64,000 bases of DNA, from the sequence record LR756508.1. One strand, 5' to 3'. Shown in pieces: positions 1 through 64,000 of the stretch (position 1 is its first letter; the number at the start of each line of letters is the position of its first letter). The translations under genes were made by a program, and so were the position numbers. Below the pieces are notes generated by a model. That model had not been told where the DNA came from, searched no databases, and saw nothing but the letters and a program-made list of their open reading frames with translations.

Positions 1-2
1 TC

Positions 3-164
3 CCTGATTTTTTCATCGAGTATCAGAGTCAAAATGTTTTAGAAGAAGTAAAGGGGTGGGTTAGAGATGAGGAGATGTTTGACTCTAAGAAAAAAACTGC
101 TTTAGAGTTTTGTAGGAATAGAGATATGTGTTTTGTGGTTAATTTTATGGACCATTTAGACTAG
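3..164 (+). CDS. 3' end of a PD-(D/E)xK (TnsA/gp4-like) endonuclease, truncated by the window start
   Basis: Frame 3 reads PDFFIEYQSQNVLEEVKGWVRD...HLD*. PDF...EVKG is a typical PD-(D/E)xK motif. Not in the ORF track. Confidence 0.55.
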   Translation, partial: PDFFIEYQSQNVLEEVKGWVRDEEMFDSKKKTALEFCRNRDMCFVVNFMDHLD

Positions 165-165
165 A

Positions 166-2751
166 TTGTTTATGAGTGATGATAAATATAGGGTGAAGAG
201 GGTATGGCCTGAGGCTGTATTTTCAGGTTCATTGATCCAGCAAAACCATGGAGAATCTTTAGACCATGGTTATTACGAATGGGACTTGACGAAGAATCAT
301 CCTGAATGCGAGTTTGAAAAATTAAACAACGAGTATGGTTTTTATACGCTTCACATAAACGATGGGGTAATTCCAGTAAGAGAAAATGTTCCTGAAAAAC
401 CTCGGCTACGGTTAAAGGTTAAAAATACAAATCCAGCAGAACTCAAGAGAGTAAAAACTGACCTTAAACGTGTTTATGACGTTCAAGAAATAACTGTCAA
501 TCGAGTAGCCTCTGGCACAAAAGAGTCGAACGATAGAAATTTCGAATTAGGAGATGTTACATCTACGAATTACCAGACAGACTTAATTGCCGATTATGTA
601 AAGAGAAATTTTGCCGTTGATGACAGGCTTCTTTCTAAAATTCAAACAATAAACCAAAAATTAAACCAAGATCTTAATGAAAAAGACCTGGCAAAAAGTC
701 TACGCTGGGAGCCGCTTGAATTTAAGTTTTCGAACATGTTTTCTTATGGAGAAGATAATGTTATTGACTTTTCTAAAATGGGCGGTATTATGGGGATTTT
801 CGCAGAGAACGCGACGGGTAAGTCTTCCCTTTTTGGAGCACTTTGTTACTGTTTATTTGCCAAATCACCGAGGACATACAAGGCACAGAACGTATTAAAC
901 ACTGCTAAAGAATCTTTTCGTTGTGCCCTAAAATTTAAAGTAGGAGACCAGAAATATATTATTGATCGAAATGCAGAAAAAAAGACAACGGGAAGAGTAG
1001 CGGAGTCTGTCGATTTCTATGAGATTCAAGATAATGGTGGAAAAAAGTCGTTAAATGCCAAGTCAAAGAGAAAGACTGATCAGAAAATTCGGAGGTATGT
1101 AGGCGAATATGATGAATTTATCCTCACAACCCTTTCTGTTCAGGATAATAATACGGTCTTTATTGATAAGTCTCAAAGCGAAAGGAAAGACGTATTAGCT
1201 CAGTTTATTGGGATCGATGTTTTTGATGAGCTTTATAAGCTTGCTAAAGATAAAAGCAGAGACTTGAAGGGGATTATAAAAGAATTTGAAAATGAAGATC
1301 TCTCATCCAAAGCTGCAGAAGCTGAAAAGTCTTATAAAGAATATAAAAACAGGTATCAAGAACTCAAAGAAGAAAAGAATACTTTAAATGAGGAAAAGTC
1401 TGAAAAGATGGACGAGATCCTTCAGCTAAACAAAAAACTTAAAGACGTTCCCGAAAAAGACCTTGACTTAGAACATCTAAAAGAAAAGAAAGAAGAAGTT
1501 ACTCAGAAAGTTGATAAGAAACGGGAAGATTTTGAGCACAAGAAAATTAAAAGAAAAGAAAAGCAGCAAGCGAAAGTAGGCTTAGAAAGTCTGGTTAAAA
1601 AGGTTGATGAAACTGAGCTGAAAGAAAAGTATGAAACCTACAAAGAAAAAGAAAATATTCTTGAAAACGTAGAGGGTGAGATTAGTCTTGTTGAAAATGA
1701 CCTTGACAAAAATAAGTCCTCGTATGATCATCTAAAAAACCATTCGGAGTTTGATCCTGAATGCGAATACTGTGTGGAAAGAAACAAAAGAGATGCTGAA
1801 AAATTGGAAGACCTAGAAGAAAAAATTAAAAACGACGAAGAAGAATTGGAGTCTCTAAAAGAAAAGAAGGATGAGTTGGAAGCCTTTTTTGAAAACAATG
1901 ATACGGAAAAAAAGTGGAGTAAATACCAGGACATCAAAGAGAGACTTGAGGAGCACGAGTCATATATTTCTCAAAAAGAGTATGAGATATCAAAAATTGA
2001 AAATGCTTTACAAACTCTTGAAAGTAGACTTGAAGAGATAAATGAAAGTATTGAGTTTTACCATAAAATTAAAGATAGGTTAAAGCATAATGAGGATATT
2101 CAAGAAGAGATTCGGACAGTAGAAAGTAAGGTATCCCAACTTGAAAATAAGATAAACAAACTTGATTCAGAAATGAAAAGTGTTCACGGAAATATAAAAG
2201 TGCAAGAAAGTAGGAAAGAGACGATCAATGAAAAAATAGAGAGGTTCCAAGAAATTTCAGAAAGATACGAAGCCTATGACTGCTATTTAAGTGCAGTAAA
2301 GCGAGATGGCATTCCTTATGAACTAATCGAAAAATCACTACCTGAAATTGAGGAAGAAATTAATAATATCTTATCCCAAATTGTTAATTTCTCGATTATG
2401 TTTGAGACCGATGGAAAAAATATTAATGGGTGGATGGTTTCGGAGGAAGAGAGTATTGTCCCCCTCAATAATGCTTCAGGAATGGAAGGTTTCGTTTCTT
2501 CGCTTGCGATCCGAGTAGCGCTCACAAACATCTCCAACCTTCCAAGAAGTAATTTTCTTGCCATAGACGAGGGATTTGGGGTTCTTGATGCCGAAAAAAG
2601 AAATTCCCTTATGATGGTGTTTGATTATTTTAAGACTTCCTTTTCTTTTGTTTTATTTGTTACCCACCTGGATTCTCTTCGAGACATCGCCGATGATATC
2701 CTTGAAGTACGAAAAGAAGGCGAGTTTAGTTCTGTGAACTACGACTTTTAA
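166..2751 (+). CDS. gp46: Rad50/SbcC-like recombination ATPase (T4 gp46-like) carrying an N-terminal Mre11/SbcD C-terminal segment
   Basis: Walker A GIFAENATGKSS, coiled coil with CEYC hook, ASGME signature, Walker B IDEGFGVLD, H-loop VTH. The N-terminal SGSLIQQNHGE motif is SbcD/gp47-like. Confidence 0.9.
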   Translation: MFMSDDKYRVKRVWPEAVFSGSLIQQNHGESLDHGYYEWDLTKNHPECEFEKLNNEYGFYTLHINDGVIPVRENVPEKPRLRLKVKNTNPAELKRVKTDLKRVYDVQEITVNRVASGTKESNDRNFELGDVTSTNYQTDLIADYVKRNFAVDDRLLSKIQTINQKLNQDLNEKDLAKSLRWEPLEFKFSNMFSYGEDNVIDFSKMGGIMGIFAENATGKSSLFGALCYCLFAKSPRTYKAQNVLNTAKESFRCALKFKVGDQKYIIDRNAEKKTTGRVAESVDFYEIQDNGGKKSLNAKSKRKTDQKIRRYVGEYDEFILTTLSVQDNNTVFIDKSQSERKDVLAQFIGIDVFDELYKLAKDKSRDLKGIIKEFENEDLSSKAAEAEKSYKEYKNRYQELKEEKNTLNEEKSEKMDEILQLNKKLKDVPEKDLDLEHLKEKKEEVTQKVDKKREDFEHKKIKRKEKQQAKVGLESLVKKVDETELKEKYETYKEKENILENVEGEISLVENDLDKNKSSYDHLKNHSEFDPECEYCVERNKRDAEKLEDLEEKIKNDEEELESLKEKKDELEAFFENNDTEKKWSKYQDIKERLEEHESYISQKEYEISKIENALQTLESRLEEINESIEFYHKIKDRLKHNEDIQEEIRTVESKVSQLENKINKLDSEMKSVHGNIKVQESRKETINEKIERFQEISERYEAYDCYLSAVKRDGIPYELIEKSLPEIEEEINNILSQIVNFSIMFETDGKNINGWMVSEEESIVPLNNASGMEGFVSSLAIRVALTNISNLPRSNFLAIDEGFGVLDAEKRNSLMMVFDYFKTSFSFVLFVTHLDSLRDIADDILEVRKEGEFSSVNYDF

Positions 2752-2763
2752 CTGAGAAAACGC

Positions 2764-3483
2764 ATGGCTTCTATTTATAGAGTGGTGGTTAATGAAGCTA
2801 GAACTGGAACTGTAGTGATGCCTTATCATGTTAGAGCTATATACGAGACTCTTTCTGGAAAAAAGGCATTCGATGGGCCAGTAGAAACAATAAGAGACGA
2901 TAATGAAATTAATTTTGAAGGGTCATTAGCTGCTGGAAAAGGTACTGATCCTAAACCCTATTCTTTTTCAACGGTCTTGGGAAAAAATATCAGTTCGGAA
3001 GCTGATAAGTCTTTTGTTTTCGGTGAAGATGCAGTATTAAACGGTATACATAAATGTTTTTATCACTCTTTTGATGATGCCGCCTCATTAAAATACGTTC
3101 GTTCAGGAAAAACTGAGGTCGCATCCGGCTACTCCGGCTATTCAAGCTATTCAGGTTATGCAGGTTTTGGAGTTCAATTTCCATTTGAATTAAAAAATGA
3201 TACAATAAACAACTTAAGAGTGAGAAGCGTAGCAATAGAGGCTGGATCTCTTGAAAATTTTCATGGGGTGTGGAAATTTAGAGCGATGGTAGTAAAAAGT
3301 GGAGGAACAATCAACTTGGAAGATAAGGAAAAAGAAAAAGAAATAAGAGATGATTTTTCGACAACATCTGACGTTGATCTTAAACTCACGTCAAATGGAA
3401 TGGAAGTAATGGATAATAGAAGCAGTGGCAATCCAATATTTTGGACGACATATTTTGATATTTCTGAGTTAGAGAACTCTTAA
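2764..3483 (+). CDS. Putative virion fibre/structural protein, paralog of 3498..4796
   Basis: YadA-head-like segments (FSTVLGKNISSEADKSFVFG) and SGYSGY repeats. Shares N- and C-terminal motifs with the next gene. Confidence 0.45.
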   Translation: MASIYRVVVNEARTGTVVMPYHVRAIYETLSGKKAFDGPVETIRDDNEINFEGSLAAGKGTDPKPYSFSTVLGKNISSEADKSFVFGEDAVLNGIHKCFYHSFDDAASLKYVRSGKTEVASGYSGYSSYSGYAGFGVQFPFELKNDTINNLRVRSVAIEAGSLENFHGVWKFRAMVVKSGGTINLEDKEKEKEIRDDFSTTSDVDLKLTSNGMEVMDNRSSGNPIFWTTYFDISELENS

Positions 3484-3497
3484 TCTTGAGATGAAGA

Positions 3498-4796
3498 ATG
3501 GCAACGGTTTTTGGGTTGGACATAAATGAGATTAATACAAATAATCTCATTAGGGATAGACATGTAGAAACGATTTATGGTGTTCTCTCTGGAGATCCAG
3601 CTTATTCTAGTCCAGAACATGTAATCGACTTTACTGGTAGTTTAATGGCAGGTAAAGATAATAAAACTGCCAGTAACGTAAATTTTGGTTTTGCTTTTGG
3701 CGAAAATAATCGAGTCGGAGCAGAGTCAAGCTTAGTAGTAGGGAAGGATGGCAGGTCATTCGCTGAAGGCCAGTTTGTTTTAAGTGGTGGAAAAATCAAC
3801 AAAAGAGGTGATTCTCAAAAGTACGAGACGACTCGCACGTTTCAAACTGAGTCTGGTGGCAATAGCACATCAATGTTAATACCAACCCAAGATAATGTAA
3901 TTTCAAGTGTTGAGATAAGACTTACTGGCGTAGAGAAAAATGTTATTTCTACTAACAGTCTTATTTCTGCACATTATGACCTGGTTTTTGTTAATTCTAG
4001 AATCGATCCAGATAGTTCCGAAAGAGTTGGAAAGATTCTCTTTGTTGATAGAAACTGGCTGGCAAATGACAATAACAACAATCCGATAAATGATTCCACA
4101 AATGGCATTGAAGTCCAGTTTAATGTAACTTCTTCTCACAAGTTAGAACTAGAAGTAACAGACAATAGATCGTCTGGAAATGATATACACTGGTCGATTC
4201 ACATCGACGCATTGGAAACTTTCGCTGGAAAAGACATCAAGAGCTTTGGAGGTCGTGGTTATGAGAGCGGTTACATTTCAGACGGTGGAGAATCTGGATA
4301 CTTAAACCCAATTCAAGGTTGTTTTCCTCCACATTCAGAGGTCTTAGTGAACAATGAAGACCAGCCGATATTCGCTCGTAAAATAAAAGAAATTGAAGTT
4401 GGAGATTCACTTCTAGCGTTCAGTCCATCGCAGTCGGGCTTTGAAGACTACGAGACTTACAGAAGTGATAGAACTGGAATTCAAGAAATGAAGACGAGCA
4501 GCACTGTCGTTGAAGAAGTTTTTTATGGGTTTAAAGATTATATATACGAAGTTAATAATGGACTTGAAGTGTCGGCATCTCAACCTATTTTTGTTTATGA
4601 CCCTTCTGACGACTGCACAAAATTTGTAAGGGTCGATGAACTAAAAAACAACATGAAGTTGCTTAATAATGAAAAGAAATTCGTCAACATAAAAAGTATA
4701 GTCAAAAAGAAAGAACCGAGAGAAGTGGTTAGCCTTGATGTTGAGAAGCTGGATGTCTTCTTTGTGGAAGGTATTCTATTCCATAATAAGCACTAA
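3498..4796 (+). CDS. Putative fibre/structural protein with C-terminal Hint domain
   Basis: YadA-like repeats (FGFAFGENNRVGAESSLVVG). Hint block A GCFPPHSEV and terminal FFVEGILFHN. Confidence 0.6.
   Translation: MATVFGLDINEINTNNLIRDRHVETIYGVLSGDPAYSSPEHVIDFTGSLMAGKDNKTASNVNFGFAFGENNRVGAESSLVVGKDGRSFAEGQFVLSGGKINKRGDSQKYETTRTFQTESGGNSTSMLIPTQDNVISSVEIRLTGVEKNVISTNSLISAHYDLVFVNSRIDPDSSERVGKILFVDRNWLANDNNNNPINDSTNGIEVQFNVTSSHKLELEVTDNRSSGNDIHWSIHIDALETFAGKDIKSFGGRGYESGYISDGGESGYLNPIQGCFPPHSEVLVNNEDQPIFARKIKEIEVGDSLLAFSPSQSGFEDYETYRSDRTGIQEMKTSSTVVEEVFYGFKDYIYEVNNGLEVSASQPIFVYDPSDDCTKFVRVDELKNNMKLLNNEKKFVNIKSIVKKKEPREVVSLDVEKLDVFFVEGILFHNKH
4320..4787 (+). other. C-terminal Hint (BIL/hedgehog-like) autoprocessing domain
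   Basis: Starts CFPPHSEVLV and ends VVSLDVEKLDVFFVEGILFHN. It is followed by K-H-stop, so there is no C/S/T at +1. Confidence 0.75.
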
Positions 4797-4866
4797 TCGG
4801 TTAAGAGTGAGTCTGATTTCATCCTGCGGGTAGTTCTTCAAGATTTCTTGAATTTTTAAAAAAGTT

Positions 4867-5886
4867 ATGTATGATGTCTTTTTAACTACGGGAGGTCCAA
4901 AACTGGTTGGTGGTGGTTCTGACGTTTGGATTCGGTACTGGGCAAAATACATAGCTCCAAATCTCTCCACAAAAGCTTATCTCATGGTTGACAGGCCCGA
5001 TCCCGATCCTGGCAAACCTGACTTTAATATAAAAAACGTCAAAATTCAGTATAGGAATGACGACGAAAAATGGTTTAAAATTTTAGAAGAGGCGAGGAGA
5101 ATTCATATCCTTCACATGTATTACCATGAGCGTGATACGATAAAAAGGTTTCTTTCAAAAATAGATTCTATAGTCCTTCACGTCTGTACCGAGCAGACAA
5201 TAAAGGCCGCAGAAGAACTCGGACTTCCCAACAATAAATTCCACCATAAAGCAAACGTCGAGTGGGAAAATAGTCTAATTCCACATATCACAAACCCAAT
5301 ATGGATAGGCGTAAATCAAGACACGCCTTTTCACGAAAGGTACTCACACGTTAAAAACATTCCAAATCTTTACGTCTTTCAAAATTATAGCGATTTAGTA
5401 TACTCCGATGCTGTTGGTTTTGCGGCGAGGATTGAAAGTCGCAAATGTCCCCATTATTTAGATGGAATGGAATCACTGTTTTTCACCTCTTATTATGATC
5501 TAAAGTCCTGGGAAAACGAGTATGCGGATGATTTTTCTAATGCAAGAATATACGAGTTTGATTGGAAGTATGTTGATAAATTTTATTCGAAAGAAGATTG
5601 GGGCATATTTCATGGCTGTTACCGTGCTGAACCTTTCGGATACTCAATTTTTCAATCATTAGACTACGGAAAAATTCCGATAATTGAAAAAGGGTGGGAC
5701 CCAGAATTCTCCTATGACTACCGTGCAAGTGATAAGAAATCTTTCCAGCAGGTAGTAGAAAAAATAAGATCAAAAGATCACGGTGAACGGAGAAAGATAT
5801 TATTAGATGCTAGATCCAGATTAGATGAAAAGTACGGTGATCCTGAGTCTTGGGCTTCTGATTATTTAAAAATCTATAATCGATAG
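4867..5886 (+). CDS. Glycosyltransferase, GT-B fold (GT4-like)
   Basis: N-terminal GGGSDVW and C-terminal EPFGYSIFQSLDYGKIPII resemble the GT4 EPFG-x-x-x-x-EA-x-x-x-G-x-P-V-I motif. Confidence 0.7.
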   Translation: MYDVFLTTGGPKLVGGGSDVWIRYWAKYIAPNLSTKAYLMVDRPDPDPGKPDFNIKNVKIQYRNDDEKWFKILEEARRIHILHMYYHERDTIKRFLSKIDSIVLHVCTEQTIKAAEELGLPNNKFHHKANVEWENSLIPHITNPIWIGVNQDTPFHERYSHVKNIPNLYVFQNYSDLVYSDAVGFAARIESRKCPHYLDGMESLFFTSYYDLKSWENEYADDFSNARIYEFDWKYVDKFYSKEDWGIFHGCYRAEPFGYSIFQSLDYGKIPIIEKGWDPEFSYDYRASDKKSFQQVVEKIRSKDHGERRKILLDARSRLDEKYGDPESWASDYLKIYNR

Positions 5887-5887
5887 A

Positions 5888-7411
5888 ATGGCTAAAATTA
5901 ACTTTGAAGATGATAGTCACTTTTTTATTAATGGAGACCGGTTTTTTGTCTTGTATCGCCACTCTACTGGCGCTGATCATACTCTTTTAAAAAGAGAATA
6001 TTTTGACGTTAGAAAAACATCAGTTGGAATTCAAATTAAGATAAATAAGAAGAGCGGTTATGTAGGAATAGCGTTACCTATTGAGAACAAACTCTTGATT
6101 GGAAATGAGATTTTTCCTGTCAACTCTTATAATGGACATCACTACCTTTATAATAAAAAACAATTCAATGGGTCCTATACTTTTGAAAACGAAGATAAAA
6201 CCGAAATTAGTGCTCCTATAGCGCATTCTATTGTTGATGAGGAGAGTTGTATTTCAGTTTCTCCCACCACAAGAGAAGAGGTAATAATTACTCCGTACGT
6301 AGAATCTTTCAGTGACTATGTGAGGATAGAGACATATGCACCCCATGGAGCTGACTTTGTTTCCTTTTTCTTTGACACCTCTGCTAACTATCATCTTAAT
6401 TTAAGACGAGTTTCTGATCGAATTAAAAAGAAAAAGAAATTAGATAATCTTACAACTATATTTGAATATCAAGAGTTTTTCTTTAATAACCAGAAAAAAA
6501 GAAAAAGTCTGGTAAATAAAAAAAGTAAGGCAGATGCCCTCTCAATTTATAAGTTTATAGATAAAAGTTTAGAAGTTTCTCCATTTTTTGCTGGTAATGC
6601 CTCTTTTTACTTTGAAGATTTGTATGAAGAGTTTCCATCTAACTCAAAAATAGTTGTTACTACTGATAGCAACCTTGGCTACTCTAAGAGTAAAGCCAAA
6701 ATTATTGATAAAGTTAATAAGATGGACAGTTATAGGTTTAATGAGTATGAAGGAAGAAAAAAACAAATGGAAATAGAAAGTGACAGAAATAATACAGTAA
6801 AAATTATTTTTAGCGAAAATAGAAAAAACATAGATCAGTATTTGATTGAAAAAGAAAATATTAAGTATCTTGATTTAAGTGGGGTTTTAAATTTAAAACT
6901 TCTTAACTTTCAAAGTTCGAGAAATGAAGATGCTTCCTTAAAAAAGAAAAAAATTGATATGCAGAAAATATCAAAAATAGCCCACATAAAAAGAAAAGAT
7001 GATGAACTTGAAAGATATGGGTTGTTTGACTTAATTTCGGGTTATACAAACTGTAAGTTTGAAGATTATTTTCAAGATTATGAATCAAAATTTAGTTTTA
7101 AGGAATTAGAAAGATTAAATAACAAGTATCTCAAAGGTGCCACAAGAGCCTACGTTGATATATCGATAAATCGCCCATTTTTTGTTTCTTGTTTTGAAAC
7201 CGGAAAGTTTTATCTTTTTCCTGTTGTTAACAGTGAGCTTGAGAGAAGAGATGCAAGAATAATTCTTGGTAATAGATTTGATGATATGGAGTGGCTATCT
7301 TTGTCTAAAAATCATGACGAAAACATGGATGTGGACCATTTCATGAAGCACAGGGAGCTATACATCGATAATGTGATATACGGTGGCTTGCTTAAGGTAA
7401 GAAAAAATTAA
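5888..7411 (+). CDS. Hypothetical protein in the glycosyltransferase cassette
   Basis: 507 aa ORF tightly packed between GT genes. No motif recognised. Confidence 0.6.
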   Translation: MAKINFEDDSHFFINGDRFFVLYRHSTGADHTLLKREYFDVRKTSVGIQIKINKKSGYVGIALPIENKLLIGNEIFPVNSYNGHHYLYNKKQFNGSYTFENEDKTEISAPIAHSIVDEESCISVSPTTREEVIITPYVESFSDYVRIETYAPHGADFVSFFFDTSANYHLNLRRVSDRIKKKKKLDNLTTIFEYQEFFFNNQKKRKSLVNKKSKADALSIYKFIDKSLEVSPFFAGNASFYFEDLYEEFPSNSKIVVTTDSNLGYSKSKAKIIDKVNKMDSYRFNEYEGRKKQMEIESDRNNTVKIIFSENRKNIDQYLIEKENIKYLDLSGVLNLKLLNFQSSRNEDASLKKKKIDMQKISKIAHIKRKDDELERYGLFDLISGYTNCKFEDYFQDYESKFSFKELERLNNKYLKGATRAYVDISINRPFFVSCFETGKFYLFPVVNSELERRDARIILGNRFDDMEWLSLSKNHDENMDVDHFMKHRELYIDNVIYGGLLKVRKN

Positions 7412-7416
7412 GGCAT

Positions 7417-8946
7417 ATGATAGATTGTAAGATTATAACGGGATTTCCATTTTCAAAATTTAACAAAATTAAAAATGCCGTTTCTATCGAGTCGAGTGAA
7501 GAAGCTCTGGTAATTGACGATTCAAATTTAGAATGGGATAAAACGAATGAAAATTATAAAGATTTAGATAATATAAGGGATAGTGTTTTAAAAGGTGAAG
7601 TTTCGAAATTTTATTTGACTGGCTTTCTTTTTGCCAACCATATTACATACTTTCGAGATGTCAATGAGTTTGATCTGGAGTTAAATGTTATTCATAATTC
7701 TCCAAAAAACGTCATTAATGAATTCAAGAAAAGATTTGAAAGGCTTCCCTTTTTTGAAGACAATAAAAGATTTCCTACTTTTGAACGTCAATTTAATTTT
7801 TCTCCAAATGATTACGTTCAAAAGTTTTACTATGAATTTGATGAACTGTTAATTGATTTAGATGGCTTTCATTTTAATGTAGAGGAACTTAATGAAAAAG
7901 ATTTCGTAGAGGGTGTTTTATACAGTAACTTGTTTGAGTATAAAGAAGACAATAGTTTTTACTCTCTTTTAGAAGAAGACTACGAAAGTAAAGAGTTTAG
8001 TAGCGACATTAAAAATGAGGTTAGTATCGATGTAAGTGAGAAAGTTAAGTTATCTATAGCCACCTTTTTACTGCCAGAGGAATTAGAATTATTTAAAGAA
8101 CAATCTCAGCGCCTGCTTCATTCTTTAGATAAGTTTAATGAAAATATCGACTTTCATGTAAGAGCTCATTTAGATCTAAGCGATTTTTATGTTAAATGGA
8201 AAAAAAGCAAATTAGACAAGGAGGTTTTATATTCAGAATTTAATGACCTAAAAGCAGAGTATGAAAAATACACCGAAACTAAGTTTACCTGTTTTGAAGG
8301 TGAAATTCATGGTTGTAATGATATAAGGAGACAGGTAATACGAAGTAGTTCAGATAATGTAGACTGTTTTTCATGGCTTGACCCTGATACCGTTTTTCCT
8401 CTTGATACTGTTAAAGTTTTAGAACAGGTCCTACCTCGCATAAACGAAAAGTACAAATTATATGGGATTACGCCTGAAATTTTTAGACCAGAGACGGGAT
8501 ATTTACAATCTTTAGACTCAGATCTTTCTTTCAAATACGAAAAACCTACGTTTTCTAACATCAATCTTTTAAATGATGAAAAACGGTTTATAAAAAGAGT
8601 AGAAGAAGATTTTAGAGTGAATGGTGCATTTTCCGTTATATCATCTGACTTTTTGCGGCTCACTGATATTCCAGATGAGTTAGGACACTATGGGAATGAT
8701 GATATTTATGTAAATGAATGCATGAACATTTTTAACACAAGAAGTAGAGGGAGGAAGATTGCATTATTTAAAATAAAGAATCTTGTAATGTTTCAAGATG
8801 AAAACTGGAAAGAGACAAACAGTTCTCATAATTTTGTTTTTCGAAAACAGGATAGTCAAACATCTAAAAAAGAGAATCATAGAAAAACCCAATCTTTTTT
8901 AGACAACCTTTTTAACCAGTTTAAAACAAAAATTTTAAACCAGTAG
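7417..8946 (+). CDS. Putative GT-A fold glycosyltransferase (C-terminal domain)
   Basis: FSWLDPD (DxD) and GHYGNDDIY, resembling the GT2/GT7 (W/Y)GxED motif. Confidence 0.55.
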   Translation: MIDCKIITGFPFSKFNKIKNAVSIESSEEALVIDDSNLEWDKTNENYKDLDNIRDSVLKGEVSKFYLTGFLFANHITYFRDVNEFDLELNVIHNSPKNVINEFKKRFERLPFFEDNKRFPTFERQFNFSPNDYVQKFYYEFDELLIDLDGFHFNVEELNEKDFVEGVLYSNLFEYKEDNSFYSLLEEDYESKEFSSDIKNEVSIDVSEKVKLSIATFLLPEELELFKEQSQRLLHSLDKFNENIDFHVRAHLDLSDFYVKWKKSKLDKEVLYSEFNDLKAEYEKYTETKFTCFEGEIHGCNDIRRQVIRSSSDNVDCFSWLDPDTVFPLDTVKVLEQVLPRINEKYKLYGITPEIFRPETGYLQSLDSDLSFKYEKPTFSNINLLNDEKRFIKRVEEDFRVNGAFSVISSDFLRLTDIPDELGHYGNDDIYVNECMNIFNTRSRGRKIALFKIKNLVMFQDENWKETNSSHNFVFRKQDSQTSKKENHRKTQSFLDNLFNQFKTKILNQ

Positions 8947-8947
8947 A

Positions 8948-9688
8948 ATGAAAGAGGTTTCTTCTCTCTGGATTGGAGATTCAATATCTGACTTAGAAAA
9001 GCTTTGTATAAAGAGTTTTATAGATCATGGATACTCTTATAATCTTTTCACCTATACACCACAAATTAAAAATCTACCACCCGACGTAACACTCAAAAAT
9101 GGAAGCCAGATACTTTCAAAAGATAAAATTTTTCAGTACAAATCTGGTTTTAATAAAGGCTCGGTAAGTGGTTTTTCAAATCTTTTTCGTTATAAGTTAT
9201 TGTATGAAAACGGTGGTATTTGGGTTGATACCGATTTAGCTCTACTTAAACCCAATCTTAATTTTGAAAAACAAAATGTCTTTACTACAGAGGTTGGAGA
9301 ACCTCCAGATGGAAAATTTGCAAGTGCATTAATTAAAGCTCAAGTTGGATGTCCAGTTTTAAAAGAATGTCTTAAAGAGTTTAAAAAAGTAAACGTAGAC
9401 AAGGTTCAACATGGAGAGACTGGTCCTGAGCTTGTAACTCAGAAATTAAATGAAACTGGCCTCAAAAAAGACAATCGTGTCGGGTTAAAGAGTAGAAAAG
9501 AATACTTTCCTGTTTACTGGGAAGATACAGAAAGAATCTTTTATGATGAAATAGATATAAAAGAGAGGTGGCGAACTCTTCATTTTTGTAATGCATGGAT
9601 AACCAATGAGCTGAATTTAAATAAAAATGGTTCTTTTCCTCATTGGAGCATTTACGAGAGACTTAAAAGCAAATATTTAAATGCCTAA
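8948..9688 (+). CDS. GT32-family (DxD) glycosyltransferase
   Basis: SLWIG...LCIKSF, SNLFRYKLLYENGGIWVDTD and ETGPELVT motifs. Confidence 0.85.
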   Translation: MKEVSSLWIGDSISDLEKLCIKSFIDHGYSYNLFTYTPQIKNLPPDVTLKNGSQILSKDKIFQYKSGFNKGSVSGFSNLFRYKLLYENGGIWVDTDLALLKPNLNFEKQNVFTTEVGEPPDGKFASALIKAQVGCPVLKECLKEFKKVNVDKVQHGETGPELVTQKLNETGLKKDNRVGLKSRKEYFPVYWEDTERIFYDEIDIKERWRTLHFCNAWITNELNLNKNGSFPHWSIYERLKSKYLNA

Positions 9689-11858
9689 ATTCATCAAAAC
9701 TAATTTACAGCCTGGTTCTCAAAAAAGAGATCTTCAAAAGTTTGATGTATTCATTAAAGATAATACCAGGACCTCTCCTAACTACTTTAATATTAGTCAA
9801 CTTTCTGATGAATTCTCTATAGGAAAAAATGCATTTTTAATTCGTGGCACAGATAAATTAAGGTCTGGCTCTAAAATACTGGTTGAAGTCTTGGATGTGA
9901 ACGGCGACGTAATTTTTTCTAGAACTCACGACTATCGAGAAAGTAAAGCGAGAGTCATTTCAGTTTTTGTTTTTGAAGACACTCCAACTGGACCTTGTAA
10001 TGTAACTATAATGGGGGAGGCGAGTGTGGATAAAAGTAATAATCCCGTTCCTTCAAAATGGGAAGGAAGATATAATATTAGGTGGAATCGAAAAATTAAT
10101 GTAAACCCAAACATTTATAATATTAATAGAGTTCGGTTTATTAGAGAGCCTAAAATCAGCGTAGACAAACTCACGTTGAGTGATTTAAATTTAAACTACC
10201 AAGGAAATGCTCCTACGAAAGAAACCACATATGACTCAACTTCAACAAATCCTCCCATTGGACTAAAAGGGAGAATAAACTTTAATGCTTCTGGCGCAAA
10301 AAACAGTATTCTTCGAGTAAATAAAAATTGTGGAAGTTTTGTTGAATTTATTAGAGGAATGGAAAATGGAGAGGTCACCTTCAAAGACATGTCAAACCTC
10401 GGTCTTACAGAATCATCATTAAGTGAAAACCGATTGCCCGAAGAGCTTAGTTTTGATGTAAGACGCATAAGAAACGAGAGTGCTTTAACTGTAAGTCCTA
10501 TAGGTGAAGCTAAAAATTTCTCTCAGACAACAGAACTTGAGTGTTATGATGACTTCGAAATTGAATTTGTCAGGGAAGATCCAACAAATATAAATGTCCT
10601 TCAAACCCGAACTTGTTTTATCCAGATTGAGCTGTCAGACATACGAACGTTTGCTGGTGCGGTGCTTCGAGCGGCAGTTTACGCCAGAGATTTTAGAACT
10701 GACGACTCATACACGTTTGTGGGTGATTTTGAACTTCCACCCGAAGAACTGATGAAAGATTTAAACAGCGTTAATACTCCGAAGAACAAGAGGACTGGAG
10801 TATTCTTGGACCAGTCAGACATATCAAAGTTTCTCACTCCTCTAAACAATTATTCATCACTAAGTCAAGATCAAGAGCAGTTATTAAATTCAGTAAATGT
10901 TGAGAGGATTAAAAATGCAAATACAATTGATAATATAAATTATTCCCCTTCATCTACTGATTATGGTGGCGCTGCAGTTGATGGAAATCCTAATGTTTTC
11001 GTAAAATCACATAAAACCGGCATTTCTGGATTCACAATTGATGATGATAGCGATCAAGTTGTTGGTTTTAAATTCCCGTTTTTAGAAAAAAATGGATCTG
11101 TTAAGTTAGAATCAAATACCAGATACACGCTTTCTTTTCGTTATCGGCTAGAAAATTTTGGAAAGAGAGTTAACGACGCAAAGTTCGGGGTGTTTTTGCG
11201 ATACAAAACTGAAGACGAAAATGGAATACTTGAAATTGAAGAACGACTAAAGACAGTGGAAGTTGAAAATGGAATTCATGAATTTGAAGGGATTGAAATA
11301 GACTTTGAGCCAAATCGAGAAAGTTTAACTGGAAACTCCGAAGACCTGCAGCTTGTTATTAAAATTTTAGATGGCAATTTTTACTTTAGCGATTTTAGTC
11401 TAATTCCACTACAAAGGCCGGGATTCTCTCCCGATTTTACTACTTTTTTCTTTCCACTAGAAAGATCAATTCTACAGGAGCTGGGAGATGAGGTTGAGTT
11501 TAAAGTTGACCTATTTGACTTGGACAGGAATAAAATACCTGTATCTCTTAATTCTAATGAAGGTGTAACCATATCTGATTGTGGTCGAAGAGATATAGGT
11601 GGCGGGGGTGACGTTATTTCTGGAACTGCTGCCTTTCAAGGTGATTATGAGACAAAAGAATTTGTGATAAATCATAATGTTGGAATAAATCCAGTTTCGT
11701 GGACCGTTACGCCTACCACCGATGACGCTTCCGCTATTTCTCACACGAAGGCCGATAGCTCAACGATAACTGTTATTTATGACGTGGCACCTCCCATGCC
11801 ATCTCAAGGCTCTCCCATAAACAACCTGCAGTTCAACTACACGCTTGTGGTAAACTGA
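9681..11858 (+). CDS. Virion structural protein (baseplate/tail-associated), beta-rich
   Basis: Long beta-rich ORF. Its C-terminal ~75 aa are homologous to the C-terminus of the fibre at 40547..42193. Confidence 0.5.
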   Translation: MPKFIKTNLQPGSQKRDLQKFDVFIKDNTRTSPNYFNISQLSDEFSIGKNAFLIRGTDKLRSGSKILVEVLDVNGDVIFSRTHDYRESKARVISVFVFEDTPTGPCNVTIMGEASVDKSNNPVPSKWEGRYNIRWNRKINVNPNIYNINRVRFIREPKISVDKLTLSDLNLNYQGNAPTKETTYDSTSTNPPIGLKGRINFNASGAKNSILRVNKNCGSFVEFIRGMENGEVTFKDMSNLGLTESSLSENRLPEELSFDVRRIRNESALTVSPIGEAKNFSQTTELECYDDFEIEFVREDPTNINVLQTRTCFIQIELSDIRTFAGAVLRAAVYARDFRTDDSYTFVGDFELPPEELMKDLNSVNTPKNKRTGVFLDQSDISKFLTPLNNYSSLSQDQEQLLNSVNVERIKNANTIDNINYSPSSTDYGGAAVDGNPNVFVKSHKTGISGFTIDDDSDQVVGFKFPFLEKNGSVKLESNTRYTLSFRYRLENFGKRVNDAKFGVFLRYKTEDENGILEIEERLKTVEVENGIHEFEGIEIDFEPNRESLTGNSEDLQLVIKILDGNFYFSDFSLIPLQRPGFSPDFTTFFFPLERSILQELGDEVEFKVDLFDLDRNKIPVSLNSNEGVTISDCGRRDIGGGGDVISGTAAFQGDYETKEFVINHNVGINPVSWTVTPTTDDASAISHTKADSSTITVIYDVAPPMPSQGSPINNLQFNYTLVVN

Positions 11859-11865
11859 AATTAGT

Positions 11866-14613
11866 ATGAAACTCGGAAGTTTTTCGAAGAAGTTGACAAT
11901 TAACCTTATTGAAGAGGGACTTAAAAGAAAAGACATGCCTCAATATGAGGGAAGCTACGACGACTTAAAATCTTTTCTTGATGAAAGAGGAGTGCTTTAC
12001 ACAAAAGAAAAAGTATCATGTAGAGAGCTTTCTCCTGTTCAAAATGAATATTCTCAAAACAAAATTGAGAGCTTGAAATCTAAGATTTCGGGAGGGAACA
12101 TTTCACCTCTTATAGTGTCTAAATCTTATGACATTCTTGATGGACATCACAGGTGGAAGGCGGGTGAGAATCTTAATAACACCCCAAAGTTGCCTGTTTT
12201 TAGAATTCATATGCCTACCCATAAGGCATTTGTTCTTTTGGATGAATCTATTAAATATATGGAAAATAATCAAACTGAAGAGAAAGTTGTAGCAGTTTAT
12301 CCAGGTAGGTTTCAACCTTTTCACAGAGGACACGAAAACACATTCAACCTGTTACAAGAACGGTTTGGAAGAAACCATACTTATTTAGCTACCTCTGACA
12401 AAACTGAGCCTGAAAAAAGTCCGTTTGACTTTAGTGAAAAAAAGAGAGTTATAACGTCACTGTATGAGATCCCTAACAGGTTTGTTGTTAAAGTTGAAAG
12501 TCCTTATAATCCAAAAGAGATAACAAAAAAATACGACCCTGATAAAGATAAGCTGGTCGTAGCGGTTGGAGCAAAAGACGGTGAAAAAATCAAAAGGCTT
12601 ACTGGAAGCTATTACGAAATTTACGATTCAGAAAAAAACTTGGAGTCTTTTAAAGATGCCGGGTACATTTTTCCAATAAAAAAAGAAGAAGAGATCCAAC
12701 TTTCTGGCAGTCCAATTTCAGGAACTCAGGTAAGAGCCCTTTTTCGGTCTCCGATGCCTGAGGAAAAGAGAAAAAAACTTTTCGAGTATGTCTTTGGAAA
12801 GTTTGACGAAGAGATTTATGAGCTTATAAATAAAAAACTTTCAAACCCTTCCGTATCTGAAAATAATATTTTTAGTCAAGAAGAGTTAGAGCTCCTTTCT
12901 GAAAATATAAATGTAAATGGACTTCTTCAAGAAGCAGCGAGAACTAAAGCGGCTATACCTGCAGATGATGGACCTGCATCTTGGTATGCAGATCCTGAAG
13001 ATTATGATAGAACTGAGCAGAACCTCGCTAGAAAGATGGGGTTTGAAGTAATGGACTATACGTTCGGTCCCGAGCACTTCGAGGGAGATCCTGATGACTT
13101 CAAACAGGACGCATTAAAGTTTGTATCTTTTTTTCCTAGCGGAGTTTTCGATGAGCACGTAGACGACCCCCTACGCACTTACCGAAACTTCTCGGAAGCT
13201 GTCGCAGAAACTGCTGGTTACGAAATAATGAAACATATTGGGATTGACGAACCCGAAGGAAAAGAATCCGTAACCGATGAGGGTGGATCTGATGAAGAAA
13301 CACAGAAGACAAAAGATACGGGTGGTATAAGTTCTCTTGATGAATCTGTTGATAGAAAAATTGAACAGATTCAATCTAATATTTCAACTTCACACCTTCG
13401 GCATCCTTTTGAAGACTTTTCTCTTACTTTTAGAGATTTGAAAGATCTGCTTGATAAAATTCTCAGAGGCAAGCTTGAAAATGTCCGAGAAAAAACTGAT
13501 GGCCAGAATCTGAAAGTTACGTGGAAAGATGAGAAACTGCGAGCCGCAAGAAACAAAGGACACTTGAAAAACAATGGCAGGCATTCACTTACTAAAGAAG
13601 AGCTTGCCGAAAAATTTGACGGGAGAGGTGATATTAAAGATGCCTTTGTTTCTGCATTTGAAGACTTGAGGCAGTGTTTTGAAGTTCTTCCTGATGAAGT
13701 ATTAACAAAAGTTTTTCAAGGTGGCGGAAGATTCTTAAGTTTAGAGGTCATTTACGAACCCACTCAGAACGTAATTCCTTACGGAAAAAATCTTCTCGTG
13801 CTTCAAGAGGTAAACACATATAGTTCTGACGGCGATCTAATTAATCGAAGTAGCGAGTTTTCGGAGCTTATTATTGAAACCATAAATGAACTGGCGACAA
13901 ATGATTTTGACACGTTTACGATAAAAAAACAACCGAGCGTGTCAATGAATGATCTACAAGATAAGAAAAAAGACCTTCATAGAAAACTGCTTGAAGTCAT
14001 CTCCGATCAGAAAGAAAAGTATGGTTTAAGCGAATCTGATACAATTCTGGAAAACCAGATGGAAAAATGGAAAAGATTTATTGATGTTAAAGCGAGGCAG
14101 TTCCACTATACCATCCCCAACAAGGTAAAAGAGGGACTCATATATCGTTGGTGCTTGGGTGAAAAATCTGGTGAAACTGGCTATTCGCTTAGAGATGTAA
14201 AAAGTGATATAAAGAATAATAACTTTCTTTCTTTTGTCGTAGATTTTGATAAAAATAAAGTAAGAGACAAGAGAAAGGAGATGAGAAAACCCTTCGAATT
14301 TATTTTTCTTCGTCTGGGAAGCGAAGTTCTTGCTAACCTGAATTTTCCTCTCATTAAAGATCATGACAAGGCCGTAACAACCATTCAAAAGAGTATTATT
14401 AACGTTATCGAAGAGGTAAAATCTATTAATAACGTTGAAGCCGAAAAGAAGATGAAAGATGAATTGCAAAGAATAAAAAGACATGGTGGAGTTGATAAAA
14501 TCGCTCCTGGTGAAGGAGTAGTTTTTAATTATAACGGAGAACTCTATAAACTTACTGGCCTTTTCGCCCCCATTAATCAACTCTTAGGTATTATCAAGTA
14601 TAATCGGTACTAA
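11866..14613 (+). CDS. Multidomain protein: ParB/Srx-like + HxGH nucleotidyltransferase + ATP-dependent ligase-like (KxDG) domain
   Basis: ILDGHHRW (ParB-like); YPGRFQPFHRGH...ISGTQVR (cytidylyltransferase-like); EKTDGQN...EGVVF...YKLTG (ligase motifs I, IV, V). Confidence 0.75.
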   Translation: MKLGSFSKKLTINLIEEGLKRKDMPQYEGSYDDLKSFLDERGVLYTKEKVSCRELSPVQNEYSQNKIESLKSKISGGNISPLIVSKSYDILDGHHRWKAGENLNNTPKLPVFRIHMPTHKAFVLLDESIKYMENNQTEEKVVAVYPGRFQPFHRGHENTFNLLQERFGRNHTYLATSDKTEPEKSPFDFSEKKRVITSLYEIPNRFVVKVESPYNPKEITKKYDPDKDKLVVAVGAKDGEKIKRLTGSYYEIYDSEKNLESFKDAGYIFPIKKEEEIQLSGSPISGTQVRALFRSPMPEEKRKKLFEYVFGKFDEEIYELINKKLSNPSVSENNIFSQEELELLSENINVNGLLQEAARTKAAIPADDGPASWYADPEDYDRTEQNLARKMGFEVMDYTFGPEHFEGDPDDFKQDALKFVSFFPSGVFDEHVDDPLRTYRNFSEAVAETAGYEIMKHIGIDEPEGKESVTDEGGSDEETQKTKDTGGISSLDESVDRKIEQIQSNISTSHLRHPFEDFSLTFRDLKDLLDKILRGKLENVREKTDGQNLKVTWKDEKLRAARNKGHLKNNGRHSLTKEELAEKFDGRGDIKDAFVSAFEDLRQCFEVLPDEVLTKVFQGGGRFLSLEVIYEPTQNVIPYGKNLLVLQEVNTYSSDGDLINRSSEFSELIIETINELATNDFDTFTIKKQPSVSMNDLQDKKKDLHRKLLEVISDQKEKYGLSESDTILENQMEKWKRFIDVKARQFHYTIPNKVKEGLIYRWCLGEKSGETGYSLRDVKSDIKNNNFLSFVVDFDKNKVRDKRKEMRKPFEFIFLRLGSEVLANLNFPLIKDHDKAVTTIQKSIINVIEEVKSINNVEAEKKMKDELQRIKRHGGVDKIAPGEGVVFNYNGELYKLTGLFAPINQLLGIIKYNRY

Positions 14614-14787
14614 TCTAACTTAGCATGAAGGTCTCAGCTCTCTCCTTTTTTGACTAAATTTGCGTTTTAAAATTTTGTGAAGCAAACCTCTTTAGAACTC
14701 AAACCAGCGCTCTTCTTTTGATACCAATTTTCTATTTAAATGGTGAGCATTCACTGTTTTTTAACAAAATAATTTTGTTATTTTTTT

Positions 14788-15432
14788 ATGCGCAGCGAAA
14801 GTGAAGTAAAAAAGAACGAAGCTCTCAAAACTATTCTGAAGGGCGGAACTCCCGAAAAAGACCCGAAGGTTTTTCTAAATTATAACAAGGAAAGAGAAAC
14901 TCCTGACAGAGAGGTAGGGGAAACTTGGACTGATGACAAAGGAAACAAATGGGAACAAAAAGATGGTTATAAAATTAATCACGGTAAAAGCGACAGGCCA
15001 CTTTCAGGAAAGCCGTTATTTTGTCCAGAATGTGGTGGAGTAATGAACAAACAGATCGACCAGAAAATGTGGTATCGCACAAATATGTGCTCAGACTGCG
15101 TTATTGAGAGAGAGACTAAAATGAGGGCAATGGGCATTTACGACTTGTATGAAAAACAAAAAATTCTTAATAACATGAGGTCCTGGTATCGAGATATTCG
15201 AGAAGGAGCAGAAGATTTCTTTGATAGTATAAATAACCAAGAGTTTGTAAACAGCTTTGGAATTGAGGATTGGAGCGAACTCGATGATGAAAAGGTTGAA
15301 GAAATGAAAACTAATGCAGAAGACGAATTTGAAAGGATAGAAGATAAAATAGAAGAAATTGAGAATGAAGTAAAAGAATTGAAAAAAGATTCTGAAGTAG
15401 AAGAAGTTACCCTTCAAGATATTGAGGTTTAA
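14788..15432 (+). CDS. Zinc-finger protein
   Basis: CPECGG...CSDC motif and acidic coiled-coil tail. Confidence 0.55.
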   Translation: MRSESEVKKNEALKTILKGGTPEKDPKVFLNYNKERETPDREVGETWTDDKGNKWEQKDGYKINHGKSDRPLSGKPLFCPECGGVMNKQIDQKMWYRTNMCSDCVIERETKMRAMGIYDLYEKQKILNNMRSWYRDIREGAEDFFDSINNQEFVNSFGIEDWSELDDEKVEEMKTNAEDEFERIEDKIEEIENEVKELKKDSEVEEVTLQDIEV

Positions 15433-15472
15433 AAGGATCGTATTATGTTTAACCACAATCCGAGAATTTTAA

Positions 15473-16135
15473 ATGAAAGGTCTTCTGGAGATAATAGTTC
15501 CAATAGTGACCGCTATTATTACGGGAATTTTAGGCCCAATTATCGCATATTATTTTCGCAAGAAAAACCGTGTCGAAAATGAAGAAAGTGAAGGAGATAA
15601 CCAAAATACCTCAGAATACTCAAAATCCAAATACCTGATTGAGAAAAGAAGAGAAGAGATTGATGAAAATATTAAAAACAAACTTGAGAATATAAGAGAG
15701 CGAATAGGTGCCGATAGGTCTTGGATAATTCAGTTTCAAGACGGAAAAGAGGAAGATGAATCAATCCATAATCTCAAAAAATTCTCAATGGTTTATGAGG
15801 ACGCTGCTCAAGGCGTTTCAAAAGAAAAGAAAAACTTCGAGGATCTTTTAGTTTCATTTTTTATCGATACTGTGGATAGGATCGTTCAAGAAAAAGAGTT
15901 GATTTACGATACAGTAAAAGATGCTAAGAATTCAGAGATTGTTAGGATTTTTGACCAGAAAGGAAACTCTTCTATGTATTTGTTTGCTATGGAAACGATA
16001 GATGACATTCTTATTGGTATTCTTGGCGTCGATTTTGTAAGACAGGAGCATAAAATAACAGAAAAAGAAAAGCTGTTTCTAAGAAAACAAGCTTATTCAC
16101 TAGCTGGCTACTTATATAACAGGGAGGTCGAGTAA
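15473..16135 (+). CDS. Putative holin (N-terminal TM + GAF-like domain, T4 gpT-like architecture)
   Basis: Hydrophobic IIVPIVTAIITGILGPIIAYYF followed by GAF-like ADRSWIIQF...GILGVDFV. Confidence 0.55.
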   Translation: MKGLLEIIVPIVTAIITGILGPIIAYYFRKKNRVENEESEGDNQNTSEYSKSKYLIEKRREEIDENIKNKLENIRERIGADRSWIIQFQDGKEEDESIHNLKKFSMVYEDAAQGVSKEKKNFEDLLVSFFIDTVDRIVQEKELIYDTVKDAKNSEIVRIFDQKGNSSMYLFAMETIDDILIGILGVDFVRQEHKITEKEKLFLRKQAYSLAGYLYNREVE

Positions 16136-16211
16136 AAAGTATTAGAACGTGCGTTTCTTTATTTAAAATTTTGTTTTTAAAAATTTTTAAGCTAAAAAGA
16201 GATAAGCAGAA

Positions 16212-16532
16212 ATGAAAATTAAAGAGTCCGAAATTAAAGAGTTAATTCGCAGTACAATTCAAGAAGAAGTTCAAGATCTAAAAGAAGCCGAAAAGTATCG
16301 AGATTTTTTTATGAACTCTCTGAGAAAAGCTGGTGATATTCTTGATAAAGAAGTGAGTTCTCCGCGCGACCTGACTGATGAAGAAAGAAAGGTCTTCTTC
16401 AGTTTTATTGATACGAAGTGGGATGGAGAAAATGGCGATGTTGAAGACATTGACCTTGATCTTGAAAATATGCTCGGTGAAGCGAAAATTAGAGAGCGAG
16501 TGAGAAAAGAAATAAAGTCTTTTGTTAGCTAA
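16212..16532 (+). CDS. Small leader-motif head/core-associated protein
   Basis: Starts MKIKESEIKELIRSTIQEE. A similar helix sits at the C-terminus. Confidence 0.6.
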   Translation: MKIKESEIKELIRSTIQEEVQDLKEAEKYRDFFMNSLRKAGDILDKEVSSPRDLTDEERKVFFSFIDTKWDGENGDVEDIDLDLENMLGEAKIRERVRKEIKSFVS

Positions 16533-16549
16533 CCAACCACTGAACCGAT

Positions 16550-16861
16550 ATGTGGAGTCGTATAAAAAACTTGTTTTCTTCCATAACAACTATAAAAAAA
16601 GCATTAAGTCATATATGGAATGGCATCGCGATGCTTAGAGACTGGTGGAAAAAAAGTGAGATAGAAGAGGAAGAACAAAAAACAAAAAAAGAAAAGAAGG
16701 CTGAAGACAAAAAACAAAAAGAGATTGAGAAGGACCTCGAAAAAAGTAAAAAAAGATTAGAAGACTTAAAAGAAAGGAAAGGTGACGGGTTAACTAAAGA
16801 AGAACAGATGGAAAAAGAGGAGTTAAAAGATTATTTTGATAACCTAACTGGACACAGATAA
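16550..16861 (+). CDS. Amphipathic-anchor coiled-coil protein (possible spanin component)
   Basis: N-terminal amphipathic segment and charged coil. Stop overlaps the next start; lies near the holin-like gene. Confidence 0.3.
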   Translation: MWSRIKNLFSSITTIKKALSHIWNGIAMLRDWWKKSEIEEEEQKTKKEKKAEDKKQKEIEKDLEKSKKRLEDLKERKGDGLTKEEQMEKEELKDYFDNLTGHR

Positions 16862-17265
16862 TGTTCAAAAAACAAGTATTTTTCATACTTTTTGTTTTGC
16901 TTTTTTTACCGGCGAGCACTTTAGCTCAAACCGACACATTTGAAAATACTGCTCCAAGTGATACAATTTGTTTTAAGGTAGAACAGGCGAACTTAATAAA
17001 ACAGAAAGTTGAAAAGCTCCAGTATAGAGATTCGTTAAACACAGAAATAATAAATGAGCTAGAGTTTCAAGTAAAAAGACTTGAAGATAAAGCTCGGTCA
17101 CTTGAAAAAGAGGTAACACTTACCGAAAAGCAGCTTGAGCTTTACAAGAAACGGATAAAGCACACTGAAAACGAACACGGAAAACGAAATATGGAGGCTA
17201 AATTGTGGTTTTATACTGCTGGCGGCGTGGCCGGTGGTGTTCTTATGTCATTACTATTTTTCTAA
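16861..17265 (+). CDS. Signal-peptide protein with C-terminal TM (possible spanin component)
   Basis: MFKKQVFFILFVLLFLPASTLA signal, coiled coil, C-terminal LWFYTAGGVAGGVLMSLLFF. Confidence 0.35.
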   Translation: MFKKQVFFILFVLLFLPASTLAQTDTFENTAPSDTICFKVEQANLIKQKVEKLQYRDSLNTEIINELEFQVKRLEDKARSLEKEVTLTEKQLELYKKRIKHTENEHGKRNMEAKLWFYTAGGVAGGVLMSLLFF

Positions 17266-17297
17266 CGTTAGAATCCAAATGAATCGTGAGAGTTCTC

Positions 17298-17891
17298 ATG
17301 GAAAAACAAGAACGAAAACTTAGAGAGTTTATCCGAAGGAAAGTCCATAACCTTCTTAACGAAAGTTCTGGCACAGATGGAGGTTCTTCGGAAAAAGCAA
17401 TTCGAAAAGAGGTAAGAAGTGTCATTCATGAGCTTCTGGCTGAGTCTAATGGAAATCAGAAGACTTTGAATGAAGGAGTAATGGGTATGGCCGATATGCC
17501 TGCCGTTAATCCTGCAAACTCTTTTTCAAAACAAGGGAAGGAAAACTTTTCTTATGATCCAAATGCCGTAAGTCAGATGGCAAAGCGAGATCGCCAGTCT
17601 GCAGGTGCCTCTACGCAGTCTAATACGCTTCGAAGTGACAGCGACTTGAAGCAGGATCAAGATTACCAGACTGGTCCAAACAAAACTGGATACGATTCTT
17701 CTCAGGGGGAGAGCGAAAAAGTGATTTTTGAAAATCAAGAGTCAGGTGATAGGGCTTCCCTTTGGATCGAAGGCAACCAGTTGGTCTGCGAATACGAGTC
17801 GAAAAGTAAAGGAAGCCAAAAGACCAAACTTAGCGAAGAAAGGACCCGAGAGATCCTTGAAAAGATCCTCAACGACAACTTCCAAATGTAG
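17298..17891 (+). CDS. Leader-motif hypothetical protein
   Basis: MEKQERKLREFIRRKVHNLLNE, with the helix repeated as EKAIRKEVRSVIHELLAE. ATG at 17298 preferred over GTG at 17286. Confidence 0.6.
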   Translation: MEKQERKLREFIRRKVHNLLNESSGTDGGSSEKAIRKEVRSVIHELLAESNGNQKTLNEGVMGMADMPAVNPANSFSKQGKENFSYDPNAVSQMAKRDRQSAGASTQSNTLRSDSDLKQDQDYQTGPNKTGYDSSQGESEKVIFENQESGDRASLWIEGNQLVCEYESKSKGSQKTKLSEERTREILEKILNDNFQM

Positions 17892-17949
17892 GTCTATTTT
17901 AAATGGTTATACAAATCTCTTTTTTTCTTCCTTTTAGAAGAGAAAAGTA

Positions 17950-19572
17950 TTGCCTGCTGATCAGCAACTTAAAGATCAGATCGTAGAGGAGTATATCAAA
18001 TGCGCAGATAATCCTGAGTATTTTCTTCGGAACTATGTCTACATCCAACATCAGGAGCTTGGGCGCATTCTGTTTGATCTTTATGGCTTTCAGGAAAGGT
18101 CCTTAGAAGAAATTCGAAAGCATAGGTATAACATTATCCTGAAAGCACGTCAGATGGGGATTTCAACTCTTGTTGCAGGCTATTCTCTGTGGATGGCTCT
18201 TTTCAATAATGAAACCAAGATATTAGTGGTTTCAATGAAAAGAGATGTAGCTAAAAACCTCGTTCAAAAAGCGAAGTTTGCTCACGATAATCTTCCCGTT
18301 TGGATGCGGGAAGAGAAGGTTGAGGACAATAAAACATCTATAGGTCTATCAAACGGTAGTAAAATATTTGCCGAGTCTACTTCAGGTGATGCTGGAAGGT
18401 CTGAGTCCTTGTCCATGCTTATTATTGATGAGGCAGCGTTCATTGATGACGTAGAAGAGCTTTGGTCTGCCGCAAAACCTACTCTTGACGTTGGAAATGG
18501 TCGAGCGATTGTGCTTTCAACCCCCAAAAATGTGGGGAGTTGGTTCCACAAGCAGTGGAGCCAGGCAATTTCGGGATCAAAAAAACTGAGTGGCAAGGAT
18601 GATGTATGGGAAGGATCTGGAACTAATAATTTTCATCCAATTAAACTGCACTGGTCTCTTCACCCAAATCGAGATACTGAGTGGAGGCAAGAGCAAGACA
18701 CCACCCTTGGACCAGATAAGGCAGCCCGAGAATGCGATTGTAATTTCTCAAGTTCCGGTGATAATGTAGTTGATATTGGAGTCCTTGAATGGTATGAAGA
18801 GAATACTGTTGAAGAGCCGAAAGAGAAGAGGTTAGTAAGAGGCTCTGATGACCTGTGGGTATGGGAGGAACCAGAGCCGTCTGAAAATTACGTGCTTTCC
18901 GCCGATGTGGCAAGAGGCGACGGAGATGATTTTTCTACCTTCCATGTGTTTTCAGTTGAAGACTTAGATCAGAAAATGGAGTATCAAGGAAAAATTACTC
19001 CAGAGACTTTCGCAAATCAGATTTATACGCAAGCATCTTATTATAATGATGCTTTAGTTGTAGTAGAGAGGAATAGTTTTGGGCGGTCTGTTCTTCAAGA
19101 GCTAATAGATAGGGGGTATAGAAATATACTCTATACGTCCAACGACCTTTCACTTGTTGACATAAGAAAAACAAGAGACATTAACGAGGGAAGGAAGACA
19201 AAGCCCGGACTCGATACGAACAGAAAAACGAGGCCACTTATAATATCTCGCATGAAAGAGTTCATGCGAAATAAGCACTGTAATATTAGAAGTTCAAGAC
19301 TTATTGAAGAATTTCGGACATTTGTTTGGAAGGGTGACAAGCCTCAGCACATGCCAGGGTATAACGATGATCTTGTTATGGCTGCAGCATTTGGAATATG
19401 GGTAAGAGACAGTGCTTTAAAGTATCAAGACCAGCTTAATGACGTTACGAAAAAGACTCTGGAGCGATTTTCTACTGGAAAGGGCCTGTATACTTCCAAA
19501 GGAAAAACCGAGGACCCTTACACGGTGAGCCAGGATGGGAAAAAGCACGACATTCGGTGGCTTTTTGAGTAA
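17950..19572 (+). CDS. gp17: Terminase large subunit
   Basis: ILKARQMGIST (Walker A region), IIDEAAFI (Walker B), ADVARGDGDDFS and DDLVMA (RNase H-like nuclease). TTG start. Confidence 0.95.
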   Translation: MPADQQLKDQIVEEYIKCADNPEYFLRNYVYIQHQELGRILFDLYGFQERSLEEIRKHRYNIILKARQMGISTLVAGYSLWMALFNNETKILVVSMKRDVAKNLVQKAKFAHDNLPVWMREEKVEDNKTSIGLSNGSKIFAESTSGDAGRSESLSMLIIDEAAFIDDVEELWSAAKPTLDVGNGRAIVLSTPKNVGSWFHKQWSQAISGSKKLSGKDDVWEGSGTNNFHPIKLHWSLHPNRDTEWRQEQDTTLGPDKAARECDCNFSSSGDNVVDIGVLEWYEENTVEEPKEKRLVRGSDDLWVWEEPEPSENYVLSADVARGDGDDFSTFHVFSVEDLDQKMEYQGKITPETFANQIYTQASYYNDALVVVERNSFGRSVLQELIDRGYRNILYTSNDLSLVDIRKTRDINEGRKTKPGLDTNRKTRPLIISRMKEFMRNKHCNIRSSRLIEEFRTFVWKGDKPQHMPGYNDDLVMAAAFGIWVRDSALKYQDQLNDVTKKTLERFSTGKGLYTSKGKTEDPYTVSQDGKKHDIRWLFE

Positions 19573-19587
19573 GACTGAAATTGTATC

Positions 19588-19890
19588 ATGAAGTTGACTG
19601 AAAGGCGGCTTAAGAGAATTATACTTGATGAATTTTCTGCTCTTTCCGAAGACGAGAAGTGGGCAAAAAACATCGATGTGGACCGAGGAGAAATGCATAA
19701 AACATTAGATGTACCTGAAGACAAAAAGGTAAGCACCTATTATACTTCAGGCGAGCAGTTGGCTCGTGATCTCATAGATGCTAAAGGTAGAGAATAGGCT
19801 TCAGGAATGATTAACTTTGCTGCCAACTTTAATGGCGAAGATAATATTTTTGATAGGGTACAAAGAGCATTAAGCAGAATTGATAAATAA
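19588..19890 (+). pseudogene. Leader-motif small protein interrupted by one in-frame TAG (19795..19797)
   Basis: The frame continues GRE*ASGMINFAANFNGEDNIFDRVQRALSRIDK* and ends 9 nt before the next ATG. Confidence 0.55.
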
Positions 19891-19899
19891 AGTTAAATT

Positions 19900-21681
19900 A
19901 TGGCAGAAATTCCAGAAAAATACAATGATTTAGATTTTGTTCCGCCTAAAGCAGCTCAAGAAAACGCGCAGAAAGCTTTAAGATGGAGAGATGAGCACGG
20001 CGATGAGATTGATGCAGGAACAAGGGTTGGATGGATTCGAGCCAACCAGCTTGCAAAAGGAAAAAAGCTTTCTCCCGATATTGTTCGTCGGATGGCTCAA
20101 TTTAATCGCCACAGAAGCAATTCAGAGATTGCTGATAAGCATAAGGGTGAGCCTTGGAAAGATAATGGATATATGGCCTGGTGTGTTAGTGGCGATACAA
20201 GAGTTTTAACTAACAATGGTTACATTCCTATAAAAAAAATATATGAGTCTGATCAAGAGTTTAAGGCACTCTCATATAATCCAGAGGAGTATCGTTTTGA
20301 ATATAAAAAAATTACTAACAGATTTAGAAAAAAATCAGATCCATCAAAGTTTTTAAGAATAGATCTTGGACGTCCCCATCGAGCAGTTGCTGGCCGTGAA
20401 CATTTAAAGATCACAGCAGAACATGAGATCATGACGGGAGGAGAATGGCTTTCATCTAAAAAGTTAGAGAAAAATGATTTTGTAGACATCGCTAACAACT
20501 TTGTTGACTCTACTACTAAGAAGATAATTTATGGTTCTCTTTTAGGAGATGGTTCATTAGACAAAAATGGCAGGTTTGTTGAAATTCACGGTATGAACCA
20601 GAAAGAATATGCATTAGAATTACAAAGACTTTTGAAAAAACTAGATTGTAGAGTTAGCACTCATATTTCAAAATCTGGATATGGTGGTGATAATGAAAAA
20701 ATCCAGTTACGATCCAAAGTTAACTATTCTCTCAAAAAGCTTCGGGATTCTTTATATACCCCTACTAAAAAATTAGAAAAAAGTTTTTTAGGGCAGATTG
20801 ACAGTATTGCTATGGCCTTTTGGATCATGGGGGATGGTAGTTTACATGAGTGCAAAAATAATCAAGACAACTATTATTATCGAATTCATACTGAGGGCTT
20901 TGATAACCAATCAATTTCAAATTTATCAGATTACTTCGAAACGAAAAATATTAACCATTATATCTATCAAAGAGGTAATACTGATGGAAAATATTTTAGG
21001 ATTCCAAGAGAAGATGCTAAAAGGTTAAGCAGTGAGATAGCAAATTATGTTTGCGAGCCTATGAGTTACAAGCTGTATCCTGAACATCGAGAAAAAAAGT
21101 ATTTCTTAAAAGATTTCGAACCAGAAACTGCATTTGAAAAAAATAAAATTAAAATTAAAAATATAAAAAGATGCTCAGAATTTTCGGATTATTATCTCAA
21201 AAAACATGACTTAAATTATCAGTACGATATTAAGGTGAAAGATAACCATAATTATGTAGCAGATGGGGTAATTGTTCATAATTGTCTCTGGGGTGGTGAT
21301 GAAGGAGTAGACTGGGCAATAAGAAAGACCGATCAAATGGACAGGAGAGATAACCAGCAGAATGAATCATCAACATTCCGAACAGACGAAATGAAAAAAT
21401 TAAAAGAAAAAAGACTTCGGAGAGTCATTCGTGAAATTGTAAATGAAACTTTGTATGGAAAAGAGTTCGGGAGCAATTATACTTTCTACGATAAAAGTAG
21501 TGACGAAAAACTCGGTAGTTTTTCTTCTCACAATACAAAACTCGTAGTATTCAGGGAGTCTAAAGAAAAAGTATATATGAAGGTAACAAATAAAAGAACT
21601 GGAGAAACTTCAGGGAAAATCTATGTTGAAAATGTAGAGGAGCTTCAAGACTTCTTGGATGTTGTGAATATAATAGCTTAA
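19900..21681 (+). CDS. Head-morphogenesis-associated protein (GTxVGWxRANQLA...WxxWGG domain) with an intein and a C-terminal leader-motif domain
   Basis: Extein GTRVGWIRANQLAKG...GYMAW|CLWGGDEG. Internal MKKLKEKRLRRVIREIVNE. Confidence 0.7.
   Translation: MAEIPEKYNDLDFVPPKAAQENAQKALRWRDEHGDEIDAGTRVGWIRANQLAKGKKLSPDIVRRMAQFNRHRSNSEIADKHKGEPWKDNGYMAWCVSGDTRVLTNNGYIPIKKIYESDQEFKALSYNPEEYRFEYKKITNRFRKKSDPSKFLRIDLGRPHRAVAGREHLKITAEHEIMTGGEWLSSKKLEKNDFVDIANNFVDSTTKKIIYGSLLGDGSLDKNGRFVEIHGMNQKEYALELQRLLKKLDCRVSTHISKSGYGGDNEKIQLRSKVNYSLKKLRDSLYTPTKKLEKSFLGQIDSIAMAFWIMGDGSLHECKNNQDNYYYRIHTEGFDNQSISNLSDYFETKNINHYIYQRGNTDGKYFRIPREDAKRLSSEIANYVCEPMSYKLYPEHREKKYFLKDFEPETAFEKNKIKIKNIKRCSEFSDYYLKKHDLNYQYDIKVKDNHNYVADGVIVHNCLWGGDEGVDWAIRKTDQMDRRDNQQNESSTFRTDEMKKLKEKRLRRVIREIVNETLYGKEFGSNYTFYDKSSDEKLGSFSSHNTKLVVFRESKEKVYMKVTNKRTGETSGKIYVENVEELQDFLDVVNIIA
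20182..21282 (+). mobile_element. Intein with LAGLIDADG endonuclease (367 aa)
   Basis: CVSGDTRV start, IYGSLLGDGSL and FWIMGDG blocks, NYVADGVIVHN end, +1 Cys. Confidence 0.9.
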
Positions 21682-21762
21682 ACTTCGAGGTTTTTTCAAA
21701 CCCAATACCTCTATATCGAGGTATTTATGTTTGTACAGAATGCCAAAAAAAAGTTCTAAAAG

Positions 21763-24700
21763 ATGGCAAAAGAAACAAGATCTACATTAGGAAAGGCACT
21801 TTCAAGACTCTTCTCTTCTAATATAGTCGTTAGAAATCTTGGAGGAAACCAGCTCAAAATTGTCGATCCCTCCAATATCCAAAGCGTAGCAAGCAAATAC
21901 TACGAGACAAAATATAAAGGGCTTCACTCGTATAACGAAGGAGGTAGAGCGCACCGCCAACACCAGCAGGCTCCAGGTAGCAACATTGGCTACCTTTCAG
22001 AGAGAACTGGCCTGTATCGCGATTATGAAACGATGGATACCGATGCCATTATTTCTGCTGCTCTTGATATGTACGCCGACGAGGCGTGCGCAGAAAACGA
22101 GTATGGAAATGTCTTGACTATTGACGCAGGGGATCAAGAAATAAAAGACATTCTCCACAATCTCTTTTACGAGATTCTTGATATTGAGTTTAACCTCAGG
22201 TGGTGGGTTCGTACCTTAACAAAGTATGGCGATTGTTACCTCAAACTTTCAATTTCCGACGAGTATGGAGTCGTAAGCGCAGAACCGATGTCGCCTTTTG
22301 AAGTTGAAAGGATGGAGCGAACCGACTCAGACGATCCTTACTCTGTTACGTTTAAGCATAAAGGATTTTCAAACCAGCCAGAGTATGAATTCTGGCAGGT
22401 TGCACACTTCCGTCTTTTGTCGGATGGAAACTATCTGCCATACGGGAAGTGCCTGGCACCCGAAACAAAAGTTTCTACTGAGTTCGGAGAAAGGAGTATT
22501 TGTAATATTGAGCCAGGGGATTCGGTCTGGACTTATGATTATGAAAACGAGAAGTTTGAGCTTAGCACAGTGAAAAACACTAAGTGCTCAGGTGAAAAAG
22601 AATTAATTAAAATCTCAACGAAATATAACTATGTAAGGTGCTCGAAAAACCATCCTGTCTTAGTAGTTGATAAAGAAACGAGAGAGTATTGTTACAAGAA
22701 AGCGGCTAATTTATTAGTTGGAGATCTTTTGGTCCAGTCAGATAATCAAGAAACTGGAAGTTTTGGGGGTGTTGAAGGAAAAGATGCCGCTCTTTCGCCT
22801 GTAAAGTCAGTGAGAAAAAGCGGAAAAGAAGATGTCTGGGATATCCAAGTTAATTCTAACAATAACAACTTTGTAGCGAATAGAACAGTTGTTCATAATT
22901 CCGTTTTAGAGGGTGCAAGAAGAACTTGGAAACAGCTCTGCCTGCATGAACAAAGTCGCATAAAAACTGCGGATGGCCCTAAGAAAATTAAAAATGTGAC
23001 CTCCGAAGACAAAGTATACTCTTTTGATCCAGAGAGTGGCGACTTGGTTAAAACATCCGTGAAAGCCTGCATGGAAATGGGAAGTCAGGACACCTATACA
23101 GTCTCGACAAAGACTAGACAAATAAGAGCTACTGATCGCCACGGACTTTTAGTCTTTAACAAAGATAAGAATTTTCATTATAAGGCAGTGGAGAATCTCC
23201 AAACTGGCACGGATAAGTTAATCGTGCCGAAAGACGGTGGGAGCCATGAACTGCAAAATATTAGAAGTGTTGAGTTATTCGAAGAAAACTCAAAGACTTA
23301 TGACTTGGAGGTAGAGAACGATCTTCATAATTTTGTAGCCGATGGAGTAGTTTCTCATAACACTCTGCTAGAGGATGCCATGCTTGTCCACCGCATCATG
23401 AGGGCTCCAGAAAAAAGAATCTTTCGTATTGACGTGGGGAATATCGAGCCCGATGCAGTTGACACGTTTATGGATCAAATTGTCCAGGAGATAAATAAAA
23501 CTCCACTTATTGATCCAGAGACGGGGGAGTATAACCTGAAGTATAATATGCAGAATATGATTGAGGACTATTACCTTCCTGTTCGGGGCGATGAGTCTGG
23601 CACCGAGATCGACACTCTTTCGGGGCTTGAGTATCAGGCGATTGAAGACGTCGAATACTTGCGGAAGAAGATGATGACTGCTCTCCGCATTCCAAATGCA
23701 TTCCTTGGATACGAAAAAGAACTTGAAGGAAAATGCCTTCACCCCGATACCAGAATCGAACTTCTCTCGGGTGAAAGTATGAGGGTGGAAGATATAGCCG
23801 TAGAGTATGAGACAGATGAAGATTCTCTCTGGACCTATTCTTATGATTTTGAGGAAAACCGAGTGGTTCCTGGAAAAATTGTGGAAGCCGAGAAAACGAG
23901 AGAAAACGTTGAAATCGTTGAGGTTGTGTTAGACAACGGCGAAACGGTGAAGACAACTCCAGACCACGACTTTATCCTTCAGGACGGCACGGAAGTGGAA
24001 GCTCAAAATCTGGAGGAAGGCGATAGCTTGAGGACGATTGAGAGAAGGAAAAAAGAGCTTGGGAATAACACCTGCGAATACGAACAGGTATGGCAACCAG
24101 AGGAGGAAAAGTGGGAGTGGACCCACAAGATGGTTGACAGGTATTTTAATGGTGAAATTGAAAGAAACGGTTATAGCGAAGATGGGCGATTTTCTTACGA
24201 TAATCTTACCGTCGTACACCACGAAGATTTTGATCGCTACAACAATTCTCCGAACAACCTGCGGAGAATGAACTTCAAGGATCATCGGGAGCTTCATAAC
24301 GAAAATCTTTCCGATGAGTGGTACGAGTGGCAAGATAAAAGAGCCGAGCTAAATAAAACTGAGGAGTATAGGGAGTGGGCCTCAAAGAGAGCGAAGAGGT
24401 GGATGGAGGAAAATCCTGAAAACAAATATAACATTCGTGACGTCTGGCTCTCACTCTCTCCCGAAGAGCGTTCTGAGATTGTAGCGGATGGGTGGAACGA
24501 AGAAAGAAAGAAAAAACAAGCAGAGCGAGCTCGTGAAAACAGCCGAGCCCAGCAGATGCTTGAAGCGAAAAGAGAAAATAATTTCGAGAGCACTCTTGAA
24601 GGCGAAGACCATCCAAGACATCGAAAACGACCTTCATTTGATGAAATCGTTGAGTTTGTTGAAAACTATGAGGGCGATCCAGAAGATGTTTCAACAATAT

Positions 24701-25923
24701 GGAATTTGGAAGATTCATTCGGCTTGACAAAGTATATTCTTCAAGAAGTAATTGAAGAAAACGGTTATAATTGTACGCAATTTATGAATGAGTTTTGGGG
24801 CTTCAAGCGTGGTAGACCGAAAGATCTGCATCCCGAGACTTTTATTGATCTTTCGGCTTCCTGTGAGGATATGGAGGAATTTGTTGATAGAATTGATGCT
24901 TATTCGAAGCGAACTGCCAAGTCGATAGTAGAAAATAATGGGTTTGAGTTTGAAGAGTGGAAAGAGAATATTTTAGGGTCTCGATATAATCACAAAGTGG
25001 TTGAAGTTAACGAGCTAGAGGAAAAAGTTGACACATATAACATTGAAGTAGAGGATAAAAATAATAACCATAACTTTTTGACTGCCACAGGTTTAACCCT
25101 CAAAAATTCGACGTTGAGTCAGCAAAGTATTAAATTCGCCAATCAGGTAAAGTATATTCAAAAGATTGTTGTTTCCGAGCTAAAGAAAATAGCGATGATC
25201 CATCTTTTCTCCCTCGGAATCAGAGACCAGAGGCTAGTTCAGTTTGACTTATCCCTCACCTCCCCTTCCACGGTCCAGGAGAGTGAATACCTCGACCTAC
25301 TCAGCCAAAAAGTTGATCTGGCGAGAACTATTACCGAACTCCCATTGTTTTCTACCGACTGGATTTACAAGAAGCTCTTCAACCTTTCCGACGACGAAAT
25401 TGAGAGGCAGAGAGACCTCAAGAAAGACGATTGGAAGAGGCAGTTTCAACAGGACCAGATCACGAGAGAAGGAAACGACCCAGTTAAAACTGGCCAGTCT
25501 TTTGGAACTCCTCACGACCTCGCCCAGAGTGGTTCTGCAAACATTAAACCTCTTGATCTTGAGAAGAAAGAAAAAGAAAAGCAGAAGAATAAAGCCGTAA
25601 AGAATATGCAGAAATCGAAGCAGAATAAACTGGGAGGAGATCCGCTAGGAAAAGATAAAGCATTTGATAACTCCAACCTGCGAACTGGCGACCCAGACTA
25701 CGAACAAAGATACAGAGATAGAAGGGGACTTCCTGTCGATCACTTTCTGCCAGGAAAAAAGAAAGACTTGATAAAAGAAAGCCTGTCCTCTATAGAAGAC
25801 GCAGATAAAATTGAAGAAGCCATAGAAAATATCGATGCTGCCGGAGGAGTTTCCAAAGAAGACCTTTCAGACTATGAAAAAGGTACATTTATGGATGAAA
25901 GTGTGTTGGATCACAGCGTGTAA
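21763..25923 (+). CDS. gp20: Portal protein with three inteins (about 637 aa after splicing)
   Basis: gp20 motifs YETMDTDAII, LLEDAMLVHRIMRAPEKRIF, EDYYLPVRGDESGTEIDTLSG, YLRKKMMTALRIP. Confidence 0.95.
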   Translation: MAKETRSTLGKALSRLFSSNIVVRNLGGNQLKIVDPSNIQSVASKYYETKYKGLHSYNEGGRAHRQHQQAPGSNIGYLSERTGLYRDYETMDTDAIISAALDMYADEACAENEYGNVLTIDAGDQEIKDILHNLFYEILDIEFNLRWWVRTLTKYGDCYLKLSISDEYGVVSAEPMSPFEVERMERTDSDDPYSVTFKHKGFSNQPEYEFWQVAHFRLLSDGNYLPYGKCLAPETKVSTEFGERSICNIEPGDSVWTYDYENEKFELSTVKNTKCSGEKELIKISTKYNYVRCSKNHPVLVVDKETREYCYKKAANLLVGDLLVQSDNQETGSFGGVEGKDAALSPVKSVRKSGKEDVWDIQVNSNNNNFVANRTVVHNSVLEGARRTWKQLCLHEQSRIKTADGPKKIKNVTSEDKVYSFDPESGDLVKTSVKACMEMGSQDTYTVSTKTRQIRATDRHGLLVFNKDKNFHYKAVENLQTGTDKLIVPKDGGSHELQNIRSVELFEENSKTYDLEVENDLHNFVADGVVSHNTLLEDAMLVHRIMRAPEKRIFRIDVGNIEPDAVDTFMDQIVQEINKTPLIDPETGEYNLKYNMQNMIEDYYLPVRGDESGTEIDTLSGLEYQAIEDVEYLRKKMMTALRIPNAFLGYEKELEGKCLHPDTRIELLSGESMRVEDIAVEYETDEDSLWTYSYDFEENRVVPGKIVEAEKTRENVEIVEVVLDNGETVKTTPDHDFILQDGTEVEAQNLEEGDSLRTIERRKKELGNNTCEYEQVWQPEEEKWEWTHKMVDRYFNGEIERNGYSEDGRFSYDNLTVVHHEDFDRYNNSPNNLRRMNFKDHRELHNENLSDEWYEWQDKRAELNKTEEYREWASKRAKRWMEENPENKYNIRDVWLSLSPEERSEIVADGWNEERKKKQAERARENSRAQQMLEAKRENNFESTLEGEDHPRHRKRPSFDEIVEFVENYEGDPEDVSTIWNLEDSFGLTKYILQEVIEENGYNCTQFMNEFWGFKRGRPKDLHPETFIDLSASCEDMEEFVDRIDAYSKRTAKSIVENNGFEFEEWKENILGSRYNHKVVEVNELEEKVDTYNIEVEDKNNNHNFLTATGLTLKNSTLSQQSIKFANQVKYIQKIVVSELKKIAMIHLFSLGIRDQRLVQFDLSLTSPSTVQESEYLDLLSQKVDLARTITELPLFSTDWIYKKLFNLSDDEIERQRDLKKDDWKRQFQQDQITREGNDPVKTGQSFGTPHDLAQSGSANIKPLDLEKKEKEKQKNKAVKNMQKSKQNKLGGDPLGKDKAFDNSNLRTGDPDYEQRYRDRRGLPVDHFLPGKKKDLIKESLSSIEDADKIEEAIENIDAAGGVSKEDLSDYEKGTFMDESVLDHSV
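22450..22899 (+). mobile_element. Mini-intein 1 in portal (150 aa)
   Basis: YGK|CLAPETKV...NFVANRTVVHN|S. No endonuclease. Confidence 0.9.
22939..23361 (+). mobile_element. Mini-intein 2 in portal (141 aa)
   Basis: KQL|CLHEQSRI...HNFVADGVVSHN|T. No endonuclease. Confidence 0.9.
23734..25107 (+). mobile_element. Intein 3 in portal with HNH endonuclease (458 aa)
   Basis: EGK|CLHPDTRI...HNFLTATGLTLKN|S, with internal VVHHEDFDRYNNSPNNL. Confidence 0.85.
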
Positions 25924-26030
25924 AGCATCCAACACTAATTTAGTATATTTTCATACTACTTATATATGGAATTTTGCGGGAAATTAATACAAGTAAAGAT
26001 ATTAATTTTCCCAATGAAGAATTGTTTTAA

Positions 26031-26124
26031 CATAGTGGCAGAAAAGTTGGCCTCGGAAAAGTTTTAAGAGTCTTATTATGTCTTTCGGTAGAAGAGAACG
26101 CGGAAGAGACAAAAAAGAGTTCAA
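26031..26124 (+). mobile_element. Highly degraded remnant of the IS200/IS605-derived mini-element
   Basis: ATAGTGGCAGAAAAGTTGGCCTC matches copy A ATAGCGGCAGAAAAGCTGGTCTC at 20/23. It shares AGAACGCG with copy B and ends GAGTTCAA. Confidence 0.45.
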
Positions 26125-26148
26125 CTCAATTTGAGAGAACTAATAACT

Positions 26149-27024
26149 ATGAAAACGATCAACCACTCGAAGTATAAGAACCCCATGATTCTGTTCGAGC
26201 TTCTTACTCGGCAGATAACTGTTGATTTGTTAAATGAGGCCAACGCTTCTCCTGCTATCAAAATCCTAAAAAACTATTTCGGGAGCGAGACGGAGCTAAA
26301 AAAAGAGCACGCTCTTTATAAAACTCTGATTGACGAAAACTTTCGTTCTAGAGACAGGGCCGAAGAACTTCTCAATGAAGTTGTGAAGAGGAGGAAAAAG
26401 CTAGACAACAAAAAATTATACAATCAAAAGTATAATTTGGTAGGAGAAATTAAAGAAAACTACTCTCTTGATGATTTTTTTCAGTCTCGGATTGACAAGT
26501 ATAAAGAATATGCATCAATATACAAAATCTTCGAGTATAAGACTTCCGACAGCGAATATGACCCAGCAGATGCTGTAAGAAGTAAGGATACAATCCTAGA
26601 GCATATTACTGAAGGCGGTTCTGAAGAGGAAAAAGAGTTTAAGCGAGCTAAAGACGAAGTCCTACAAGGGTTTGAGAGTAAGCCGAAAGATATGAGAATG
26701 CTTACTCAGAAGCTTATGATCGAGAAGTTTAACGAAAAATACGAGTCGCTTCTCTCTGAGCAGAAAGAGCTTTTGAAAAAGTATATTAATAACATTTCAA
26801 ATACCAATTCTCTTCGCGATTACGTCAACGGGGAAGTAGAAAGAATCAAGTCTGAGCTTAAAGATCTCGTCCCATCAATTAATGAAGAATCGACGCGAAT
26901 TAAAGTAAACGAAACCGTTAAGCTTATTGACGGGCTGAAAAGTGGAAACCACGTAAGAGACGATCAAGTCTCTTCTCTTATGATGTATTATCAACTTCTT
27001 AATGAAGTAAAGTCTACAGTTTGA
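26149..27024 (+). CDS. Conserved portal-adjacent protein (probable prohead core component)
   Basis: Helical protein starting MKTINHSKYKNPMILFELLTRQIT, directly after the portal. ATG at 26149 preferred. Confidence 0.55.
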   Translation: MKTINHSKYKNPMILFELLTRQITVDLLNEANASPAIKILKNYFGSETELKKEHALYKTLIDENFRSRDRAEELLNEVVKRRKKLDNKKLYNQKYNLVGEIKENYSLDDFFQSRIDKYKEYASIYKIFEYKTSDSEYDPADAVRSKDTILEHITEGGSEEEKEFKRAKDEVLQGFESKPKDMRMLTQKLMIEKFNEKYESLLSEQKELLKKYINNISNTNSLRDYVNGEVERIKSELKDLVPSINEESTRIKVNETVKLIDGLKSGNHVRDDQVSSLMMYYQLLNEVKSTV

Positions 27025-27095
27025 GTTCTCTTAGAACTTCTCCAGATTTTTTTGAAAAGAGTATTTTGAAGTTTCCACCAAAAACTTGAAACTGC

Positions 27096-27602
27096 ATGTT
27101 TGAAGAAATTCCAGATCAGCTCAGAAGTTGGAGAGTTGATCAAGTAATCGAGGCTTTGAGCTTCCGAAAAGTATTCGGCTGGAATAGTGAAGAAAGAAAA
27201 CAGGTTGAAAAAGAGCTTTTGAAAGTCTCTAAAAGTAAAGTTTCTCACCCTTACGAGCGGGAAGTTTATCTTCCAGAAGTTTGGGATTATCTTTCCGGTG
27301 AGGTCAAGGAGTACATTGTTAAAGCTTACAACTCCGATAAGTATTCTTACGAGGAGCCGATAAAAATGGAAAATGTAGAAAAACTGGTTCGCGAAGAGTT
27401 AAGTAAAGTGCTGGGCGAAGAAAAAACTGGTTTTGATCCTGAGAAGATGTTGAAGCTTGGAGAAAAAAATAAGCGCATCGAGAAAGAAATAAAGAAAAGA
27501 GCTGAAAACCAGAGGCGACCGCACGAGAACGTTTTGAAGTTTGTTTTTGAACGCTTTGTTTTAGAAAACGGCGAATTAAATCGTAAGTATCAAAAAATAT
27601 AG
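27096..27602 (+). CDS. Hypothetical protein with internal leader-like helix
   Basis: Internal MENVEKLVREELSKVLGE. Confidence 0.55.
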   Translation: MFEEIPDQLRSWRVDQVIEALSFRKVFGWNSEERKQVEKELLKVSKSKVSHPYEREVYLPEVWDYLSGEVKEYIVKAYNSDKYSYEEPIKMENVEKLVREELSKVLGEEKTGFDPEKMLKLGEKNKRIEKEIKKRAENQRRPHENVLKFVFERFVLENGELNRKYQKI

Positions 27603-27604
27603 GT

Positions 27605-27952
27605 ATGGAAAACTCGTTTGAAAAACTTGTTGATAAAAGTGTGGATGAGGCGTTTCAATCCTTAGATGTTGAAAAAAAGGCTGAAAGCGAAAACAAGATA
27701 AAAAAGAAATTAAAAAAGAAGATTGAAAAGGTTTTAAACGAGGACGAAAACTCCGTTGCTACTGTTAAAATTGTTGCAGATGACGAAAAGACTGTAGAAA
27801 AGGTTTTCGATATAATTAAGTTTATTGAACGCGCCTGCAATACCGATGAATCCAAAAGTATTCTGGTTAAAGACTCTGCTGGCGTGAAAGAATGGGTTTT
27901 CGATGGCGACGGAGAAATAGCTGATGTGAATGTTAAATATCAGAAAGATTAA
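27605..27952 (+). CDS. Hypothetical small protein
   Basis: Tightly packed ORF starting MENSFEKLVDKSVDEAF. Confidence 0.55.
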   Translation: MENSFEKLVDKSVDEAFQSLDVEKKAESENKIKKKLKKKIEKVLNEDENSVATVKIVADDEKTVEKVFDIIKFIERACNTDESKSILVKDSAGVKEWVFDGDGEIADVNVKYQKD

Positions 27953-27954
27953 AA

Positions 27955-28350
27955 GTGCCTGATATTACGCGATCTGATTTGTTCAATATTGTAAAAAACC
28001 AGTTGAAGGAGCGCCAGATTGGGACGTTCGCCGAAGATATTACCATCTACGTCGATGTCTCGAAGACTCGGCATGCTAAAAGAAGGCAGGATCGCCACAA
28101 TACTAAGATCACCGATGATGAAATAGTAGCCACTGCAGAAGCTGCAGGTGATGAGATCATGCAGAGCATTTTGGAAGGACATTTGGACCCTGGTGACGAG
28201 GTTTTAATACGAGATAATACGTATAATTTAAACCTGGTGTGTAAACTCGTGAAAGAAAGTGATAATGAGTTCACTTTAAAGGTAATAACGGTGATGATTA
28301 AGAAAAATTTCAGGCCAAAATCTGGCACTAAAGTTGTTGATATTTATTAG
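27955..28350 (+). CDS. Leader-motif protein with possible BECR/DUF4258-like RNase fold
   Basis: TRHAKRRQDRH...ITDDEI...LKVITVM pattern. Leader MPDITRSDLFNIVKNQLKE. Confidence 0.35.
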   Translation: MPDITRSDLFNIVKNQLKERQIGTFAEDITIYVDVSKTRHAKRRQDRHNTKITDDEIVATAEAAGDEIMQSILEGHLDPGDEVLIRDNTYNLNLVCKLVKESDNEFTLKVITVMIKKNFRPKSGTKVVDIY

Positions 28351-28403
28351 TCTGTCAGTGTTTTGTATTCAATTTAATATTAAACTCAAGCAGACAAGAC
28401 CTG

Positions 28404-28838
28404 ATGAAGCTAACTGAACGAAAGCTTCGAAATTTGGTAAAAGAGGTGCTAAAAGAATCCACGGGGCTCCAGCAGTTTCCTGGATCACCTCCGAGGGCAG
28501 GACACCTGCCTGCAGGAATGGAAAGAGATCTTGGTGGAAGAGTCGGCCTGCCAGAGCCCTGGTATGAGAAACTTGGCTACCAGCAGTTAAACCACCCAGA
28601 AGCCGATGACATGTTCAAAGATTTAGATCCAAAATCTCCAATTGTAAAACAGCAGACTTCAGTTTCTTCTACCGATCAAGAGTCGAGTGCTATTAACGTT
28701 CAAAAACGCAAGGCCGACGATGAAACTGTTGATAAAGAGCGCGAAAGCGAAGGAAGTGAGGAAAAAGAAATAGAACAAAACGCCGAAGATAAGCTGCGTG
28801 AAATTGTTCGTTCTGAGATAAAGAATATTCTTAGTTAA
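28404..28838 (+). CDS. Leader-motif hypothetical protein
   Basis: N-terminal MKLTERKLRNLVKEVLKE and C-terminal EDKLREIVRSEIKNILS. Confidence 0.6.
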   Translation: MKLTERKLRNLVKEVLKESTGLQQFPGSPPRAGHLPAGMERDLGGRVGLPEPWYEKLGYQQLNHPEADDMFKDLDPKSPIVKQQTSVSSTDQESSAINVQKRKADDETVDKERESEGSEEKEIEQNAEDKLREIVRSEIKNILS

Positions 28839-28850
28839 GAGAGATTTGAC

Positions 28851-29123
28851 ATGGACCTGACATCTGAAAAGTTAGAGCAGTTTATTGTTCAAGAGCTCGA
28901 AACTACAAATCAAATTAATGACGTTATAGCAGAATTAGATCGCATCTCGGATGTGTTTGATAAAAACCTTGAAGAACTAGAAGAGCTGGTTGAGCAGTCT
29001 AAGAATATTGATGAGGATATCGCCGATAAAATCCAAATTTTTTATTATCAGATCCTTGATGATTCCTCGGACTTGAATTTTTTCATTGAAGAGCTAAAAC
29101 ACAAATACAATTATAGAAAATAG
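28851..29123 (+). CDS. Leader-motif acidic helical protein
   Basis: MDLTSEKLEQFIVQELE. Confidence 0.55.
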   Translation: MDLTSEKLEQFIVQELETTNQINDVIAELDRISDVFDKNLEELEELVEQSKNIDEDIADKIQIFYYQILDDSSDLNFFIEELKHKYNYRK

Positions 29124-29408
29124 ATGAAAATATCTGAGCAGAGAGTTAGGAATATTATAAGGAAAGAACTTAAAAGTCTTGTTGAGCAGGAAGAAGGTCC
29201 TGTCGAGTATAACTCATCTATCGTTATTCGGTTGATTCAATCGGATGATTTTTTGGAGCAGAGCTTCGATGAAGAAGAGGGGTCAGTAGCGGATCGGCTG
29301 CGTTACGTCTTCGACGAATTTGTTCGGGGCGATGAAGACCTGGAAAGAAAGTATCGCAGTGTTCGCCAAAAGCTGAAAGATGAATTAACAAGAGAAGATG
29401 ATGAATAA
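29124..29408 (+). CDS. Leader-motif small protein
   Basis: MKISEQRVRNIIRKELKSLVEQE. Confidence 0.6.
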   Translation: MKISEQRVRNIIRKELKSLVEQEEGPVEYNSSIVIRLIQSDDFLEQSFDEEEGSVADRLRYVFDEFVRGDEDLERKYRSVRQKLKDELTREDDE

Positions 29409-29910
29409 AGAAAAACTGAAAGACGTCATACGAAAAGAGGTAAAAAGTGCGCTAAATGAGATTAGCCAGACTGGAAATGTCGCTGGATATCAGACTCCCT
29501 TTGCCTTTACAGGGAAAAACGACGAAGCAAAAGAAGACAAAAAAGACTGGATGAAAAAAATTAATAAGCAGTATGGGTATACTCTGGTAAATGAATCCAC
29601 CCCCGAAGCTCTTCAAGACTTTTACGCTTACTTTCGCAATATAAACTCTGAAGAGTGGGAGGGTTCAAAAAATGATAACACCGATGATAACCGACCTCCA
29701 GTAACCGAGGCAGATCAAACTTTAAGAAAACTCCGAGTTGCTCCTGGAATGTTAGACAAAGCCAGAAAGGCCCTAGAAAAAAATAACATCTCATTTCATG
29801 GAACGTCAAGAACTGCGCAGGGGCCAGTATTGACATTTAAAAATATGCACGATCAAGACGATGCTTTTCAAGTTTTGAGTAAACAAGACTTGATTCCAAG
29901 TAAAAGATAA
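29398..29910 (+). CDS. Leader-motif protein
   Basis: MNKEKLKDVIRKEVKSALNE followed by EISQTGNVAGYQTPFAF. Confidence 0.6.
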   Translation: MMNKEKLKDVIRKEVKSALNEISQTGNVAGYQTPFAFTGKNDEAKEDKKDWMKKINKQYGYTLVNESTPEALQDFYAYFRNINSEEWEGSKNDNTDDNRPPVTEADQTLRKLRVAPGMLDKARKALEKNNISFHGTSRTAQGPVLTFKNMHDQDDAFQVLSKQDLIPSKR

Positions 29911-29998
29911 AAGAAAATAAATATAGGATACTTAAAATCTACTTATTGAGTAGAAATCGAGTAAAGTTTAAATTTAATAAAAATTATTGAGAGAACTT

Positions 29999-30283
29999 AT
30001 GAGCAAGCCCGATCCTACAAACTCCGTGAAAGACACTGGTAGACTTCAGGAGCTGGCTGGAATTGAGCAGGACAAAACTAGTCTTGCAGATATTGATAAG
30101 AGCGACTTCGATAGCCTCAAAGAATTTGTCGACTTCGTGAGAGAGAATCTTCTTGATAAAAATCGCTCCGAAGAAGAGGTGGTTTACGAACTTACGGAGG
30201 CCGTTGATAACGAAGAGGTTTGGAATGCGCTTGATAAAGTCGCGAGAAAAAACAATCTCTATTATCACGCTGACAAGAACTAA
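29999..30283 (+). CDS. Small helical protein with RLQELAGI motif
   Basis: GRLQELAGIE. ATG at 29999 preferred over TTG at 29987. Confidence 0.6.
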   Translation: MSKPDPTNSVKDTGRLQELAGIEQDKTSLADIDKSDFDSLKEFVDFVRENLLDKNRSEEEVVYELTEAVDNEEVWNALDKVARKNNLYYHADKN

Positions 30284-30299
30284 AAAAGCTTTGAAAACA

Positions 30300-30512
30300 A
30301 TGGATAAATCCCGATTTCAAGAACTGGCTGGAGTCCTGAGCGAAGACAGTGAATCGCGCCTGGAACTGCTCGATAAGCTTCGCGAGAACCTTAGCGACAC
30401 AGAAATTCTGGAGACTCTTTTTGAAGAGTCTTTTAGTGACGAGGAGGCAGAAGAGCAGGTCAAGTTTCTTGCTCGTTTTCACGATATTGACGAGTTTGAT
30501 ACTAGCCTGTAA
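30300..30512 (+). CDS. Small helical protein with RFQELAGV motif
   Basis: MDKSRFQELAGVLSE. The longer track ORF overlaps the previous gene. Confidence 0.6.
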   Translation: MDKSRFQELAGVLSEDSESRLELLDKLRENLSDTEILETLFEESFSDEEAEEQVKFLARFHDIDEFDTSL

Positions 30513-30513
30513 A

Positions 30514-30726
30514 ATGGAACTCCATCGCGACAACCTACAAAAAATTATACAGGACGAGGTTTCGAGCCTCAAAGATGGAAACCTGCCCGAGCCAGTTGAG
30601 TTGCAACGGCGGGTTTTGCGAGAGGACTTCACTCGAAGTGAAAAGCAAGAGCTTTCACGGATCATCCGCACAGAGCTTGCCAGAATTTTCTACGACTTGT
30701 TTAAAAAACGAAACTTTTGGACTTAA
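30514..30726 (+). CDS. Leader-motif small protein
   Basis: MELHRDNLQKIIQDE. ATG lies 1 nt after the previous stop. Confidence 0.6.
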   Translation: MELHRDNLQKIIQDEVSSLKDGNLPEPVELQRRVLREDFTRSEKQELSRIIRTELARIFYDLFKKRNFWT

Positions 30727-30756
30727 CCTTTTTGGAATTTAACTTAATAAGAATTA

Positions 30757-31023
30757 ATGAAGGTAACTGAAGAAAAACTTCGAAAAGTAATAAGACGTGA
30801 GATTAAGGAGGTGATGACTGGTCAAGAATCGAAGTCTGCAAAATATGAGGCAGATGACATCGATCACTTCTCTTTTGTTTCTAAACAGATTGGAAATGTT
30901 CTAGGCTCTACCGAAAGAGGTATTACTGAACTTAGAAATAGAAAAAAAGAGAATGACAGTCAATACATTGATGAAGGTTTAAAAATTCTTAGAAGTGTAG
31001 CAGATAAACTTCGTGAATGGTAG
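30757..31023 (+). CDS. Leader-motif small protein
   Basis: MKVTEEKLRKVIRREIKE. Confidence 0.6.
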   Translation: MKVTEEKLRKVIRREIKEVMTGQESKSAKYEADDIDHFSFVSKQIGNVLGSTERGITELRNRKKENDSQYIDEGLKILRSVADKLREW

Positions 31024-31069
31024 ACTACAACCCTATTTTAATTAATATTAATAATAATCAAGAAAGAAC

Positions 31070-31492
31070 ATGAAAATACAAGAACAAAAACTTCGTGGAA
31101 TAATCAAAGAAGAAATTAAGAAAATTGTAAATGAGCAGTCTGGTGGCACCCTGGAATGGGGATTTAAGCAAGCGGGTTTTGAGTCTCCGAGAAACTTTAA
31201 AAAGATCCTTTCTAAATTTAATATAGATGAAGAACCACAGGTTATTGAAGCAAGACATGGTGAAAAATACGTTTGGAAAGGTCCAGGTATCGTTCTAGCT
31301 ACTGATAATAACCCAGTAACTGGAGAAGGAGGATCTAGAAGAGAGCCGGGGTATGCATCACATATGGCCGTAGAAGGTGATCCTGAGACTGTAAAACTTT
31401 TTGCTGCCGAACTTAAACTGGCCGATTTCTTTTGGACGAAATCTCAAGCTCCAGGTAGCAATGTATTTATTCGGATGCCTGATTACTCTTAA
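31070..31492 (+). CDS. Leader-motif protein
   Basis: MKIQEQKLRGIIKEEIKKIVNE. Confidence 0.6.
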   Translation: MKIQEQKLRGIIKEEIKKIVNEQSGGTLEWGFKQAGFESPRNFKKILSKFNIDEEPQVIEARHGEKYVWKGPGIVLATDNNPVTGEGGSRREPGYASHMAVEGDPETVKLFAAELKLADFFWTKSQAPGSNVFIRMPDYS

Positions 31493-31521
31493 ATGCTTGT
31501 AACTGTAGGAAAAAGCTATGG

Positions 31522-31821
31522 GAATGTTCAAGAAAGTATTAGTTACTGGGTGAATTGAACCGGTAAGAGAAAGATTTAGAGTAGCCAGATATAGCGGCAG
31601 AAAAGCTGGTCTCATAAGTATGTTGTAAAAACTTCTTTATCTGGAGCGATGGCTTCTCGCTAAAAATCTTTGTAAGCTGAAAACTTAGTTCAAAACTTCT
31701 ACGTTTGTAGCTCGCCAGGTGAAAACCTTCACAGATCAAACTTTTGTTAAAAGCACGAGAAAGACTGTACTGAAAAAGATTGGAGTAAGAATCTCCTCAC
31801 TTTAGCGAAGAGAGACTTCAA
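31522..31821 (+). mobile_element. Non-coding IS200/IS605-derived mini-element, copy A (partly decayed)
   Basis: Colinear with 61907..62224: GAATTGAACC, CCAGATATAG, AAAGCTGGTCT, GTAGCTCGC, and right end AGAATCTCCTCACTTTAGCGAAGAGAGACTTCAA. The left hairpin is lost. Confidence 0.7.
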
Positions 31822-31840
31822 CTTAAAAAAAAAAAAAAAG

Positions 31841-32383
31841 ATGAAAGAGCAGAAGCTAAGACGGATAATTCGAGAAATAATTCAAGAGGTTTCAGTTAGC
31901 CGTGATTTTCTGCACCAGTTCGCAGACGCCATTGAGGACCTTACGGGACGCGAGGCATTTTTCAAAGCCAGCGAAGACAATGCCATTCGCTATGATGGAC
32001 GAAGCAACAAGCTTGATATATATGTGAAGTCCTCGACCGGAAATCGGCTCGGAGGCGAGGTTGAGTTAAAGGTCGTAGACGCTCGGGGAACGGTTCGCAC
32101 TGGTATCGACGTCCCCAGTGATCCAGAAATTGCTGCAGAGGAGCTTGCGGGAGAACTCGAAAAAATTAATGAAAGTTTTCAGCCAGTTATTTGTGAAGAA
32201 ATAAATGGGGTAAAGAAGGAGTATAAAAAGCATTCCGAGGAGGTTTACAACACTCTTTACAATTTCGTGTGGGATGCCGAAAAAAATGGAGACTCTGATG
32301 AAATTGGAAAGTTTGTAGCGCATATGGTAACAAAAGCAGTTCCTCCAGAATACTGGGATGATATTAAGAAAAATATTAATTAA
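31841..32383 (+). CDS. Leader-motif protein
   Basis: MKEQKLRRIIREIIQE. Confidence 0.6.
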   Translation: MKEQKLRRIIREIIQEVSVSRDFLHQFADAIEDLTGREAFFKASEDNAIRYDGRSNKLDIYVKSSTGNRLGGEVELKVVDARGTVRTGIDVPSDPEIAAEELAGELEKINESFQPVICEEINGVKKEYKKHSEEVYNTLYNFVWDAEKNGDSDEIGKFVAHMVTKAVPPEYWDDIKKNIN

Positions 32384-32479
32384 TATAGAAAACTTGCGGA
32401 GGTAAAACTGTGGTGAGTTATATAAAAAAGGAGCGGAGGCAGAGCGTAATTAACCTATAAATTTAGAGATTGACTTGTA

Positions 32480-34204
32480 ATGTCAGACAACAAAGACTTG
32501 CTTGTAGATTATCAACCTCTTGAGTATGATAAGGAGGTAATTAAGGAGTCTATTGATAAAGATGATGGGCCGCTGGTGGTGGAGGGAACCCTCCAAAGAG
32601 CCGACGCAAAAAATCAAAATGGTAGGGTGTATCCAAAGGACGTGCTGAAAGATGAAGCTGAGAGGTACATGAAAGAAAAGGTGAATAAGAATAATGCGTT
32701 AGGCGAATTAGATCACCCTGATTGCCTCAAAAAACATAGCGCACAAGCACTTACGGTGGATGGGTTTAAGTATATATCCAATGTTGAAGTAGGTGAGTCC
32801 ATCGTTACAATTAATCCAGATACTGGCGATGTAGAGATAGAAGAGGTCCAGGAAGTAATTGACGAAGAATATAGTGGACCAATGTATCAGATCAGTTCTG
32901 GTAGAATGGATATCCAGGTCACTCCCAACCATAGATTTCTACTTCTTCCACGAAAAGACTATCCTGACCGTGATCCGTACTGGGTGAATGCAGAAGAACT
33001 ATATGAGAACAGAACCAGTCACAGTAAATCCCGAATTCCAAAAGAAATTTGGGGAGGCTGGAACGGAAAAAGTAATGTAAATGGAACTTCCAAACCACTT
33101 CATGAGAACTTTGCGTTTCCGTCAATCGATTCAGATGTTTTCTTTAAGTTCATCGGAATCTGGCTTGCGGACGGAGATACAGTAACTGACAGAAATGTTG
33201 TCCAACTGCACCAAGTCAAGGAAGAAAGCACTCAAGAAATTCGAACTCTTCTTTCAAAATTCCCGAACGATTTGACCTGGAGTGAAGAAAACAAGGAAAA
33301 TGGTTTCGGAAATACAAAAACAATATTTAGAACCCGAAATTCAGAGCTGTATTCTTATCTTCGAGATAATTTCGGCGAAGACTGTTATTCAAAAGAAATC
33401 CCAGCAGATGTAAAAAATGCACCACCAGAAAAAATCAAGAATCTCCTTGACTGGTTTGTAAAAGGTGATGGAACAGAGTTTGAAACTCAAAGGAGTGACA
33501 CAAGAAGAAGATTCTTCTCCACGTCGGAAAAACTAGTTGATGATCTCCAAGAAATAGCATTGAAACTGGGTCATAATGGCTCTATTCAAGAATTTGATCC
33601 TATGAATGATGCTCCGATTGGAGATCGAAAAATAAAATCAGAAAACAAAGAAAAACTTTACATCTATGAATTTCTCAAAAATGATGGTTATGGATTAGAT
33701 AAGAGGTGTAGTGATATTAAGAGGTTTAATTTTGATGGAAGAGTAACATGTCTTTCTGTTCCAAATGGCACCTTTTACGCTAAAGATGAAAATGGAGCCT
33801 GCTTTTGGACCGGCAACAGCTCAGTAGTAAACCTCAAAAACGTTTCTCATAACGTAATAGACATGGAGTGGGATGGAAATGATCTGAACGGAAAGCTTGA
33901 AATTCTCGATACCCCGTCTGGCGAGATACTTCAAGATCTCCTCGAAGCAGGAATTCGACTTGGAATTTCGTCCCGAGGATTGGGTTCTGTATCAAAAAGA
34001 AGAGATGGAGCTGTTGAAGTTCAAGATGACTACTCGATTGTATGTTTTGATATGGTCAGCTCGCCTAGCACGCATGGTGCATTTATTGAACCCATTAATG
34101 AAGCAGTAGATAGAAGAAGGGTGGAAGAAGCCCAGAAATGGCATTCAGTTGACCGAATGGCACAAGAAATTGTTGGAGAACTTTCTGAAAAATACTCGGT
34201 TTAG
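32480..34204 (+). CDS. gp21: Prohead core protease with intein (about 209 aa after splicing)
   Basis: LQRADAKNQNGRVYP, LGELDHPD, GISSRGLGS, FDMVSSPSTHGA. Confidence 0.95.
   Translation: MSDNKDLLVDYQPLEYDKEVIKESIDKDDGPLVVEGTLQRADAKNQNGRVYPKDVLKDEAERYMKEKVNKNNALGELDHPDCLKKHSAQALTVDGFKYISNVEVGESIVTINPDTGDVEIEEVQEVIDEEYSGPMYQISSGRMDIQVTPNHRFLLLPRKDYPDRDPYWVNAEELYENRTSHSKSRIPKEIWGGWNGKSNVNGTSKPLHENFAFPSIDSDVFFKFIGIWLADGDTVTDRNVVQLHQVKEESTQEIRTLLSKFPNDLTWSEENKENGFGNTKTIFRTRNSELYSYLRDNFGEDCYSKEIPADVKNAPPEKIKNLLDWFVKGDGTEFETQRSDTRRRFFSTSEKLVDDLQEIALKLGHNGSIQEFDPMNDAPIGDRKIKSENKEKLYIYEFLKNDGYGLDKRCSDIKRFNFDGRVTCLSVPNGTFYAKDENGACFWTGNSSVVNLKNVSHNVIDMEWDGNDLNGKLEILDTPSGEILQDLLEAGIRLGISSRGLGSVSKRRDGAVEVQDDYSIVCFDMVSSPSTHGAFIEPINEAVDRRRVEEAQKWHSVDRMAQEIVGELSEKYSV
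32723..33817 (+). mobile_element. Intein with LAGLIDADG endonuclease in gp21 (365 aa)
   Basis: HPD|CLKKHSAQ...CLSVPNGTFYAKDENGACFWTGN|S, with FIGIWLADG and WFVKGDG blocks. Confidence 0.9.
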
Positions 34205-34243
34205 CCTAGCAGGTTATATTTTTAACACTCATATCTTTTCTAA

Positions 34244-35944
34244 ATGGAAGAAAATAAAACAGATAAGCTGAAAAGGTGGATCAAAGATAACTTTTTTTGT
34301 TCTGGCGGCGGCAGATTAAATGCAAAAATGTGCCGGAGAGAGTGGTTTGAAAAGTACTGTCACATCGATAAACTTGAAGAACTAAAAAGCCTTACCAGCT
34401 TTTTAGCTTCAGATGTTAATATCAGTCAGAGATTTTATCATATTCTAAACTATAAATTAGAACCCACAGAGTGTGGTCGGAAAGGATGCGATGAAATCCC
34501 TACGTTCCAGTCCTTCTCTATGGGTTATGAAGACTTTTGTTCCATCGAATGTGCTCAACAGTCAGAGGTAACAAAGAAAAAAATTAAAGATACATTTAGA
34601 GAAAAGTATGGAGTAGAGCATCACCTTCAAAAAGAAGAGTTCTTGGAAAAGCAACGAGAAACTGTAAGAGAGAAGTACGGAGTTGATAACGTTTCTCAAG
34701 CTGAAGAGATCAAGAAAAAGAAAAGAGAGACTTGCCAAGAAAATTTTGGAGTAGATAACCCCATGGAGTCATCTGAGGTAAGAAAAAAATCTATTGAAAC
34801 CTGGCTTAAAAAATATGGAGTCGAAAATCCTTTGAAAGATGAGGATATAAAAAAGAAGGTGTTTTCAACGAGGAGAAAAGATGCTTTTGAAAGTTATGTA
34901 AGAAGGGACAGGTTCAAAGAAGATGAAGTTAAACCTTTGTTCGATAAAAACTCATGGAAAGGCAAAGCAGAAGAGCATAAATTTAAGTGCTTGAGATGTG
35001 AAAATATATTCAAGTCTAAAATAAGATCGGATAGAAGGATAAGATGCTATAACTGCTACCCATCTCAGAAGACATCTAAAGCCGAGAAAGAAGTCTATTA
35101 TTTTCTGAATGATCTGCTTGACTGCGAGGTTAAAAACAACACCTGGGGTATCATAGACGATCAAGAATTAGACATCTTCATTCCCGAAAAAAATTTAGCT
35201 ATAGAATATGATGGTTTGTATTATCATTCAGAGTTTAACGGAAACTGTGGCAGATCTTACCATTTAAATAAAACAGAGAAGTGTGAAGATAAAGACATTC
35301 AGCTAATCCACATCTTCGAAGATGAGTGGATAGATAAGCAAGATATAGTTAAAACTCGGTTGAAACATATTCTCGATGAGACCGATGATTCTTTATATGC
35401 AAGAAACTGTAAAATAAAAAAAATGTCTCCATCCAGAAAAAACTCATTTCTAAATAAGCACCACCTCCAGGGAGAAGACCGATCTAAAATAAAACTCGGA
35501 GCATTTTTTGAGAATGATTTAGTTTCGGTTATGACGTTTTCAAACAAGAGGGTTGCATTTGGAAATAAAAACTCTAACGACAGAGAATATGAGATTTCGC
35601 GTTTCTGCACCGCAGACAAAAACGTGGTTGGAATTGCTGGTAAGTTTTTGAGCTATTTCAAAGAAAAATTTGATCCAAAAGAGATTATCACCTACTCGGA
35701 TAGGCGCTGGAGCCGCCATCCAAACGTTTACGATAAACTCGGATTCAAGTTGGAGAAAAAGAGCGAGCCGAACTACTGGTACCTAAAAAACGAGCGTAGA
35801 ATGCACAGGTTCAGTTTTCGTAAAGATGTACTAAAAGACAAACTTGATGAATTTGACTCAAACCTTACGGAGTGGGAGAATATGCAAATGAGTGGTTTTG
35901 ACAGGATTTGGGACTGTGGGAATCTAAAATACGTCTGGAATTAG
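34244..35944 (+). CDS. Free-standing homing-endonuclease-like protein: basic repeats + Vsr/PD-(D/E)xK nuclease + GNAT/Mom-like C-terminal domain
   Basis: KYGVENP-type repeats, SKAEKEV...ELDIFIPEKNLAIEYDGLYYH, EISRFC...TYSDRRWS...RIWDCG. Confidence 0.75.
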   Translation: MEENKTDKLKRWIKDNFFCSGGGRLNAKMCRREWFEKYCHIDKLEELKSLTSFLASDVNISQRFYHILNYKLEPTECGRKGCDEIPTFQSFSMGYEDFCSIECAQQSEVTKKKIKDTFREKYGVEHHLQKEEFLEKQRETVREKYGVDNVSQAEEIKKKKRETCQENFGVDNPMESSEVRKKSIETWLKKYGVENPLKDEDIKKKVFSTRRKDAFESYVRRDRFKEDEVKPLFDKNSWKGKAEEHKFKCLRCENIFKSKIRSDRRIRCYNCYPSQKTSKAEKEVYYFLNDLLDCEVKNNTWGIIDDQELDIFIPEKNLAIEYDGLYYHSEFNGNCGRSYHLNKTEKCEDKDIQLIHIFEDEWIDKQDIVKTRLKHILDETDDSLYARNCKIKKMSPSRKNSFLNKHHLQGEDRSKIKLGAFFENDLVSVMTFSNKRVAFGNKNSNDREYEISRFCTADKNVVGIAGKFLSYFKEKFDPKEIITYSDRRWSRHPNVYDKLGFKLEKKSEPNYWYLKNERRMHRFSFRKDVLKDKLDEFDSNLTEWENMQMSGFDRIWDCGNLKYVWN

Positions 35945-35995
35945 ATAAGCCACAACTATATTTAAGTGTGAAGAATAGTTAAAACTTGAAACTAA

Positions 35996-36448
35996 ATGCA
36001 ACTTAAAAACAGGTTGACCGAAGCCCTCGGCACCAACACTTTTAGCAAAGAAGCTCCCTTTTTCTACGCTGGCGAAGTTGTAAGTAGGCTCGGCGACGGC
36101 GACGTTGAAGCTATCGAGGTGGGAACCCACGAAGAAAAAGACCGAATAAACATCTACGAGCAGAGGGAAGAGCTAAATGATCCAGATGTTATCCACGACG
36201 TCCGGCTTCTCGTAAAGTCAATAGAACAGGGCGGGGGCGAGGTCGAGCTCGAAGCGAGCTATAGTGCAGAGGTCGAGCGTGAATCTCTTTACGTAACTCA
36301 CGTTTCTCCAATCGAATTTCTAAGCCCAAACATAAACGACTTTTTTGAACTAAGCTTTCGCGAATCAATTCGGCTTCTCGGATCTGATATATACGAAGAA
36401 ATATTTGAGAAGAACAAAAGTGACTTTCGGCGAAGGCTAACACGTTAA
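35996..36448 (+). CDS. Short-leader acidic protein
   Basis: MQLKNRLTE. Confidence 0.55.
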   Translation: MQLKNRLTEALGTNTFSKEAPFFYAGEVVSRLGDGDVEAIEVGTHEEKDRINIYEQREELNDPDVIHDVRLLVKSIEQGGGEVELEASYSAEVERESLYVTHVSPIEFLSPNINDFFELSFRESIRLLGSDIYEEIFEKNKSDFRRRLTR

Positions 36449-36461
36449 ATTTGACCTACCT

Positions 36462-36707
36462 ATGAAATACTCCGAAAAACGGATCAAAAATATTATTGAG
36501 CAAGGTTTGGAAGATTATACGAGTGAAGATTACGAAGAATACGAGTACGGAGATCCTGCCGAAGCCGCTCGCGCCATAAAAGAAAAAATTGACAGGCTCG
36601 TAGGAGAATTGAAAAAAGACCTCGATAGCGCTGGAGAGTTCTTGAGGCCGGGCCTCAAAAAAGCGACGTTGAATTATATCAAGAAAAAATTTCAAAATAA
36701 AGTGTAA
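36462..36707 (+). CDS. Leader-motif small protein
   Basis: MKYSEKRIKNIIEQGLE. Confidence 0.55.
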   Translation: MKYSEKRIKNIIEQGLEDYTSEDYEEYEYGDPAEAARAIKEKIDRLVGELKKDLDSAGEFLRPGLKKATLNYIKKKFQNKV

Positions 36708-37027
36708 TGAGATTGAGCGGCAGAAAACTGAAAAAATTGGTCATCGAGGAGCTTCGGGGAGTCCTGAGCGAAGCGTACATGGGGGAGCCAGAGATTGGAG
36801 ATATCGTTCAAGTTCGTGGAGACGATAAGTTTGGAGAAATCACTCATACCGACGATTCTGGCGAAAAGTACTGGGTTTCTTACCACGGCGAACCTAGTAA
36901 TCGTGGCTTGTTTTTTCATCCACGAGACTTAGAAGTTATATACGATAGTCGTTATAACGAATGGACGGACGAAGTTAGGCCAGAGCACAAAAGAGCGTAT
37001 TCTGACAAGTATCTAAGAGATAAGTAA
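36707..37027 (+). CDS. Leader-motif protein with SH3/KOW-like beta domain
   Basis: MRLSGRKLKKLVIEELRGVLSE followed by EIGDIVQVRGDDKFGEI. Confidence 0.55.
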   Translation: MRLSGRKLKKLVIEELRGVLSEAYMGEPEIGDIVQVRGDDKFGEITHTDDSGEKYWVSYHGEPSNRGLFFHPRDLEVIYDSRYNEWTDEVRPEHKRAYSDKYLRDK

Positions 37028-37536
37028 TGGAAATAAACCGAAAACAGCTTAGAGGTCTTATCAAAGAAGAGTTGGAGCGCACTCCGAACTTCAACCGAAT
37101 GGGGAGGTTTGACCACTGGCAGGATTATACCGACCTCTATAATATGAACTATAGGAAGTTTCATGGCGAGGAAGGCTTCAAAGAAGTTTATTACAACGAG
37201 CCATCAAACATAGTTCTGGCGAAACCAAAGGAAGGCACGTTTTCTGAGGACACCTCAGTTGCCCTGTTTGGAGTGCGGCGAGCCCAAGGAATTTATGAAG
37301 ACATGAGACACATTAACTCAACTGCCTTCGGAGTAAAACCTGTTAAACTCTCAGAGAACGAGTGGAATTTGTTTATGGAAAACACCTATAAGGCAATTCA
37401 AGAAACTAACCCGATTTACCTTCTCAACTTTGGGATGATGGACCCGACAATGGACCTTGATCCCCAAGACCAAAATGAATTTAATAGGAGAAAGACTCTT
37501 TCTCGAACTCTTTCATATAACGCTCCTGGACATTAA
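37027..37536 (+). CDS. Leader-motif protein
   Basis: MEINRKQLRGLIKEELE. Confidence 0.6.
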   Translation: MEINRKQLRGLIKEELERTPNFNRMGRFDHWQDYTDLYNMNYRKFHGEEGFKEVYYNEPSNIVLAKPKEGTFSEDTSVALFGVRRAQGIYEDMRHINSTAFGVKPVKLSENEWNLFMENTYKAIQETNPIYLLNFGMMDPTMDLDPQDQNEFNRRKTLSRTLSYNAPGH

Positions 37537-37568
37537 ATAAGCGTTTTAAAAATGAGTAATAGAAAACC

Positions 37569-38072
37569 ATGAACATCAAAAAAAGTAAACTAAGGAAAAT
37601 TATTCGAGAAGAAATAACGAGAGTTCTGGGTGGAGATTCTCGTCGGCACGGAGACCGGGTGAAAAACAGGGCTCGGAGAATGATTGGAGAGGCCGAGACA
37701 TTTCGATCTCGTGCGGAGGAAGCTCGAAGCAAGAACGACCTGCTTGATATTTTCAAAGATATGGGTAGGTTCATGGATGACAAAAAATTTCTTCGGGCCG
37801 TTGCGCAGGCCATGAGTCGGGATGGACTCTCGCAGTCAATTCAATACATCGATAGGCAGCACCAGTTTCCTCACCGCCGAGAAACGACGTACCGGCAGGA
37901 AGCAGAATCCGCTTCGATGGACGAGTTGATCAGCATCGCCGACCGGATGGGGACGCTTATGGGCGACGAAAAGTTTGCAAACGAGATCGCTATGAGCATG
38001 GGGCGAAGTGAGCTCCGTAATCTTATCCAGTATCTTGATCGACATTATGAGATGACTCCAGCCGAGGTTTAA
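37569..38072 (+). CDS. Leader-motif protein with two internal helical repeats
   Basis: MNIKKSKLRKIIREE. Repeats end IQYIDRQH and IQYLDRHY. Confidence 0.6.
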   Translation: MNIKKSKLRKIIREEITRVLGGDSRRHGDRVKNRARRMIGEAETFRSRAEEARSKNDLLDIFKDMGRFMDDKKFLRAVAQAMSRDGLSQSIQYIDRQHQFPHRRETTYRQEAESASMDELISIADRMGTLMGDEKFANEIAMSMGRSELRNLIQYLDRHYEMTPAEV

Positions 38073-38135
38073 AAGTAAATGGTTGAAAAATTAATATAAA
38101 GTCTTACGAAACCTGGTTAAAAAAACCTATAAAGT

Positions 38136-38507
38136 ATGAAAAGTTTTAAAATGAACAATCTTAGAAAGGTGGTACAAGAAGAAATCCAAAAACTCCTGAA
38201 AGAGAAAGAAAGGCAGGAGCCTGGAGTCAGTGATAGTGACAGGCGTGCTCTCGATACGATCCGCCTGTTTCTACATAGAAATTATGAAGAGGCAAAGCGA
38301 AACGGAGATGAAGTTGTTGCCTACGAATCTGGAGCGCCCTGGGAAGAAGAAAGATATAAAATTGTAATAGAGCCCTCGGGGCTTGACAGTTACACTTATA
38401 CTTTCGACGTTCAAGAAAGTGATGAGAGGTTTGCTAATGACGCTTACGCAAGGATGCAGAAAGAAGATGGACTTCCGTATATTAAACTCCCTAGAAGATT
38501 TAGATAA
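38136..38507 (+). CDS. Leader-motif protein
   Basis: MNNLRKVVQEEIQKLLKE. Confidence 0.6.
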   Translation: MKSFKMNNLRKVVQEEIQKLLKEKERQEPGVSDSDRRALDTIRLFLHRNYEEAKRNGDEVVAYESGAPWEEERYKIVIEPSGLDSYTYTFDVQESDERFANDAYARMQKEDGLPYIKLPRRFR

Positions 38508-38519
38508 AAAAGACAGATT

Positions 38520-38783
38520 ATGAAAGAAAAAAGACTTAGAAGGTTTATTCGAGAAGAAGTTAAAAACATTATCCAGGAAGAGAATAAAGGGCTTCTTTAC
38601 TCTTACGCTGGCGATATAAATATTTACGATTTGTCTATGCCACCGATGGGAGGCACCGAAGCGCCGCAGTCCGGCAATAAAATTGTAGCTCTTGAGTTTG
38701 ACGGGAATCGCATCGAGCTTACTCCAAATGAGGCAGAATCTTTGTACAATGCGGTCGAGACAATCTATAATTCTCGATCTTAA
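38520..38783 (+). CDS. Leader-motif small protein
   Basis: MKEKRLRRFIREEVKNIIQE. Confidence 0.6.
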   Translation: MKEKRLRRFIREEVKNIIQEENKGLLYSYAGDINIYDLSMPPMGGTEAPQSGNKIVALEFDGNRIELTPNEAESLYNAVETIYNSRS

Positions 38784-38795
38784 ATCTGACTAGAT

Positions 38796-39665
38796 ATGGA
38801 CACTGAGAAAAAAATTAAAAAACTCTCGGATCTTAAAAATCTTTTAATTGAAGACAACGGGGAAGAAGAAAGCGACCGAAAAATCCTCTTTGACGATTTT
38901 GTTCAAGGTTTAGTTTCTCGCCTCACGTCAAACGGCACTCAAGACGTTTCCAAGGATGGCCTTCAAGATACAATTAAAAAACACTCCTTGAAGAAAATGT
39001 TCAAGGCAGATGACAAGGATGAATATTACAACTACAAAAGCAGATATTATAAGGCTCCCGAAATAGCGCAGTCGGTAATGCATTTCATCCAGAACGGTCC
39101 TGACCGTGCAGACCAGATGGGAAATCCGAAGTTTGTAGATTATGCGAATGTTAGCCGGGACATGTCAATTTTTGAAGGGGGAGATTCTGCTACCAGTCAG
39201 AAAATGATTGATCTGGCCTGCGAGTATAAAAAACGTTCTAATAGTAGAGGTGAAAATCAGTTAGAAGAGTTTTTCGATGGGATGCCAGGATCGCTCAGAG
39301 AAAAAATTAAGAGCGTTTCTGAAAATATCTCTGAAGACAGGTTAGAAGAGTATACAGGTGAATTTAACCAGGCAGAATTTGTAACCGAAAACTTTAAAGA
39401 ATCAGAGGTTAGGAGCGTTGTAAGAGACGTGTTGACTGATCTCAAAAAAAAAAAACTGAAAGAATCTGGTAATCCAGAAAAAGTAGAGAAAGAGTTAGAA
39501 AAAGCTGCCAGATCTGGAAAAGCGAGGCGCTATCAAAATACAACGATTGTTCCTTATGTGGCGAAAAAAGCGCTTGAGGTTGCAGAAAAAGTTGATATGT
39601 CAAAAAGTGCTTTCTTCTCAAAACCTCTAAGCCAAATTTTAGCAATCGCAACCGCAAATACTTAA
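38796..39665 (+). CDS. Leader-motif multidomain hypothetical protein
   Basis: KLSDLKNLLIE, with internal ESEVRSVVRDVL and several L/I-x-E sites. Confidence 0.55.
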   Translation: MDTEKKIKKLSDLKNLLIEDNGEEESDRKILFDDFVQGLVSRLTSNGTQDVSKDGLQDTIKKHSLKKMFKADDKDEYYNYKSRYYKAPEIAQSVMHFIQNGPDRADQMGNPKFVDYANVSRDMSIFEGGDSATSQKMIDLACEYKKRSNSRGENQLEEFFDGMPGSLREKIKSVSENISEDRLEEYTGEFNQAEFVTENFKESEVRSVVRDVLTDLKKKKLKESGNPEKVEKELEKAARSGKARRYQNTTIVPYVAKKALEVAEKVDMSKSAFFSKPLSQILAIATANT

Positions 39666-39671
39666 AAAAAT

Positions 39672-40163
39672 ATGAACAACTACCACGACAAAGACAAAAA
39701 TGAAGAGCTTCGCGACATGATCGATAGCTCTCGCGAGCTTATCAGAGAGTCATGGTGGGAAGACGACGACGGGCTTTCTGATGACGAAAAAGAGGTTCTT
39801 TTTCGAGAAATGAAAAAGTTCAACGAGTACGGCGATCCGCTTTTTCGAAGTAAAGAAGAAAGCTTAGACGTCCTGGCTAAAAAACTTGAAAAACTGACCG
39901 AGTTCGCTCAGGAATTTCTTATGCGCAACGTCGATGAGGAATTTGATAAAGTCACAATAAATAGAAATATAAAGGAAATTAGCAAGTATATTGATAAGTT
40001 TAAGAAAATTGCAGGAGAGGTAAAAGAAAAAGAGTCTCGCCTACAAGCTCTTTATGAAGATATTGGAGTGGTATTTAATCGCTATTTTGATATCGAAGAC
40101 AGAAAAGAAGTTGACTTTAATAGCTCTAAATCTGAGAAAAACGAATGGCACAAGGGAACCTAA
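39672..40163 (+). CDS. Helical coiled-coil hypothetical protein
   Basis: 163 aa helical ORF, tightly packed. Confidence 0.55.
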   Translation: MNNYHDKDKNEELRDMIDSSRELIRESWWEDDDGLSDDEKEVLFREMKKFNEYGDPLFRSKEESLDVLAKKLEKLTEFAQEFLMRNVDEEFDKVTINRNIKEISKYIDKFKKIAGEVKEKESRLQALYEDIGVVFNRYFDIEDRKEVDFNSSKSEKNEWHKGT

Positions 40164-40414
40164 AAAAATCTATTAAGAGTGCACTTAAAAGCCGCAAGTT
40201 TATACTCTCAATTCTCTTGGTTGTTGGCGCAACGTTAGGTCTCCTTACAGGCGACGTTACGTGGGAACAATGGCTTAATTTTAGTCAAATCATACTTGCT
40301 ATTTATGGGGTTTCTAATGTGGGGGAGCACTTCTCCAATTCTATAAAACATAAGTCTAATAACGAAAAGAAAAAGAAGGAAATTGAGCTGCAGATCGAAA
40401 AGCAGAAAAGCTAG
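40145..40414 (+). CDS. Small two-TM membrane protein (holin-like)
   Basis: KSRKFILSILLVVGATLGLL and FSQIILAIYGVSNVG, with a charged C-tail. Confidence 0.5.
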   Translation: MAQGNLKKSIKSALKSRKFILSILLVVGATLGLLTGDVTWEQWLNFSQIILAIYGVSNVGEHFSNSIKHKSNNEKKKKEIELQIEKQKS

Positions 40415-40546
40415 TTTTTTCGGAGGTCTTCCAAGTCTATTTCGTACTTATAAGTCACATTAAATTACTATAAAACTGAAATAGTTTCTTCCCAACTGGT
40501 TATCTGAGTTAGCCAATCTTTAATCTTTAAAATGTGAGTTAGTCAG

Positions 40547-42193
40547 ATGTCCAGAACAATAGTACCAGAGGAAGAAACAAGGGCTGCAGATCTTACTGAT
40601 CTAAAAGACAATATTCGGCCCACGACTGACCGAAAAGTATTAGTCGAAAGTGATGCCGACTCTGAGCCTAATGTGTTTTACTGGGACGAAGGCGCTGAAG
40701 CATCTAATGCGGACGGTGTCACCACGGTCGAATCTAATATCGCCCAGTATTCTAATGGTGGTTCTAGCGAGGGGCTTTGGAAGAGGACAGTGTTTCCTCT
40801 TAACGCAGCTTCAACCGACGATCTAGCCGAGGGTTCAACGAACCTTTACTTTACCGATGAGAGGGTAGATGACAGGGTCGGTTCCCTTCTAGCTGGCGGC
40901 ACAAACATTAACTTGTCCTACGATGATGCCAGCGGCTCGCTGACTATAAACACCGATGACGTTACAGTTGACATTTCTGAAGACGGAACGGAAGTTCTGG
41001 CTGATGTCGGAAATATCAACTATACGGCAGGGTTCAACGTTACTGATGCTGGCGGTGGAACTGCTACTGTCGACTTGAATCTAAATGAGAAGTCGACCGA
41101 TGACCTCCCCGAAGGCTCAACGAGCCTGTATTACACCGACGAAAGGGTTGACGATGAAGTTGATAATCTACTTGAAGGTGGTAGTAATATTTCACTTACT
41201 TACGACGATGGTACTGGATCACTTACTATCGATGCCGTCGGAACCTCAACCGACGTTTCCGAGAATGGAACTACGGTCGTAAGCAATACAAATGATATTA
41301 ACTTTACGTTTGGGTTCGATGTTGCCGACGACAGCGATGGAACGGTAACAGTCGATTTGGATCTTAGCGAGAAGTCAACAGACGACCTACCCGAAGGCTC
41401 CAGTAACTTGTATTTCACTGACGAGAGGGCACAAGACGCAGTTCTTGATACCGTAAGCGGCCAGAAAGGAATTACATGGACTTACGATGATGCTGGAAAC
41501 AGCGCGACGGTTTCTCTTGATAACCTTAATTCCTTTACGACCGACGACCTAGCCGAGGGTTCCACAAACCTTTACTTCACCGACGAGAGGGTTGATGACA
41601 GAGTTGATTCGCTTCTTATAGGCGGGAATAATATTACTTTGACCTACGACGACGGCGCAGGATCTATTACCATTGATACTACTGATGTTACGGTAGACGT
41701 GTCGGAGGATGGAAGCACCGTCGTATCCGATGTAGGAGATATTAATTTCACGTCTGGATTCAACGCGATTGACGATAGCGACGGCACGGTAACTGTTGAT
41801 ATGAACCTAAACGAGAAGTCAACCGACGACTTGCCAGAAGGTTCTACAAACCTCTATTACACCGACGAGCGTGCCCAAGATACCGTAGCATCGATGACAA
41901 CTGGCGGAACGAACATTTCAACCAGTTACGACGATGCTAACGATGTATTTACGATTGATAACGACGTTCGGTTTGGAAGCGAGACCTTTAGTGGAGATGC
42001 AGTTACGACGTCATTTGACATTCCACATGGACTAGCGCAGAAACCCACGTCGTGGACCGTCCAGCCAGTTAGCGACGACGCTTCTGCACTATCACACGCA
42101 ACGGCTGACGCTACAAATATTACGATAGTCTACGATGTCGCCCCTCCAAGTGGAACTGATAACATTGAGGTTAATTATAGCCTCCTAATTTAA
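40547..42193 (+). CDS. Repeat-rich virion fibre protein
   Basis: Five (S/T)TDDL(A/P)EGS(T/S)(N/S)LY(F/Y)TDER repeats with beta-rich spacers, very acidic. Confidence 0.7.
   Translation: MSRTIVPEEETRAADLTDLKDNIRPTTDRKVLVESDADSEPNVFYWDEGAEASNADGVTTVESNIAQYSNGGSSEGLWKRTVFPLNAASTDDLAEGSTNLYFTDERVDDRVGSLLAGGTNINLSYDDASGSLTINTDDVTVDISEDGTEVLADVGNINYTAGFNVTDAGGGTATVDLNLNEKSTDDLPEGSTSLYYTDERVDDEVDNLLEGGSNISLTYDDGTGSLTIDAVGTSTDVSENGTTVVSNTNDINFTFGFDVADDSDGTVTVDLDLSEKSTDDLPEGSSNLYFTDERAQDAVLDTVSGQKGITWTYDDAGNSATVSLDNLNSFTTDDLAEGSTNLYFTDERVDDRVDSLLIGGNNITLTYDDGAGSITIDTTDVTVDVSEDGSTVVSDVGDINFTSGFNAIDDSDGTVTVDMNLNEKSTDDLPEGSTNLYYTDERAQDTVASMTTGGTNISTSYDDANDVFTIDNDVRFGSETFSGDAVTTSFDIPHGLAQKPTSWTVQPVSDDASALSHATADATNITIVYDVAPPSGTDNIEVNYSLLI
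40811..41881 (+). repeat. Intragenic repeats of the fibre shaft (five units)
   Basis: ACCGA(C/T)GA(C/T)CT...GAAGG/GAGGG...ACCGA(C/T)GA(G/A) pattern recurring at about 40811, 41092, 41375, 41537 and 41819. Confidence 0.8.
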
Positions 42194-42217
42194 CAGGAGT
42201 TTTTGAGAATGGTTTTT

Positions 42218-42256
42218 GAGTCGCGTTTCCCAGTAGGGCGGCGCGGCTCTTTTTTT
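42218..42256 (+). terminator. Rho-independent terminator
   Basis: GAGTCGCG...CGCGGCTC stem followed by a T-run. Confidence 0.7.
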
Positions 42257-42281
42257 GTCTTTTTAAAAAAGTAATACAAGT

Positions 42282-44375
42282 ATGGCAAGAACTCAAGTTC
42301 CAGAGGAAGAGCAGAGAGTAAGCAGCTTAGAGGAGCTTAGAAACAATATATCTCCGACGGCTAAAAGAGTCGCATTCGTTGAAAGCGACGCAGATGGAGA
42401 TTCGAACTACTTCTGGTGGGACGCGAGAGGAGAGGCATCTAACGCAGATGGAGTAACAAAAGTATCCTCAAATGTTAAAGATAGTGGCCTGTGGAAAAGA
42501 ACCTATCTTAAGTTTACGAAAGCAACGACCGAAGATTTAGCGGAAGGGTCGACAAATCTTTATTATACCTCTAAAAGAGCCAAAAACGAATTTGGTGCCG
42601 AAAAAGGCTTAACTTATAATTCTTCAACTGGCACGTTTAGTGGAAAATATAAAGGGCCGTATGAGCTTAGTTCCGTGAAAGGAAAACCGGAGAGTAAACT
42701 CGGAGTAACCAACGCTCCCGAAGGAATCACATACAATAGCGATGGATCAAAAATATTCACCTGCCTCAATGGTGAAGTCAAAGAGTATAGTGCTTTAGAC
42801 TACGATATTACGACTGCTTCATTAAACACCACAAAAGTTTTTTCTGAGGACAACGATTGGCAGGGAATATTTTTTAGTAGGGACGGCTCGAAGCTTTTCA
42901 TGGGTGGAGACGAAACTAATAAAATATACGAATATACATTAGGAGTAGCTTATGACATATCCACGGCCAGTTTTAATGAGTCATCTTTGGACGTAAGCGG
43001 CGAGATAGACTCTCTGCGAGGAATAGCCACAAACCGAGATGGCACAAAATTTTACGGCGTCGACTATTCATCTGGAACAACTTACAGCTATACGTTAGAC
43101 GGTAGTTTCAACGCATCTACAGGATCCTATAGCGGGAATAAACTTCAAATTCCTGTTTTTTCTTCTATAACAGACCTGAAAGTTGGAGGCGAAGGAAGAC
43201 GTTTTTATTTTACAAGTGCACTAGGTAATAAAATATATGAAGTATTCACTACCAGCGCATTTGATTTAACCCAGGGAGCACTTAACTATGAACTCGCCGA
43301 TATCACTGGCACTCCCGTAAGTGTAGGGGTTACTGATGGAGACACCCTCCATTATGGAGATAAGACAAACTCCAATATTGTCCAAAGAGATTTTGGATAT
43401 CACATCTATGACCTTCCGAACTTGGAGGGCCAGCTTTCATCTCTTTCTACAAACACGAAGGTAAGATTCTCAACGGATAAGATAAGTTTAGACGAGTCTA
43501 TTCTAGTTCGGATGCAGGCCGAAACCGACCTGTCTAAACCTGCAGTCGGATGGTGGGATCAAGATGGAGACCGAACTTCAGCCATCTTATCTTACGAGAA
43601 GCTAGACTCAAATAACACTCATGAGCGGTTGTCGATTGAAACGGTAAATTCTAACGGATCTCTTCAAACGAGAATGTTTTTTCCTTATGGATCAGACTCG
43701 GTTACGGTCCAAACAAAAAATGCTGGATTTAAAGTCTCTGATGGCTACAATTTTACGTTAGGCTCTTCGTCAGGAGCAGATTCAAAAGCGGACTTATATG
43801 GAGATTTGTTCGTGTATGAGACGAATAATTTTGGAGTGGGCGATAAAAACTGGGGCAGTGAAGGGCTTGAGACTTCCGAAGCAGGTTTAGAGCTTTATCG
43901 CAGCTCATCTACTGCGCAGCTATTAATTTACCAAGGCGACGGCTCCGCCGACGCCAGTATACATTTAAAAAAAGACTTGAAAAATTGGAAGATAAAAAAT
44001 ATCGATCCAGATCTTATTTATTCATCAGAAGGGATAGAAAAAGCAAGATTTGCAGAAGACGGAATACTCACAGTTTCAGACGCTTACGTTCGGCGTTTTA
44101 AAAGAGCCTCAAGTGACATAAAAACGTCGGGTCACGAGTATTACAGCCTAGATACGAGCTTATCGGAGATTACATTGACTCTCTCGTCTGTAGATGAGCG
44201 AAATGGAAGAGTAATACATGTAAAGAGAGATGGAATAAACAAAGTGAACGTAAACACTGAAAGTAACGCTACAATCGAAAAAGCATCTTCGGCCCCACAA
44301 TTAAAGATTGGTAGAGACTTAGATGCTCTTAAGTTTGTTTACAACAGTAGTACCAATAACTGGGAAATTTTCTAA
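42282..44375 (+). CDS. Fibre/receptor-binding protein with beta-propeller repeats
   Basis: N-terminus homologous to 40547. Repeats such as PEGITYNSDGSKIF, GIFFSRDGSKLF and GIATNRDGTKFY. Confidence 0.7.
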   Translation: MARTQVPEEEQRVSSLEELRNNISPTAKRVAFVESDADGDSNYFWWDARGEASNADGVTKVSSNVKDSGLWKRTYLKFTKATTEDLAEGSTNLYYTSKRAKNEFGAEKGLTYNSSTGTFSGKYKGPYELSSVKGKPESKLGVTNAPEGITYNSDGSKIFTCLNGEVKEYSALDYDITTASLNTTKVFSEDNDWQGIFFSRDGSKLFMGGDETNKIYEYTLGVAYDISTASFNESSLDVSGEIDSLRGIATNRDGTKFYGVDYSSGTTYSYTLDGSFNASTGSYSGNKLQIPVFSSITDLKVGGEGRRFYFTSALGNKIYEVFTTSAFDLTQGALNYELADITGTPVSVGVTDGDTLHYGDKTNSNIVQRDFGYHIYDLPNLEGQLSSLSTNTKVRFSTDKISLDESILVRMQAETDLSKPAVGWWDQDGDRTSAILSYEKLDSNNTHERLSIETVNSNGSLQTRMFFPYGSDSVTVQTKNAGFKVSDGYNFTLGSSSGADSKADLYGDLFVYETNNFGVGDKNWGSEGLETSEAGLELYRSSSTAQLLIYQGDGSADASIHLKKDLKNWKIKNIDPDLIYSSEGIEKARFAEDGILTVSDAYVRRFKRASSDIKTSGHEYYSLDTSLSEITLTLSSVDERNGRVIHVKRDGINKVNVNTESNATIEKASSAPQLKIGRDLDALKFVYNSSTNNWEIF

Positions 44376-44391
44376 AAGAAAAAAAAAACAT

Positions 44392-45621
44392 ATGAGCTAT
44401 AATCAACCTTTAGGATTCGAGGAAGCGTTTGGAAAGCTGATTGCCGATACGACCTATAGCGAACTTGACGTGCCTTCCCACTACGACTTTTCTCCTGAGA
44501 GGCTCCGTTTGTTCGTAAATGGGAATCGTGCATTTGTTCAATACGAAGAAAATATCTCACAATTTAGTGATGCTTCCGATTCATACGACCTGGTGCCGGA
44601 ATCGGGCGATTTTGTCGGTATTGAGACCGTGCGAGCGGCAACTTACCAGGTTGGTTACGTCATTCAAACGTCGATTTCGTTTGGATTATCGCAGAGCCTG
44701 AAAAGTGGCGACGTGATAAGATGGGGACCATTTCGAGACGGAGAGGATGGTTGGTTTTATGAGCAGAGAGGAGCGGATCATACCGATAAGCAGGTCGATA
44801 TTAAACAATTAAGAGATGGAACAGAAACTACTTTGAAAAGCGAAGTGTCGCTTCCGAGGTCGACGACAAATTTTCTACGGTACGTGTGTAGGTGGAACTG
44901 GTATAATGTTGGAAATCAGGAATGGTTTCAAACCTATACGGAGGACGGAGAGCAGATAAACGAACCCTTAACTGAAACAAGCTTCGACTCGGGAAGGGGA
45001 CCAGCTAACGCAAACCTTCCTATTAGATTCGATGTTCAGGCTTCTAATACGACTTCAAACTTAAAATGTAATGTTGGGAGCTTTTCTCATATTCTTTTAG
45101 GTAACACCGAGCTTTTGTCGAGGCAGAAAGCTGAGGAAAAAGTAATTACAGTTCCTGAAGAGGTTGATACTTGGCACCCTATATATGCCGTTCGCATTCA
45201 ACCTGGAAGTAACCCGAATGTGAGTCTAGCTAAATTGTCTGTTTTAAACTATAGTAACGACGCAAGGATACAGGTTTTAGCAATCTCGGTGCATGCCAGT
45301 AAAACTGATGCCTCTGACTTCTCGACTCCAGAACTACAAAGTTCGCAAAATTCAATAATTCAGGTCACAGAAAACGTTTCCACAATCCCAAATTCGTCCG
45401 GAACGGAGGTCGATCCAAACCTGACTACCGAACCTGGCGGTTTTCAGGTTGGATATTCAAGTTTAGCGCCGGTTGGAAATAATTTTCAGCAGGGAGCATC
45501 CTCAAGCGAGTTCAACGTTAAGAGACCAATTTACGATAGTGACGTAATTGTCTTCTGCGCAAGAACATCGGTTGGGACAGGTGAACTTATTTTTTCTTAC
45601 AATACAGACCAATTGTGGTAA
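44392..45621 (+). CDS. Fibre-associated beta-sandwich protein
   Basis: MSYNQPLGF...; all-beta composition, lies in the fibre cluster. ATG at 44392 preferred. Confidence 0.45.
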   Translation: MSYNQPLGFEEAFGKLIADTTYSELDVPSHYDFSPERLRLFVNGNRAFVQYEENISQFSDASDSYDLVPESGDFVGIETVRAATYQVGYVIQTSISFGLSQSLKSGDVIRWGPFRDGEDGWFYEQRGADHTDKQVDIKQLRDGTETTLKSEVSLPRSTTNFLRYVCRWNWYNVGNQEWFQTYTEDGEQINEPLTETSFDSGRGPANANLPIRFDVQASNTTSNLKCNVGSFSHILLGNTELLSRQKAEEKVITVPEEVDTWHPIYAVRIQPGSNPNVSLAKLSVLNYSNDARIQVLAISVHASKTDASDFSTPELQSSQNSIIQVTENVSTIPNSSGTEVDPNLTTEPGGFQVGYSSLAPVGNNFQQGASSSEFNVKRPIYDSDVIVFCARTSVGTGELIFSYNTDQLW

Positions 45622-45712
45622 ATTCTTAACATAAACTTTATCATACTATGTATGCACGGTATCAAATGTAAAGTAAAAGAACTTAACTAAGCAAACTAAC
45701 AAGTACGATTTT

Positions 45713-45952
45713 ATGCCAGTAGCAGTAGAAGTAGAAAATGGAAACGTAGATAAAGCATTAAACAATTTGAAAAGAAAGCTAAAGGACAGCGACCAATGGG
45801 TCGAGTGGAAGAAAAATCAGAGGTACACCAAGCCCTCAAAGAAGAAACGTGATGCACGACACAAAGCAAAGATGAGAGAAGAAGCCAGAGCGAAAAAAGC
45901 TATGGCTTGGGACAAAAAGTCGAAATACTACTACAAAAAGCAGCGAGGTTAA
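45713..45952 (+). CDS. rpsU: Phage-encoded 30S ribosomal protein bS21
   Basis: VEVENGNVDKALNNLKRK...EWKKNQRYTKPSKKKR matches the bS21 pattern. Confidence 0.85.
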   Translation: MPVAVEVENGNVDKALNNLKRKLKDSDQWVEWKKNQRYTKPSKKKRDARHKAKMREEARAKKAMAWDKKSKYYYKKQRG

Positions 45953-46156
45953 AAATTTTAAAGGCAGTAACTTAAATAACTTCGTGTTTTAAGCTTTTTC
46001 GTCTCATTTCATGAATTTGCATTAAAATTTGTATACATAATTAACGAGTATTGTCCGAATACGTCATTTCCTTATATGACGTAACGACTCTCATATTCGA
46101 GACAATTGGAGCTACTAATAGTTCCACAAATCTACAACAAAACGTTTGATAAAGCA

Positions 46157-47836
46157 ATGGAAGATAAAGATTCTGAACTTTTGAAAGAAGCTATTGCTGA
46201 TGCCCAAACGATTAAGGAAGTTGCCCTCCAAAACGCAAAGGATGTACTGGAGGAAGCTTTCACTACTCGCCTTCAATCTATGATCTCCGACCGAATTCAG
46301 CGCGAAGCTGAAGAAGAGATGGGTTATGACGACCTTAGCGGCGGAGAACCAGAGGAAGAAGACGAGAACGTTTCGGGCTCGGCAGAAGTTGAAAAAGATC
46401 AAGAAGGAGACCTTGAGGGTCTTGAACTTGATCTAGACTTCGGTGAAGAAGGTGGTGGAGAAATGGAAGAACCTACCGATTCTGAAGTAGGAGACGATAT
46501 GGAAGATCTGGATGGAGGTTCCGAAGACTCCGAAGAGGAAGCTGAGGAGGAAGAACCTCAAGAAGCACCTACCGGAGACACCGAAGATGAAGAAAGTGAA
46601 GAAGATATTGACCTCGAAGAAGTCCTCGAATTTCTTGAAGGTGAAGAACACCAGGAAGAGGATCCCCATGAAGGAGAACACAAAGACATGGACGAAGGGG
46701 GTGATTACGAAACTCAGCACGAAACTGATTACGAGATGAAAGAAAAAGAATCTACTCACAGAGATTCGGATATTCAAGAAATCATAAGTGATCTTGAGGA
46801 AGACGTTGAGGCGGAAGATGACCTCGATGAACAGATTGAAGAATTCCTTCAAGGTCTCGATGAAACGGTCTACGACGTAGACCTAAACGAACTCCAAGAA
46901 GAGGTTTCTCGTTCCTCTCAAGGCAGCGATGATATCTTAGAAATAGATGTCGACAAGCTCGAAGAGGAATTCCAAGAGCCTCAGTATAGAGAAGGAACTG
47001 AAGGGCACGATACAGGTGGCCTTTACGACGGCGACGATACGCTCGACGGCTACGAGCCTGTTACTGGCTCCGACCTAGGCAACCACGGCCCTGACGAACC
47101 TGCTGTAGACGCCGAGGAATCTGTCGGAATGTCTGGAGCATCCTCCCCAGATCTTGGAGACTTGATGGATGATGAAGGGTATTACGACGGTAGTTCGTTC
47201 GATGGCTACGAGCCAGTAAGTGGTGGAGACGTTTCTGACCATGGACCTGACGAGCCAGCACCTGGAATCGATCAAGACTTGGGTGAGGACGATATAAGTT
47301 ACGGTGATCTTCTTAGCGAGCTTGGATCACCTAGCGATAGCAGCAGCGCTTCCCGTAGTCAAGATGTCGAGAGGCTACGTGAAGAAAACGAAGAGCTTAG
47401 AGAGAAGCTCGGTAAACATCGTCAGGCAGTTAAAATCCTGCGGAATCGAATTAATGAGGTAAATCTCATTAACAGCAAGCTTCTCTACACAAACAGACTG
47501 TTCAAGCGTTACAACTTGAATGAAAATCAGAAGCTCCGTGTAATTGAAGCTCTCGACAGAGCTAAGGACAAGCGAGGAGCGAAGTTGGTTTACTCCACGC
47601 TTTCCGAAGCATTTGACTCCAACGTATCCCGTAAGGGAAGCACTTCTAGTAGTAGCAGTAAGGGTGCTCCAAGTTCTTCGGGAGAGAAGCAAAACCTCGC
47701 AGAGGCAATTTCCCGTGGAATGAGTTCCAAGAAACAAGGAACTCAAGAGCCGGAGGACTCCGAAACGAAACAGAAAATTCTCAACGAAGACGTTGAGATG
47801 AAGAGTCGAATGCAGAAGCTCGCAGATATCAGTTAA
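46157..47836 (+). CDS. gp22: Prohead scaffolding/core protein
   Basis: LLKEAIADAQTIKEVALQNAKDVLEEAF, acidic middle, coiled coil, EVNLINSKLLYTNRLF. Directly upstream of the MCP. ATG at 46157 preferred. Confidence 0.75.
   Translation: MEDKDSELLKEAIADAQTIKEVALQNAKDVLEEAFTTRLQSMISDRIQREAEEEMGYDDLSGGEPEEEDENVSGSAEVEKDQEGDLEGLELDLDFGEEGGGEMEEPTDSEVGDDMEDLDGGSEDSEEEAEEEEPQEAPTGDTEDEESEEDIDLEEVLEFLEGEEHQEEDPHEGEHKDMDEGGDYETQHETDYEMKEKESTHRDSDIQEIISDLEEDVEAEDDLDEQIEEFLQGLDETVYDVDLNELQEEVSRSSQGSDDILEIDVDKLEEEFQEPQYREGTEGHDTGGLYDGDDTLDGYEPVTGSDLGNHGPDEPAVDAEESVGMSGASSPDLGDLMDDEGYYDGSSFDGYEPVSGGDVSDHGPDEPAPGIDQDLGEDDISYGDLLSELGSPSDSSSASRSQDVERLREENEELREKLGKHRQAVKILRNRINEVNLINSKLLYTNRLFKRYNLNENQKLRVIEALDRAKDKRGAKLVYSTLSEAFDSNVSRKGSTSSSSSKGAPSSSGEKQNLAEAISRGMSSKKQGTQEPEDSETKQKILNEDVEMKSRMQKLADIS
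47015..47262 (+). repeat. Two-copy peptide repeat inside the scaffold
   Basis: GLYDGDDTLDGYEPVTGSDLGNHGPDEPA and GYYDGSSFDGYEPVSGGDVSDHGPDEPA. Confidence 0.75.
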
Positions 47837-47903
47837 TTTTTAACTGATTACAATAATTCATAATTCATAATCGCAGGATTTTAAACTAATTGAGATTGAA
47901 CAA

Positions 47904-49538
47904 ATGAATAACTTTGATCTCAGCCAGTTTAAGACAGGTTCTTCTCCGGAGCAGAAGCTCCTGGAGCAGAGCAGAGAGCTTGTCGACAAATGGTCTCCTA
48001 CCGGCCTTCTCGAAGGTCTTGAGGACGACCATGAAGTACATGGCGTATCAATCTTGCTCGAAAATCAGTATCAACAGCTACTCAAGGAGGCATCCCGAAC
48101 TGGAACTAGTGAGGGTTCTGAGGAGTGGAGCGGAGTTGCTCTTCCACTTGTTAGAAGGGTCTTTGGCGAGATCGTAGCCAAGGAATTTGTTAGCGTTCAG
48201 CCCATGAACCTGCCTTCTGGTCTTATTTTCTACCTCGACTTCCGTTACGGCTCTAGCCAGCCAGGATTCGAAGAAGGTGGTTCCGTTTATGGTAAGACTG
48301 GAACGTTCGAAGATGTAGAGGGCGCTCCTTCCGGAGCACTTTACGGATCAGGACGTTTCGGATACTCCGTAAACGACCAGCTTGCCCAAGACGTGTCCCC
48401 TCACGCCATTAACGACGTGACGGACGCAAGGGTGAATTTCGATGAGAACCTGGTGGACAGAACCGGAGATCTCGCTGGAGTAGAGGTAGACCTTCCAAGT
48501 CGAGTAGATACGGAAGGAGTTAGGGCCTTTACTATCGCCGCAGGTGATATTTCCGAATATTACCCTGCTCACACGCGATACGTTCAGGAAAATGGCGACG
48601 GCACTCACCGCGTCGAGTTCATCGTTCTTCCTACGAACTCATCCACTTACGGATATGGTTCTGGAGAGTCCGCAGACGACGTTGACGTGGAGTATCACGT
48701 GCAGCCGCCTGCTTACGACCGTGGAGACTTCGAGGAGCGCGACGACCAGAGCATCCAGAACGCTGGCGCAAGCGACTTCCAGCCACTGGATATTCCTGAG
48801 ATTGACTTTGACCTTTCTAGTGAGCCGATTGAGGCGAAAACCAGAAAGCTCAAAGCAGTCTGGACTCCTGAGCTCGCGCAGGACCTGAACGCTTACCACT
48901 CCATCGACGCCGAGGCGGAGCTTACCTCAATGCTTTCGGAGTACATTAGCATGGAGATCGACCTCGAAATCTTGGATATGCTGATCCAGAACGCTCTTAC
49001 CAAGGAGTACTGGAGCACGCTTCCGGGATACGAGTACGACCCGAACACTGGTCAGTTCCAAGACCAGCGAAGTCACACGGGTACGAAAAACGAGTGGTTC
49101 CAGACCCTTGGAAACAAGATCCAGAGGGTATCGAACAGGATCCACCAGAAAACCATGAGGGGTGGAGCAAACTTCCTCGTTTGTTCCCCAGACGTGGCAA
49201 CCATCCTCGAATCTATTGAAGGATTCAGGGCAGACACGGATGGAACCCAGATGGACTTCGCGATGGGCGTCCAGCGCGTTGGAACCCTAAACAACAGGTT
49301 CCAGGTTTACAAGAATCCTTACTTTGTAAACAACGTGATCCTTGTTGGATTCAGGGGTCAGAACTTCCTTGAGACTGGCGCAGTTTACGCACCGTATGTG
49401 CCGCTCATTATGACTCCAATCGTATATGACCCGAATAACTTCACTCCGCGAAGAGGCGTAATGACTCGATACGCTAAAAAGATGGTCCGTCCAGAGTTCT
49501 ACGGACTCGTAGTGGTTGATAAGCCATCTAGAGTTTAA
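47904..49538 (+). CDS. gp23: Major capsid protein
   Basis: FVSVQPMNLPSGLIF, AKTRKLKAVWTPELAQDLNAYHSIDAEAELTSMLSEYI, GAVYAPYVPL, GVMTRYA. Confidence 0.97.
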   Translation: MNNFDLSQFKTGSSPEQKLLEQSRELVDKWSPTGLLEGLEDDHEVHGVSILLENQYQQLLKEASRTGTSEGSEEWSGVALPLVRRVFGEIVAKEFVSVQPMNLPSGLIFYLDFRYGSSQPGFEEGGSVYGKTGTFEDVEGAPSGALYGSGRFGYSVNDQLAQDVSPHAINDVTDARVNFDENLVDRTGDLAGVEVDLPSRVDTEGVRAFTIAAGDISEYYPAHTRYVQENGDGTHRVEFIVLPTNSSTYGYGSGESADDVDVEYHVQPPAYDRGDFEERDDQSIQNAGASDFQPLDIPEIDFDLSSEPIEAKTRKLKAVWTPELAQDLNAYHSIDAEAELTSMLSEYISMEIDLEILDMLIQNALTKEYWSTLPGYEYDPNTGQFQDQRSHTGTKNEWFQTLGNKIQRVSNRIHQKTMRGGANFLVCSPDVATILESIEGFRADTDGTQMDFAMGVQRVGTLNNRFQVYKNPYFVNNVILVGFRGQNFLETGAVYAPYVPLIMTPIVYDPNNFTPRRGVMTRYAKKMVRPEFYGLVVVDKPSRV

Positions 49539-49597
49539 CGCTTTAACGGGTGTATTGTTCCGAAAGTTATTTCGGATTCATATACATTTAAAAAATT

Positions 49598-49635
49598 AAA
49601 GGGAACTTGGGTTGGAAGCCCGAGTTCCCTTTTTT
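49598..49635 (+). terminator. Rho-independent terminator after the MCP
   Basis: AAAGGGAACTTGGGTT-GGAA-GCCCGAGTTCCCTTTTTT. Confidence 0.8.
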
Positions 49636-49721
49636 ATTTGCTGTATTTTGACATTTGGGCGTAAATTATTTGAAGTCTTAATCTATTTAATTATGAGCAT
49701 TATAATTAAAAAAACAGAATT

Positions 49722-51434
49722 ATGCCAAGAGACTGGAGCAAAGAGAAAAATCCAAATTACGTTGACATACAAAAAGAAGAATTAAAGACAAAAATACTGG
49801 AGGAGTATACCTCCAAAGAACTTGCAGATTATTTCGACGTCAACCAGAACACAATTACAAACAAAGTTCAAAAGTTCTGGAATGCTGGATTAAGAGAAGT
49901 GAGGAAAAACTTGTATGAAGATAACGCTAAGTATGGAAGATGCAAAATTTGTAACCAGCCTCTTGAGTCCAACCAGAAAACTTACTGCTCAAACGAATGT
50001 AAATTTTCCGATGAAGAATACAATCAATCCAGGGTTCCCGATAAGAAAAACAATGAAAATAAAAAGGCCGTTTGTAAACTGTGTGATTACGAGTCTACTG
50101 ACTATAAAAATGTCTCTGGCGCGTTAACAAAACACCTGAACCAGAAGCATAATGGAGATTTTAAAGTCGAAAAACTATTTCAAATTGAAGAGAAAGAAGA
50201 AGTAAGTTATTTGGAATGTCCAGAATGTGATTGGAAGACAAAAGATGTTGAAAACCAATCTGGCTCATTTACGAAACATATTCAAAAACAACATAAAAAT
50301 GTTCTTTCTTTTGTTGAAGATTATCCTTCCACAAAAAGTATTCTACCAGTCGGGAAGTTTAAACGAAAGAAAAGATTAGAAGAGAATGGCGTCAAATGTG
50401 AGATCTGCGGAAAACTATTTGATAAACTTACTAATACGCATCTTAAAAAACATGACATAACCCCTACTGAATATAAAATTAAGTATGAGAGTAAGACCTA
50501 CTCAGAAAACCACTATCAGAAGTGTAAAAAACACTATCATGAGTTTTTGGAAGGAAATGGTGCTATCTTCGTTTCAGAAGCAGAGAAAGAACTCAAAAAG
50601 TTTCTTGAGTCTCTTGAGGTTGATAATATTGAGACTAATGTTCGTAGTATAGACGAAGTAAGTGAAATTGATATATTAGTACCAGACTTTGATCTCGGGA
50701 TTGAATACAACGGCCTGCCTTATCATTCGCAGGGTTTTAATGATAAAGGTAAATGGTGCCACTGGAACAAAACGAAAAAGTGCAGAGAAAATGGAATAAA
50801 CCTTATCCAAATATTTGGTGATCAGTGGAATAACAAAAAAGAAATAGTAAAATCGAGGCTAAAACATAAACTAAACCTTGGGACAAAAACTAAAATTGGG
50901 GCAAGAGATTGTAAGTGTAGAGAAATTAGTAACACTCAGAAACGTTTGTTTTTAGATAGAAACCACATAAGGGGCACTGTAGGCTCAATGGTTTCACTTG
51001 GGTTAGAAAAAGAAGGTGAGCTGGTATCGGTAATGACATTCGGACATTCGAGTTCTAATTACGAACACGAGCTTTCAAGATTTGCCGTAAAACAAGACTT
51101 TGTGGTTCATGGAGCAGCGGGAAAAATGTTTTCGCATTTTAAGAAAAATTACAATTCAAATTCGGTTGTAACGTATTTAGATCTTTCATGGTCTAGTCGA
51201 GATGATAACTTTTACAGTCAATTAGGTTTTGAGTTCGATGGTGAGGTTGATCCTTCTTACTCATACACAAAAAACTACCATAAAAGACTTCATAAATCTA
51301 ACTTTTCAAAGTCCAGTATTAAGAAAAAATATCCAGACCAATACAACTCAAATCTCACGGAGTGGGGGAACATGAAGAAGCTCGGGTTTGATCGAATATG
51401 GGATTGCGGCAAAATCCGTTACGTATGGAAGTAA
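49722..51434 (+). CDS. Free-standing homing-endonuclease-like protein: C2H2 fingers + Vsr/PD-(D/E)xK nuclease + GNAT/Mom-like domain
   Basis: CKLC...HLNQKH, SEAEKEL...EIDILVPDFDLGIEYNGLPYH, ELSRFA...RIWDCG. Confidence 0.75.
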   Translation: MPRDWSKEKNPNYVDIQKEELKTKILEEYTSKELADYFDVNQNTITNKVQKFWNAGLREVRKNLYEDNAKYGRCKICNQPLESNQKTYCSNECKFSDEEYNQSRVPDKKNNENKKAVCKLCDYESTDYKNVSGALTKHLNQKHNGDFKVEKLFQIEEKEEVSYLECPECDWKTKDVENQSGSFTKHIQKQHKNVLSFVEDYPSTKSILPVGKFKRKKRLEENGVKCEICGKLFDKLTNTHLKKHDITPTEYKIKYESKTYSENHYQKCKKHYHEFLEGNGAIFVSEAEKELKKFLESLEVDNIETNVRSIDEVSEIDILVPDFDLGIEYNGLPYHSQGFNDKGKWCHWNKTKKCRENGINLIQIFGDQWNNKKEIVKSRLKHKLNLGTKTKIGARDCKCREISNTQKRLFLDRNHIRGTVGSMVSLGLEKEGELVSVMTFGHSSSNYEHELSRFAVKQDFVVHGAAGKMFSHFKKNYNSNSVVTYLDLSWSSRDDNFYSQLGFEFDGEVDPSYSYTKNYHKRLHKSNFSKSSIKKKYPDQYNSNLTEWGNMKKLGFDRIWDCGKIRYVWK

Positions 51435-51538
51435 AAAACTTCAGTCTATAAATTTCTATCGAATAAGGATCAGTTTTGAAACTTTTTCATTTCAATTAGT
51501 TTAAAGAGTGATTGAAATTTGACTAACAAAACAGTTCA

Positions 51539-53473
51539 ATGAGCGACGAAAAGAGAACAACTGAATCTATTGTCTGCCAGATTTGTGAGAAAGAGTATTC
51601 ATTATACGGTCTTTCTAGCCATATTAAACACTCCCACGAAATGAGTGTAGAGGATTATGCCGAAAAGTTTGGGGAGTTTAGAAAGTCCAAGATTAATGAA
51701 AATAATGAAAAGCAGAGAGACGTTCAAAGCATTAAGTGCGAGGAGTGTGGAAAGAGCTATTCTTCTGCAGGAATGCATACGCATTTATTTCACACCCACG
51801 ACATGACGGTAGAGGAATATGTTGAGAAGCACGGCGAGTATAGAAAGAAGCAGAAGAGTAGGAAGAAAAGAAAAGAGAATTCCGATTATCAATGCGAAAT
51901 CTGCGAAGAGACTCTCGTTTCAGACAGGCAGCTAAGTTTTCACGTCCGCAAGGAACACGATTTAATTAAAAAGTCATATCTACTCAAGCACGTCTTTGAT
52001 GGAGAGCACCCAAAATGTGAATGTGGGTGTGGCCAACGGGTTAAAATTCTATCTCACGAGCCGTACAAAAGAGAATATATTTCTGGCCATAACTCGAAGG
52101 GCGAGAGCAACCCAATGTATGGAAAACACCACAACCAGTCCTCGCTAGAAGAAATGCGAGAAGCTGCTATAAGTCGTGATACAGGCAAAAAAAATACAGA
52201 GCCAGAAAGAAAGTTAAAAAGGAAACTTGATTCCTTGGACATTGATTATGAACACCAACATGAAACCGAGTATGGAAGTGTTGATTTCTACCTGCCTGAA
52301 GAAGACCTATTAGTTGAAGTCGATGGATATTATTGGCACCCGAAAGAAAAAACTTCTCTCAATTTTAGGCAACTTGCTGGAGTAATTAACGACTACCGAA
52401 AAGATCAAAATCTTGATAAACTTTTTCGTCTTCGTCTCGATAGTATAGCTGAAATTAGTAAAGTAGAAGATATAAAAAAATACTCTTATAACCTAGATTA
52501 TAACTTTTCATTTCGAGATCCAATCATCGAAGAAGAATATGTGAGTTGGGGGATAGAAAACAAAGGTAAAAAACATATAAGAGACAACATCCACCTTCTC
52601 CTGCGATTTCTTCGGACCGTTATTGCCCAGTTCCCGTATCCAGAATCGAAATATACTCTTGAAGAAATAAAAGAAAAAATTTCAAGTTATGACTATTCGA
52701 AGGTAATAGATGAAGAAAAAAAGATAGTAAAAAACAATGCGTGGTGGATCGGGAACACGTTCTTGAAGTCAATATTCAAGTCCTACTGGAAATCAAGCTT
52801 CAAGGGCGAGCCATCCCCGATTGAAATTTGGAACGACTATGGAAAACTACGAAGTATAATTGAGTATAGGATGGGACTAAATAACAGCGGAGAAGTTTTC
52901 GATTTTTCGCTTAAGGAGGTCCTCCGAGGAATTTCAGCCAGTAGGTCCTCTATTTCATTTTTCAAACCACTCGTTGCCGCAGCGATCTATGATCACTTCA
53001 TTGAGGCCAGCAAGGAGCCAGTTGTTATAGATCCATGTGCTGGGTTTGGAGGTCGAATGCTCGGTTTCAAGTCCGTTTATCCTGATGGCAGGTACATTGG
53101 AATTGAGCCTAATAGCGAGACGTATTCAGAGCTTTTGGAGTTGGCCGAAAAATTCAAAAAGGTAGAGCTCTATAACAAAAAGCAAGAAGAGTTTGATTTA
53201 AGCCAGTTCGATGAAACCGTTGATCTCACTTTCACTTCCATTCCTTACTTCGATAAGGAAGTTTATAGCCAACCAGTTTCATACGATAGTTTTGATGATT
53301 GGAAGGGCGAGTTTGTAGAGAGACTAAAAAGATTTCCGAAACTGCTTGTGAACGTTCCTTTTGAACTCAGCAACTATTTCAACTACGAGGAAACGTATAA
53401 GTTCGTAAACAACGCCTCCCACTTCGAGAGTGAGAAAGACGAAAAGGTCGAGCACCTTTTGAAATGTTTCTGA
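51539..53473 (+). CDS. Zinc-finger/NUMOD3/Vsr-like endonuclease fused to an amino-methyltransferase domain
   Basis: Three C2H2 fingers, NPMYGKHH, VDFYL...VEVDGYYWH, SAM motif VIDPCAGFGGR, and motif IV variant FTSIPY. Confidence 0.75.
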   Translation: MSDEKRTTESIVCQICEKEYSLYGLSSHIKHSHEMSVEDYAEKFGEFRKSKINENNEKQRDVQSIKCEECGKSYSSAGMHTHLFHTHDMTVEEYVEKHGEYRKKQKSRKKRKENSDYQCEICEETLVSDRQLSFHVRKEHDLIKKSYLLKHVFDGEHPKCECGCGQRVKILSHEPYKREYISGHNSKGESNPMYGKHHNQSSLEEMREAAISRDTGKKNTEPERKLKRKLDSLDIDYEHQHETEYGSVDFYLPEEDLLVEVDGYYWHPKEKTSLNFRQLAGVINDYRKDQNLDKLFRLRLDSIAEISKVEDIKKYSYNLDYNFSFRDPIIEEEYVSWGIENKGKKHIRDNIHLLLRFLRTVIAQFPYPESKYTLEEIKEKISSYDYSKVIDEEKKIVKNNAWWIGNTFLKSIFKSYWKSSFKGEPSPIEIWNDYGKLRSIIEYRMGLNNSGEVFDFSLKEVLRGISASRSSISFFKPLVAAAIYDHFIEASKEPVVIDPCAGFGGRMLGFKSVYPDGRYIGIEPNSETYSELLELAEKFKKVELYNKKQEEFDLSQFDETVDLTFTSIPYFDKEVYSQPVSYDSFDDWKGEFVERLKRFPKLLVNVPFELSNYFNYEETYKFVNNASHFESEKDEKVEHLLKCF

Positions 53474-53540
53474 GAGATAGCCTGCCTGTTTCATTTTTTG
53501 AGCTAATTTTTTGACTGGAAACCATTCGGAAAAAGACTCC

Positions 53541-53566
53541 AAGGAGTCCGAAAGGACTCCTTTTTT
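53541..53566 (+). terminator. Rho-independent terminator
   Basis: AAGGAGTCC-GAAA-GGACTCCTTTTTT. Confidence 0.85.
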
Positions 53567-53695
53567 AATTGCCGCTTAGACCTTTCGAAACGATACATAA
53601 TAGTAGGTTAGAGCAGAGCTTTCATGCGTCAGTGGATTACCTAAACCTTCCCCTCAATCTTTTTAAACTTCAGATAAAAGGAAGACAGAGAGAGC

Positions 53696-54439
53696 ATGAG
53701 GTTAAAAGAAATACTTCTTGAAAACGTAAGTGAGAACATATGGAGGAAGTTCAAAGACGACTGCGCTGCGTTTATTGAGATAAACGAGTCGAAATTAAAA
53801 AACGGTTATTATCTCTACAGAGGAACCAGCAGTTACGACCGAAACGTAATTAAAAAAAGATTTCGGCAGAGGGATGAGGTCCACGGGTCAAGCACCAAAA
53901 CTTGGGCTTATGAACATTTTAAACCCAAAGCCTACCCATCAAGAGAAGACATGATTCCAACGTTTGGGGGAGAGATGAGTTATAACGTTGGCAGCGAGGT
54001 TCACCTCGTTTTTCCAATAGACTACAACTACAAGCTCCAGTACACGAGAGGGCTTGATGATTTCAACGACGACGATAATCCAATAGGATACAAAAACTCC
54101 CCTTTCAATATTTTGATGAAAGTTATAGATGACGAAAAGTTTCCTGATTATTTGAGGGAGAAAGCTCGGGCTTTTCGGAGAGAAGGAGGTAAATACGGTT
54201 ACGACGAAATTAGGACTTTTTATGGTAACGTCTGGGACCTGGCGCAAAAGGCAGCTTCCTACGATGAAGACCTAAAAGAAAAGCTTGAGGCGTTCAGGGT
54301 GGAGGTAGACCAGTATTTTCAAAAAAGCGAGGTTTCAAAAGAGATGCCCGAGGAGAAAGAAATCGAGGTCGGGCTTTACGCTCCGCAGGGTTTTTACTAC
54401 GTGAAGCCTGACGTCTTGGAGTATAAGAGTTTGTTTTAA
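53696..54439 (+). CDS. Putative ADP-ribosyltransferase-fold protein, paralog 1 (subgroup A)
   Basis: MRLKEILLE leader; LYRGT...PSREDMIPTFG...VHLVFP...IEVGLYAPQGFYYV. Confidence 0.55.
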   Translation: MRLKEILLENVSENIWRKFKDDCAAFIEINESKLKNGYYLYRGTSSYDRNVIKKRFRQRDEVHGSSTKTWAYEHFKPKAYPSREDMIPTFGGEMSYNVGSEVHLVFPIDYNYKLQYTRGLDDFNDDDNPIGYKNSPFNILMKVIDDEKFPDYLREKARAFRREGGKYGYDEIRTFYGNVWDLAQKAASYDEDLKEKLEAFRVEVDQYFQKSEVSKEMPEEKEIEVGLYAPQGFYYVKPDVLEYKSLF

Positions 54440-54452
54440 CTGAGAACTCGCG

Positions 54453-55298
54453 ATGAGACTTAAAAACGTTTTACTTAAAGAGCAGAAAATAGACGCTTTT
54501 GTAGAGGATTGTTATCCGTTTCTGGCCGAAAATGAGTATCCCCTCGCAAATGGTTTCTTTTTGAAGAGGGCATCGGAAAATAACTATAACGGTTTAACAA
54601 AAAAATCGGCAAGAAAAAGAAAGGGGGTTTTCAGTCCTGATCTTTACTTCTTTTATGAAAAGTATAAACCCTCTAGCGTTCCGCCGAGAAAAGAGCTGCT
54701 TCCTGTCTACGGAAAGCAGATTGTTGAGACTGCATTTCAAGAGGGGTCCTATAATACGTATCTTGTTTTTCCTGTTGGAAGAAACTATAAGCTTTATTAT
54801 CATCCGAAAGTCGGAGACTTTAATTATAACCCACTTCTCTCGAAAAAAAATCTTACTGTAACCCATTGCCATAATAAATTTGCTGCTTACATGGGATTTT
54901 TGTTTGGAAAATTGAGAAAAACAGAAGACTTTGAAATTCCATCCAAATTCAAACGAGCTGTAAGTTTTTCTCGCAATGCCAAGTGTAGCGTTGAGGTAAG
55001 TAAGATTATGGATGTTTATCCGCTGCTTTTCGAGTTTTTGGAAAGCCATTCTTGGGAGGAAATAACCAGGCACATAAATTTGGAATATATGTTTGATACG
55101 AACTTGAAAAAAGATATACAGGCGATCCTTCAAAACTACAAAAACTATTTCGAGCAGTATTTCTCTGGACTTAACCAGACCAGAAGTTTAGAAAAGCCGA
55201 TGATTGGAAGCGAAGTTGGAATGCTTGCTCCAAATGGGTTTTATTACTTGCCAGAAAACGAAAAAGATCTTATTAGTAAAGCGCTTCAAGAGATATAA
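54453..55298 (+). CDS. Putative ART-fold protein, paralog 2 (subgroup A)
   Basis: MRLKNVLLKE; LKRAS...PPRKELLPVYG...TYLVFP...SEVGMLAPNGFYYL. Confidence 0.5.
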   Translation: MRLKNVLLKEQKIDAFVEDCYPFLAENEYPLANGFFLKRASENNYNGLTKKSARKRKGVFSPDLYFFYEKYKPSSVPPRKELLPVYGKQIVETAFQEGSYNTYLVFPVGRNYKLYYHPKVGDFNYNPLLSKKNLTVTHCHNKFAAYMGFLFGKLRKTEDFEIPSKFKRAVSFSRNAKCSVEVSKIMDVYPLLFEFLESHSWEEITRHINLEYMFDTNLKKDIQAILQNYKNYFEQYFSGLNQTRSLEKPMIGSEVGMLAPNGFYYLPENEKDLISKALQEI

Positions 55299-56110
55299 TG
55301 GCAGACTTAAAAGAAGCACTTATTAGCGAGGGCCACTCGGGAAGAAGCAGACCTTTAAGTAGGGAAAGATTCGAAGAAATGAAAGAATCGAAGGCACCTG
55401 GCTATAGTTTAGATAACGACAGAATTTTCCGTGGCATCCGCGGTTTTGGCTATGATTTTGCTATGGTTGATCCAACTGGACACAGGGAACGAAAAAGTGC
55501 CCATGCCCAGACGAATTATTATACTTTGATTATTAACAATAGTTTTGCGTGGAGAAGATATCCGAGGCGAGAACTTTCTTGTACTACAAGTTCTTCGAAA
55601 GCTGCGGGGTATGGCGATGTTTATCTGGTAGTGCCATACGATGGAGTCGAATGGGGAATTTGTCCAGACAAAGACATTTTCTTTTCTTTCGGTAGGCTCC
55701 AAAAAGAAGTTGGATTTGATAACATTGATCGATTTATGAGCGTAATTCGCAGTTTCTTTAGCGAATACCTTGATTCTGTTCCATATGAGAGTGACTTTAC
55801 AGATTTTAAGTTCCACCTGGAAAAACTTGGAGATAAGCTGGCTGAAATTGGTTTCTTTGAGGAAAATTACAGTGACATGTTAAAAGATGGATTTGAAAAC
55901 TTGTGGGGACCTTATAAGAACTCAAAGTTTTTTGAGTACAACGAGTTTGATCAGTTTGTTTTTGATTTAATTGATCCAGAGAAAAATGGTTTTGAAGTAC
56001 AAGAAACTTGGAGTGGAGCACCAGACAACAGGGAAGTGTGGACGGATGGGCCTTGTCTTCTTGTAAGGCTTGCTTTTCTCAAAGAGAATCCAGACGAGTT
56101 GGACTTGTAG
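55298..56110 (+). CDS. Putative R-S-E ADP-ribosyltransferase, paralog 3
   Basis: MADLKEALISE; IFRG...LSCTTSSSKAAGYGDVYLVVP...REVW. Best match to the R-S-E pattern. Confidence 0.65.
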   Translation: MADLKEALISEGHSGRSRPLSRERFEEMKESKAPGYSLDNDRIFRGIRGFGYDFAMVDPTGHRERKSAHAQTNYYTLIINNSFAWRRYPRRELSCTTSSSKAAGYGDVYLVVPYDGVEWGICPDKDIFFSFGRLQKEVGFDNIDRFMSVIRSFFSEYLDSVPYESDFTDFKFHLEKLGDKLAEIGFFEENYSDMLKDGFENLWGPYKNSKFFEYNEFDQFVFDLIDPEKNGFEVQETWSGAPDNREVWTDGPCLLVRLAFLKENPDELDL

Positions 56111-56133
56111 TTTTTAACTTAGGATGAGTTTTT

Positions 56134-56898
56134 ATGAAGTTGAAGGGAATACTTAAAGAGGCAAAAAGTGATCAACTTGTTGGCAAAGTAAAGGAAGATT
56201 GCTCTGACTTTATTAGCGTAAATCGAAGTGCCTTGGAGAGTGGAAATTATCTTATGAGGGGAACCGATAAAGCTTATCGGGGAGACCGAATTGTCAAGAA
56301 AGATTTTAGACTTAGAAAGAAAGTAAAGGGTAGCAATTTTATGACCTGGTTTTATGAAAAATGGAAACCAGATTCCCAACCTTCAAGGCAGGAAATGGTC
56401 CCGACTCAGTTTGGTGAGTTAACGGGAATGTTTAGCACAAAAAATACATTTGCCGTTTTTCCAATTGGAAGTAGGTATAAGCTACATTATACTTCAGAAG
56501 TTGAAGACTTCAATAGCCTTAATCCGTATATTAATAAATTTCTTGATCCGCAGAAGCAGATTGAGAAAGCGAAGTTGAACTATGCCGATCTGCCAGAAGA
56601 AGTAAAAGACGAGTTAAAGCGGGCCATAGATTTGTATATGGAAGAAAAGAGCTGGAACTACGATAAAATTGTTGAGCTTTATGAAGAGCTATGGGAAGTG
56701 CAGAAGTTTTTAGGAAAGTATAGAAATGACGTAAAAGAAGAAATAGAAAGATTAAAAAAGTCTGCAGAGAACTATTTTCAAAACAGCAAATTTACGAAAA
56801 AACTTCCAGGTGAAAAAGGGTTGGAGGTGAATGTTTATGCTCCTGATGGCTGGTATTATGTGGATAAAGATATAACTGAAAACAAACTGATCGGTTAA
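56134..56898 (+). CDS. Putative ART-fold protein, paralog 4 (subgroup A)
   Basis: MKLKGILKE; LMRGT...PSRQEMVPTQFG...TFAVFP...LEVNVYAPDGWYYV. Confidence 0.55.
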   Translation: MKLKGILKEAKSDQLVGKVKEDCSDFISVNRSALESGNYLMRGTDKAYRGDRIVKKDFRLRKKVKGSNFMTWFYEKWKPDSQPSRQEMVPTQFGELTGMFSTKNTFAVFPIGSRYKLHYTSEVEDFNSLNPYINKFLDPQKQIEKAKLNYADLPEEVKDELKRAIDLYMEEKSWNYDKIVELYEELWEVQKFLGKYRNDVKEEIERLKKSAENYFQNSKFTKKLPGEKGLEVNVYAPDGWYYVDKDITENKLIG

Positions 56899-57604
56899 GT
56901 GATTAAGTTCAAAAAACTTCTTTTTGAGGACGGTAGGGTTAACGCGGCGCGAGAAGTAGATAAACTGCTACAAACCCAGTTTCAAAATGACCTACCGAAA
57001 CTCTATAGAGCATCAAAGAGAGAGTTTGAAGCTTCTTATAAAATTTTGAGGTTTGGAGATGAAATTCGAGAACCAAAGGGATCTTCTTATGACGCACAGA
57101 TTATATTAGATGGAGTAGCTGAAGCGGTTAATCCTAATATCCCAAAGAGGTTTGAGTCAAAATTTGCTACGACTGAATATTTTGAAGGAAGTGGGTTAGT
57201 ATTCGGCACAAACACCTACGTGGTGTTCCCAGATAAAAATTCAGATATCGCTAGTTTTTCTGGAGATACAATTGATCTTCGTGGGGACATTGACGCCATG
57301 ATAGCTGACTTTTCTGGAAGGGAGCCTCAATATCCGAAGTTTAAAGAAATGCTGGAGAAAATTCATTCGGTGGACGAAAAGGAATTGGAAAGACGTAAGC
57401 GGTGAACTTGAAAATGGAGGACTTTTTGGAACAAAAATGTTAGAAAGTATTGAGAATTATTTCAAAGCTATGAAACGTGGGGCAAAACAAGACTCAGATG
57501 AAATAATGTTTTCGGGAGATCAATATTTGTATGTCAAACCTGATTTTTTTGATGAGCACTTTCGGAGGTCCGGGGGTGAATGGGAATTAAGACCTGATTA
57601 TTAG
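56899..57604 (+). pseudogene. ART-fold paralog 5 (subgroup B) split by a +1 frameshift
   Basis: Frame 0 (LYRAS...PKRFESKFATT) stops at 57405. The +1 frame encodes IENYFKAMKRG...DEIMFSGDQYLYV...SGGEWEL* to 57604, homologous to the C-termini of paralogs 6 and 7. Confidence 0.7.
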
Positions 57605-57606
57605 TG

Positions 57607-58386
57607 ATGAGATTTAAAAGACTTTTAGATCAAAAAGAAAAACTAAAAAAGATCGAGTCTCTTCTCCAATCTGATTTCCGAGGTTCGCTGTATCCAACAA
57701 TTTATCGAGGAACCCGCAGTTCAGTAGACGTTTTTGACGTCCTGAAAATAAGAAAAGATAGAAAGCCCTCAGGCACCAGACTTGAAGCCCAGGGACTTGT
57801 TGATGCCTATGAAAACAACGTCTATAAAGACTGGCCAAAAAGAAGTGAAAGTAAGTTTGGCTCGCCAGATCGAGTTTCTGCAGGAGGATATGGGCCACAT
57901 GAGGTAGTTGTGTTTCCAGAAAAATCGGCAGATGTATGCTGGATTGAATACGATCCTACCACTGAGTTTTTCCACGACAGTTACAGCGCTTTGAAGACCA
58001 TTATCGATTCTAAAATGTTTGGAGAGTTTTTGGACGTTTTGGAAACAAATGGCTTCGAGAAGCTAAGTCAATTTTTGTATAAAACAGAAAAGTTCTATCG
58101 AGACGAGATAAGTTATGAAAAGTATAACAAGTATCTGAACGATAATATTGAAAGGCTGAGAAGTAAATATGAAGACTTGAAAAACGAAAAGACTGAACTC
58201 CAACATCAAAGAGGAGAGCTGCTGAAGGTTTTTCGGGCTGTTGAAATGTATTTTTCCACGCTTAAAGAGGGAGCAAATAAGGGGGCTTATGAAATTATTT
58301 TTGATGGAGAAAGATATTTGAGGATAAATGCTGACCTGTTTGAAGATAACTTTTCTTGGAGTGGAAAAAGGTGGAAGGTGAGTTAG
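57607..58386 (+). CDS. Putative ART-fold protein, paralog 6 (subgroup B)
   Basis: MRFKRLL; IYRGT...PKRSESKFGSPDRVSAGGYG...VVFP...YEIIFDGERYLRI. Confidence 0.55.
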   Translation: MRFKRLLDQKEKLKKIESLLQSDFRGSLYPTIYRGTRSSVDVFDVLKIRKDRKPSGTRLEAQGLVDAYENNVYKDWPKRSESKFGSPDRVSAGGYGPHEVVVFPEKSADVCWIEYDPTTEFFHDSYSALKTIIDSKMFGEFLDVLETNGFEKLSQFLYKTEKFYRDEISYEKYNKYLNDNIERLRSKYEDLKNEKTELQHQRGELLKVFRAVEMYFSTLKEGANKGAYEIIFDGERYLRINADLFEDNFSWSGKRWKVS

Positions 58387-58452
58387 GTTTTTTTGATATT
58401 TAATATTAAACGAACGATTAAATACAGCTAATTAACTTAAATGTGAGTGCTT

Positions 58453-58671
58453 ATGCCAGCGAAGTCAAAAAACCAGAAGCATTTTTTTCAACTTGCCTTA
58501 GGAGTTAAAACAGGTTCAATTTCTAAAAGTGAGGTTTCAAAAGATGTAGTAGATGCGGCAGAAAGCATGAAAAAGAGCGATTTGGAAAAGTATGCTAAAG
58601 AGCCAGTGAAAGAAAGGGTTTTACACATAATACGCGAAGAGCTACAAAAAATCCTTTCCAACCAGAGATGA
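58453..58671 (+). CDS. DUF3008-like small protein with C-terminal leader-like helix
   Basis: MPAKSKNQ...AESMKKSDLEKYA, then KERVLHIIREELQKIL. Confidence 0.6.
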   Translation: MPAKSKNQKHFFQLALGVKTGSISKSEVSKDVVDAAESMKKSDLEKYAKEPVKERVLHIIREELQKILSNQR

Positions 58672-58801
58672 AACCCAATGAGAAGCCTGAGAGATTTGGA
58701 TAAAAAACTAAGTTTAAACAATAGTATTATTCAGTTTCTAATTCTATTACTTATTTTTCTGTCGGCTGCATATATGTTTATGTTTTAGACTTGACAAAAA
58801 A

Positions 58802-59575
58802 ATGAAGTTCAAAGAGCTCTTAAAAGAGCAGAGCGTCGAAAAATTAAACAAGTTATTGAAAGAGGAGTATAGAAATGATGTTAAAAATCTGGTATACCGA
58901 GGCACCTCTACGTCAGTTGAAAAGTTTGACGTTCGAAAAATAAGAAAAGATAGGACGCCGAGGGATACGCCAGAAATGGTTGAAGCTATTGTTTCAGCCT
59001 TCGAAAATAATTTATATGATTCACAGCCAAAGAGAAGCGAGAGTAAGTTTGGATCTGCTGATAGGTCGGCAGTAAGTCAGTATGGAACCCATCAAGTTCT
59101 GGTTTTTCCAGAAAGAGACGCAGGCTTGAAGTCACTTAAAACAGACTCTACACCTACCTATTTTATGCCAGCTTACCATTCAATTGAGTCTGTTTTGATG
59201 AGCGACCGGTACGATCAGATCTTAAAAGAACTTGCCAGCGAAGGCTTAAAAAATTTGGTTTATTTTTACGGACAAGCTCAAGAATATCAACTTGAGGAGC
59301 TAAATTATGGAAGCTGGAAAGCTTATTTAAATAAAGAGATCAAGAAAATTCTTAAAGATGTAAATAAGGCTTCTTCTCTTGATATTTCTGAGGACGTAGT
59401 AAAAGACATAGCCTATAGTTTTCGAAGTATAGAAAGATATTTCAAGAATTTAAAGGAGAACGTAGGAGAAAGGGACAAGGAAGTTATTTTTGATGGAGAA
59501 ACTTATCTTAGAGTAGATCCCAAATATTTTAAAGATCACTTTATGTGGAGCGGAAATAGATGGCTGCTTTCTTAA
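58802..59575 (+). CDS. Putative ART-fold protein, paralog 7 (subgroup B)
   Basis: MKFKELLKE; VYRGT...PKRSESKFGSADRSAVSQYG...LVFP...KEVIFDGETYLRV. Confidence 0.55.
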   Translation: MKFKELLKEQSVEKLNKLLKEEYRNDVKNLVYRGTSTSVEKFDVRKIRKDRTPRDTPEMVEAIVSAFENNLYDSQPKRSESKFGSADRSAVSQYGTHQVLVFPERDAGLKSLKTDSTPTYFMPAYHSIESVLMSDRYDQILKELASEGLKNLVYFYGQAQEYQLEELNYGSWKAYLNKEIKKILKDVNKASSLDISEDVVKDIAYSFRSIERYFKNLKENVGERDKEVIFDGETYLRVDPKYFKDHFMWSGNRWLLS

Positions 59576-59598
59576 GAAAGTTAGAGTGTGATCGGGTT

Positions 59599-59892
59599 AT
59601 GACTAAACACGAAATTTTATACTACGAAGCCCATAAAAAAGGGTACGTAAACGAAAGTGAAATTAGGTTAGATCAAATTAATTTTCTTACCACTCTGGGC
59701 TACCTGGAAAAAAAGGAAACTGAAGTCCTGGGGGATCTGCAGACAAAACCGAAATTGACTGGTAAAGGAAAGAGGTATATTAAAGTTGTTCACGAAATTG
59801 GGGGTCACGAGAACCTACGGAAATTAACCTTGAAAGAGTGGGATTATTTAGAAAAGAATACAATGTTGCGTAGAGACTTTTTAGCCGAGTAA
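59599..59892 (+). CDS. Small winged-helix-like protein, paralog of the next gene
   Basis: KLTGKGKRYI...EIGGHENLRKLTLKEWDYLE. ATG at 59599 preferred. Confidence 0.5.
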   Translation: MTKHEILYYEAHKKGYVNESEIRLDQINFLTTLGYLEKKETEVLGDLQTKPKLTGKGKRYIKVVHEIGGHENLRKLTLKEWDYLEKNTMLRRDFLAE

Positions 59893-59904
59893 TGGAGAAA
59901 CTCC

Positions 59905-60228
59905 ATGACCGAGCACAAAATACTCTGGATTACAAATTTAAGGGGGTATTTTTGTCTTGTTTCGCCAGAAGAAAACTTTGAGGCTGATCTAATTTATGAG
60001 AGAAGAGTCGAGCAGCTTTCAAGAAATGACTTCTTATGGGAGAATGTCGTCAAGGAGAAGGGGCTTATTAGAAAAGATTTTCATCTTACCGACAAAGGTG
60101 ATGTGTATATTCTCCAGGTGGAAGAAATAGGAGTAGAAAATTTGCTTAAATTGACGGAAGAAGAGTGGAACTATATAGAAGATAAGACTCTTTTGAAAAG
60201 AGAGTTTTTGAATAACGATGAAATCTAA
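59905..60228 (+). CDS. Small winged-helix-like protein, paralog of the previous gene
   Basis: HLTDKGDVYI...EIGVENLLKLTEEEWNYIE. Confidence 0.5.
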   Translation: MTEHKILWITNLRGYFCLVSPEENFEADLIYERRVEQLSRNDFLWENVVKEKGLIRKDFHLTDKGDVYILQVEEIGVENLLKLTEEEWNYIEDKTLLKREFLNNDEI

Positions 60229-60240
60229 GGATATATTTAG

Positions 60241-60867
60241 TCAGGTTCTGTTTTCTAATTCATGAAGATACTCTTCATACTCAGTCACGGAAACTGGATT
60301 ATTTTCGGGGAGCTTGAACCACTCAGGATGTTCTAATCTTGTATTAATCACTTCAACTGCTCCCTCAACATAAAGGTCTTTTGCATTTCCAGGAATATTC
60401 CATAAGTTGCTATTCTGAGATTCCTCGTCCATCCATAGAATTTCTTCTTCGTGTCTAACCTCGCCTCTCGCAATTTTATCTGCGTTGAACACACGCTCTC
60501 GAAGCTTTAGCGTCTGCTCAAGTTTATTGTTCAATAACTTTTGACGTAGCGACTTAGAAAAGTTATTTAAGTAATCGTCTTTGTGGGTATGATGTCTTTT
60601 TCTTATATTGTCAATAGAATCTTTTTTTGATCTCGGAAAATATTTACTTCGATTCTTTTTTTCAATGCGACCGTCAACCCATTCGTATCCAGTTCCTTCC
60701 GCCACATAGAAGTGAGTCAAGGCAGCTTCCCGAGAAGAAAAAATCATCGGATAGGTTACGATGCAGTGGTAAATTTTTCTTGTGAGTTCATCCATATTGA
60801 ATAATTCAAGGCTGGTCAGCTTTACTTTAAATAGAATTTGGGGACAGTAGGAAAACTGATAAAGCAC
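60241..60867 (-). CDS. Hypothetical protein, the only credible minus-strand gene
   Basis: 208 aa ORF filling an otherwise empty gap, divergent from 60952. The true start may be further inside. Confidence 0.6.
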   Translation of the reverse strand: MLYQFSYCPQILFKVKLTSLELFNMDELTRKIYHCIVTYPMIFSSREAALTHFYVAEGTGYEWVDGRIEKKNRSKYFPRSKKDSIDNIRKRHHTHKDDYLNNFSKSLRQKLLNNKLEQTLKLRERVFNADKIARGEVRHEEEILWMDEESQNSNLWNIPGNAKDLYVEGAVEVINTRLEHPEWFKLPENNPVSVTEYEEYLHELENRT

Positions 60868-60927
60868 TCAGTTGTTCCGTCATAACTGAACTAATTTGAA
60901 CGAAAAGTCGTATACATACATATTGAG

Positions 60928-60946
60928 TGTATTACAATTGTATTAC
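60928..60946 (+). promoter_or_regulatory. Candidate RHH operator
   Basis: TGTATTAC-AAT-TGTATTAC direct repeat containing the palindrome TACAATTGTA, 5 nt before the RHH gene start. Confidence 0.45.
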
Positions 60947-60951
60947 TATAT

Positions 60952-61818
60952 ATGGAAAAAATGCTTAATGTAAGACTGACGAAAGAATTAGAGGAGTTCT
61001 TGGATTCTCGATCTAAGAACAAATCAGAATACGTGAGAGATCTTATAAACAAGGATATGTTGGAAAATAGAGAGATTGATCCTAAGAAGGAGTATGATAT
61101 GTGTTCTGAAGACCTGCTTTATTTTGCCGAAAATTATTGTTATATTAAGAATTCAAATGGAAGTAAGAAGGCATTTGAACCTTACCAGTTCCAAAAAGAG
61201 ATTCTCCAAAATCTGTCTAATAACGAATGGCTTTTGATCGTCAAATCAAGACAGTTGGGGATAACTACAATCTTAGCTATTTACAGCCTCTGGAAAGTTT
61301 TATTCCATTCTGAGATAAATGTTTCTTATGGTTCTCCAAATAAGGATATGAATTCAATCTTTTTAAATGAAAGAGTGTCTTTTATTTATGAGAACCTACC
61401 AGACTGGATGGTAAAGCCAAAGCTACGATCTAAAAGATTTATAAAGGTTTTTCAAAATAGATCCGAGCTCATGGAAATCCCACCGAGAGGTCACAAAGGA
61501 AAAGGCTACGACGTGGCTATTTTTGACGAGGTTTCATTTATACCTGAGTTTGTTAGAATGTGGAGTAGAACTAACATGCAGATAAATCATCCAGATGGTC
61601 AAGTAATTCTTACCACTAACGGGATAATTAAAGAAAGGGAAAACTATGATGCACTAAAAAAGTTTTATAAGAAAAGTCAATTTAAGAACCTGGAGTATTC
61701 ATATCTTGATCATCCAGAAAGAGATGAAGATTATAAAGATGAAATAGTGGAGGGTGGAATTATGACACATGAAAAGTTTCTCAAAGAGCACGGCGGCTTG
61801 GTAGAGATAAAGGGTTAA
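60952..61818 (+). CDS. Ribbon-helix-helix domain fused to a terminase-like ATPase domain (no nuclease domain)
   Basis: MLNVRLTKELEEFL...NKSEYVRDLI (RHH); YFAENYCYI...IVKSRQLGITT...IFDEVSFI parallels gp17 at 17950. Confidence 0.75.
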   Translation: MEKMLNVRLTKELEEFLDSRSKNKSEYVRDLINKDMLENREIDPKKEYDMCSEDLLYFAENYCYIKNSNGSKKAFEPYQFQKEILQNLSNNEWLLIVKSRQLGITTILAIYSLWKVLFHSEINVSYGSPNKDMNSIFLNERVSFIYENLPDWMVKPKLRSKRFIKVFQNRSELMEIPPRGHKGKGYDVAIFDEVSFIPEFVRMWSRTNMQINHPDGQVILTTNGIIKERENYDALKKFYKKSQFKNLEYSYLDHPERDEDYKDEIVEGGIMTHEKFLKEHGGLVEIKG

Positions 61819-61906
61819 AAAATGTGGAATTGCCTGCAGGATGTTCGCTTAAAAAAAATGAGAATCATCTAATTGGCGAATAGAATCCATATCAAATATA
61901 TTTATA

Positions 61907-62224
61907 GACACGTTCAAGAAAACCCTCGGCTTTAGCCGAGGGATGAATTGAACCACTTTGAGCAAGAAGACGAAGACAGAAAACGACCAGATATAGTGAC
62001 AGGAAAGCTGGTCTTGGAAAGTATGTCGAGGAAACCCGTCTACCTGGAGTTCATGGCGTCTCCCAGGGAAGTTCTGCAAGCTCCGATCTATTGGAGTTCA
62101 AGAGCTTTCATGTAGCTCGCGGAGTGGAAGTCACTGCAAGCTCAAACTTCTGCTAAGAACGCGAGAAAGATGCTTTGGAGATCTTGGAGCAGAATCTCCT
62201 CGCTTTAGCGAGGGGAGACGTCAA
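61907..62224 (+). mobile_element. Non-autonomous IS200/IS605 mini-element, copy B (left end + probable omegaRNA scaffold + right end)
   Basis: Left hairpin CCCTCGGC-TTTA-GCCGAGGG then ATGAATTGAACCACT. Right hairpin TCTCCTCGC-TTTA-GCGAGGGGAGA then CGTCAA. No transposase or TnpB ORF. Confidence 0.8.
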
Positions 62225-62260
62225 TGGATAGGATGATTAAATAAAGAAGAGAACAAAAAA

Positions 62261-63139
62261 GTGTCGCTTACTAATCAAAAGTCTTCGAAGAGTATCCGAG
62301 GCCAAAAGTTCGAAAGTTCAACTGGTACTCTTTCAAAAGTCATTTTGAGACTCGGATTTGTTTTTGGCGATCATGGAACTGTTGAATATATGTTTCCTGA
62401 TCATCAAGGTTCTGATAAAGTTTATGACGCTAACAAATTCTTCAGAGTTATAGAAAACGGAAGACGGTTCAAAGCCTGGGTCAAATCCAACGAGAAGTCT
62501 GCTAAAGAAGAGTTTGAAGAAAACGGCATAAAATACAATCAAAAAGCAAAACAGTTTGATAAAACAAATGTAGGTATCCTGCTTCCTGTGTTTCGTGGAG
62601 AAATGAATGTCAGGCGAGGAGTGTTGTGGCATGAAGAGGCAGGAACAGATGTATCCTCTATTTGTGATGTGATGCCATCAATAAAGTCTTTTGTCTTAAA
62701 CCAGCTTAAAAAGAAAGGTAGCATGAAGAGCAAAAAAAGAGACCGTTACAAAAAAGACGTCAAAGAAAAGAAAATTAGAGAAATAGTAAGGAGTGAGATT
62801 AAAAAGCACTTGAACGAAGCTGATGATGTAGAAAACATTAATAATAAAGTTCATGAGTTTTGGAAAGAACTCACTGTTTTTAATACTAAGATTGCTGAAA
62901 ACTATTTTCAAGATATTGCTACCGATTTAGATAAGATGCAGACGACTTGGGATAAATCTGGAAGGGTTAAAAAAGAGTGGATGCAACTCAAACAAGAATT
63001 CAATTCTTTTATCGAGGGTGTTAACCGTTACAAATCATTTTTTAAAGAGACCATGGACAGCCAGTCCATATCAAAGGTAGAAGATACAGAAGATGGATAC
63101 TATCGTGTAGAACGAGGTGGCGACTACCATGAAATGTAG
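62261..63139 (+). CDS. Hypothetical two-domain protein with internal leader helix
   Basis: Internal KEKKIREIVRSEIKKHLNE. GTG start. Confidence 0.55.
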   Translation: MSLTNQKSSKSIRGQKFESSTGTLSKVILRLGFVFGDHGTVEYMFPDHQGSDKVYDANKFFRVIENGRRFKAWVKSNEKSAKEEFEENGIKYNQKAKQFDKTNVGILLPVFRGEMNVRRGVLWHEEAGTDVSSICDVMPSIKSFVLNQLKKKGSMKSKKRDRYKKDVKEKKIREIVRSEIKKHLNEADDVENINNKVHEFWKELTVFNTKIAENYFQDIATDLDKMQTTWDKSGRVKKEWMQLKQEFNSFIEGVNRYKSFFKETMDSQSISKVEDTEDGYYRVERGGDYHEM

Positions 63140-63199
63140 TTTAAGACTAACTTAAACCACTACTAAAGTCGACTTTAGTAATTCACAGTGAAAGATAAT

Positions 63200-63526
63200 A
63201 TGCAACTTTCCGAAGAAGAGCTTAGAAATATTGTAAGAGAAGAAGCAATTTACGGGGTCAAAGAAAAAGAGATTCTTGACTATTTGGAGGAAGAAATCTT
63301 GTCAATGTATGAGGACTATTCAACCGAGCGAAGCGGTGATCTTCTTCTCGTCAATGACGAAAAAGGAGAAACGTTTGAGATTGCGGTGAAAAAAGCTCTT
63401 GATGTGAACCCAACAGTAGAAGTTCGTTACAGTAAACTGGAAGACTCTAAGTATGCCAGTAGAAAAACGTTCTACCTAAGTCAAGTTGATGAGTTGAAGC
63501 ACACGTTGAAACACCGCCAGTTTTAA
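63200..63526 (+). CDS. Leader-motif small protein
   Basis: MQLSEEELRNIVREE. ATG at 63200 preferred over GTG at 63188. Confidence 0.6.
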   Translation: MQLSEEELRNIVREEAIYGVKEKEILDYLEEEILSMYEDYSTERSGDLLLVNDEKGETFEIAVKKALDVNPTVEVRYSKLEDSKYASRKTFYLSQVDELKHTLKHRQF

Positions 63527-63558
63527 GCATTTAAAACTTTTTCTAAAAGAGATATCAC

Positions 63559-63828
63559 ATGAGGCTGAATAAAGAAATTATTAGGGGAGTAGTTGAGGAA
63601 GAACTTGCTGAAGTTAAACTTAGAAAGAAAGTAAGAGAGAAAGCTAAAGATATAATCAAGGAAAAAGAAAGAAGAAAAGCTGCTTCTCAGGCTCTTAATG
63701 GGATCCAGTCTAAAATCAAAGAGCAGAAGAAGAATATTCCAGATGAGTTTAAAGACTCTCTTGGTTCAGAACTTGATAAATTGAGTGAGAAAATTCAACA
63801 GTTGATGGGAGACTATAACCTAGAATAA
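63559..63828 (+). CDS. Leader-motif helical protein
   Basis: MRLNKEIIRGVVEEELAEVKLRKKVREK. Confidence 0.6.
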   Translation: MRLNKEIIRGVVEEELAEVKLRKKVREKAKDIIKEKERRKAASQALNGIQSKIKEQKKNIPDEFKDSLGSELDKLSEKIQQLMGDYNLE

Positions 63829-63839
63829 AAAGAGTTAAT

Positions 63840-64000
63840 GAATGTCCAATAAATCCTGCGGCTTTAGCCGCAGGATGAATTGAACCACTTCTACATACAA
63901 CTAAGTTTTGTTTTTAGAATTTTCTTTTAAATCACATGAAACTGACGAAAACGTTGAAATTTAAGCTTGAAGACCTTTCAGGCCACGACAGGTACATTTT
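63840..64000 (+). mobile_element. Left end of an IS200/IS605 element, truncated by the window end
   Basis: TCCTGCGGC-TTTA-GCCGCAGGA hairpin plus TGAATTGAACCACTT, the same left-end layout as copy B. Confidence 0.75.
63936..64000 (+). CDS. 5' end of a probable TnpB-like ORF
   Basis: MKLTKTLKFKLEDLSGHDRYI directly after the IS left end. The T-L-K-F-K-L start is TnpB-like, but only 21 codons are visible. Confidence 0.45.
   Translation, partial: MKLTKTLKFKLEDLSGHDRYI

What the first reader, a model, noticed from the sequence alone, without database searches (positions are those of the whole stretch)
61907..64000. Protein-free IS200/IS605 mini-element as a stand-alone omegaRNA guide cassette near a probable tnpB element
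Seen: a 318 bp element with intact left and right TTTA-loop hairpins ending GTCAA. Its interior is non-coding and structured (GACCAG...CTGGTC stem, CTGCAAGCTC twice). An element with the same left end followed by a TnpB-like start codon region begins at 63840. Known: TnpB omegaRNA derives from the element right end, and the flanking sequence after the end becomes the guide. Inference: the mini-element could supply a guide in trans (predicted guide TGGATAGGATGATTAAATAA...), arming one TnpB with several specificities against competing phages or empty alleles. If TnpB is RuvC-dead, it could instead act as a TldR-like regulator.
Basis: partly seen in the sequence, partly recalled or inferred. Interest (0 to 1): 0.75.

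Follow-up and report, generated by a model that had tools for sequence, protein, structure and literature searches.

The report
Guide-RNA-only mini transposon in huge phage
A 318-bp protein-free remnant of an IS200/IS605 transposon in a 484-kb phage genome still carries the complete guide-RNA (omegaRNA) scaffold of a TnpB nuclease, but its matching nuclease is encoded elsewhere in the genome, not by the tnpB gene next door; elements of this kind are already described in bacteria.

Summary
Window 61907-62224 is a 318-bp non-coding element with IS608-like left and right hairpins, ending GTCAA. The window is part of uncultured huge phage LR756508.1 (484 kb).

That genome holds 3 "group-1" tnpB elements, 6 "group-2" tnpB elements, 4 group-1 minis (two in the window, at ~31520-31821 and 61907-62224) and 1 group-2 mini. 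No Y1 tnpA was found.

The mini's last 206 nt match the 3' ~210 nt of the group-1 tnpB elements, which is the omegaRNA region. The helices are kept and show covariation: 90% of cells pair, against 35-50% in slid controls, and 16 pairs carry double changes.

So it is a PATE-like deletion derivative that kept only the ends and the omegaRNA. Meers et al. 2023 already describe this class, including the need for TnpB in trans.

The tnpB starting at 63936 is group 2: about 26% identical, with an unrelated omegaRNA and a different right end. Its D-E-D triad looks intact, so the TldR idea has no support there.

Expression, TnpB loading and cleavage remain untested, and no empty site was found. Verdict: a new member of a known kind, of moderate interest.

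The parts
61901..61906 (+). Candidate TAM / TnpA target site (TTTAT-A) just 5' of the left end; boundary uncertain by 1-2 nt
   Evidence: Left flanks of the 7 group-1-type copies end TTAT (3 copies), TTAC (2), TTAAC (1) and CTAT (1). No empty site was available to fix the junction.
61907..61960 (+). Left end (LE): outer stem GTTCAA/TTGAAC enclosing hairpin CCCTCGGC-TTTA-GCCGAGGG
   Evidence: DNA fold -12.8 kcal/mol, z = -5.2. The same LE is found at 12 other places in the genome, in front of both tnpB groups and in the minis.
61961..62018 (+). Mini-specific spacer with the GACCAG...CTGGTC stem (61985-62013); origin unknown; contains TATAGT, a possible -10 box
   Evidence: Conserved in all four minis and has no counterpart in the full-length elements. 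The promoter role is speculation; the consensus scan did not call it.
62019..62224 (+). Group-1 TnpB omegaRNA scaffold (206 nt): hairpins S1-S4, long-range helix UGGCGUCUC (62054-62062) with GAGACGUCA (62215-62223), and right-end hairpin 62195-62216
   Evidence: Homologous to the 3' 210-212 nt of the three group-1 tnpB elements and to Salinibacteraceae relatives. Covariance model hit at 208.7 bits, E about 1e-62. Pair counts 90.3% against 35-50% slid. Per-module folds. RNA fold z = -2.3 with the long-range helix in both MFE and centroid.
62188..62224 (+). Right end (RE): GAAT, hairpin with TTTA loop, then ...GACGTCAA (cleavage motif TCAA, as I recall for IS608)
   Evidence: The end of similarity among all copies falls exactly after GTCAA.
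62225..62244 (+). Predicted guide (TGGATAGGATGATTAAATAA), inferred only from its position
   Evidence: By analogy with established TnpB biology, where the guide is the sequence immediately 3' of the RE. In an incompletely reviewed in-genome scan, none of the inspected matches for the element guides were near-perfect; the best seen was 2 mismatches, for mini E's guide. Not tested experimentally.
31520..31821 (+). Mini copy A: a degenerate member of the same family (LE hairpin lost, helices S1/S2 and the long-range helix damaged, GC 37.6%)
   Evidence: 168.7 bits; LE z = -0.9.
63840..64000 (+). Left end (63840-63892) and first 65 nt of tnpB (ATG at 63936) of a group-2 IS200/IS605 element. The element runs to record 189252, which is 1252 nt beyond the window
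   Evidence: The protein is 430 aa with motifs IGIDLG, VVMENL and NVDLNAAVNI.

Best explanation
The 318-bp element is a non-autonomous, PATE-like internal-deletion derivative of an IS608-like IS200/IS605 element.

Shown here:
- It keeps the left end, the right end and the whole omegaRNA scaffold of the 'group-1' TnpB family of this phage genome.
- It has lost the tnpB coding sequence.
- Four such minis and three full-length group-1 tnpB elements coexist in the genome.
- The genome has no Y1 tnpA.

Inferred:
- The mini is transcribed on the + strand, either by read-through from the upstream terminase-ATPase gene or from a weak promoter.
- Its RNA is bound and processed by group-1 TnpB made in trans from the copies at record 118.9 or 411.3 kb.
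- The resulting RNP, guided by the 3' flank TGGATAGGATGATTAA, cuts a TTAY-flanked empty site in any genome copy or co-infecting relative that lacks the insert.
[quoted passage not shown] 2023.
- New insertions would need a TnpA supplied by the host.
For: - The window is LR756508.1 positions 124001-188000.
- The mini's last 206 nt align with the 3' end of the group-1 tnpB elements, starting just after the RuvC-III motif.
- The covariance model finds exactly 7 copies in 484 kb, with E from 1e-50 to 1e-62, and 4 relatives from Salinibacteraceae, IMG/VR and a metagenome.
- 90.3% of cells pair, against 35-50% when partners are slid. 16 pairs have double changes, against 3-7. No shuffle out of 500 reaches the observed score.
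- Hairpins S1-S4 are present in B, D, E and all full-length copies although their sequences differ.
- B and E differ at 9.5% of the columns that are invariant in the full-length copies, but at 31% of the variable columns.
- The group-1 tnpB copies are under purifying selection (dN/dS 0.10-0.13). dS drops in the last 50 codons, which overlap the omegaRNA.
- D173, E269 and D350 are present in two of the three copies.
- B and D are 100% identical over 244 nt but have different flanks, which points to recent copying.
- GC is 46-49.5% for the elements against 39.6% for the genome.
- The concept is documented for bacterial PATEs.
Against: - There is no expression, binding or cleavage data.
- No empty site or polymorphism was found. 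The only other assemblies carry the insert and break at it.
- No TnpA is in the genome: tblastn best E 0.32, profile best E 0.4. Current mobility is therefore unproven.
- Hairpin S2 is remodelled and S1 shortened in the minis, so compatibility with group-1 TnpB is assumed.
- Only 10 distinct sequences were used, and the alignment was fitted to the model. Conservation at the RE could reflect TnpA recognition at the DNA level rather than RNA function.
- The RuvC-II glutamate assignment is off by one residue in the HMMER alignment to a Cas12f structure.
- No convincing promoter was found.
Confidence: 0.6

Rival explanations
1. Inert relic: the mini is a decaying deletion remnant with no present function. 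Its conserved blocks reflect recent origin, or DNA-level constraints for transposition, and not use as a guide RNA.
For: Copy A is clearly decayed: LE hairpin lost, helices broken, GC ameliorated to 37.6%. There is no tnpA in the genome. No promoter was called inside the element. B and D are recent copies, so their identity says nothing about selection.
Against: E is 19% diverged from B yet keeps all helices with compensatory changes, and it changes three times less in the core columns. The deletion retained exactly the omegaRNA module in five independent or derived minis of two families.
Confidence: 0.3
2. One reading: the adjacent tnpB (window 63936 onward) uses the mini's RNA, so one nuclease gains several specificities.
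For: The two are 1.6 kb apart and share the same left-end sequence.
Against: The adjacent TnpB is group 2, about 26% identical to group 1 over the RuvC half only. Its own omegaRNA/RE region is unrelated in sequence. Profiles of either omegaRNA do not hit the other family. Group 2 has its own mini at record 205362-205739.
Confidence: 0.05
3. TldR-like regulation: a nuclease-dead TnpB uses mini-encoded guides to bind DNA and regulate phage or host genes.
For: The 270-kb group-1 copy has K in place of the conserved acidic residue of RuvC-II (VVIGKLKG against VVIGELKG), yet it is a full-length ORF in a family with dN/dS about 0.1.
Against: The neighbour and two group-1 copies keep all three acidic residues. 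No near-perfect match to the mini guides turned up among the matches inspected in the genome (output only partly read). The guides are simply the insertion flanks, as in ordinary transposon copies.
Confidence: 0.05
4. A different structured RNA, such as a group I intron/IStron, a riboswitch or a terminator cassette, and not an omegaRNA.
For: The interior is structured, and the genome appears rich in other selfish elements.
Against: No Rfam family matches, even at E up to 10. There is direct homology to the tnpB 3' end. The element lies 88 nt after the terminase stop codon and does not interrupt a reading frame.
Confidence: 0.03

Closest known systems
PATE-like non-autonomous IS200/IS605 elements that encode omegaRNAs (Geobacillus stearothermophilus; Meers et al. 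2023, PMC10055086; PATEs first named in Haloquadratum, PMC3119063)
   Same: No protein gene, LE and RE hairpins shared with tnpB-bearing elements of the same genome, omegaRNA retained, and TnpB needed in trans.
   Different: It sits in a 484-kb phage genome that has no tnpA at all. Four minis are served by three cognate nuclease genes. Hairpin S2 is remodelled once freed from coding constraint.
IS608 (Helicobacter pylori) end architecture
   Same: Subterminal hairpins at both ends, TTAC-type site 5' of the LE, RE ending TCAA, and GAAT just 5' of the RE hairpin (the IS608 details are from my own knowledge; ours are).
   Different: No tnpA is linked. The LE has an extra outer stem GTTCAA/TTGAAC. 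The TAM varies (TTAT/TTAC/TTAA) and was not determined experimentally.
ISDra2-type TnpB-omegaRNA system (Karvelis et al. 2021, PMC8612924; processing of the tnpB mRNA 3' end, PMC10278001)
   Same: The omegaRNA overlaps the 3' end of tnpB and ends at the RE, and the guide is the flanking DNA. The protein has a RuvC domain plus zinc ribbon.
   Different: The protein is only distantly related (E 2.6e-8 to 8bf8). RuvC-II reads IGEL where the usual motif is hhhEDL. The scaffold is about 206-212 nt with its own fold.
Salinibacteraceae IS605 elements (tnpA + tnpB), e.g. Salinivenus iranica CB7 NCRB01000007.1
   Same: TnpB is 59-70% identical, and the omegaRNA blocks and helices are the same, with compensatory changes.
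   Different: The bacterial copies carry tnpA directly upstream, lack hairpin S4 and are GC-rich. The phage copies lack tnpA.

Membership tests
IS200/IS605 non-autonomous mini-element (PATE-like) | Subterminal hairpins at both ends, without terminal inverted repeats | tested here: met
   LE z = -5.2 and RE z = -2.6 as DNA. Both hairpins have TTTA loops.
IS200/IS605 non-autonomous mini-element (PATE-like) | No protein-coding gene | tested here: met
   Only short open frames, which differ in frame and strand between copies.
IS200/IS605 non-autonomous mini-element (PATE-like) | Ends shared with full-length tnpB/tnpA elements in the same genome | tested here: met
   The LE is shared with 9 tnpB elements. 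The RE and omegaRNA are shared with the 3 group-1 elements.
IS200/IS605 non-autonomous mini-element (PATE-like) | Insertion 3' of a short conserved target motif, without target-site duplication | tested here: inconclusive
   TTAY-like motifs precede 6 of 7 copies, but the exact junction is unknown. Mini E has a 13/16 direct repeat in its flanks. No empty site was found.
IS200/IS605 non-autonomous mini-element (PATE-like) | Mobilised by a Y1 TnpA in trans | not testable with these tools
   No TnpA in the phage genome. The B/D identity with different flanks suggests recent copying.
TnpB omegaRNA | Derived from the tnpB 3' end / RE and ending at the transposon boundary | tested here: met
   Homology starts after RuvC-III (AAGTATGTC) and stops at GTCAA.
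TnpB omegaRNA | Conserved secondary structure supported by covariation | tested here: met
   90.3% paired, 16 pairs with double changes, no shuffle out of 500 as high, slid controls 35-50%. Searches give the per-module folds. Caveats: 10 distinct sequences, and an alignment fitted to the model.
TnpB omegaRNA | A cognate TnpB with an intact RuvC triad is available | tested here: met
   The group-1 copies at 118.9 and 411.3 kb have D173/E269/D350. The 270-kb copy has K at 269. The motif II register is uncertain by one residue.
TnpB omegaRNA | Expressed, bound by TnpB, and directing TAM-dependent cleavage | not testable with these tools
   No RNA or biochemical data. Only weak promoter-like sites lie upstream.
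TldR-like RNA-guided regulator | RuvC-inactivated TnpB homologue | tested here: not met
   The neighbour has IGIDLG / VVMENL / NVDLNAAVNI. Only the distant 270-kb group-1 copy has a single E-to-K change.
Group I intron / IStron | Group I ribozyme core | tested here: not met
   No Rfam match at the gathering threshold or at E up to 10.

The most novel reading that the evidence does not exclude
In this huge phage, dispersed guide-only cassettes (4 for group 1, 1 for group 2) and a few trans-acting TnpB genes work together as a multi-locus, RNA-guided gene drive. During co-infection each cassette directs cutting of the corresponding empty allele in competitor genomes, and so drags its flanking phage genes into the progeny. 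That would be a phage-borne, array-less analogue of one nuclease with many guides, a plausible step between transposon omegaRNAs and CRISPR arrays.
Probability: 0.25. Interest if true: 0.65.

Novelty: new member of a known kind. Interest (0 to 1): 0.4.

Why it matters
If the minis are used, the phage separates 'guide' from 'nuclease' across a 484-kb genome and carries more guide cassettes than cognate nuclease genes. This would be a natural test case for trans-acting omegaRNAs and for TnpB-driven homing between co-infecting phages. It also gives a compact (404-405 aa) TnpB family with a defined 206-nt scaffold, and natural scaffold variants (shortened S1, remodelled S2) that show which parts tolerate change. 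If the minis are not used, the element is an ordinary decaying transposon remnant.

Tried and rejected
- Rfam at the gathering threshold on the window, and at E up to 10 on 61700-62400, gave nothing relevant, so group I intron/IStron and known sRNAs were rejected.
- An exact RE pattern in IMG/VR gave 0 hits.
- The 14-mer TGTAGCTCGCGGAG in IMG/VR and in the metagenomes returned 118 and 120 loci. Almost all were chance matches. nhmmer kept only L157 (identical to L012) and L182.
- Relatives of the terminase protein in IMG/VR are only 22-30% identical, so no related phage was available for empty-site comparison. The phage collection holds only the source record.
- Exact-protein look-ups of both flanking genes found two other assemblies, ERZ27230157 and SRR6651948. 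They carry the insert and break at the repeat, so they give no empty allele.
- A degenerate DNA pattern for TnpA was not robust. It was replaced by tblastn and a 5-sequence profile, both negative.
- tblastn of TnpA against the phage collection could not show whether the source record was among the unlisted hits.
- MAFFT and the covariance model misalign helix S3 of the Salinibacteraceae sequences, so that helix was checked by per-module folding instead.
- LE motifs were not found in the bacterial relatives with the phage LE pattern, so the TAM could not be refined.
- The ORF after the mini (62261-63139) has no Pfam or PHROG match, so a split terminase could be neither shown nor excluded.
Full report
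**Source and observation**

The window is 100% identical to positions 124001-188000 of LR756508.1, an unannotated 484,177-bp 'uncultured phage' genome. It contains no N.

- A 318-bp stretch, 61907-62224.
- A left end made of GTTCAA, hairpin CCCTCGGC-TTTA-GCCGAGGG and TTGAAC.
- A right-end hairpin with a TTTA loop, followed by ACGTCAA.
- The GACCAG/CTGGTC stem.
- CTGCAAGCTC twice.
- The same left end at 63840-63892, followed by ATG at 63936.

As single-stranded DNA the left end folds with z = -5.2 and the right end with z = -2.6. The 31-nt left-end core (61928-61958) has 0 chance matches expected in the window. Reading past the window in the public record shows that the ORF at 63936 is a 430-aa TnpB. 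It matches Pfam OrfB_IS605 and Cas12f1-like TNB and has the motifs IGIDLG, VVMENL and NVDLNAAVNI.

**Inventory of the genome**

I fetched the whole record and searched it with blastn, tblastn, nhmmer and a covariance model. The genome holds two families of IS200/IS605-type elements. They share a left end but have different right ends.

| Family | Right end | Copies (record position) | Notes |
|---|---|---|---|
| Group 1, full length | ...GAGACGTCAA | 118813-120166, 270079-271423, 411267-412622 | TnpB of 404-405 aa, about 83% identical to one another |
| Group 2, full length | ...GGGGGTCATTCAC | six copies | includes the neighbour at window 63840 |
| Group 1, protein-free minis | as group 1 | A (window ~31520-31821), B (the finding), E (226229-226541), D (381867-382175) | four copies |
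| Group 2, mini | as group 2 | ~205362-205739 | one copy |

- Group-1 and group-2 TnpB are only about 26% identical, and only over the RuvC half.
- A distant TnpB-like ORF lies at 483.4 kb.
- All full-length and mini elements except the 54.8-kb group-2 copy lie on the + strand.
- No Y1 TnpA is detectable. tblastn with a cognate TnpA gives a best E of 0.32. A profile of five Salinibacteraceae/IMG-VR TnpAs run against all stop-to-stop frames gives a best E of 0.4.

**What the interior is**

The last 206 nt of mini B (62019-62224) are homologous to the last 210-212 nt of the three group-1 elements. The homology starts at AAGTATGTC, just after the RuvC-III motif of tnpB, and ends at GTCAA. That is where TnpB omegaRNAs are encoded (established knowledge; PMC8612924, PMC10278001).

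Relatives of group-1 TnpB turned up in several places:
- Salinivenus and Salinibacter genomes, 59-70% identical.
- An IMG/VR contig.
- One metagenome contig, L182, which is itself an internal-deletion derivative.

The relatives with a complete 3' end carry the same sequence blocks.

A covariance model built from the six phage copies then known finds exactly seven copies in the 484-kb genome (169-209 bits) and the four relatives (74-94 bits).

On the resulting alignment:
- 90.3% of cells form standard pairs, against 35-50% when partners are slid by 1-3 columns.
- 16 of 43 pairs show changes on both sides, against 3-7 in the slid controls.
- No shuffle out of 500 reaches the observed covariation score.

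Folding each variable module separately shows hairpins S1, S2 and S3 in every member, plus S4 in the phage copies. The exception is the degenerate copy A. The hairpin sequences differ between members. A long-range helix UGGCGUCUC/GAGACGUCA places the guide next to the scaffold core. It covaries G-C to U-A in the bacterial relatives and appears in both the MFE and the centroid of mini B.

Caveats on this evidence:
- Only ten distinct sequences were available.
- The alignment is fitted to the model.
- The right-end hairpin is also a DNA signal for TnpA.

**Signs of constraint**

- B and E are 81% identical overall. They differ at 9.5% of the columns that are invariant in the full-length copies, but at 31% of the variable columns.
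- The three group-1 tnpB genes have dN/dS of 0.10-0.13. Their dS falls from 0.75-1.16 to 0.37-0.52 in the last 50 codons, which overlap the omegaRNA.
- The elements have 46-49.5% GC in a 39.6% GC genome. The decayed copy A has drifted to 37.6%.
- B and D are identical over their last 244 nt, and all their differences lie in the first 79 columns. They sit in unrelated flanks. Two independent assemblies break exactly at these repeats.

**Partner nuclease**

The mini carries the group-1 scaffold and right end. The adjacent tnpB is group 2. Its omegaRNA region has its own covarying hairpins and no similarity to the mini. Profiles of each omegaRNA hit only their own family.

The candidate partners are the group-1 genes outside the window.

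HMMER alignment to a Cas12f structure (8j3r) matches GVDLG (D173), IGEL (E269) and HRDSVGAWNI (D350) to the RuvC motifs. For motif II the register is off by one residue. Two copies have E at this position, and relatives have D. The 270-kb copy has K.

**Ends and TAM**

The right end reads GAAT, hairpin, ...TCAA. Left flanks end in TTAT, TTAC or TTAA(C). This matches what I recall of IS608 (TTAC at the left, TCAA at the right, GAAT as the right guide). That comparison rests on my own knowledge and was not tested here.

The base just 5' of the left hairpin tends to complement the last base of the putative TAM: AAAG with TTAC in four copies, and AAAA with TTAT in B. The exact junction remains uncertain by 1-2 nt because no empty site was found.

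**Mechanism**

Shown: the anatomy, the homology, the copy inventory, the absence of tnpA, and the structure conservation.

Inferred:
1. The mini is transcribed on the + strand. Weak sigma-70-like sites lie at 61858-61902, and there may be read-through from the terminase-ATPase gene.
2. Group-1 TnpB binds the RNA in trans.
3. The RNP cuts a TTAY + TGGATAGGATGATTAA empty site.
4. Recombination repairs the break and restores or spreads the insert.

In a phage, step 3 would act on sister genomes after excision or on co-infecting relatives that lack the insert. In the matches I inspected from an in-genome scan of the element guides, none was near-perfect (the output was cut). That fits a homing role more than a regulatory one.

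**Comparison with the known**

Meers et al. 2023 describe PATE-like elements without protein genes in Geobacillus stearothermophilus. [quoted passage not shown] TnpB genes are reported as frequent in phages.

The finding is therefore a new member of a known kind. My limited literature searches found no description of three features:
- the setting, a huge phage with 9 tnpB genes and 5 guide-only minis;
- the absence of any tnpA;
- the natural scaffold variants.

**Verdict**

- Observation: confirmed.
- Interpretation: partly supported. The class and the predicted guide are right. The partner is wrong, and the TldR alternative is unsupported.
- Function: untested.
- Interest: 0.4.

Noticed in passing
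window 31520-31821: A second copy of the same mini-element (copy A), 69-79% identical to B. Its left hairpin is eroded, its omegaRNA helices are broken and its GC has drifted to 37.6%. It lies just upstream of an ORF starting MKEQKLRRIIREII.
   Followed up: yes
LR756508.1 270138-271349 (L007:20138-21349), outside the window: One of the three group-1 tnpB copies has K where the others have the RuvC-II acidic residue (VVIGKLKG against VVIGELKG). It is otherwise a full-length ORF in a family with dN/dS about 0.1, so it may be a nuclease-dead copy.
   Followed up: partly
LR756508.1 ~205362-205739, outside the window: A protein-free derivative of the group-2 family as well: a degenerate left end, the tnpB 3' remnant with the omegaRNA, and a right end ...GGGGGTCGTTCAC (nhmmer E 1e-40).
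   Followed up: partly
window 61907-62224 versus LR756508.1 381867-382175: Minis B and D are identical over their last 244 nt, and all differences lie within the first 79 alignment columns (left end). This mosaic suggests gene conversion or recombination between copies. Independent assemblies (ERZ27230157 k119_98074; Logan SRR6651948_247234) break exactly at these repeats.
   Followed up: partly
LR756508.1 226208-226223 and 226542-226557; also 118798-118812 versus window 61892-61906: Mini E is flanked by a 13/16 direct repeat (CTTTTCGTATACTTAC ... CCTTTTGTATACTTAA), which is unexpected for IS200/IS605. The left flanks of mini B and of the 118-kb element share 14 of 15 nt beyond the presumed boundary (TCAAAtATATTTATA / TCAAAgATATTTATA). 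Unexplained.
   Followed up: no
window 60952-61818 and 62261-63139: The terminase large subunit ORF is only 288 aa and covers the N-terminal ATPase domain (Terminase_6N; PHROG 5989). The next ORF, after the mini, has no Pfam or PHROG match. No nuclease domain was identified nearby.
   Followed up: partly
window 31070, 37027, 37569, 38520 (looser variants at 17298, 30757, 31841, 63559); 14 strict matches genome-wide, all on the + strand: Many small ORFs begin with a shared N-terminal motif, M-x(2-9)-[KRQ]-L-[RKQ]-x-[IVLF]-[IV]-[KRNQ]-[EQD]-[EQ]-[IVLA], for example MKIQEQKLRGIIKEEI. Several elements sit directly upstream of such genes. It may be a shared targeting or propeptide sequence; function unknown.
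   Followed up: partly
window 32480-34204: A 574-aa ORF whose middle part looks, by eye, like an inserted intein or homing-endonuclease module (motifs such as IGIWLADGD and VKGDGTE). The clamp-loader-like ORF at L007:18678-20072 also looks interrupted. Not verified with any tool.
   Followed up: no
L013:2713-4152 and 4143-4340 (IMGVR_UViG_2791354990_000001): A 479-aa TnpB-like protein, 37% identical to group-1 TnpB, is followed directly by four copies of a 28-nt repeat (GGTGGCCCCGCATGCGCGGGGATAGTCC). The three spacers between them are 33, 33 and about 19 nt. It looks like a CRISPR array next to a TnpB/Cas12-like gene.
   Followed up: no
L182:380-800 (ERZ1034543 NODE_3716): A high-GC relative in which tnpB is internally deleted: the reading frame jumps from just after the RuvC-I motif (GIDLGEKHLATVFTGD) to the C-terminal end. 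The omegaRNA and right end are intact. This is an independent example of the same deletion route.
   Followed up: partly
L009:32236-32280 (record about 382236-382280): An intrinsic-terminator-like hairpin, GGAGGCGCGAGAGCGCCTC followed by T11, lies about 70 nt downstream of mini D. The 700-nt region around mini D has no ORF of 70 aa or more, no Rfam match and no tRNA/tmRNA gene.
   Followed up: partly
window 40799-41824; 57604-58386 versus 58802-59575: Three diverged copies of a 300-nt repeat (60-70% identical), and a pair of paralogous 257-260-aa ORFs side by side. Neither was examined.
   Followed up: no
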